Shown here piece by piece: positions 1 to 14,324 of a stretch of 14,324 nucleotides of DNA. Source of the DNA: Candidatus Rokuibacteriota bacterium (lineage in GTDB: Bacteria > Methylomirabilota > Methylomirabilia > Rokubacteriales > CSP1-6); the NCBI GenBank assembly GCA_016184305.1, contig JACPCX010000148.1, positions 1 through 14,324 on the forward strand. The letters are read 5' to 3'. The position numbers and the translations under genes are program-made. Below the pieces are notes generated by a model. The model worked only from the letters and a program-made list of their open reading frames with translations. It made no database searches and had not been told where the DNA came from. Numbering within the stretch: position 1 is the stretch's first letter; each line of letters starts with the position of its first letter.

Positions 1-195
1 GGCCCGTCCACAATGGACGACCTGCTCCGCTGGCATCAGATCCTCGCCCGGAAGGGCTGGGTGGCGCCGGAAGAAGCCGGCGAGTTCGTCCGCTTGGCGT
101 ATTCTCTTTCGGCCGAACTGGGGAATCTCTCCGCCACGGGCACGGCGGGGCACTCTCCTACTTCTCATGTCTCCCTCCGCCAAGGTGCCGTGTGA
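1..195 (+). CDS. 3' end of a hypothetical protein (frame open from base 1)
   Basis: Frame 1 is open from position 1 (GPSTMDDLLRWHQILARKGWVAPEEAGEFVRLAYSLSAELGNL...) to TGA at 193-195. It has an amphipathic helical pattern, but I recognise no family. Confidence 0.4.
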   Translation, partial: GPSTMDDLLRWHQILARKGWVAPEEAGEFVRLAYSLSAELGNLSATGTAGHSPTSHVSLRQGAV

Positions 196-334
196 CGGCG
201 GATCCGGGAATCCGGCAACTCGAGCAATCGAGGCTAGCCTCTTGCTCTTCCGCCCCACGGTTTCCTCGGACGCCTCACTGGGGGAAGGTATGATGCGCCC
301 CCAAGAAGGGGCCCACGCGTCAGGGACGGAGTGG

Positions 335-1216
335 TCAAGTGCCGGTGTCGAAGGCGAAGCGCCAGGCGGCGCCGGCGCGGACGATGCGGCCGGCCGTTGG
401 GGTCGGGAAGTGGGCGGGCATGATCAGCGTGTCGGTCTCGGCGTGGCGCTCGAGGAAGGCACGGCGCGTTTGGGCCGCCTCGGCCGGAGCCGTGCAGAAG
501 CAGGTGCTCCAGTCGGGCTCGGCGCACTGCAGGGCGTGATGCATGAGGTCGCCGCTCATGACGGCCTGACGGCCGCCGGAGGCGAGGTGCAGGCACAGGT
601 GGCCGGGGGTGTGGCCGGGCGTGGGGGTCAGCGTGACGCCGTCCTCGATGGCGTGGTCGTCCTCCACCAGCACCGCCTGGCCCGCCTCGAGAATTGGCAG
701 GACGCTGTCCTGGTAGTGCGGCTCGACGGCCGCGCCGGGGCGCTGGAAGTGCTCCTGCCAGAACGCCAGTTCCCGGCGGCCGAACAGGTAGCGCGCCTTG
801 GGGAACGTGGGCACCCAGCGGCCGTCCCGCAGCCGGGTGTTCCAGCCCACGTGGTCCACGTGCAGGTGCGTGCACAGGACGACATCGATGTCCCCGGGTG
901 ATACGCCGGCCGCTGCGAGGCGCTCGAGGTAGGGCCAGTTCTTCATGTGGTAGCGCAGCTTCTGCGGGCGCGGCTTGTCGTTGCCCCCGCACGTATCCAC
1001 CAGGATGGTGTGGCGGGAGGTCCGCACCACGAAGCTGTGGAACGCCAGGACGAGCAGGCCTGTCCCCGGTTCCATCAGCACGGGCTCCAGCCAGTGGCGA
1101 TGGGCCTCGATGGCCGCCGGCGTGGACGCCGGGAACAGCGCGGCCGGCGGGAATACCGGCTCCTGGAATTCCACCACGCGATCCACCGTGAATTCGCCGA
1201 CCCTCCACCGTTCCAT
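335..1216 (-). CDS. Metallo-beta-lactamase-fold metallo-hydrolase (AHL-lactonase/methyl-parathion-hydrolase-like group)
   Basis: Motifs ILVDTCGGN, THLHVDHVGWN (HxHxDH), PTFPKARY, TPGHTPGH, SGDLMHH and MPAHF. Start moved to ATG 1216 (MERWRVGEF), which is preceded by SD GAAGGGGAG. The ORF-track extension to 1753 runs through non-coding-looking DNA. Confidence 0.92.
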   Translation of the reverse strand: MERWRVGEFTVDRVVEFQEPVFPPAALFPASTPAAIEAHRHWLEPVLMEPGTGLLVLAFHSFVVRTSRHTILVDTCGGNDKPRPQKLRYHMKNWPYLERLAAAGVSPGDIDVVLCTHLHVDHVGWNTRLRDGRWVPTFPKARYLFGRRELAFWQEHFQRPGAAVEPHYQDSVLPILEAGQAVLVEDDHAIEDGVTLTPTPGHTPGHLCLHLASGGRQAVMSGDLMHHALQCAEPDWSTCFCTAPAEAAQTRRAFLERHAETDTLIMPAHFPTPTAGRIVRAGAAWRFAFDTGT

Positions 1217-1259
1217 GTCGTCATGCTCCCCTTCAAGAGAATGTCCCTGGCGACGAGAC

Positions 1260-1299
1260 GGCCGGGGATAACCCCGCCAGAGACGGGTAAACCCCGGCC
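1260..1299. repeat. Imperfect inverted repeat upstream of the MBL hydrolase gene
   Basis: ggccggggataaccc ... gggtaaaccccggcc: 15-nt arms with 2 mismatches around a 10-nt loop. Confidence 0.45.
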
Positions 1300-1424
1300 C
1301 CGATCCGCAGACGGCACAGATGGGATGTAGCCCACCGCCCCCCTTTCGCGTGCGGCGGGTCCCCACGAAATACACCGGAACCCATGTGGCCGTCAAAGGG
1401 AAAGGGCGGCGCGTCGGGCGTGTA

Positions 1425-1498
1425 ACGTCCTGGACCGAGAAGAGCGGGAACCGATCGAAGGGGGACCGGCTCGAATCGACACTCTCAGTCCAGGATGT
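1425..1498. repeat. Long imperfect inverted repeat (possible structured RNA or operator)
   Basis: acgtcctggaccgaga (1425-1440) pairs with tctcagtccaggatgt (1483-1498): 16 bp with one G-U pair and one mismatch. Confidence 0.45.
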
Positions 1499-1545
1499 CA
1501 ACGAGTGAAGAAGTAAAGCACGGGAGATTCTGGTATGGCCCTTGG

Positions 1546-1595
1546 GCGGCTTCCCAAGCTGGCCGTGGCCGTTTCGAATCCGGTCGGCCGCTCCA
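1546..1595 (+). pseudogene. Degenerate 3' half of tRNA-Gly(CCC), a tRNA remnant / att-like site
   Basis: Anticodon arm cggc-TTCCCAA-gctg (CCC at 1553-1555), T-loop TTCGAAT, acceptor 3' strand cggccgc, discriminator U and CCA (1593-1595), as in tRNA-Gly. There is no matching 5' acceptor strand or D-arm upstream, and G53 is replaced by T. Confidence 0.7.
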
Positions 1596-1603
1596 ACCAT
1601 CCC

Positions 1604-1633
1604 GGGGGTTACGGGCACGGACCCGTAGCCCCC
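1604..1633 (+). terminator. GC-rich hairpin directly after the tRNA remnant
   Basis: gggggttacggg-cacgga-cccgtagccccc: 12-bp stem with one G-U pair, followed by ttcgatt. Confidence 0.55.
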
Positions 1634-1787
1634 TTCGATTGCCTGATAGTTTCTTGACATCGCCTTCTCCTGTCGCGCGGCATGACGTCGCGGCTCCGGT
1701 GTGTCGCGTCGGCCCGCCCCCCGCCAGGGCGGCGATTTCCCTGGGCGCGACAATGCGGTACTCTGCGGTCACCCGAAGGAGGGACCC

Positions 1788-2405
1788 ATGATCTACGAGA
1801 TCCGGACGTACCAGCTGAAGCCCGGCAGCCTCGCCGAGGTCGAGAAGCGCTTCGGCGCCGGCTACGAGTCCCGCAAGAAGTACTCACCGCTCGCCGCGTT
1901 CTGGCACACGGAGATCGGCCCGCTCAACGAGATCGTCCACGTGTGGCCGTACGCGGACATGGCCGAGCGCACCCGCGTGCGCGCCGAGGCGGCCAAGGAT
2001 CCCAACTGGCCGCCGAAGACCGCGGAGTTCATCGTCCACATGCAGTCGGAGGTGGTGGTGCCGTTCCCGTTCGTGCCTGCGCTCCAGCCCGGCACGATGG
2101 GCCCGATCTTCGAGATGCGCTACTACACCATCAAGGCCGGGACCCTGCCGGACCTCATCAAGCGCTGGGAGGGGGCGGTGCCCGCGCGCATCAAGCTCTC
2201 GCCGCTGGCCCTGGCCGGTCACGTGGAGTTCGGCGAGGCCAACCGCTACATCCACGTATGGGCCTACGAGAGCCTCGACCAGCGCGCGGCCATTCGGAAC
2301 AAGGCCCGGGAGATGGGGGTGTGGCCGCCGCCCGGCGGCGGGGATAGTCTCTTGACCCAGGCGAACAAGATCCTGCTGCCCTCCTCATTCTCGCCGCTCC
2401 AGTAG
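1788..2405 (+). CDS. Tandem (two-domain) NIPSNAP family protein
   Basis: Two NIPSNAP repeats: MIYEIRTYQLKPG...FWHTEIGPLNEIVHVWPYADMAER and IFEMRYYTIKAG...NRYIHVWAYESLDQRAAIR...LLPSSFSPLQ. SD AAGGAGG precedes ATG 1788. Confidence 0.93.
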   Translation: MIYEIRTYQLKPGSLAEVEKRFGAGYESRKKYSPLAAFWHTEIGPLNEIVHVWPYADMAERTRVRAEAAKDPNWPPKTAEFIVHMQSEVVVPFPFVPALQPGTMGPIFEMRYYTIKAGTLPDLIKRWEGAVPARIKLSPLALAGHVEFGEANRYIHVWAYESLDQRAAIRNKAREMGVWPPPGGGDSLLTQANKILLPSSFSPLQ

Positions 2406-2413
2406 AGCCCGTG

Positions 2414-2445
2414 GGCGGCGCCGGCCCGCGTCGGCCGGCGCCGCC
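2414..2445 (+). terminator. Perfect 13-bp hairpin after the NIPSNAP stop codon
   Basis: ggcggcgccggcc-cgcgtc-ggccggcgccgcc. There is no U-tract, so terminator function is uncertain. Confidence 0.5.
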
Positions 2446-2540
2446 AGTCGAGCGCGGTCAGCCGACAGCCCCTCTCACCCTGCGCCTCACGAGTTGCCTC
2501 GTAGCCGTGACCGGCCAGCAACCGCGGGGCTCCGGGAATG

Positions 2541-2574
2541 TGCCAGGCGGGCAAGGCGGCGTGTCAGTCTGGCA
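2541..2574 (+). promoter_or_regulatory. Paired enhancer (UAS) sites for a Fis-HTH sigma54 activator
   Basis: Two 13-bp pseudo-palindromes, TGCCAGGCGGGCA (2541-2553) and TGTCAGTCTGGCA (2562-2574), 21 bp apart, upstream of a -24/-12 promoter. The same motif recurs at 13152-13185. Confidence 0.65.
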
Positions 2575-2607
2575 TTCCCCCGGGGCTCCTCCCGTCCTCT
2601 ACCGAGA

Positions 2608-2620
2608 TAACTAAGTGATT
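2608..2620 (-). promoter_or_regulatory. IHF-like binding site
   Basis: The reverse complement AATCACTTAGTTA matches WATCAANNNNTTR with one mismatch. It is an AT-rich island between the UAS and the sigma54 promoter. Confidence 0.6.
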
Positions 2621-2647
2621 TCGTGGAGCCTTGCCTGAAACGGGCGA

Positions 2648-2663
2648 TGGCATCGCCCGTGCA
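2648..2663 (+). promoter_or_regulatory. Sigma54 (-24/-12) promoter of the TPR-RRE-ATP-grasp operon
   Basis: TGGCATCGCCCGTGCA has GG-N10-GC spacing and matches TGGCAC-N5-TTGCA. Predicted +1 is near 2674. Confidence 0.75.
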
Positions 2664-2804
2664 GTTGTCCTCCCGCATGCCACAACGTCCAGCGTGCAGG
2701 CGCTGTCAAGCAGCGCCACCGCGCCGCGGGGGCAGGTCACCTGGAAGCCACTCCATCCGCCAGTCGACGGGACGGGGCGGGTCGGAGCAACGGGAGGAGC
2801 CGCG

Positions 2805-5528
2805 ATGAGCAGGAGATCTCTGGTGTCAGTGGTGGGGTGCATCATCCTGGCCGGGCTCGCAGGCGCGATCCATGGCGCTGCGGCGGCGGAGCCCAGGATG
2901 GACGACGCGGTCAAGCTCTTCAAGGCGGAGAAGCTCGTCGAGGCCGAGAAGGCCCTGGGCGGCATCCTCGCGAAGTCGCCGGACGCGATGGATGCCCGTC
3001 TCCTCATGGGGTGGAGCCTCTGGGGCCAGGGGCGCTACGACGAGGCGCTGGTCCGCTTCAAGAGCGTGCTGCGCGAGGCCCCGGCCCAGCGCCGCCCGAC
3101 GACGGACGAGATAATCACCTTCAACATCGCCTCCGATGTCACCGCCATCAACAACCCCGACCTGGCCTCGGCCCGGAAGGGGCTCGGCTGGACCTACTTC
3201 AAGAAGGGGTGGATCCGGCTCGCGGGCGCGCAGTTCACCTCCCTCAACAAGCTCTCGTCCAACTGGGACGAGCCGTACCTCGGGCTCGGGTTCGTCTATC
3301 TCGCCCACGGAAAGTTCAACGAGTCCGAGGCCGCGTTCCGCGAGTACCTGGCCAAGACCCCGTCGGGGACGAACAAGCCCCACGAGGGCGCGCGCGGCCT
3401 GGGTGATCTGTTCGTCGCCAAGGGCGATCCCGCGAAGGCGATTCCGCACCTGGTGACGGCGCTCAAGGGAAAGCCCGGGTGGCTGGAGGTGCAGTCGCTC
3501 CTGGCGTGGAGCTATCTCCAGACGGGTGACTCCGCCAAGGCCGCGGAGATCTTCAGTCAGCTCAAGACGGCGCGCCCGGCCGAGGCCGAGGCGGGTCTGG
3601 CGTGGGTGGCCCTCAAGCGGGACCGGCTTGACGAGGCCGAAGCGGGATTCGGCCGCGCGCTGGTCGCCCTCCCGGGCTACGGCCGGGCGCTCGAAGGGAT
3701 ACGCGAGCTCCGCGGCAAGCGCTACAAGGCCTTCGACGAGGCCTGGGCGCTCTATTACGGAGGCAAGAATTCCGAGGCCGTGGCGGCATTCGAGCGGCTG
3801 AGCAAGGAGCCGGGGCGGCTGCCCGATACCATGAAGCCCCTGGTGCTCAATGGGCTCGGCTGGTCCCGGCTCGGGCTCGGCGAGGCGGAAGAGGCCGAGA
3901 AGATCTTCCAGGAGTCGCTGCGCCAGCTTCCGAACGGCGCCGAGGCCACGGCCGGCCTCGGATTCATCGCATTGCGCCGCAAGGAGTGGGAGAAAGCCGA
4001 GACGGCCTTCGTCCAGGCCAACGGGACCATCCCCGGCCTGGCGGCGGCGAACAATGGCTTCGCCGCGCTCCGCGCCGCGCGCTTCGGCCCGCACGACCGG
4101 GCCTGGGAGCTCTTCTATCTCGGCAAGCCCGAGCAGGCCATCAAGGCCTTCGAGGCCCTCCTGGCCAGCCCGGGTGACTTGCCCGCCGCGACGCTTCCAT
4201 TCATCCGCGGCGGCATCGGCTGGTCCCAGCTCGCGCTTGGCAAGGTCGATAGCGCCGAGGAAACCTTCAAGCAGATCCGGCCCGCCTCGAAGATGGAGGA
4301 GGCCGAGGCGAAGGCCGGCATCGGCTGGATCGCGCTCCGGCGCAACCAGCCCGAGCAGGCCCAGAAGCTCTTCACGGAGGCGCTGACCGGCGCGCCCGGC
4401 TACGCCGCCGCCCTGCGAGGGTTCGCCGAGCTGAGGCGTGTGCGCGCGCCCGAGCTGGACGTGGCGTGGGCCGCGTACAACCAGGGCAAGTTCGGGGACG
4501 CAGCGCCCATGTTCAACAAGGTGATCGAGACCGCCGGGCTGCCGGCCGAATACGTGCGGGAGGCCCGGCGCGGGCAGGCCTGGAGCCTCTACTACGGGGG
4601 CACGCTCCAGAATGCCGCCGACGAGTTCGAGAAGCTAGTCAAGGCCGGCGAGGACGCCGATGTCCTGTACGGGCAGGGGCTGGCTCTGGCCGGCCTGGGC
4701 CAGCACGGAACCGCCGCTCCCGCGCTCGGGCGCGCCGCCGCGCTCGTCCCCGGCTCCCTCGACTACCAGGCCGCCCACGGCCGAGCGCTGCTCGCCAGCG
4801 GCGATGCCAAGGGGGCCCTCGCGGCCTTCACGGCGGCCTACCGGATCGCTCCGGCCTCCGCCGAGGTGAATCGGATGCTCGGCTGGACCTACGTGAAGCT
4901 CAACCGGCCGGCGGAGGCCAAGGCGGCCTTCCGCTACGCCCTGACCCTGATCCCGGGCTACTCGGACGACAAGCCCTTCCGGGAGCTGACAGGCAGCAAG
5001 GATTACCGCGATCTCAGGGGCGACCTGGCCTGGGGCTATGTCAGGTGGCAGGCCTTCGAGTCCGCGCGCAAGCTCTTCGAGGAGATCGCCAAGGACGACG
5101 CGGCCGACGGCAACGCGTGGTTCGGCCACGGCTACGCCCTCTACAAGCTCGGCAAGACCTCCGAGACCGAGGCGAGCCTCAACCGCGCGCTCAAGGCCAA
5201 GCGCCGGGCGGAGCACCGCACGGTGTGGGTCGTGTTCCCGGAGTCGGGCAGCTACCCGGTCCTGACCGACGTGCAGTCCATTCTCGGCTGGGTCTCGCTG
5301 GTGGCGGGCAAGTGCGAGCAGGCCGTCGAGCGCTTCGACGCCTCGCTGGACCGCGACCCCGACCTGGTCGCCTCGATGGTGGGCAAGGCCATCTGCCTCG
5401 CGAAGAAGGGCGAGCACACCGCCGCGCGGGAGATTTACCTGACGGCGCAGGAGGTGTATCCGGCCTATCCGCCGGTGCTGGCCGGGCTCCGCGCGACCGA
5501 GCCGAAGAAAACGGCCGAGATCCGCTGA
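2805..5528 (+). CDS. Large secreted/periplasmic tetratricopeptide-repeat protein (~907 aa)
   Basis: SD GGAGGAG before ATG 2805. Sec-type signal peptide MSRRSLVSVVGCIILAGLAGAIHGAAA. Many TPR-like units with recurring (G/L)LGW..Y and A...F..AL...P. Confidence 0.9.
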   Translation: MSRRSLVSVVGCIILAGLAGAIHGAAAAEPRMDDAVKLFKAEKLVEAEKALGGILAKSPDAMDARLLMGWSLWGQGRYDEALVRFKSVLREAPAQRRPTTDEIITFNIASDVTAINNPDLASARKGLGWTYFKKGWIRLAGAQFTSLNKLSSNWDEPYLGLGFVYLAHGKFNESEAAFREYLAKTPSGTNKPHEGARGLGDLFVAKGDPAKAIPHLVTALKGKPGWLEVQSLLAWSYLQTGDSAKAAEIFSQLKTARPAEAEAGLAWVALKRDRLDEAEAGFGRALVALPGYGRALEGIRELRGKRYKAFDEAWALYYGGKNSEAVAAFERLSKEPGRLPDTMKPLVLNGLGWSRLGLGEAEEAEKIFQESLRQLPNGAEATAGLGFIALRRKEWEKAETAFVQANGTIPGLAAANNGFAALRAARFGPHDRAWELFYLGKPEQAIKAFEALLASPGDLPAATLPFIRGGIGWSQLALGKVDSAEETFKQIRPASKMEEAEAKAGIGWIALRRNQPEQAQKLFTEALTGAPGYAAALRGFAELRRVRAPELDVAWAAYNQGKFGDAAPMFNKVIETAGLPAEYVREARRGQAWSLYYGGTLQNAADEFEKLVKAGEDADVLYGQGLALAGLGQHGTAAPALGRAAALVPGSLDYQAAHGRALLASGDAKGALAAFTAAYRIAPASAEVNRMLGWTYVKLNRPAEAKAAFRYALTLIPGYSDDKPFRELTGSKDYRDLRGDLAWGYVRWQAFESARKLFEEIAKDDAADGNAWFGHGYALYKLGKTSETEASLNRALKAKRRAEHRTVWVVFPESGSYPVLTDVQSILGWVSLVAGKCEQAVERFDASLDRDPDLVASMVGKAICLAKKGEHTAAREIYLTAQEVYPAYPPVLAGLRATEPKKTAEIR

Positions 5529-5746
5529 TGGACCCGCGCTTTCTCTTCAAGGAGGACTGCGGAGACGTGTTCACCCTGAATTCCATGGGCGCGCTCGTCC
5601 ACCGCCTCTACCGGGAAGGGGCGGCGCCGGAGGACATCGCTCAGCGGCTGGCGAGATCCCACGGGATCTCGCCAGCCCGGGCGCTCGGCGACGTGCTCGC
5701 CTTTCTCGCCCAGGTGAGGATCCATGGACTCCAGTCCGCATCGTAG
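5528..5746 (+). CDS. Stand-alone PqqD-family / RiPP recognition element (RRE) protein (72 aa)
   Basis: ATG overlaps the TPR stop (TGATG). MDPRFLFKEDCGDVFTLNSMGALVHRLYREGAAPEDIAQRLARSHGISPARALGDVLAFLAQVRIHGL fits the PqqD pattern G..FxLN..G..(I/V).....G....EI...L...Y.V....A..DV..FL..L...GL. It is the last 72 aa of ORF-track 4466..5746. Confidence 0.82.
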   Translation: MDPRFLFKEDCGDVFTLNSMGALVHRLYREGAAPEDIAQRLARSHGISPARALGDVLAFLAQVRIHGLQSAS

Positions 5747-6797
5747 CCTGACCGTCGCGATCACGGGGCTCGCGGCCTCGGACAACCCGGGGCCGGGGGT
5801 GGCTGTGGCGCGCTGCCTCAGGGAGTCGCCCGGGTTCAGGGGGAAGCTTGTCGGGCTCTCCTTCGACCATCGCTTCACCGGGCTGTATGCAACCGGTCTG
5901 TTCGACGAGGCCTTCCTCATCCCGGCTCCGTCCTACGGGGACCGGAGCTTCGTCCAGGCGCTGGCCGACATCAAGCGGCACACTGCCATCGACGTGCTGG
6001 TACCCGCGCTGGACCCCGATGTCGGGCTGTGCGCCGCGACACGCCGCTCGCTGGGGGCGCTCGGAATCCACACACTCGTGCCCGACGCGGCCGCCATCCG
6101 CCGCCGGGCCAAGTCGGTGCTCACGCCGCTGGCCGAGACCGTCGGGTTTTCCGCCCCGCGGACGCTTACGCTGTTCTCGCAAACCGCCATGACGGCCGCG
6201 CTCCGCGACCTCACGCTCCCGTTCTTCCTCAAGGGGTCCTTTGCCGACGCGAGGCTCGTGAGCACGGCGGAGCAGGCGCACGCGGAGTTCGAGCGGCTGG
6301 TCGGCCAATGGGGATTTCCTCTGCTGGCCCAGGAGCGGGTGCTCGGCGACGAGCTGAATCTGACCGTGCTCTTCAACCGCAAGAGCGAGCTGGTCGGAGC
6401 CGTGCCCATGCGGAAGCTGGGCGTCACGGACCGGGGCAAGGGCTGGGCCGGAGTCACGGTGCGGCTGCCGGACGTCGTGGAGCGCGCCGGCGCGCTGCTG
6501 CGGTCCATCGACTGGGTGGGCCCCGCCGAGCTGGAGATGATCCGCGATCCCGCCTCGAACCGGTTCTACCTCATCGAGATCAACCCCCGCTTCCCCGCGT
6601 GGACCTATCTCACGGCGGCGGCGGGACAGAATCTGCCGTGGGCGGCGGTGCAGCTCGCCATGGGACGAGAGGTCCGGCTCTTCCGCGAGGTCCGGCCGGG
6701 ACAGCTCTTCGTCCGGTCGGTCGAGGATGCCTTCATTCCCTTCGACCAGGTGGAGGCGCTGAGGTCCTCGCGTCATCTGGTCCTGCGGGGGATGTAA
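5724..6797 (+). CDS. ATP-grasp (carboxylate-amine ligase-like) protein with intact active site
   Basis: N-terminal VAITGLAASDNPGPG, then LPFFLKG, PLLAQERVLGDE, GPAELEM and FYLIEINPRFPAW (ExN metal/ATP motif). Confidence 0.88.
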   Translation: MDSSPHRSLTVAITGLAASDNPGPGVAVARCLRESPGFRGKLVGLSFDHRFTGLYATGLFDEAFLIPAPSYGDRSFVQALADIKRHTAIDVLVPALDPDVGLCAATRRSLGALGIHTLVPDAAAIRRRAKSVLTPLAETVGFSAPRTLTLFSQTAMTAALRDLTLPFFLKGSFADARLVSTAEQAHAEFERLVGQWGFPLLAQERVLGDELNLTVLFNRKSELVGAVPMRKLGVTDRGKGWAGVTVRLPDVVERAGALLRSIDWVGPAELEMIRDPASNRFYLIEINPRFPAWTYLTAAAGQNLPWAAVQLAMGREVRLFREVRPGQLFVRSVEDAFIPFDQVEALRSSRHLVLRGM

Positions 6798-6801
6798 GGG
6801 C

Positions 6802-7911
6802 ATGAGCGCGAAGCCGACATGGGTGGGGATCACGGGCATCACCTCGGCGGACGAGCCGAGCGCCGGGCTGGCCGCGGCGCAATCGCTCAAACGGGGGCCC
6901 GGCGCCGCGGGCTTCCGCGTCGTGGCGCTCGCGGAGAGCGCCTTCTCGGACGGAATCCAGGCCGTGCCCGCGGCCGACGAGGTGGTCGTGGTGCCCTCGC
7001 CCCAGCACGAGCCGGAGGCCTTCGTCGCGGCGGTCCGCGAGCTGGCTCGCGGCCGGCGCTTCGTCCTGCTGGCGGGCTCGCCGGCGGACGTTGTGGCGCT
7101 GGCGCCTCGCCGCGACGCCCTCTCCCAGGCGGGCGTCCGCCACATGCTCCCGTCGCCCCGTCAGGTCTCGACTCTGCCGTTTCTCGGGGTGGCGAGGGTC
7201 GCCGGGTTGCGAATCCCACGCGGCACCGGGCTCGATCCCGCGAGCGTCGGAAGGCTAGCGCTCCGGCCGCAGTCCTGGCCCCTGGTGCTGCGGACCACAG
7301 ACGGGCGCCTGGCCTCGGCCGCCACGCCCGCCGAGATCCCGGCGCTGGCCCAGGCGCTGGCTCGCCCCTGGGGCATGGTGACACGCGCCCACGAGCCGGT
7401 GCTGGGGTCGGAGATCAGCGTCGCCGTCCTGTGCGGCGGCCACGGGCGACCGCTGGGGATGGCCGCGGCGATACCGCTCCAGCGCGGCGGCAACGGGGCT
7501 GTCTGGTCCGCCGTGACGACCGCCGATCCAGGGGTCCTGGCTGCCACGCGGCGCATCCTCGATGTCGCGCGCTGGACCGGCCCCGGCGAGCTTCACCTGA
7601 TCCGCGACGAGGGGGGCGCGCTCTGGTTCACGGGCGTGACGCCGGGCTTCCCCTCCTGGATCTCGCTGGCCGCCGCGGCCGGCCGGCCGCTGGTCCACCA
7701 GTACCTGGGCCTCTGCCTCGGGGCGGCGCCGCTTCTCCCCGGGGCGTACCGGGACGGCCTGTTCATGTCCCGGGTGGCCATGGACATCGCGATGCCGATC
7801 ACCACGCTTGGCCGACTGGCCACCGAAGGAGCCTTCTCCCATGACACACACCACGCAGGAACGCTACGAGCGGCCCCTGATCATGCGGCGCGAGCTCGGG
7901 TCGCTCACTAA
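6802..7911 (+). CDS. Degenerate ATP-grasp paralog, probably catalytically inactive
   Basis: Colinear with the preceding gene: VGITGITSADEPSAG vs VAITGLAASDNPGPG, WTGPGELHLIRD vs WVGPAELEMIRD, and FTGVTPGFPSW vs LIEINPRFPAW. Confidence 0.8.
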   Translation: MSAKPTWVGITGITSADEPSAGLAAAQSLKRGPGAAGFRVVALAESAFSDGIQAVPAADEVVVVPSPQHEPEAFVAAVRELARGRRFVLLAGSPADVVALAPRRDALSQAGVRHMLPSPRQVSTLPFLGVARVAGLRIPRGTGLDPASVGRLALRPQSWPLVLRTTDGRLASAATPAEIPALAQALARPWGMVTRAHEPVLGSEISVAVLCGGHGRPLGMAAAIPLQRGGNGAVWSAVTTADPGVLAATRRILDVARWTGPGELHLIRDEGGALWFTGVTPGFPSWISLAAAAGRPLVHQYLGLCLGAAPLLPGAYRDGLFMSRVAMDIAMPITTLGRLATEGAFSHDTHHAGTLRAAPDHAARARVAH

Positions 7912-9277
7912 GCAGTGGGGCGGCGGGGGTCCCGGCGCCCCCCCCATCGCCGTCGGTGAAGCGGTGGACGGCGTCAGCGCCCAGAGTCTGAAGACCAAGT
8001 ACGGCTCTCCGCTCTACGTCGTGTCCGAGGCCACGCTGCGGAAGAATCTCCGCGGGTTCCTCTCGGCCTTCCGCTCCCGCTATCCCGAGACGGTGTTGGC
8101 GTACTCGTACAAGACGAATTACGTGTCCGGGATCTGCGCCACCCTCCACCAGGAAGGGGCGTGGGCCGAGGTGGTGTCCGGGTTCGAGCTGGAGCGCGCC
8201 CGCGCGCTGGGCATGCCCGGGTCCCAGATCGTCTACAACGGCCCGTACAAGCCCTTCGATCACCTCCTCGAGGCGGCGCGTCTCGGCGTCCGGATCAACG
8301 TGGACAACCTCGAGGAGCTGGCCGACCTCGAGGAGGTGTCGCGGCAGCTCAAGCGCCCGGTCAAGATCGGGATCCGGGTGAACATGCGTCTCAACGATCC
8401 GCCGTGGGACAAGTTCGGCTTCAACATCGAGTCGGGCCAGGCGCTGGAGGTGTGCCGGAGGATTCACGGCTCGAAGCTCCTCCGGCTCGCGGGCCTGCAC
8501 CTCCACGCCGGCACCTATCTCGCCAACGTGGAGATCTACAAGCGCGCCATCACCGGGCTCCTGGAGCTGGCCATGACCGTCGAGGCGCAGCGCCTGGGCG
8601 ACATCGAGTACGTGGATCTCGGCGGCGGATACGCCTCGCGGAACACCATCCTCAGCCAGCTCCTGCCCGGCGAGATGACGGCGCCGAGCTACGCCGAGTA
8701 CGCCGAGGCCATCTCTGCCCCCCTCAAGGCCTGCGTCAAGCGGCTGCCCCGCCGCCCGCTGCTGATCCTGGAGCCGGGTCGCGCCATCGTGGACGATGCC
8801 GTCACCCTCCTGGTGAGCGTCGTGGCAGTGAAGAAAACCCCCGACGGGCGGACCCTGGTCGTGGTGGATGGCGGCGTGAATCTCCTGCCCACCGCCTACT
8901 ACTTCAGGCACGACGTGGTCGCCGGGCGCGAGGTGGACGGAGACTCCGCGCGCGTGGACATCGTCGGACCCCTCTGCATGCAGATCGACGTGCTGCGGCG
9001 GGACGTGTCGCTGCCCCCGGTCAGCCGGGGCAGCATCCTCCTCTTCCGTAACGCCGGCGCCTACACGGTCTCCAACTCGATGCAGTTCATCTACCCGCGG
9101 CCTCCCGTCGTCGTCGTCTCCGGGCGGCAGACGCATGTGCTCCGGCGAGGCGAGCGGACGGAGGACCTGGTGCGCCTGGACGAGATGCCTGCCCATCTCG
9201 CGCCACGGTCCGCGGCGTCGAGCCGGAATGGCCACAAGACGGCCCGCGCGAACGGCAACGGGCGAGGTCACAGCTGA
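7841..9277 (+). CDS. Fold-type III PLP-dependent decarboxylase (diaminopimelate/ornithine decarboxylase family), substrate unknown
   Basis: YGSPLYV, AYSYKTN (PLP lysine codon at 8111), EVVSGFE, YNGPYK, KFG, HLHAGT, DLGGG, EPGRAIV, VDGG, GPLCMQID and AGAY. SD AAGGAG at 7826-7831 precedes ATG 7841. Confidence 0.9.
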   Translation: MTHTTQERYERPLIMRRELGSLTKQWGGGGPGAPPIAVGEAVDGVSAQSLKTKYGSPLYVVSEATLRKNLRGFLSAFRSRYPETVLAYSYKTNYVSGICATLHQEGAWAEVVSGFELERARALGMPGSQIVYNGPYKPFDHLLEAARLGVRINVDNLEELADLEEVSRQLKRPVKIGIRVNMRLNDPPWDKFGFNIESGQALEVCRRIHGSKLLRLAGLHLHAGTYLANVEIYKRAITGLLELAMTVEAQRLGDIEYVDLGGGYASRNTILSQLLPGEMTAPSYAEYAEAISAPLKACVKRLPRRPLLILEPGRAIVDDAVTLLVSVVAVKKTPDGRTLVVVDGGVNLLPTAYYFRHDVVAGREVDGDSARVDIVGPLCMQIDVLRRDVSLPPVSRGSILLFRNAGAYTVSNSMQFIYPRPPVVVVSGRQTHVLRRGERTEDLVRLDEMPAHLAPRSAASSRNGHKTARANGNGRGHS

Positions 9278-11472
9278 ACTTCTGGCGCGCGGTGCTCAGC
9301 GGGGCCGGCCAGGTCCTCTGTGCCGCGTCCCCGAAGGCGGGGGCGTGGTTCCTCCTGGCCTTCGCCCTCTTCTCGCCCGAGGCGGCGCTCGGGGCCGTCC
9401 TGGGCCTGGTGGTCGCCACGGGGATGGCTCGCGGGCTCGGCTGGAACGAGTTGCTGCTCGGCCAGGGGCTGTTCGGCTACAACGCCGCCATGCTGGGGCT
9501 CGCCTGGACGGCGTTCTTCCCGCTGCCATCACCGGGCTTCCTCCTCGTGCTGCCGGCGGCCGCCGTCACGACCTGGCTCCACGGCCGCCTGCTGCCCCCC
9601 TTCGGCCGCCGGGAGCTGCCGGTGCTCGGCCTCCCGTTCGTCCTGGTGGTCTGGGGTGCCGGTCTCCTCTGTGTGGCGCTCGGTGTCGGGCAATTGTCTC
9701 CGATCATCCCTCCCGCGATTGCGGGTCCGGGGGCGGGCTGGACGACTCCGGCCCTCAGGGCCGCCGCCGCCTCGTTTGCTGTCACCTCGCTGCCGGGAGC
9801 GGCGGCTGCCGCCATCGGGCTCTGGTGCGTGTCGCGGGTGGCTCTCGGCGTTGCGCTCGCGGGCCTCACCCTCGGGCTCGGGACTGCCATGCTCCTGGGG
9901 GGCGTCGAGGGGGTGCTCTGGATGGGCGGCTACGCGTACACGGCGCTGCCCGTGGCGGTGGGGACGGCCGGCGTGTTCTTCCCGCTGAACGCGCGGATGC
10001 TCGCCCTCGCGGCCGCGCTGTCGGTGGTGGGCGTGGTGGGATGGGTGGGCCTCGTCTGGGCCCTGGCGCCCATCGGACTCTTCGCCGTCACCGCGGTCGC
10101 CCACGCCCTGGTGCTGGGCCTGCTCATCGCGGCGAAGAGCCGCGCGCTCTCGGCTGCCCTGGGGATCCGCCCGCGACCCCTCTCCGAGGCGGCCCTGCCC
10201 GGAGGGCTCGCGGAGGTCGTGGCGACAGGGCCGTTGCCCGAGGCCGAGATCAGCGAGCTCGTACGGCTGATCCGCCGGTCCTCGAGCATCGTCGTGCTCT
10301 CGGGGGCGGGCATGAGCACCGAGTCCGGCATTCCGGACTACCGGAGCCAGACCGGGTTCTGGTACGACGCCAATGCCGAGGCCCTGACCTACTCTCGCTT
10401 CCTGGAGTCGGGATTTTCCCGGCGCCTTCACTGGCGGCTCCATCGGCGATTCAGCCGCGCGCTCGGCCGGGCGCGGCCGAACGCCGGCCACCGCCTGCTC
10501 GTCGATCTCGAGCGCGAGGGGAAGCTCCTCGGGGTCATCACGCAGAACGTGGACGGCCTGCACCAGGCGGCGGGCCTTCCGGAGGCGCGCGTGGTCGAGC
10601 TGCACGGCAACGTCACCGAGGCGGTGTGTCTCCGTTGCGAGGAGCGGCTGCCGTCAAAGTCCGTCCGGCCGCGAGGATGGTGGAAGCCGCCCGCGTGCCC
10701 CGGCTGTGGCGGACCCCTCAAGGTCGACTCGGTGAGCTTCGGGGAGGATCTCGACCCGAGCCGGCTGGCGCTGGCGGCCTGGTGGTCTCGAAGCGCCGAC
10801 CTGATGCTCATCCTCGGGACCTCCCTGCAGGTGGCGCCGGCGTCGAACCTCCCGGAGATGGCCCGGGAGCGAGGCATGCCCCTCGCGATCGTCAACCGGA
10901 CTGAAACCCGACTCGACCCCTGGGCGGCCCTCGTGGTGCGAGGCCCCGCGGCCCGGGTGCTCGAGGAGGTGAGGAGGCGCCTCATGACTGCTCCCGTCCC
11001 GCGACTGATCCGCCCCATGACCCGGCTCGACTTCCTCCACCTGTGCAGGGTCGTGGACTCCTGGTGGAACGATCAGGTCCGCTACCTGCTCCATCCCCTC
11101 TACCTCGAGCACTTCCCGCAAACCTGCTTCGTCTGCGAGGAGGCGGGGGACGTGGCCGGCTTCCTGGTCGGGTTCATCTCCCAGGGGCGCCCCGAGGAAG
11201 CGTACGTGCACCTCGTGGGCACCGCCCCGGCCTCCCGGGGCCAGGGGATAGGGCGGGCGCTGTACGAGCACTTCTTCGAGGTGGTGCGCAGCCGCGGATG
11301 CGTCAAGGTGCTGGCCATCACCGTGCCCCACAACGAGGGGTCGCTGGCCTTCCACCGCCAGATGGGCTTTCGGTTCCGGGAAGAGGGCGGAGCATGGGCC
11401 GGGACGGTGCCCCTGGTCCCCGACTACGCCGGCCCTGGCGTTCACTGCGTGCTCATGGAGCGGAAGCTGTAG
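9274..11472 (+). CDS. Fusion protein: urea-transporter-like membrane domain + Sir2/sirtuin NAD-dependent deacylase + YqjY-like GNAT acetyltransferase
   Basis: UT-like part: [30 protein letters not shown] and many hydrophobic helices (to ~10140). Sirtuin: [43 protein letters not shown]...CPGC, GTSLQV, IVN. GNAT: DSWW...[10 protein letters not shown]...[20 protein letters not shown]...[10 protein letters not shown]...[13 protein letters not shown]...DYAGPG. Start is either CTG 9274 (proposed) or GTG 9292. Confidence 0.85.
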
Positions 11473-11539
11473 CGAGGGAATCGCGGCCGCCGAGGAAGTT
11501 GCCAATCCGGCCGGACTCGGGCTAAGTTTGACATGCCCT

Positions 11540-12880
11540 ATGGACCGACCGCGAGTTCTCGTTGTGGACGACGAGAAGATGATCCGCGAGATGCTCGCGG
11601 AGGCTCTCGCCTCGTGGGGGTACGAGGCCTCCACCGTGGGCAGTGCCGAGGAGGCGCTGGAGGCCCTGGCCCGGAGCCTGGTTGACGTGGTGCTCCTCGA
11701 CATCATGATGCCGGGCATGAGCGGCATCGACCTGCTCCGCGAGATCAAGCACCGGGACCTGGACGTCGACGTCCTGATGATGACCGGCCGCCCCACGGTG
11801 GAGACGGCCGTCCAGGCCTTGAAGGCGGGCGCCTGCGACTACCTCGAGAAGCCCCTGAATCTGGACGTGCTCCGCCACCTCATGGGCGGAGTGATCGAGC
11901 GGCGACTCCTCCGGCAGGAAGTGCATGCCCTACGCGCCCGCGTGGGGGACCAGCTCGGCGCCATGGAGCTGGTCGGGGTGTCGGACGCCATGCAGCGGCT
12001 CCGGGACCTCATCGACCGGGTGGCGAGCAGCGACTCCCCGGTCCTGATCGAGGGCGAGAGCGGCACGGGCAAGGAACTGGTGGCGGGGGCCATCCACCAC
12101 CGGTCGCCTCGCGGCCGCGCCCCGTTCATCCCGGTCAACTGCGGCGCCATTCCCGCGGATCTTATGGAGTCCGAGTTCTTCGGCCACGCGCGCGGCGCCT
12201 TCTCGGGTGCGGTGGCCGATGCCCTTGGCCTGATCCGCTCCGCCCACGGCGGCACGATCTTCCTCGACGAGATCGCCGAGCTCCCAGCGGCGCTGCAGGT
12301 CAAGCTCCTCCGCGTGCTCCAGGACACGGAGGTGCGTCCCGTCGGCTCCGTCAAGACCTTCAAGGTGGATGTGCGCGTGATCGCCGCCACCAATCAGAAC
12401 GTGGAGCAGGCCGTACGGGCCGGCACCTTCCGCCAGGATCTCTTCTATCGCCTCAACGTGGTGAGCATCCTGGTCCCGCCCCTGCGGGAGCGTCGGGCGG
12501 ACATCCCGCCCCTGGTGACCCACTTCCTCCGCCAGCTCAACCAGAAGCTCGGCCGGCGGGTGAGCGGGGTCGGGCCGGCCGCGATGGCGGCGCTCATGGG
12601 TTACGACTTTCCCGGCAACGTGAGGGAGCTGGAGAACCTCCTCCATCGCGCGTACGCTCTGGGCGCCAGGGAGGAGATCACGCTCGAGGATTTGCCGGTA
12701 CTGCAGTCCCGCCCCGAGGAGCCCGAGCCGGCCGGGGGGCTGCCAACCCTCGCGGCGGCCGAGCGAGAGCTCATTCTCCGGGTCCTTCGCCACCACGGTG
12801 GCGACAAGGACCAGGCAGCCCGGGCGCTCGGGATCTCCCGGCGCACCCTCTACCGCCGGATCGAGGAATACGGCGCCTAG
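11540..12880 (+). CDS. NtrC/AtoC-family sigma54-dependent response regulator (REC-AAA+-Fis HTH)
   Basis: [15 protein letters not shown] (phospho-Asp), [11 protein letters not shown] (Walker A), ESEFFGH..GAFSGA, IFLDEI (Walker B), [21 protein letters not shown] and [16 protein letters not shown]. Start is ATG 11540 or TTG 11528. Confidence 0.95.
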
Positions 12881-13091
12881 CAGGCTGCTGAAAAAGGCCC
12901 ATCTGCGGAGGTACGGCGCCCTCAGCCGCACGCTCAACGTGGCTCGCTCACGCTCGCCCGGATCTCCGGATCCGCTCGTCTCGCCTCCGGCTCGGCTCGC
13001 CAAGCGAAGTACGCCTCGCGTGCGGCCGTCGGGCGCCGCCTCGCATCTGGACCTTTTTGAGCAGCCTGCGGGTTCTTCAGCAACCGGCTAG
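12877..13091. mobile_element. MITE-like non-autonomous element with terminal inverted repeats and CTAG flanks
   Basis: Left end ctagcaggctgctgaaaaa; the right end read as reverse complement is ctagccggttgctgaagaa (16/19). An internal IR pairs gcaggctgctgaaaaaggcccatctgcg with cgcatctggacctttttgagcagcctgc. No transposase. Confidence 0.7.
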
Positions 13092-13151
13092 TCTCCACTC
13101 CCGGCGTCCCGCTGGCGCCGGCACCTGGCCCCTTCATCGGGAAAGAGTGCG

Positions 13152-13185
13152 GACCGGAATGACACAGGCTGGTGCCACGCTGACA
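13152..13185 (+). promoter_or_regulatory. Second pair of enhancer (UAS) sites
   Basis: GACCGGAATGACA (13152-13164) and TGCCACGCTGACA (13173-13185), 21 bp apart. The second matches the reverse complement of 2562-2574 (TGCCAGACTGACA) at 11/13. Confidence 0.6.
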
Positions 13186-13210
13186 TCGCAGCCAGCGGCC
13201 GGGCCCTGTC

Positions 13211-13223
13211 CAAGCCCCTGAAT
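13211..13223 (-). promoter_or_regulatory. Degenerate IHF-like site
   Basis: Reverse complement ATTCAGGGGCTTG. Its offset from the -24 TGGC (28 nt) is the same as for the site at 2608-2620. Confidence 0.4.
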
Positions 13224-13250
13224 CTCCGGCCTTCTCCTCGAAGCTCGACC

Positions 13251-13266
13251 TGGCAAGAGACCTGCA
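13251..13266 (+). promoter_or_regulatory. Sigma54 (-24/-12) promoter of the receiver/kinase genes
   Basis: TGGCAAGAGACCTGCA with GG-N10-GC spacing. Predicted +1 is near 13277. Confidence 0.7.
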
Positions 13267-13281
13267 AATACCGTTCTCCGT

Positions 13282-13695
13282 ATGATCGGGCGCTCAGCGC
13301 TGGCAAGAGGCCGTCTTCACTGGGTCCTGGTGGTCGACCAGGACGAATCCGTAGCCGGCTCCCTGGCCAGGCGCTTCCAGGAGCGGGGCCTCACGGCCCA
13401 CGCCACCGCCTCCGGCAAGGAGGCATTGCGGCTGGCGAGCCTCAGGAAGCCGACCCTGGCCATCATCGACCTGATGCTCGGCGACATGGGAGGCGTGGAG
13501 CTGGCCCAGCGTCTCAGGGAGCTCGACCCGGAGCTGGCCATGGTCGTGACGACGAGCGATCGGCGCCCGGCCCTCGAGGTCGAGGCCCGGAGGGTGGGAA
13601 TCGTTCACTACGCCCACAAGCCCCTCGACCTCGACCGGCTCGACGCCGTCATGACGAGGGCCATCCACACCCTCGAGCGAGGAGATCACAGATGA
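13282..13695 (+). CDS. Single-domain response regulator (CheY-like receiver)
   Basis: VLVVDQD, ASGKEAL, AIIDLMLGDMGG (phospho-Asp), VVTT and YAHKP. Confidence 0.88.
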   Translation: MIGRSALARGRLHWVLVVDQDESVAGSLARRFQERGLTAHATASGKEALRLASLRKPTLAIIDLMLGDMGGVELAQRLRELDPELAMVVTTSDRRPALEVEARRVGIVHYAHKPLDLDRLDAVMTRAIHTLERGDHR

Positions 13696-14324
13696 GCCAC
13701 GAACACGCCGGGTTGGCCATTCCGATTCGCCAGTCCCTCCTGGAGGCCCCGCTCCATGCCGGCATCGAGAGCGGGCGGGTGAGGGAGTGCGAGCAGGTGG
13801 AGGAGCGTCTGAGGGAGAGCGAGCAGAGGTACCGGAGGGCCTTCGCCGAGTCCCGCGACGCGATCGGCATCGTGGGGCCGGGGGGCGAGGTCCTCGAGAT
13901 CAACCAGGCCGGGCTCGATCTCTTCGGTTACGGCGCTGCCGAGGTGTCAGGGCTCCGCGTCCAGCAGCTCTACGCCGATCCCGCGGACCGGGCGAGGTTC
14001 CTCGATGAGACGGGGCGCAACGGGTCCGTCAGGGACTTCGAGGTGAGGTTCCGCAGGAAGGACGGAGCCCTCATTGACTGCCTGCTGTCGGCCGCCTTGT
14101 GGCGGGACGAGGCCGACAGCCTGCTGGGGTATCACGTCGTGATCCACGACGTCACCGAGCGCCGGCAGCTCGAGGCGCAGCTCCGCCAGTCGCAGAAGAT
14201 GGAGGCGATCGGGGCGCTGGCGGGCGGGATCGCCCACGACTTCGGCAATCTCCTCACCGTCATCATCGGCCGTGCCCAGCTCGTGCTGAGCCGCCTGCCG
14301 TCCGATGACCATCACCGCGCCGAC
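13692..14324 (+). CDS. PAS-domain sensor histidine kinase (CckA-like group), truncated by the window edge
   Basis: Not in the ORF track. ATG 13692 overlaps the receiver stop (ATGA), with SD GGAG. My translation: MSHEHAG...[21 protein letters not shown]...[12 protein letters not shown]...[10 protein letters not shown]...[43 protein letters not shown] (PAS/PAC plus H-box). Confidence 0.92.

Follow-up and report, generated by a model that had tools for sequence, protein, structure and literature searches.

In the LysW/LysX system, an ATP-grasp enzyme couples an amino acid through an amide linkage to a small carrier protein, where later enzymes work on it; this carrier is a separate protein, and its C-terminal glutamate carboxylate is the site used. 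The side-chain route of butirosin makes use of the luciferase-like monooxygenase BtrO. Sirtuins deacylate N-epsilon-acyl-lysine, and the Pat/CobB pair switches acetyl-CoA synthetase by acetylation and deacetylation. As set out in passages of two reports (PMC11350588, PMC7857480), in the BtrI/BtrJ/BtrK system of butirosin, as in CtaD/E/F and FlvN/L/O, a ligase loads the side-chain carboxylate of Glu or Asp on a carrier and a DAPDC-clade decarboxylase then removes the alpha-carboxylate. The same passages describe the clade as acting on conjugated or carrier-bound amino acids (PMC7857480, PMC11350588) and as including SbnH and AcsE, whose substrates are free citryl conjugates (PMC7857480).

The locus analysed here comes from an uncultured groundwater bacterium (Candidatus Rokuibacteriota, contig JACPCX010000148.1), and we use the term window for the whole stretch of 14,324 nt. 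It resembles the butirosin type in that a DAPDC-clade decarboxylase (match to BtrK 7ru7, 6.6e-22) adjoins an intact ATP-grasp, and one sirtuin-type relative (L093) carries a luciferase-like monooxygenase, comparable to BtrO. It differs in having no phosphopantetheinyl carrier (no PP-binding domain in the ten window proteins scanned with Pfam) and in adding a PqqD protein, a urea-transporter-like (UT-like) membrane fusion and TPR proteins; furthermore, the proposed carrier would be a lysine on the decarboxylase tail, giving an amide and not a thioester, and off-loading would be performed by SIR2 or M23 instead of an acyltransferase. The FigA/FigC (FslA/FslC) rhizoferrin route and the SbnH and AcsE steps share with our proposal the order of ligation first and decarboxylation of the conjugate second; however, the window has an ATP-grasp in place of the NIS synthetase, and FigC has no PqqD partner. 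The stand-alone PqqD-fold protein and its candidate partner segment, Y-x-x-P-x-[IL], recall the discrete B1 protein of lasso systems and the leader motif YxxPxL, placed at positions -17 to -12 in the cited part of PMC10368454. In contrast to the lasso case, the "leader" here is the N-terminus of an enzyme and not a short precursor, neither a B2 cysteine protease nor a lasso cyclase is found in the window, and the lasso-type PqqD model, although the best NCBIfam match of the PqqD protein, reaches 38 bits, below its cut-off of 70. As in the CobB/Sir2Tm-type deacylases (with Pat-type GNATs), the SIR2 domain has preserved the Sir2 motifs along with the catalytic His and zinc cysteines, but it is located behind a 10-helix UT-like domain and ahead of a GNAT, in a biosynthetic-looking operon. 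As for LysW/LysX, the window showed nothing resembling LysW, either as a gene or as a motif.

Layout and control of the operon

Six co-oriented and tightly packed genes extend over 2805-11472 of the forward strand (sequence check), and their content and domains agree with the preliminary description of this DNA (sequence check, Pfam). The first (2805..5528, + strand) encodes a TPR protein of 907 aa (TPR_16, 7.1e-56), with TPR matches up to residue 888 and a PrsT-like score of 135.8 bits, below the cut-off of 312.2. Its sole hydrophobic segment, residues 3-28, is likely a signal peptide and thus the protein is probably periplasmic. The TPR stop and the PqqD start share TGATG at 5526-5530. The PqqD-family protein (5528..5746, + strand; 72 aa, RiPP recognition element (RRE) fold; PF05402, 1.9e-9, 38.1 bits versus a Pfam cut-off of 23.4) lacks, in the alignment, the first strand of the canonical cassette PqqDs, and its gene overlaps by 23 nt that of ATP-grasp 1 (5724..6797, + strand; ATG 5724). 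A 4-nt gap separates the stop of the latter at 6797 from the start of ATP-grasp 2 (6802..7911, + strand), whose stop at 7911 is overlapped by the decarboxylase gene for 71 nt from ATG 7841, or for 29 nt from the alternative in-frame ATG 7883. These overlaps and gaps are as described before, with one exception: the junction CTGA at 9274-9277 would need a non-standard CTG start. The decarboxylase stop TGA occupies 9275-9277 and an ordinary start, GTG 9292, leaves a 14-nt gap to the last gene, giving a product of 726 aa, equal in length to a 98%-identical database protein (726 aa).

A sigma54 promoter had been proposed in front of these genes. The -24/-12 (sigma54-type) promoter-like element TGGCATCGCCCGTGCA (2648..2663, + strand) has 2 mismatches to TGGCAC-N5-TTGCW, and by count alone such matches are at chance level in the window (2 sites versus 4.0 expected; at least 2 in 179 of 200 shuffles). 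Nevertheless, the proposal is backed by other observations: the element is identical in 16/16 positions in the orthologue of a same-genus sister species (G003), with otherwise diverged flanks; a 1-mismatch site occurs ~100 nt upstream of the TPR gene in a locus of another genus (L011); RpoN (rpoN) is encoded in the genome; and a gene for an NtrC-type activator lies downstream of the operon (Pfam). The latter (11540..12880, + strand; the ORF opens at TTG 11528, with ATG 11540) encodes a sigma54-dependent response regulator (Pfam Sigma54_activat 2.3e-68, Response_reg 8.1e-30, HTH_8 2.9e-15) and adjoins the cluster in both G001 and G003. Further downstream, a stand-alone receiver (13282-13695, + strand; Response_reg 1.4e-18) is overlapped by 4 nt by a PAS histidine kinase (from 13692 up to 14324, where the contig ends, + strand; PAS_9 1.3e-16 and histidine-kinase models), and the two are likely sensory partners. 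A scan of the + strand of 2805-11472 gave neither a sigma70-like promoter nor an intrinsic terminator.

A widespread cassette and its sirtuin-type variant

The preliminary description had mentioned a conserved neighbourhood of TPR, PqqD, ATP-grasp, decarboxylase and UT genes, with an M23 peptidase on the transporter, and had proposed to look for the homologues side by side in other genomes. In the species genome set, at least 597 of 600 pattern-matched stretches encode ATP-grasp relatives and the best 80 were kept. In 76 of these best 80 loci (of at least 597), from many phyla, the decarboxylase comes directly after the ATP-grasp (a median of 57.5 nt separates the two matches), which confirms the co-localisation; another of the best 80 (L018) has an ATP-grasp and no decarboxylase within 10 kb. 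The aligned upstream small ORFs are PqqD in 40/40 cases, and the downstream ORFs match UT in 62 and M23 in 61 of the 63 testable loci, so the UT::M23 fusion was found as well. The core cassette is present in hundreds of species of Bacteroidota, Myxococcota, Ignavibacteriota, Spirochaetota, Melainabacteria, Pseudomonadota and Methylomirabilota. We found no description of it in the family models, the defence library or the literature searched. The view that the cluster is uncharacterised therefore stands: the cut-off of no NCBIfam model was reached, and PADLOC matched 0 families for all six proteins, among them no known SIR2 anti-phage defence system.

The window contains the core of this cassette, i.e., a small PqqD gene that abuts a PF15632-like ATP-grasp, with the alanine-racemase-fold decarboxylase directly after. 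Its UT protein carries no M23 but SIR2 and GNAT instead, which makes it a variant and not a canonical member. This variant is distinct in three traits: SIR2 and GNAT in place of M23, the dead ATP-grasp 2, and the large TPR protein upstream. We are highly confident that the operon is sigma54-controlled and represents a sirtuin-type variant of a widespread undescribed cassette, the core of which comprises PqqD, a ligase of the ATP-grasp type, a decarboxylase with the alanine-racemase fold and a membrane protein that resembles urea transporters and has a cytoplasmic enzyme fused to it. In the window and in G001, G003 and G028, SIR2 takes the position that M23 has elsewhere, and it does so too in a paralogous cluster of G003 and G016 and in betaproteobacterial contigs; sirtuin-type cassettes are found repeatedly, in two paralogous forms, in the phylum (Methylomirabilota) and in Betaproteobacteria. 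Some of them contain extra genes, such as the luciferase-like monooxygenase of L093, an AsnB-type amidotransferase (L096), or a NadE-like enzyme together with a separate GNAT of a different subfamily (L097).

The decarboxylase, its tail and the ATP-grasp pair

The decarboxylase (7841..9277, + strand; PF02784 and PF00278; Pfam Orn_Arg_deC_N 1.6e-31; AF2 model with pLDDT 88.5) is a PLP enzyme of the alanine-racemase fold, within the DAPDC/FigC/BtrK clade. Among solved structures, FigC 7kh2 is the closest (3.4e-58, 200.5 bits, residues 48-437), and DAPDC 1twi (3.1e-46, the best DAP decarboxylase) and BtrK are matched as well. An identity as LysA (TIGR01048) was rejected at 251.5 bits, below the cut-off of 297.9, as was FslC (NF041039), at 208.3 bits versus a cut-off of 500 and with no NIS synthetase (IucA/IucC) in the window. 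The formation of a free amine followed by ATP-grasp ligation, as first proposed, was not borne out: since the enzyme falls short of the LysA cut-off and has the conjugate-acting FigC as its closest solved relative, the order is probably reversed, with ligation preceding decarboxylation, as judged by sequence comparison. Under that first order, a basic amino acid would yield a free amine, which the ATP-grasp would ligate onto an RRE-delivered peptide or protein. The ATP-grasps RimK and LysX, which add amines to protein carboxylates, offer a precedent, and the fold is the one of Orn/Lys/DAP enzymes. We regard it, however, as very unlikely, because of the LysA score and the conjugate-acting relatives, and given that it leaves the tail and the sirtuin unexplained and that the clade is reported, in the cited part of PMC7857480, as unrelated to polyamine synthesis.

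ATP-grasp ligase 1 (PF15632, 29.9 bits versus a cut-off of 29.1; AF2 model with pLDDT 89.6) has intact catalytic residues, K170, E285, N287 and R289 ("EINPRFPAW"; family-invariant positions from the alignment). Its nearest folds are generic (2pn1, carbamoyl-phosphate synthetase and biotin carboxylases) and give no clue to the substrate. For ATP-grasp 2, no family match was obtained in Pfam or NCBIfam, and 30% identity to ATP-grasp 1 is its sole recognisable relationship. At the positions listed above it shows K170->R, E285->G, N287->T and R289->G ("GVTPGFPSW"), the losses are equal in 14/14 family members, down to 38% identity, and it sits on a long branch. A role as a competent ligase was rejected because the Lys that binds ATP, the Glu and Asn that bind Mg and the catalytic Arg are all lost. 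ATP-grasp 2 is a conserved degenerate paralogue and likely a non-catalytic partner, and the pair named in the preliminary description consists of one intact enzyme and one conserved dead paralogue.

Outside the FigC-aligned region (residues 48-437), the decarboxylase has a conserved N-terminal motif, residues 9-28, YERPLIMRRELGSLTKQWGG (7865..7924, + strand), which is predicted to be disordered (pLDDT 39-60 over residues 1-40, AF2) and yet is conserved. The window tail YERPLIMRRELGSLTK, of pattern YERPxI-x5-G-x3-K, agrees with the motif [YFW]-E-x-P-x-[IL]-x5-G-x3-K, to which 77 of 83 tails fit strictly. P12 and K24 (codon 7910-7912) are invariant in an alignment of 43 decarboxylases from many phyla, and the lysine lies at +15 from the aromatic residue in 82/83 tails and at +14 in 1. 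The YxxPx[IL] part matches the lasso-leader motif YxxPxL. A complex prediction for PqqD and tail residues 1-45 gave 0.34 (0.02 for the best of 3 controls), which is weak support, as passes of this kind are wrong in most cases where the guess was not already likely; the runs share at least 90% of their contacts, with partner pLDDT of at least 49. Of 157 solved complexes, 116 attained the mark applied to these predictions, as did 2 of 215 mismatched pairs; at a score of <=0.60, 18 of the 157 did so, together with both of the passing mismatches. Based on the motif and the prediction, the peptide bound by the RRE may be the decarboxylase's own N-terminal tail, with no separate substrate, in place of the peptide or protein substrate that the RRE had been thought to deliver.

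The PqqD/RRE fold, and the existence of PqqD-ATP-grasp fusions (three database proteins, P0025, P0030 and P0033), could also be accounted for by a classical RiPP pathway, in which the precursor gene is elsewhere or was missed, PqqD delivers the peptide and the ATP-grasp adds or cross-links residues. This is highly improbable in our view. Neither a conserved small ORF nor a short precursor gene was seen in the window; 2405-2805, the sole sizeable gap before the first gene, has single-base indels versus G003 inside its ORFs, and the frames are not conserved. Moreover, in each of the 83 tails examined it is the decarboxylase that bears the leader-like motif, and the ATP-grasp falls in PF15632 and carbamoyl-phosphate-synthetase-like models and not in a known RiPP ligase family.

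The fused membrane protein and a possible route

The last gene (9292..11472, + strand) encodes a triple fusion (Pfam) of a UT-like membrane domain (residues 1-293, ~9292-10170; Pfam UT residues 2-280, 3.4e-23), a CobB-type SIR2 (~10249-10983; Pfam residues 338-516, 1.6e-39) and a GNAT (~11074-11370; Acetyltransf_1 residues 595-693, 1.4e-18). The UT fold is present (Pfam 82.7 bits versus a cut-off of 25; dvUT 3k3f, 1.5e-10), and no hydrophobic segment occurs beyond residue 292. According to the cited parts of PMC11589576, UT proteins have 10 full transmembrane helices and the polar relay of the urea channel is Q(Pa)-T(5a)-T(5b)-Q(Pb). Compared with dvUT, T(5a) is replaced by Gly and the Pb motif is missing, with Q-V(Pa) and T(5b) still present. 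A functional urea transporter was rejected (TIGR03441, 62.5 versus 274.6; relay partly lost), and since the pore is narrow and the relay partly lost here, export through the UT domain is doubtful. The fused modules should face the cytoplasm, because SIR2 and GNAT need NAD+ and acyl-CoA. The SIR2 domain (Pfam 136.2 bits versus a cut-off of 24) matches Sir2Tm 1yc5 (1.3e-36) in an alignment that includes the catalytic His and the two CxxC pairs, and the motifs GAGxS...GIPxYR, TQNVD and HG, together with these cysteine pairs, are present in the alignment to Sir2Tm and Sir2-Af1; in that alignment, the class-III Y-x-x-R acyl-pocket pair had no confident placement. On the protein-deacylase subfamily model the domain scores 226.5 bits, just under the cut-off of 243.

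Given that writer and eraser are combined in one protein, an architecture common to 21 database clusters, and that the SIR2 domain is CobB-like, a regulatory switch of the Pat/CobB type could be considered, in which GNAT acetylates and SIR2 deacetylates Lys24, or the lysine of another protein, with biosynthesis taking place elsewhere. We find this quite unlikely, as 23 database clusters are UT-SIR2 without GNAT, the GNAT of L097 is a separate gene from a different subfamily, and SIR2 sits exactly at the place of the hydrolytic M23 (61/63 canonical cassettes), which is no acetyl eraser. The exchange amounts to a natural experiment, in which a zinc amidase on the membrane domain was swapped for a lysine deacylase and the second residue after the invariant lysine changed too. 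K-x-G occurs in 60/63 cassettes with a downstream ORF in the UT set (61/63 match M23) and in 0/8 SIR2 cassettes, a split which follows one or few old lineages and not independent events, and which fits an M23 backbone cut beside glycine as well as an isopeptide cut. Because of the module swap and the covarying residue, N-epsilon-acyl-lysine on the decarboxylase tail is the intermediate pointed to.

What is observed is the set of genes, which catalytic residues are intact and which are lost, the conserved linkage, the motif in the tail and the swap of modules, and from these we infer the chemical steps, substrate and product of a route that we put forward tentatively: PqqD would dock the tail, the ATP-grasp would attach an amino acid to the tail lysine by acylation, the decarboxylase would trim this residue, and SIR2, or M23 in other cassettes, would remove it. 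The decarboxylase would bear its own leader-like tail, YERPxI-x5-G-x3-K, of which PqqD would grip the YxxPxI part and present the tail to ATP-grasp 1, with the dead ATP-grasp 2 as a putative structural partner. Using ATP, ATP-grasp 1 would ligate an amino acid via its side-chain carboxylate (Glu/Asp type) onto Lys24, and the decarboxylase would strip the alpha-carboxylate of the tethered residue in cis, a step we liken to BtrK, CtaF and FlvO acting on carrier proteins. SIR2, held by the UT-like domain at the inner face of the membrane, would then remove the acyl group from the lysine with NAD+ and so regenerate the carrier, the equivalent removal in the canonical cassette being presumably performed hydrolytically by the M23 zinc amidase. 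GNAT would cap the new amine, and the product would exit at or through the UT-like domain towards the periplasmic TPR protein. Against this mechanism, the conserved lysine could be a mere part of the docking motif, and a product derived from Glu or Asp (GABA or beta-alanine type) seems too ordinary for such an elaborate system.

A free small-molecule route, FigA/FigC-like, is a rather unlikely alternative. Here, the ATP-grasp would join a small acid and an amino acid, or two amino acids, and the decarboxylase would trim the free conjugate; PqqD and the tail would do no more than keep the two enzymes in contact, SIR2 and GNAT would tailor or regulate, and the UT-like domain would pass the product. 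FigC is the closest solved relative of the decarboxylase, SbnH and AcsE of its clade act on free citryl conjugates (cited part of PMC7857480), no separate precursor gene was seen, a TonB-dependent receptor is located near the Leptospira locus, and the narrow UT pore suits a small molecule (cited part of PMC11589576). This alternative, however, leaves the invariant lysine, the swap from M23 to a deacylase and the covarying residue unexplained, and the missing NIS synthetase in the window and the FslC score of the decarboxylase, below the cut-off, speak against it.

Returning to the lysine-tethered route, its fullest form, which we consider unlikely, would have the decarboxylase as its own template, providing at its N-terminus both a lasso-like leader and the carrier lysine, with a building block ligated, decarboxylated in cis and off-loaded by a membrane-anchored sirtuin in a biosynthetic and not regulatory role, yielding an O-acyl-ADP-ribose-linked or N-acetylated small product. 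Were the acyl-lysine route true, RRE biology would be extended from a "leader peptide" to a "leader on an enzyme", a lysine-based carrier would join the known thiol and carboxylate carriers, and sirtuins would gain a metabolite-making role.

Operon layout and control region

The window makes up the whole of a 14.3-kb contig (C99, G+C ~70%) in an assembly of 3.2 Mb that is 88.8% complete, and its nearest database proteins are labelled Candidatus Rokubacteria or Methylomirabilia by their sources. Read in the sequence, six forward-strand genes follow each other head to tail (2805-11472), with a TGATG at the TPR/PqqD junction (5526-5530), a 23-nt overlap between PqqD and the first ATP-grasp gene (5724-5746), a 4-nt gap before the second ATP-grasp gene (6798-6801), a 71-nt overlap between the latter and the decarboxylase gene (7841-7911), and the decarboxylase stop TGA at 9275-9277. 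These junctions are those of the preliminary description, whose observation as a whole was confirmed; for the last gene, its CTG start (9274) is in frame but unusual, and the simplest start is GTG 9292. Based on Pfam, the operon encodes a TPR protein of 907 aa, a PqqD protein of 72 aa (1.9e-9), an ATP-grasp enzyme (PF15632), an Orn/DAP/Arg-type PLP decarboxylase, and a 726-aa fusion of urea-transporter (UT), SIR2, and GNAT domains; the second ATP-grasp protein, 30% identical to the first, gave no family match in the Pfam search. On the 3' side lie genes for a sigma54 activator of the NtrC type, a stand-alone receiver, and a PAS histidine kinase (Pfam). Upstream, the reverse strand encodes an MBL-fold, AidB-like lactonase homologue (335-1213; 93.8 bits, which is under the model cut-off) and the forward strand a NIPSNAP protein (1788-2405; Pfam), with no link to the cluster seen for either. 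The Rfam search returned no family at gathering score. Small ORFs within 2405-2805 were considered as precursor candidates and set aside, since single-base indels relative to the same-genus genome G003 break their frames.

A putative sigma54-type -24/-12 element, TGGCATCGCCCGTGCA (2648-2663), with GG-N10-GC geometry, precedes the operon. Sites that match this well are no rarer than expected by chance (2 found versus 4.0 expected); the support for the element is comparative. G003 shares all of the 16-mer, with many differences in the ten bases on each side, and a site with one mismatch lies ~100 nt 5' of the TPR gene in the more distant orthologous locus L011, whose ATP-grasp is 72% identical. 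The genome contains rpoN, and neither a sigma70-like promoter nor a terminator-like site was found on the forward strand inside the six genes. Sigma54 control of the operon is considered likely. A perfect 10+10-nt palindrome, ACGGGCGATG/CATCGCCCGT (2640-2660), overlaps the 16-mer and could mark an operator; however, its left arm is not kept in G003 while the 16-mer is, so the promoter reading was retained.

Other features of the regulatory regions were noted. A candidate activator-binding site is an imperfect inverted repeat, GGAATGTGCCAG ... CTGGCATTCC (2535-2578), located 70-125 nt 5' of the -24/-12 site; it is also conserved in G003, and its arms, as read from the sequence, differ by a 1-nt indel. 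Another -24/-12-like site, TGGCAAGAGACCTGCA (13251-13266, two mismatches), lies just 16 nt before the stand-alone receiver gene, which overlaps the PAS histidine kinase gene by 4 nt (13282-14324); as this spacing leaves almost no leader, a promoter role is doubtful. The spacer between the activator and receiver genes (12906-13044) is a variable intergenic stretch, of which related-strain contigs in public runs omit 67-136 nt. The regulator linkage is not universal, since in L094 (G028:C125), a cluster with the same six-gene layout, the gene that follows (2786-4747, reverse strand) encodes an RHS-repeat protein and no sigma54 activator.

Public data include contigs 90-99% identical to parts of the operon, in three groundwater runs labelled "metatranscriptomic" that belong to two studies; two of these runs represent one sample and are probably DNA. 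The RNA-Seq run has one contig (4720-5801) that bridges the end of the TPR gene, the PqqD gene, and the start of the first ATP-grasp gene, and another that covers 2761-3556. These matches are assembled contigs, for which DNA carry-over is possible and uncovered stretches (1-2390, 6693-7170, and others) are uninformative; what they indicate is the presence of operon pieces in an RNA library, as opposed to a transcript.

The conserved cassette and its sirtuin-type variant

In a collection with one genome per species, a profile of ATP-grasp 1 recovered at least 597 stretches that were confirmed, and the best 80 of these at least 597 were analysed; the locus counts in this paragraph refer to this best-scoring set. 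A decarboxylase ~40% identical to that of the window directly follows the ATP-grasp gene in 76 of the 80 loci. Two of the remaining four end at a contig edge, L011 continues with a second ATP-grasp gene before the locus ends, and the sole exception is L018, a Polyangiaceae contig with an ATP-grasp relative of 40% identity and no decarboxylase within 10 kb downstream of it. After 13 of the 76 loci with less than 1.5 kb of downstream sequence had been dropped, the next ORF carried a UT domain in 62 of the 63 retained loci and an M23 peptidase in 61/63, with SIR2 found there in none (0/63). On the other side, 71 loci were examined, and in 62 of them an ORF of 65-160 aa terminates where the ATP-grasp gene begins; all 40 aligned proteins (38 of those upstream ORF products, the PqqD of the window, and that of G003) match PqqD. 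The gene order PqqD, ATP-grasp, decarboxylase, UT::M23 is seen in Mucilaginibacter, Leptospira, Melioribacter, and an Obscuribacterales genome. In the first three, it is followed by a small TPR protein, by a protein that is TPR or unassigned, or by both; at the Obscuribacterales locus a histidine kinase comes next and a TPR ORF lies ~3 kb beyond. This conserved gene order establishes as real the neighbourhood of TPR, PqqD, ATP-grasp, LysA-like, and UT genes with M23 that the preliminary description named. No NCBIfam model reaches its cut-off for any cassette member, PADLOC gave no match for the cassette proteins, and no description of the cassette was found in the full-text literature searched, whose coverage excludes most subscription journals. 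The cassette is real, widespread, and, within that literature, undescribed.

In the window, SIR2 and GNAT occupy the position held elsewhere by M23, and the same six-gene layout (type A) is present in the genomes G001, G003, and G028. A paralogous cluster (type B), found in G003 and G016, encodes a TPR protein, a 730-aa double ATP-grasp, a decarboxylase 43% identical to that of the window, and a UT::SIR2 protein without GNAT; its PqqD was found in G003, the only genome in which a PqqD match or ORF was looked for. A betaproteobacterial metagenome contig of 155 kb carries genes for a TPR protein (1140 aa), a 97-aa ORF, a fused double ATP-grasp, a decarboxylase, UT::SIR2, a NadE-like protein, and a GNAT, the 97-aa ORF at the PqqD position giving no PqqD match in one comparison, made by a method other than Pfam. 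In the protein collection, 21 clusters with UT, SIR2, and GNAT and 23 with UT and SIR2 were obtained, out of 58 matches. Taken together, these cases define the sirtuin-type cassettes as a recurrent subfamily that invariably has two ATP-grasp domains and, upstream, a large TPR protein, and the window is a new sirtuin-type variant of the cassette.

The genes that follow UT::SIR2 vary. At the type B locus L093 (G003:C139) the next gene (2359-4797, reverse strand) encodes an 812-aa luciferase-like monooxygenase fusion, with the luciferase-like domain at residues 474-735 and an unassigned N-terminal part of 470 aa. At L096 (G016:C68) the products encoded there (1975-5551, reverse strand) are a glutamine amidotransferase of the AsnB type and a protein in which a UT half is fused to TPR. 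In the betaproteobacterial cassette (L097), the NadE-like gene (NAD_synthase family) and the separate Acetyltransf_3 GNAT gene (11640-13105 together) could serve NAD+ supply or a further amidation step.

Enzymes, probable reaction order and membrane topology

The two adjacent ATP-grasp genes had been described as a pair, which holds for their homology but not for the catalytic competence of the second. ATP-grasp 2 has other residues in place of the ATP-binding Lys, both Mg-binding residues (Glu and Asn), and the catalytic Arg ('GVTPGFPSW' aligned with 'EINPRFPAW'). Given that these losses occur in 14/14 family members, down to 38% identity, with other positions conserved, ATP-grasp 2 of type A reads as a retained non-catalytic partner. 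In the fused type B and betaproteobacterial proteins, the motif is intact in both ATP-grasp halves. A domain tree of 31 hand-chosen rows (12 sirtuin-type and 19 canonical) recovers the canonical ATP-grasps as one clade (99/99) and gives no firm branching order among ATP-grasp 1, ATP-grasp 2, and the two fused-enzyme halves. The fold search with a model of ATP-grasp 1 and a profile search of solved structures returned 2pn1, carbamoyl-phosphate synthetase, biotin carboxylases, and PurK; as a substrate clue these were discarded, being generic ATP-grasp matches.

In the 43-sequence alignment, the decarboxylase has the PLP lysine along with the rest of the family invariants. It is nearest to the N-citrylornithine decarboxylase FigC (200.5 bits, compared with at most 161 for DAP decarboxylases and 80.9 for BtrK). 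DAPDC is reported to share a clade with FigC, SbnH, AcsE, MccE, and BtrK, whose substrates are conjugated, peptide-bound, or carrier-bound amino acids (PMC7857480). BtrJ/BtrK, CtaD/CtaF, and FlvN/FlvO are reported to load Glu or Asp via its side chain onto a carrier and then to decarboxylate it (PMC11350588). This kinship, together with the conjugated or carrier-bound substrates, argues for ligation first and decarboxylation second. The preliminary interpretation is partly supported; it stands for the cassette and its neighbourhood, and its order, with a free amine made before ligation, is probably reversed.

The UT domain of the window scores 82.7 bits versus 146-194 in canonical cassettes. 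Compared with the Desulfovibrio channel, and with the polar relay as described in PMC11589576, the first half-helix retains its Q-V and the second Thr is also kept, Gly replaces the first Thr, and the second Q/E-V motif is lost. The UT-like domain may be a trimeric membrane scaffold and not a urea pore. SIR2 aligns end to end with Sir2Tm (1.3e-36), with the NAD-binding motifs, the catalytic His, and both CxxC pairs kept; against a protein-deacylase model with a cut-off of 243 it reaches 226.5 bits, and its alignment with Sir2-Af1 is gapped in the class III Y-x-x-R acyl-pocket region. In GNAT, the usual acetyl-CoA motif region is present (Pfam), and the best named relative is EctA, at just 41.9 bits. 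NAD+ and acyl-CoA occur in the cytoplasm. Ten full helices are reported for UT proteins (PMC11589576), which places both UT ends on the same membrane side, and no hydrophobic segment was found C-terminal to the UT domain in the fusion protein; for these reasons, the fused SIR2 and GNAT modules should face the cytoplasm. By position, M23 in the canonical cassette should be cytoplasmic as well. Editing of peptidoglycan stem peptides was considered in view of M23, the LysA-like decarboxylase, and the AsnB-type neighbour at L096, and was set aside, since the fused modules should lie on the cytoplasmic side and no other link between the cassette and murein genes was seen.

The decarboxylase tail and a proposed cycle

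Within a few residues of their N-terminus, the cassette decarboxylases carry the pattern [YFW]-E-x-P-x-[IL]-x5-G-x3-K, which in its strict form fits 77 of 83 sequences; in the other six, inspected by eye, the lysine is at +15 in five and at +14 in one. P12 and K24 are invariant in the 43-sequence alignment. In the AlphaFold prediction, the enzyme core is confident (mean pLDDT 88.5) and residues 1-40 have values of 39-60. A tail that is conserved yet predicted to be unstructured suggests a docking or substrate segment. Its Y-x-x-P-x-[IL] resembles the YxxPxL motif of lasso leaders (PMC10368454), and the lasso PqqD model is the best-scoring one for the PqqD of the window, but below the model cut-off. 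The predicted complex of PqqD with tail residues 1-45 scored 0.34 versus 0.02 for the best of three controls, graded as "weak support", with at least 90% contact agreement between runs and a partner pLDDT of at least 49; the mark used is passed by 116/157 solved complexes and 2/215 mismatches, and at a score of 0.60 or less by just 18/157 solved complexes and by both of the passing mismatches.

The residue two after the lysine differs between the cassette types. K-x-G is present in 60 of the 63 cassettes with a downstream ORF in the UT set (61/63 M23; from the best 80 of at least 597 loci) and in 0/8 SIR2 cassettes, which have KQW, KYS, or KHR instead, and 12 loci with unknown downstream genes show K-x-G in 11 and KYS in one. 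This residue tracks the fused module, as a pattern rather than a statistical result, since the SIR2 set comes from few related lineages.

M23 enzymes cleave amide bonds, including side-chain amine bonds of murein peptides, and sirtuins take acyl groups off lysine side chains. The exchange of M23 and SIR2 at the same position, the invariant lysine, and the neighbouring residue that changes with the module would be most simply explained if the tail lysine carried an acyl group that needs removal. In the cycle that we propose, PqqD would dock the tail, ATP-grasp 1 would ligate a Glu/Asp-type amino acid to Lys24, and the decarboxylase would trim the tethered residue in cis; the new amine would perhaps be capped by GNAT, SIR2 would off-load the acyl group and regenerate the carrier, and the product would be handled at the envelope by the UT-like domain and the TPR protein. 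As a whole, the cycle is a tentative proposal, somewhat more apt to be wrong than right. The lysine could merely be a binding residue, and the predicted complex lends weak support to docking of the tail by PqqD. K-x-G would also suit cleavage of the backbone by M23, the product to be expected seems an ordinary one, and the UT pore looks unfit for export. With an acylated tail lysine as the preferred reading, the sirtuin-type window sharpens a testable hypothesis on the working of the whole cassette family.

Follow-up and report, generated by a model that had tools for sequence, protein, structure and literature searches.

The lasso peptide B1 RREs of solved structure (TbiB1, 5V1U/5V1V; TfuB1, 6JX3; PbaB1, 9X90) and LppB (9X8Z) share with the RRE of the locus analysed here the Pfam family, the pocket residues and a ligand, here a candidate one, with the same spacing of Tyr, Pro and aliphatic residue, and lasso leaders, like the candidate ligand described below, have a conserved residue at register -2. 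However, the "leader" is here the N-terminus of a 478-residue enzyme, the residue in the -2 register is Lys instead of Thr, neither a B2 peptidase nor a cyclase nor a separate precursor is encoded, and the partner of the RRE is an ATP-grasp protein. A second parallel is offered by the butirosin pathway, in which BtrJ is an ATP-grasp ligase. BtrK (7RU7), a decarboxylase related to that of this locus, acts on glutamate tethered to a carrier (PMC7857480), but this carrier, BtrI, is a separate acyl-carrier protein of 87 residues that has a modified Ser and relies on a thioester, whereas the locus has no carrier gene, the carrier proposed below being a Lys on the enzyme's own RRE-addressed tail. 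In the rhizoferrin system (FslA/FslC, or FigA/FigC) ligation is likewise followed by decarboxylation, and its decarboxylase is the best family match in the PDB, but an NIS synthetase takes the place of the ATP-grasp enzyme, the intermediate is free and there is no RRE. Graspetides combine a core carrying conserved Ser/Thr/Lys donors and Asp/Glu acceptors with a RimK-like ligase; in contrast, the tail described here lacks a conserved acidic acceptor and the ligase is not RimK-like, its matches being of the ATPgrasp_Ter and PRK12767 types.

In QhpD and CrpC, unlike in this locus, the RRE is fused to a radical SAM enzyme, the modifications are thioether cross-links and the leader of QhpC is removed. 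The resemblance lies in an RRE that engages the N-terminus of a protein, including that of an enzyme subunit, as described for QhpD/QhpC and CrpC/CrpA (PMC13692751). Borosins have a precursor fused to a pathway enzyme, but their N-methyltransferase modifies its own C-terminal core, which is later released, and they are not known to use a discrete RRE. In fosfazinomycin biosynthesis (FzmZ/FzmA/FzmT), a YxxP peptide and a discrete RRE scaffold a small non-peptide product, although the peptide is separate, only 22 residues long and modified at its C-terminus, and the discrete RRE was reported as dispensable in vitro (PMC13622209).

The operon and its RRE

The window, that is, the whole stretch of 14,324 nucleotides that was analysed, carries on its forward strand an operon opened by a TPR protein with a signal-peptide-like N-terminus (2805..5528). 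This is followed by a discrete PqqD-family RRE of 72 residues (5528..5746; PF05402), ATP-grasp ligase 1, which overlaps the RRE stop (5724..6797; PF15632), a degenerate ATP-grasp paralogue without any Pfam or NCBIfam match (6802..7911), a PLP decarboxylase of alanine-racemase fold (478 residues, 7841..9277; PF02784/PF00278) and a fusion of a urea-transporter-like channel, a sirtuin and a GNAT domain (9292..11472). Sequence comparison shows that the intact ATP-grasp, the decarboxylase with its tail and an RRE of lasso-B1-like type make up one fixed cassette. The RRE lies at most 300 nt upstream of ATP-grasp 1 in 126 of 128 loci, and nine catalytic-type columns are invariant in all 136 first ATP-grasps. 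The second paralogue, 30% identical to ligase 1, shows G-x-T-x-G in place of E-x-N-x-R; the sequence-only reading had named the ATP-grasps in the plural as modifiers, and this has to be narrowed to the first of the two, the only one with intact catalytic residues. The sirtuin of the operon has intact motifs, and most relatives have an M23 peptidase domain in the same place, so that the channel bears one or the other of two amide hydrolases that are unrelated. Among the genes of the operon, Pfam and NCBIfam models revealed no B2 leader peptidase and no C cyclase family, and Pfam models no carrier-protein family and no methyltransferase.

The RRE matches PF05402 with 38.1 bits (cut-off, 23.4), and its family profile is closest, among solved structures, to TbiB1 (2e-16) and TfuB1 (1e-12). 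In LppB, the Tyr of the leader is bonded by D70, and N33 holds the kink at the Pro in place (PMC13381572); Asn18, Asp55 (5690-5692) and Phe59 of the window RRE align with LppB N33, D70 and F74, with the same 37- and 4-residue spacing, and these Asn, Asp and Phe residues are present in 105, 96 and 103, respectively, of 113 family RREs. The window RRE is modelled as two strands and three helices, not with three strands, strand beta1 being missing, and it retains the cleft elements beta3 and alpha3; most members of the family have an N-terminal segment that is absent from this copy. Proteins 185-2000 residues long were searched for RREs that occur naturally as fusions, and none emerged at E ≤ 1e-8, which is weak evidence.

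The decarboxylase tail as a candidate RRE ligand

The decarboxylase scores below the equivalog cut-off of LysA (TIGR01048, 251.5 against 297.9) and below that of FslC (NF041039, 208.3 against 500), and its family lacks the distribution of a housekeeping LysA, with just 14 out of 251 genomes from the class encoding it. The PLP-Lys motif is present in 139 and GxLCM in 133 of 141 decarboxylases; the best PDB sequence match of the family is FslC/FigC (E 1e-97), and the BtrK structure also matches it (E 1.4e-44). Residues 1-33 (7841..7939) constitute a tail outside the LysA fold. PDB relatives align from profile position 30 at the earliest, secondary structure in the AlphaFold2 monomer starts no earlier than residue 38, and the pLDDT values of the tail are 57, 49 and 37 for its successive ten-residue blocks (51-row alignment). 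The N-terminal sequence first quoted for this protein, the Gly/Pro linker and YGSPLYV (residues 54-60, 8000-8020) are all in frame from the ATG at 7841, and the tail is thus really within the decarboxylase, as had been claimed. A start codon 3' of the tail motif was ruled out by the conserved ribosome site and upstream Met: the Shine-Dalgarno site GAAGGAG (7825..7831) lies 9 nt 5' of the ATG, and a purine-rich GGAG or GGGG is found at similar spacing 5' of the equivalent Met in 12 of 12 close relatives compared, placing the start upstream of the motif. Database proteins that begin 3' of the motif correspond to loci that contain it (P0009 versus L099).

Within the tail, YERPLI (7865..7882; Tyr9-x-x-Pro12-x-Ile14) is a candidate RRE recognition sequence of the lasso YxxPxL type, with a spacing equal to that of Tyr at -17, Pro at -14 and Leu at -12 in lasso leaders (PMC10368454). 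The proposed conservation of this motif was borne out: [YFW]xxPx[ILV] is present in 98 of 121 homologous proteins, compared with the first 30 residues of only 44 of 3203 (1.4%) long six-frame ORFs from the same genome, and [Y/W/F]xxP precedes the fold by 40-48 residues in 162/171, 46/46 and 116/116 parsed loci of three sets. The motif is conserved in many phyla, and its distance from the YGSP anchor is nearly constant, namely 40 residues in 90 of 141 tails (range, 40-48). Most of the 23 homologues without a match come from gene calls that begin at the motif or beyond it, seven are true losses and one is a regex miss; two RRE-bearing operons have a damaged motif (Tyr to Pro in L022, Pro to Met in L105). 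The last 71 nt of ATP-grasp 2 overlap the decarboxylase start in a different frame, but conservation as a by-product of this overlap was rejected, as it extends beyond the codon for the Tyr in just 8 of 128 loci. A scan of six tails against NCBIfam (E ≤ 10) matched no lasso-leader model and returned two weak matches to an unrelated family (E 0.04-0.08), an ESM Atlas search with residues 1-45 gave a top score of 0.87, a lead only, and viral contigs yielded only distant relatives, with the motif or an RRE in 0 of 15.

Beyond the motif, the family consensus reads G-x-x-N-K-F-G, and in the window this second conserved element spans Gly20 to Lys24 (7898..7912). Two details of the earlier description need correction, and the argument from "GS" is not supported. 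The G(S/T) expected after the motif is represented by the conserved Gly20 (80% of 141 dereplicated tails), while Ser is outside the six commonest residues at the next position, and the GGGGPGAPP linker, present in frame, is limited to the closest relatives of the window. Lys24, at Tyr+15, is kept in 92% of the same tails and occupies the register of lasso Thr(-2). There is no conserved acidic residue from after Tyr+1 to Tyr+23, nor a conserved Ser in the tail.

The statement that the operon has no separate precursor was confirmed by a search for ORFs of 12-100 residues, taking the first start codon of each open segment in 93 loci: 89 carried the motif, against 102, 98 and 95 for three scrambled patterns, and the only two matches in the window are the ends of long genes. 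A hidden precursor of about 20 residues, as in fosfazinomycin, is therefore excluded at this level. Elsewhere in the same genome, the YxxP-like string YEKPSV was observed in two short basic proteins.

The motif also accompanies the RRE gene, as the sequence-only reading had anticipated. Among 401 genomes of one phylum, 46 have the decarboxylase; an intact cognate RRE is present in 44, and in the remaining two the operon contains one that is split or partial. A close decarboxylase clade outside the operon has lost the motif in one event, and two genomes with this motif-less enzyme (97-98% complete) have no operon-type RRE; this co-loss is confounded, however, since the substrate loop of the clade is altered too. 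Three metagenome loci (L153, L155 and L161) have the motif and no RRE in the locus neighbourhood. L132 was discarded as an independent tail loss, its clade being sister to the tailed one. The tail Tyr and the RRE Asp also vary together. Tyr tails are accompanied by the Asp in 86 of 90 cases (41/42 and 101/101 in fresh sets), Phe tails in 0/11 and 0/9, and 9 of 12 Trp tails retain it. When 745 columns of the decarboxylase and the ligase are ranked against the Asp column, the tail Tyr comes out on top (z 6.3, compared with 4.6 for the runner-up), and the pair is ninth among all column pairs. The Fisher p of 9e-12 for Phe with non-Asp was not accepted as a statistic, since its rows are related to one another: the Phe tails arose once or twice, and with no more than four independent pairs on branches of good support (sign test, p ~0.25) the covariation is not significant. 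Taken together, conservation, co-occurrence, co-loss, pocket residues and the Tyr/Asp covariation, the last resting on about four events, all fit the proposal that the RRE binds the decarboxylase's own N-terminal tail, which, reasoning from sequence, we consider quite probable.

Possible functions of the tail

How the tail would be used is a more tentative matter. The reading we put first, at somewhat below an even chance, regards it as a RiPP-type leader fused to an enzyme, probably uncleaved, that presents Lys24 as a carrier arm. In its first part, which is as probable as the binding itself, the RRE would take up YxxPxI within the beta3/alpha3 cleft, where Asp55 would hold the hydroxyl of the Tyr, and would recruit ATP-grasp 1. 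This ligase may then couple a carboxylic acid, for which an amino-diacid is the most plausible choice, to the epsilon-amine of Lys24, which, in the least certain step, would serve as a built-in carrier arm. The tethered group would reach the PLP site and be decarboxylated, much as BtrK acts on glutamate bound to BtrI (PMC7857480), and the channel-fused amide-cleaving domain, sirtuin here and M23 in most relatives, would free a small product at the pore. The complete cycle, with a permanent RRE-addressed arm that is loaded via the ATP-grasp, decarboxylated by the same polypeptide and unloaded by the sirtuin or M23 amidase, is possible but held with still more reserve.

The strongest competitor, somewhat doubtful although a real contender, is that the tail serves docking only: the RRE would hold both the tail and the ATP-grasp, joining ligase and decarboxylase in one complex through which a free small-molecule intermediate is channelled, and G-x-x-N-K-F-G, unmodified, would provide a further surface for contact, comparable to lasso Thr(-2), which lies in the RRE-peptidase pocket. 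All the evidence for binding of the tail by the RRE fits this equally well, and the closest solved relative, FslC/FigC, uses a free ligase product. In addition, the tail-less sister clade (L132) adjoins the same ligase family with no RRE between, although the 5' end of that ligase gene may be broken. The behaviour of the Lys bears on both readings. It is found at Tyr+15 in 87 of 88 M23-type operons, and in 116/116 and 46/46 further tails, but in only 17 of the 25 sirtuin-type operons, the type of the window; five of the eight replacements are by Arg, in intact operons, which suggests a charge rather than an amine nucleophile. The conserved Lys favours an enzyme-fused precursor; its replacement in 8 of 25 sirtuin-type operons favours docking and speaks against acylation being obligatory in the subtype to which the window belongs. 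Against docking, the near-invariance of this Lys in M23-type operons (87/88, 116/116) and the near-fixed tail length exceed the usual needs of a tether, and an amide hydrolase fused to the channel in most operons is easier to explain with a carrier that needs cleavage.

It is unlikely that the tail instead has a structural role in the dimer of the decarboxylase, where it would fold onto the other subunit or onto the substrate loop (N-T-L), with a coincidental likeness to leaders and another ligand for the RRE. Tail loss does accompany change or deletion of the substrate loop, the pLDDT values come from a monomer model only, and YxxP-like strings such as YEKPSV occur elsewhere; however, confidence is low in all blocks despite the 51-row alignment, and this explanation accounts neither for the first motif residue tracking the Tyr-binding Asp of the RRE, nor for the RRE being of YxxP-binding type, nor for the lack of any other encoded YxxP peptide. 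Still less probable is a regulatory or releasing role, in which the ligase or GNAT acylates an RRE-presented Lys24 and the sirtuin or M23 domain removes the group as a decarboxylase switch, or cleavage close to K-F-G frees the tail as a small RiPP: writer and eraser domains (GNAT and sirtuin) are in the operon, Gly occupies the lasso core-start register (Tyr+17; PMC10368454) in 72% of tails and QhpD applies its RRE to the leader of an enzyme subunit (PMC13692751), but no B2 peptidase or cyclase is encoded, just 11 of the 25 sirtuin fusions include a GNAT, the tail is variable beyond Tyr+17 and hence has no conserved core, and the Lys is least conserved precisely in sirtuin operons, which weakens the notion that the sirtuin erases Lys24.

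Distribution and meaning

The cassette is present in 46 of 401, 86 of 401 and 32 of 201 genomes in three samples, and the operon is widespread among bacteria and unstudied in the literature searched, which was mostly without subscription journals and contained no paper combining its gene names; the datasets of PMC12710340 could include this RRE group. About half of some 8,000 matches to the discrete lasso RRE model of RRE-Finder lack lasso machinery, and its authors consider that such matches may be false positives or belong to classes not yet characterised (PMC7470986). The present locus suggests one answer for these orphan lasso-type RREs: the ligand can be concealed in the opening part of what looks like an ordinary "lysA" gene, a place in which precursor finders based on lists of short ORFs would not search. 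Under either the carrier-arm or the docking model, RiPP recognition would be employed outside peptide maturation. If the carrier arm is real, many bacterial phyla would have a carrier-based assembly line without an acyl-carrier protein or a separate precursor.

The operon and its tailed decarboxylase

The operon comprises, all on the forward strand, the genes for a TPR protein (2805-5528), a PqqD-family recognition protein (RRE) of 72 aa (5528-5746), ATP-grasp 1, or ligase 1 (5724-6797), a degenerate ATP-grasp 2 (6802-7911), a PLP decarboxylase (7841-9277) and a urea-transporter-like channel fused to sirtuin and GNAT domains (9292-11472). The four flanking genes are ordinary-looking and encode a metallo-beta-lactamase-fold hydrolase (335-1219, reverse strand) and, on the forward strand, NIPSNAP (1788-2405), a sigma-54 response regulator (11528-12880) and a receiver protein (13282-13695). 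Because the decarboxylase scored below the cut-offs for LysA and FslC, and its family was present in 14 of the 251 genomes of the class, it was considered not to be the housekeeping LysA; a tblastn search of its own genome (89% complete) found no second LysA-fold decarboxylase. The catalytic-type columns of ligase 1 were invariant (136/136), and those of the window's second paralogue were lost. This second copy, intact in loci L002 and L003, is nearly confined to operons of the sirtuin type and may be a pseudo-enzyme partner; in L015, L017, L107 and L108 a ligase ORF of 714-762 aa, an apparent fusion, covers the place of both. All seven non-sirtuin channel fusions scanned carried an M23 peptidase domain, which is found in most relatives, whereas the others, as here, carried a sirtuin whose motifs are intact, and 11 of the 25 sirtuin fusions also had a GNAT domain; in a few loci, such as L002, the sirtuin is a separate neighbouring gene.

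The sequence-only reading had proposed that the N-terminus of the decarboxylase resembles a lasso leader and could be a built-in ligand of the RRE. The quoted tail (7841..7939, residues 1-33) was indeed in frame from the ATG at 7841, with GAAGGAG 9 nt upstream, and in each of the 12 close relatives compared the corresponding Met had a similar site before it. Since alignment with solved relatives began at profile position 30 or later, and the AlphaFold2 monomer gave pLDDT values of 57, 49 and 37 for the first three ten-residue blocks and left everything before residue 38 without secondary structure, the tail was regarded as an addition to the fold. Its motif was conserved: [YF]xxPx[ILVM] occurred in 98 of 121 homologues (search proteins above 250 aa, query included) and [YFW]xxP in 162 of the 171 parseable loci, out of 174 drawn from genomes and metagenomes, against a background of 44 similar motifs in 3203 long ORFs; alignment A1, chosen from tail-bearing proteins, is no independent count. 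Among 141 dereplicated tails, where the Pro at +3 is present by definition, the first residue was Tyr (81%), Trp (9%) or Phe (8%), followed by Ile/Leu/Val at +5 (98%), Gly at +11 (80%), Lys at +15 (92%) and Gly at +17 (72%), and the distance from the motif to the YGSP anchor was 40 in 90 cases (range 40-48). The conserved positions of the window are Tyr9, Pro12, Ile14, Gly20 and Lys24; the Ser of the proposed "GS" and the GGGGPGAPP linker were not conserved. The leader-like tail is a real feature of the decarboxylase.

The fosfazinomycin precursor, with 22 residues and a YxxP motif, was long overlooked according to PMC13622209, and for this reason ORFs of 12-100 aa were scanned in 93 loci. Their 89 motif matches, compared with 102, 98 and 95 for three scrambled patterns, had no recurring position, and no precursor-like ORF was found in the window or its own genome, in agreement with the earlier impression that the operon holds no obvious separate precursor. 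Two short basic proteins of this genome (C53:2057-2257 and C66:10041-10232), which we take to resemble ribosomal bS21, contain YEKPSV, a sequence similar to the tail motif; this is probably a coincidence, and an off-target RRE ligand is possible.

The recognition protein and its proposed match to the tail

The RRE is the sole PF05402 match in its genome (89% complete), and its family profile was nearest to TbiB1 (2e-16) and TfuB1 (1e-12), followed by PbaB1, LppB and PqqD. In LppB, as described in PMC13381572, the leader Tyr forms a hydrogen bond with D70, and the Pro has its kink fixed by N33 and is sandwiched by F74; N33, D70 and F74 align to Asn18, Asp55 and Phe59 of the window's RRE, whose equivalents were found in 105, 96 and 103 of 113 paired loci, respectively. 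The RRE is thus predicted to be of the YxxP-binding type. Its first beta strand is absent, the model consisting of two strands and three helices, which places it outside the strict definition stated in PMC12710340; the same loss with pocket residues kept is common to the closest relatives (genomes G221, G223 and G171; loci L097, L098 and L118). Short of one strand but with its pocket kept, it is a natural minimal RRE. In 126 of 128 loci an ATP-grasp gene followed the RRE gene at a distance of no more than 300 nt, and a fused double ATP-grasp accounts for one of the two exceptions; this arrangement suggests that the enzyme partner of the RRE is ligase 1. A solitary RRE of the operon type, with a long N-terminal extension rich in Pro, Ala and Gln, follows pyruvate kinase at L200 (1363-1734, genome G251), apart from its ligase and decarboxylase.

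In 114 dereplicated pairs, the RRE Asp accompanied 86 of 90 Tyr tails, 0 of 11 Phe tails and 9 of 12 Trp tails; fresh sets gave 41/42 and 101/101 for Tyr tails and, in the latter, 0/9 for Phe tails. Of the 745 decarboxylase and ligase columns, the tail Tyr was the best partner of the Asp column (z 6.3, against 4.6 for the next), and the pair ranked only ninth over all column pairs. Phe tails arose once or twice, and across four independent pairs on well-supported branches Asp changed the same way in ~2.5 and the opposite way never (p ~0.25). The covariation is what a bond between the Tyr hydroxyl and Asp would be expected to produce, and is suggestive without amounting to proof.

Joint occurrence, loss and origin

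As the sequence-only reading would expect, 104 of the 113 loci whose upstream sequence covered 3 kb or more had both motif and RRE; four had the motif only, three the RRE only and two neither. The RRE-only loci were a parsing artefact (L039) and two damaged motifs (L022, L105). Among motif-only loci, L004 has its cognate RRE elsewhere in the genome, and L153, L155 and L161 are metagenome records; in these the operon is split, and the tailed decarboxylase, which is solitary or has TPR and envelope-type genes as neighbours, lacks a nearby RRE or ligase. Of the 401 genomes taken from one phylum, 46 had the enzyme, all tailed, 44 with an intact cognate RRE and two with a split or partial RRE in the operon; of three additional RRE matches, one lay at a contig end beside a ligase and two were weaker and unrelated. 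In two other classes (enzyme in 86/401 and 32/201 genomes; 117 loci), motif and Lys were present in 116/116 parsed tails.

The motif has been lost, and the substrate loop in part deleted, in a clade that lies outside the operon and shares 69-73% identity with the window's enzyme; in two genomes (97-98% complete) this clade's enzyme is accompanied only by other RREs, and the motif loss is one event. Motif-less paralogues with a shortened loop (L011, 7941-9302; L100, L120, L121, L125), flanked on one side by a DUF1464/ATP-grasp_3 cluster and on the other by a PF02621 menaquinone gene, are possibly repurposed decarboxylases. In a tree rooted on distant relatives, and carrying long-branch warnings, a tail-less clade (P0123-P0129, P0149; L132) formed the sister group of the tailed one (support 99) and two tail losses were nested, so the tail looks to have been gained once. 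In L132 the ligase adjoins the decarboxylase with no RRE between. The sister group includes L132 (1258-3419), P0123-P0129, P0149 and P0154, one cluster member being named from an Aenigmarchaeota archaeon; the L132 ligase, of the same family, has a start that looks broken. Viral contigs (L395-L409) carry distant LysA-fold decarboxylases beside ATP-grasp-like genes, with no tail, RRE or channel.

Possible roles of the tail

Recognition of the lasso leader by B1 works alike, but B2, C, Thr(-2) and a separate precursor are all missing here, and the decarboxylase cassette is not a lasso pathway. Precedents exist in QhpD/QhpC and CrpC/CrpA, where, in the account of PMC13692751, an RRE is bound to the leader of a protein, in borosins, as described, for precursors fused to enzymes, and in fosfazinomycin for a YxxP scaffold for small molecules. 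No paper on a cassette of RRE, ATP-grasp and tailed decarboxylase was found in the literature searched, including the text available of PMC10352776, PMC7470986 and PMC12710340, whose supplementary datasets could list it.

Models of a regulatory or cleaved tail are very unlikely, and a tail that does not bind the RRE is improbable. That the tail serves purely for docking is possible. The main evidence against a carrier role is that Lys at +15, present in 87 of 88 M23-type operons, is kept in only 17 of 25 of the sirtuin type, the eight losses including five to Arg. Both M23 peptidases and sirtuins cleave amides. Lasso leaders, as described in PMC10368454, carry Tyr at -17, Pro at -14, Leu at -12 and Thr at -2, the last of these bound in a pocket made partly by the RRE; in this register the family's Lys occupies -2 and its Gly +1, which is the place at which an RRE-recruited enzyme acts. 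As for related decarboxylases, PMC7857480 describes BtrK as decarboxylating carrier-bound glutamate and FigC as acting on the free ligase product. Over pure docking we tentatively favour a carrier arm, in which the tail Lys (Lys24 in the window) would itself be the arm of the decarboxylase family.

Follow-up and report, generated by a model that had tools for sequence, protein, structure and literature searches.

The last gene of a compact cassette in Candidatus Rokuibacteriota encodes a UT-fold membrane domain, a sirtuin and a YqjY-type GNAT on one polypeptide. Pfam and PDB sequence searches placed all three in a single stop-free frame, as the initial annotation had claimed. We tentatively read this fusion protein as a station at which the amide or amine product of its operon is tailored and leaves through the membrane, a reading that we favour with somewhat less than even confidence; the operon itself probably makes a peptide- or amine-derived amide. 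The window, i.e., the whole stretch of DNA analysed, comprises 14,324 nucleotides and carries the following features.

2805..5528, +, exported TPR-repeat protein, first cassette gene (Pfam TPR families, TPR_16 1.4e-55)
5528..5746, +, PqqD-like (RRE-type) protein, ~72 aa (Pfam PqqD 5.2e-08)
5724..6797, +, ATP-grasp ligase 1 (Pfam ATPgrasp_Ter 5.5e-07; PDB 2pn1 5.7e-10)
6802..7911, +, ATP-grasp paralogue 2, degenerate (28-31% identical to ligase 1 over ~340 aa)
7808..9277, +, PLP decarboxylase, Orn/DAP/Arg decarboxylase fold (Pfam Orn_Arg_deC_N 1.7e-31)
9274..11472, +, UT-SIR2-GNAT fusion gene (start CTG 9274 or GTG 9292; stop 11470-11472)
9295..10131, +, UT-fold membrane domain, all-helical, residues 2-280 (Pfam UT, dvUT alignment)
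10162..10239, +, low-confidence linker joining the sirtuin to the membrane domain, ~residues 291-316 (pLDDT, alignment)
10240..10989, +, sirtuin domain, residues 317-566 (Pfam SIR2, PDB matches, Foldseek, invariant motifs)
11008..11460, +, YqjY-type GNAT domain, residues 573-723 (Acetyltransf_1, 1mk4 match, invariant R649/G652)
11528..12880, +, NtrC-type sigma-54 response regulator (Pfam Sigma54_activat 2.3e-68, Response_reg, HTH_8)

Integrity and Rarity of the Fusion Gene

The open reading frame 9274-11472 contained no internal stop; the ORF listing begins at GTG 9292 and gives 726 aa. Codon 9274 is a CTG that shares nucleotides with the TGA closing the decarboxylase gene upstream. Because the residues coded 5' of GTG 9292 (M-K-F-W) are conserved among the homologues in a 19-sequence alignment, and the Pfam UT match on the genome already starts at 9286, the start near 9274 given in the initial annotation is defensible. 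An AlphaFold2 model of the fusion protein had a mean pLDDT of 86.1 and a pTM of 0.72. The linker between the membrane domain and the sirtuin showed pLDDT block means of 62, 35, and 72 (residues 291-320), and was variable and gapped in the homologue alignment.

Logan contigs from a non-source groundwater run (X3) and from a soil run of another study (X5) tiled positions 9200-11600 with zero indels. The UT-SIR2 linker was spanned by X3 record 6 (9569-10252) and X5 record 15 (10223-10562), and the SIR2-GNAT junction by X3 record 8 (10539-11042) and X5 record 18 (10545-11600). Since these independent assemblies cross both junctions (~10200 and ~10990) without indels, the fusion is not a misassembly. 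All three domains were also present in 22 database clusters of 49-98% identity from several sources. The stop-free frame, the 22 clusters, the occurrence in seven genomes and the junction-crossing contigs gave no evidence for an artefact of assembly or gene calling that joined three genes, and leave it a negligible chance.

The tripartite architecture is rare rather than common, occurring in 7 of the 251 genomes of the phylum (Methylomirabilota/Rokubacteria). Among the best 150 matches from a search of 1.84 billion representatives, 3 clusters were tripartite and 13 were full-length two-domain UT-SIR2 proteins; further members of this wider two-domain family are labelled Planctomycetota, Smithellaceae, and Nitrospinota. 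The three-domain protein first annotated is real and intact, but such proteins form only part of a larger UT-SIR2 family; depending on the member, the GNAT is fused, encoded by its own gene or not seen. Literature searches found no description of the UT-SIR2-GNAT architecture, and the database records of these proteins carry only the generic names "urea transporter" or "deacetylase" (NAD-dependent deacetylase), in agreement with the earlier view that the architecture is undescribed.

The UT Domain Departs from the Urea Filter

Pfam UT (PF03253) matched with an E value of 3.4e-23 and 82.7 bits (cut-off 25); the match spans profile positions 5-290 of 292, and with them both repeats. A PDB sequence search matched dvUT (3k3f; E 4e-12) across ~272 residues. 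The NCBIfam equivalog TIGR03441 (Yut, bacterial urea transporter) was not reached, with 62.5 bits against a cut-off of 274.6.

In dvUT numbering, the filter residues given in PMC4357013 are Q24, V25, F80, and L129 at the Si site, L84, T130, L247, and T294 at Sm, and E187, V188, F190, and L293 at So. In a pairwise alignment with dvUT, the Si site of the UT domain was retained as Q, V, Y, and L, with F80 replaced by Tyr. The Sm site reads M, G, P, and T, with two of the four residues changed non-conservatively and T294 retained; the 19 aligned sequences have 13 G, 2 T, 2 A, and 2 S at the T130 position (Gly here), and Pro at the L247 position in at least 90%. The So site reads A, S, A, and V, with E187, V188, and F190 lost, in a block that is gapped and of low confidence in the alignment. 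The canonical urea selectivity filter is not reproduced. The UT-like domain of the initial annotation therefore stands as a UT fold by Pfam but lacks roughly half of the canonical urea filter. Because the filter is half canonical, the domain is probably remodelled and not a plain urea channel, and the pattern fits a changed cargo.

The Sirtuin and GNAT Domains

Pfam SIR2 (PF02146) matched residues 338-516 (10303-10839; E 1.6e-39), and the PDB sequence search aligned Sir2Tm (1yc5) with residues 320-549 (E 9.6e-36). A Foldseek comparison of the predicted model with the PDB gave target-normalised TM values of 0.81-0.90 to Sir2Tm/Af2, at rmsd 2.0-3.0. Every sirtuin motif named in the initial annotation was present: GAGxS as GAGMS (338-342), QNVD (418-421), ELHG with the catalytic His438, the four-Cys zinc site (Cys446/449/469/472), and GTS (509-511). 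All 19 aligned tripartite proteins share these residues without change, save N419 and S511, which were conserved at 90% or above. From its motifs, the sirtuin appears catalytically intact and of the NAD-dependent deacylase type. Two NCBIfam sirtuin cut-offs, at the level of the CobB equivalog and of a deacylase subfamily, were missed (NF001753, 226.5 vs 243; NF040867, 210.7 vs 320). In the SIR2 tree, the fused domains lay away from the phylum's own stand-alone sirtuins and in one clade with some stand-alone sirtuins, with a support of only 84. PADLOC matched none of its families to any of the six cassette proteins, and gave no match to a SIR2-based anti-phage defence system. Sirtuins are protein or peptide lysine deacylases, and we know of none in a biosynthetic operon of this kind.

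The GNAT domain matched Pfam Acetyltransf_1 at residues 595-693 (E 1.4e-18) and YqjY (PDB 1mk4) with an E value of 9.7e-31 over 151 aa, in which domain residues 7-157 align with residues 4-154 of 157. The YqjY pattern described earlier (WW, EHF, GFLxGFxSQ, AYxH, NxxSxxxH, YxGPG) aligned to 1mk4 throughout. The acetyl-CoA motif A (R/Q-x-x-G-x-G/A) reads R649-G-Q-G652-I-G, with R649 and G652 invariant in the 19-sequence alignment. The nearest solved relatives after YqjY include EctA, the diaminobutyrate acetyltransferase (1.4e-07). At a Smithella-type locus, a separate Acetyltransf_3 gene lies immediately upstream of the TPR gene. GNATs of two subfamilies, the fused YqjY-type and the separate Acetyltransf_3, have been recruited to the cassette. 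Since several UT-SIR2 loci have no GNAT, this activity is not essential.

A Conserved Ligase-Decarboxylase Cassette

The longest ORF of the TPR gene begins at TTG 2631, but translation probably starts at ATG 2805, just ahead of a hydrophobic signal-like segment; the N-terminal hydrophobic stretch is present in the window and in locus L026. The start ATG of the PqqD gene overlaps the TPR stop by 1 nt (ATGA at 5528), and a 23-nt overlap at 5724 joins it to ligase 1. PqqD orthologues were found in L029 (3.7e-12) and L038 (6e-09); the NCBIfam model lasso_PqqD_Strm scored 33 bits, under its cut-off of 70. Ligase 1 has an intact E-x-N-P-R-F-P Mg/ATP motif. In ATP-grasp 2, G-V-T-P-G replaces E-x-N-P-R and Arg replaces the Lys of LKG; it had zero Pfam, NCBIfam or PDB matches, and from these substitutions is probably non-catalytic. 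The decarboxylase is closest to FslC (N-citrylornithine decarboxylase) and LysA. Its best PDB match was FslC (7kh2, 3.6e-58), ahead of DAP decarboxylase (1twi, 3.3e-46), and its NCBIfam scores were 251 bits for lysA (cut-off 298) and 208 for FslC (cut-off 500). The response regulator, a possible regulator of the cassette, lies 56 nt downstream of the fusion gene. This position is partly conserved: the gene adjoins the operon in L023, L024, and L028, lies upstream and divergent in L029/L030, and was not seen beside the operon in L025-L027 or L031.

The cassette order is TPR, PqqD, ATP-grasp ligase, ATP-grasp 2, PLP decarboxylase and, last, UT-SIR2 with or without GNAT. It was complete in the window and four other tripartite loci; two more end at contig edges, and their remaining genes agree. 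The TPR gene is syntenic in the window, L023, L024, L026, L028, L029-L031, L038, L041, and L042. Two-domain UT-SIR2 loci share the order at 30-36% identity, as do three Smithella-type metagenome contigs (28-30% identity, 48-55% GC). At every locus examined, the UT-like gene was coupled to the ATP-grasp and decarboxylase genes, even where SIR2 and GNAT are missing. Strong matches to ligase 1 (E<=1e-49) occurred in 12 of the 251 phylum genomes, corresponding to 11 genomes with 12 UT-SIR2(-GNAT) loci and to G210, which has a UT match at a contig end.

Several cassette components are fused in other combinations elsewhere: PqqD to ATP-grasp (P0222, P0227, P0230), ATP-grasp to decarboxylase in genus g8 (751 aa, followed by a stand-alone UT), the two ATP-grasps in one ORF of 707-730 aa (L029-L031), and a half-UT to TPR (G224). 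By the Rosetta-stone argument, these fusions link PqqD, the ATP-grasps, the decarboxylase, UT, and TPR to each other. ATP-grasp homologues at ~40% identity formed 1375 clusters (E<=1e-10), far outnumbering the UT-SIR2 proteins, implying that the ligase may often act without a UT partner outside the phylum.

Proposed Function and Alternatives

The strict coupling of the UT-like gene to the ligase and decarboxylase favours the initial suggestion that the protein handles or exports the amine product of the operon; the initial interpretation as a whole is partly supported. FslC, the best solved relative of the decarboxylase, acts on an amide-conjugated diamino acid, which also supports an export and tailoring role. 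The intact domains, the co-occurrence with ligase 1, the gene fusions, the overlapping or abutting genes, the recurring GNAT and the half-canonical filter count in favour of this role too.

Building on the observed domains, motifs, operon linkage and partial fusions, we infer the substrates, the direction of flux and the bond cleaved by the sirtuin as follows. The fusion protein would be an inner-membrane protein and the dedicated last component of the cassette. Its N-terminal UT fold would form a remodelled small-solute pore, joined by a flexible tether of ~25 residues to the sirtuin, and a short linker would then lead to the YqjY-type GNAT. The PqqD-guided ligase would form an amide between a diamino-acid-type block (Lys, Orn, DAP-like) and a peptide or small acid, and the decarboxylase would strip the alpha-carboxylate of the block to give an amine. 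Where the pore opens to the cytoplasm, the GNAT would cap a free amine with acetyl and the sirtuin would take off an N-epsilon-acyl group, together setting the charge or acylation state of the product or its carrier. A small, mostly neutral amide product or by-product could then pass the UT-like pore towards a periplasmic TPR partner.

Several points weigh against this scheme, among them the lack of a known sirtuin in such an operon, the dispensable GNAT, the many ATP-grasp homologues and the clade shared with stand-alone sirtuins. A search of 578 candidate small ORFs across 14 loci yielded no convincing conserved precursor peptide; genes of this type may be small or divergent, or may lie outside the loci. 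Since peptides would not fit through a pore of the UT type, the PqqD and conduit readings agree only if a small released moiety or by-product is transported. A writer and an eraser on one chain could also cancel each other in a futile cycle if both acted on the same group.

The main suggestion of the initial annotation was an acetylation switch gated by a solute. In such a switch, the enzymes of the pathway or the channel would be the targets whose lysines the GNAT acetylates and the sirtuin deacetylates, so that acetyl-CoA and NAD+ levels would control how much the pathway makes or whether the pore opens. Pat/CobB and AcuA/AcuC control acetyl-CoA synthetase, and an FGE-type substrate loop and a zinc module are typical of protein-lysine sirtuins. 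Both elements are conserved in the 19-sequence alignment, an intact writer and an intact eraser share one chain, operon linkage would place a regulator near its targets, and G000 (88.8% complete) has no further SIR2 gene. We nevertheless consider such a switch unlikely: most family members carry SIR2 without a fused GNAT (13 vs 3 clusters among the best 150 matches), the fusion to a UT-fold domain is left unexplained, and UT remains coupled to the ligase and decarboxylase where SIR2 is absent.

It seems less probable still that the system serves self-protection or a prodrug strategy, in which the GNAT would inactivate a toxic amine or peptide in the cytoplasm and the tethered sirtuin would deacylate it at, or just before, exit. 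The C-terminal domain of MccE acetylates processed microcin C, and the combination of a decarboxylase with a GNAT may recall MccE. The recruitment of GNATs from two subfamilies and the predicted tethering of the sirtuin at the membrane would agree with this scheme. Against it, several loci have no GNAT, genes for immunity or ABC export are not conserved around the cassette, and PADLOC had no match for the cassette proteins.

An ordinary uptake channel for urea or short-chain amides, with the sirtuin and GNAT sensing nitrogen or energy status in the service of nitrogen assimilation and not of the upstream genes, appears very doubtful. The above-threshold Pfam UT match, the retained inner (Si) filter residues and the database name "urea transporter" agree with it, as do the adjoining NtrC-type regulator, an acetamidase/formamidase directly downstream in G215, and the urease of G000, G221, G223, and G147. 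However, TIGR03441 is missed widely, the So site and two of the four Sm residues are replaced, and the urease lies on another contig. Furthermore, G215 (95% complete), which carries the gene, has no urease alpha match, and a plain channel would not account for the tight linkage with the ligase and decarboxylase genes in more than one phylum.

Finally, the sirtuin could itself be biosynthetic, a long shot. It would cleave an N-epsilon-(aminoacyl) lysine that the PqqD-guided ligase builds on a scaffold peptide and the decarboxylase trims, giving an NAD+-driven release at the remodelled UT pore. The released product would be the free amide or O-acyl-ADP-ribose, and it or nicotinamide would leave through the pore. 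If true, a new type of small-molecule pathway, scaffolded on a peptide and relying on a sirtuin for release, would be conserved in at least two phyla.

Significance

Sirtuins and GNATs have been studied almost wholly as soluble regulators of protein acetylation. In the fusion protein, a channel-fold membrane domain anchors an apparently intact sirtuin, and the gene belongs to a ligase-decarboxylase operon. Lineages that are distant and uncultured share this arrangement: Rokubacteria, Smithella-type bacteria and, in all likelihood, Planctomycetota and Nitrospinota. It points towards an undescribed sirtuin role at the membrane, in tailoring, releasing or gating a metabolite or peptide. The compact six-gene cassette defined here is suited to synthesis and expression for finding the product. 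In these phyla, an automatic annotation as urea transporter is unlikely to denote a plain urea channel, which matters for nitrogen-cycle inferences from metagenomes.

Comparison with Known Systems

The fusion protein shares its Pfam family and two-repeat all-helical fold with bacterial UT channels (dvUT 3K3F, Yut); in contrast to them, it has two cytoplasmic enzymes attached, and its gene lies in an operon of biosynthetic appearance that urease does not adjoin. The sirtuin has the full catalytic core, Cys4 zinc module and fold of CobB/Sir2Tm, but it is covalently fused to a membrane domain and a GNAT, and misses the NCBIfam cut-offs. Its pairing with a GNAT resembles the Pat-CobB and AcuA-AcuC writer/eraser pairs. 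A term search of a 2021 review of bacterial sirtuins returned none of fused, fusion, membrane, and urea. Bacillus subtilis YqjY (1MK4), unlike the fused GNAT, is a stand-alone protein of 157 aa; the literature search found no paper on its function, so it provides no functional lead.

With RRE-dependent RiPP pathways, the cassette shares a PqqD-type RRE, which adjoins the ligase or is fused to it in homologues. Microviridins involve two ATP-grasps and the GNAT MdnD, and the cassette shares with graspetides/microviridins two ATP-grasp genes and a GNAT. The ligase here, however, is of the CPS-like/ATPgrasp_Ter type and no precursor peptide was found; the curated graspetide maturase models gave no match, and the only matches were to CPS-like PRK12767 models, at 48-72 bits (cut-offs 218-390). 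A term search of a graspetide phylogenomic survey returned no decarboxylase, Sir2 or urea, and to that extent neither a PLP decarboxylase nor a UT-SIR2 membrane protein among graspetide loci.

In NAGGN osmolyte synthesis, Ngg combines a GNAT with an ATP-grasp, and AsnO is an amidotransferase. That system has no decarboxylase, PqqD, TPR, UT or SIR2, and NCBIfam showed no sequence match to its families; the likeness lies in an ATP-grasp, a GNAT, an Asn-synthase-type amidotransferase in G224, and the removal of charges from a small peptide.

Carboxylate-siderophore pathways have no counterpart to the PqqD, TPR, and UT-SIR2 proteins of the cassette, where, in turn, no IucA/IucC synthetase, TonB receptor or siderophore exporter was seen. 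SbnH, and PvsE with the ATP-grasp PvsA, are further conjugate decarboxylases of the carboxylate-siderophore type. As in the FslC/rhizoferrin pathway, an amide-forming ligase is combined in the cassette with an enzyme of the DAP-decarboxylase fold, whose substrate would be an amide-linked amino acid.

A single open frame encodes urea-transporter, sirtuin and acetyltransferase domains

The uninterrupted frame claimed by the initial annotation was borne out by ORF calling and Pfam searches: 9274-11472 is a single open frame, encoding a 726-aa product from GTG 9292. In this fusion protein, the Pfam families UT (residues 2-280, E 3.4e-23), SIR2 (residues 338-516, E 1.6e-39), and Acetyltransf_1 (residues 595-693, E 1.4e-18) were detected. 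Alignments to homologues and solved relatives recovered all of the motifs that had been named. The solved relatives were Sir2Tm (9.6e-36), the urea channel dvUT (PDB 3K3F; 4e-12), and B. subtilis YqjY (PDB 1MK4; 9.7e-31 over 151 residues), the last of which agrees with the earlier assignment of the GNAT to the YqjY type. Homology reaches 5' of the GTG 9292 chosen by ORF calling, with the Pfam UT match beginning at 9286 and the homologues starting M-K-F-W. A second candidate start, CTG 9274, overlaps the TGA of the decarboxylase gene, and either codon may be the start.

In an alignment of 19 tripartite (UT-SIR2-GNAT) proteins (38-80% identity), the NAD motifs, His438, the four zinc Cys, the FGE loop, and R649..G652 of the GNAT were invariant or at least 90% conserved. 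The AlphaFold2 model of the fusion protein computed from this alignment (mean pLDDT 86.1, pTM 0.72) shows a linker of low confidence (residues 301-312) and a short, confident SIR2-to-GNAT connection. Its sirtuin part superposed on Sir2Tm/Af2 with target-normalised TM scores of 0.81-0.90.

Misassembly at the domain junctions, which had been raised as a possible objection, was ruled out. All three domains are present in 22 database clusters (49-98% identity; NCBI, JGI, ENA, Logan), and independent contigs, from a non-source groundwater run and a soil run of a different study, tiled 9200-11600 across both junctions with substitutions only and no indels; together these rule out an artefact. A depth spike at 10496-10576, with short-sided joints, corresponds to the conserved QNVDGLH region from sirtuins of other organisms. 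One 155-nt low-depth contig from a sediment RNA-library run matched 9203-9357 with 0 differences, spanning the boundary between the decarboxylase and fusion genes. It was discounted as evidence of expression, as DNA carry-over is possible.

The architecture is rare, within a UT-SIR2 family whose source names span several phyla

Matches to the fusion protein (E<=1e-10) occurred in 198 of 251 genomes of the phylum Methylomirabilota/Rokubacteria, nearly all covering the sirtuin part alone, and full-length matches occurred in seven (G000, the window's genome, and G221, G223, G171, G215, G248, and G196). Three unpublished genomes (G076, G218, G034) are included in these tallies, and none supplies a locus described here. 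The Pfam UT family scored above its cut-off in 15 genomes, comprising the seven tripartite ones (G223 also with a UT-SIR2 locus, without fused GNAT), four further genomes with UT-SIR2 (G144, G147, G224, G193), three with a stand-alone UT (G114, G118, G120), and G210, with a match truncated at the contig end.

Among the best 150 matches from 1.84 billion cluster representatives, Pfam confirmed three tripartite clusters (P0017, P0026, P0027), 13 UT-SIR2 proteins at full length (564-644 aa), and a further one that is truncated. The source names of these proteins were Rokubacteria/Methylomirabilia, Nitrospinota (the tripartite P0027), Planctomycetota, and Smithellaceae, and all carried the label 'urea transporter' or 'NAD-dependent deacetylase'. 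None of 8000 candidates of 1272-3630 aa scored as a longer fused form, which is weak evidence. Candidatus Rokubacteria bacterium GWA2_70_23 carries the same locus (95% protein identity in the fusion protein). A contig scan with the fusion protein as sole query returned nothing beyond a near-identical contig of Rokubacteria and a single unrelated sirtuin, and the ESM Atlas gave no usable match. A 17-sequence alignment of distant UT proteins (A2) was too divergent for the metagenome scan, which rested on a 3-sequence alignment (A3); for this reason, sampling outside the phylum reached the Smithella-type branch alone.

The fusion gene closes a conserved cassette

Five genes lie 5' of the fusion gene on the same strand, overlapping or abutting:

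2805-5528 (+), TPR protein with a signal-like N-terminus
5528-5746 (+), PqqD protein, 72 aa
5724-6797 (+), ATP-grasp ligase
6802-7911 (+), second ATP-grasp paralogue, without family match
7808-9277 (+), PLP decarboxylase; best solved relative the N-citrylornithine decarboxylase FslC (PDB 7kh2; 3.6e-58), ahead of DAP decarboxylases

The 6802-7911 protein shares 28-31% identity with the ligase over about 340 residues, marking it as a paralogue. It has lost the LKG lysine, and where the ligase has its E-x-N-P-R Mg/ATP motif, the paralogue reads G-V-T-P-G (G-F-H-P-T in the Smithella-type locus L038). It resembles a pseudo-enzyme partnered with the ligase. In the Rokubacterial two-domain (UT-SIR2) loci, the ligase and paralogue form one ORF, and L031 keeps the motif in both halves.

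Using tblastn with the window's proteins, we found the cassette order kept in all tripartite loci within contig reach (five complete, including the window, and two cut), in the two-domain loci of G144, G147, G223 (its second locus), G224, and G193, and in three Smithella-type metagenome contigs (48-55% GC) whose fusion protein is 28-30% identical to the window's. Strong ligase matches (E<=1e-49) were found in 12 genomes of the phylum, namely the 11 that hold the 12 UT-SIR2(-GNAT) loci and G210. Database-wide, the ATP-grasp homologues make up roughly 1375 clusters. Equal-sized contigs suggest that eight ligase homologues from independent assemblies are co-located with a tripartite or UT-SIR2 protein; for example, the ligase homologue P0283 and P0032, both from Planctomycetes, each lie on a 15284-nt contig.

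Two genes lie upstream of the cassette in the window:

335-1753 (-), lactonase-like MBL-fold protein, extended at its N-terminus by about 230 aa that match no family
1701-2405 (+), tandem-NIPSNAP protein

In the Smithella-type locus, the TPR gene comes after an MBL-fold gene and a separate GNAT gene of the Acetyltransf_3 family, and the UT-SIR2 gene has two genes converging on its end, one for a flavin amine oxidase and one for an amidase (L038 12915-16151 (-)). The Smithella-type PqqD (L038 6258-6665 (+); L042 about 3290-3670) has an extra N-terminal stretch, absent from the Rokubacteria PqqD proteins, with a conserved C-x9-C-x10-C-x2-H pattern that is possibly a zinc site. In G215, an FmdA_AmdA acetamidase/formamidase (L026 5828-7087 (-); 5e-88) is encoded on the same strand as the tripartite gene, directly 3' of it, and a HupE/UreJ-type protein comes next, an arrangement met in this one locus only. 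The G224 locus has an FAD oxidoreductase (DAO) nearby.

Gene fusions link the parts of the cassette

Three proteins of 475-479 aa (P0222, P0227, P0230) carry PqqD as an N-terminal fusion to the ligase. P0227 and the tripartite P0023 each lie on an 11006-nt contig. In genus g8 (L036, also L037), a 751-aa ATP-grasp::PLP-decarboxylase fusion (L036 8849-11104 (-)) is followed by a stand-alone UT of 366 aa (7194-8294 (-)), and no SIR2, PqqD, or TPR was seen in these two loci; an MFS gene is close by, as is an ABC transporter of the Opp/Dpp type. In G224, the gene after UT-SIR2 encodes a glutamine amidotransferase of the Asn-synthase type (L034 6975-8783 (-)), and a half-UT::TPR fusion (8608-10551 (-)) comes next. 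From these arrangements, we infer that the ligase would use a PqqD-bound (peptide) substrate, that ligation and decarboxylation would be consecutive steps, that the UT-fold domain would be tied to the chemistry of the ligase and decarboxylase even without the sirtuin, and that the TPR protein would act at the UT domain.

The fused sirtuin lies apart from the stand-alone sirtuins of the phylum

No other SIR2 gene was found in G000 (88.8% complete); its sister G221 does have one that stands alone. In a FastTree analysis of 172 SIR2 domains, a single clade of 53 rows (support 84, not starred) took in all 33 UT-fused domains, along with eight SIR2-only proteins, one truncated fusion, and 11 further proteins. 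The tree thus gives no support to strict monophyly of the UT-fused sirtuins. Two of the 11 further proteins (P0047, P0063) were Pfam-scanned and are jr-ZPR1-SIR2 proteins. With their relatives, they form an 11-row clade adjoining the UT-fused sirtuins, the ZPR1 jelly-roll fusion being Pfam-confirmed in two of eleven. The stand-alone sirtuins of the phylum fall in a different clade, and the fusion labels are clustered far beyond chance (0 of 500 shuffles as low). It follows from this placement that the fused sirtuin was not copied recently from the housekeeping gene. After YqjY, the next solved relatives of the GNAT are diaminobutyrate acetyltransferases (1.4e-07) and N-terminal acetyltransferases.

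The UT domain has an altered selectivity filter

We placed the dvUT filter residues on the window's UT domain through a phmmer pairwise alignment.

Filter positions of dvUT, as listed in PMC4357013, and the residues here
Inner site (Si): Q24, Q here, at least 90% conserved
Si: V25, V here
Si: F80, Y here
Si: L129, L here, invariant
Middle site (Sm): L84, M here
Sm: T130, G here (13 G, 2 T, 2 A, 2 S of 19)
Sm: L247, P here, at least 90% conserved
Sm: T294, T here, invariant
Outer site (So; gapped stretch, less certain): E187, A here
So (gapped, less certain): V188, S here
So (gapped, less certain): F190, A here
So (gapped, less certain): L293, V here

We read this domain as a UT-fold pore with putatively altered selectivity.

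Proposed role and comparison with known systems

Among the relatives of three cassette enzymes are ones that target diamino acids, at the distal amine or the alpha-carboxylate. The three are the FslC/LysA-type decarboxylase, the GNAT (via its EctA-like neighbours), and the sirtuin, whose class acts on N-epsilon-acyl-lysine. These links led us to propose that the cassette would couple a unit of the Lys/Orn/DAP type by an amide bond and then decarboxylate it. UT proteins are trimers with cytoplasmic termini. Next, at the pore's cytoplasmic mouth, the fusion protein would set the acylation state, and a small, mostly uncharged amide may leave or enter through this pore.

A role for the fusion protein as a regulatory acetylation switch appears unlikely. 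Downstream, 13282-14324 (+) holds a stand-alone receiver-domain protein and then a PAS-domain protein running off the window, which with an NtrC-type gene suggest a signalling module beside the cassette. Two sigma-54-like GG-N10-GC sites with two mismatches each were found, at 2648-2663 (+), 142 nt 5' of the likely TPR start, and at 13251-13266 (+), just 5' of the response-regulator gene at 13282; they were discounted as promoters, the count being no higher than chance (4.0 expected). Participation of the fusion protein in a self-immunity or prodrug cycle is improbable. In the search for a precursor peptide, 578 small ORFs from around 14 loci were compared all against all, and the only matches were alternative-frame or low-complexity ones. 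An anti-phage defence reading of the cassette was dropped, as PADLOC returned no match. An ordinary urea or amide channel is improbable as well: the UT domain scored 62.5 bits with the Yut equivalog model, far short of its 274.6 cut-off, urease alpha lies on another contig than the fusion gene in G000, and it was not found in G215 (95% complete), which carries the fusion gene.

Searches of a literature outside which most subscription journals lie gave nothing relevant on a bacterial urea transporter-sirtuin fusion, no description of the PF03253 and PF02146 combination or of ATP-grasp, PqqD, and diaminopimelate decarboxylase together, and no report on YqjY acetyltransferase function. Term searches of a bacterial-sirtuin review, a graspetide survey, and an RRE survey returned no mention of the cassette. 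As the initial annotation had supposed of the architecture, UT-SIR2-GNAT, like its cassette, is undescribed in the literature searched; its domains are each known individually.
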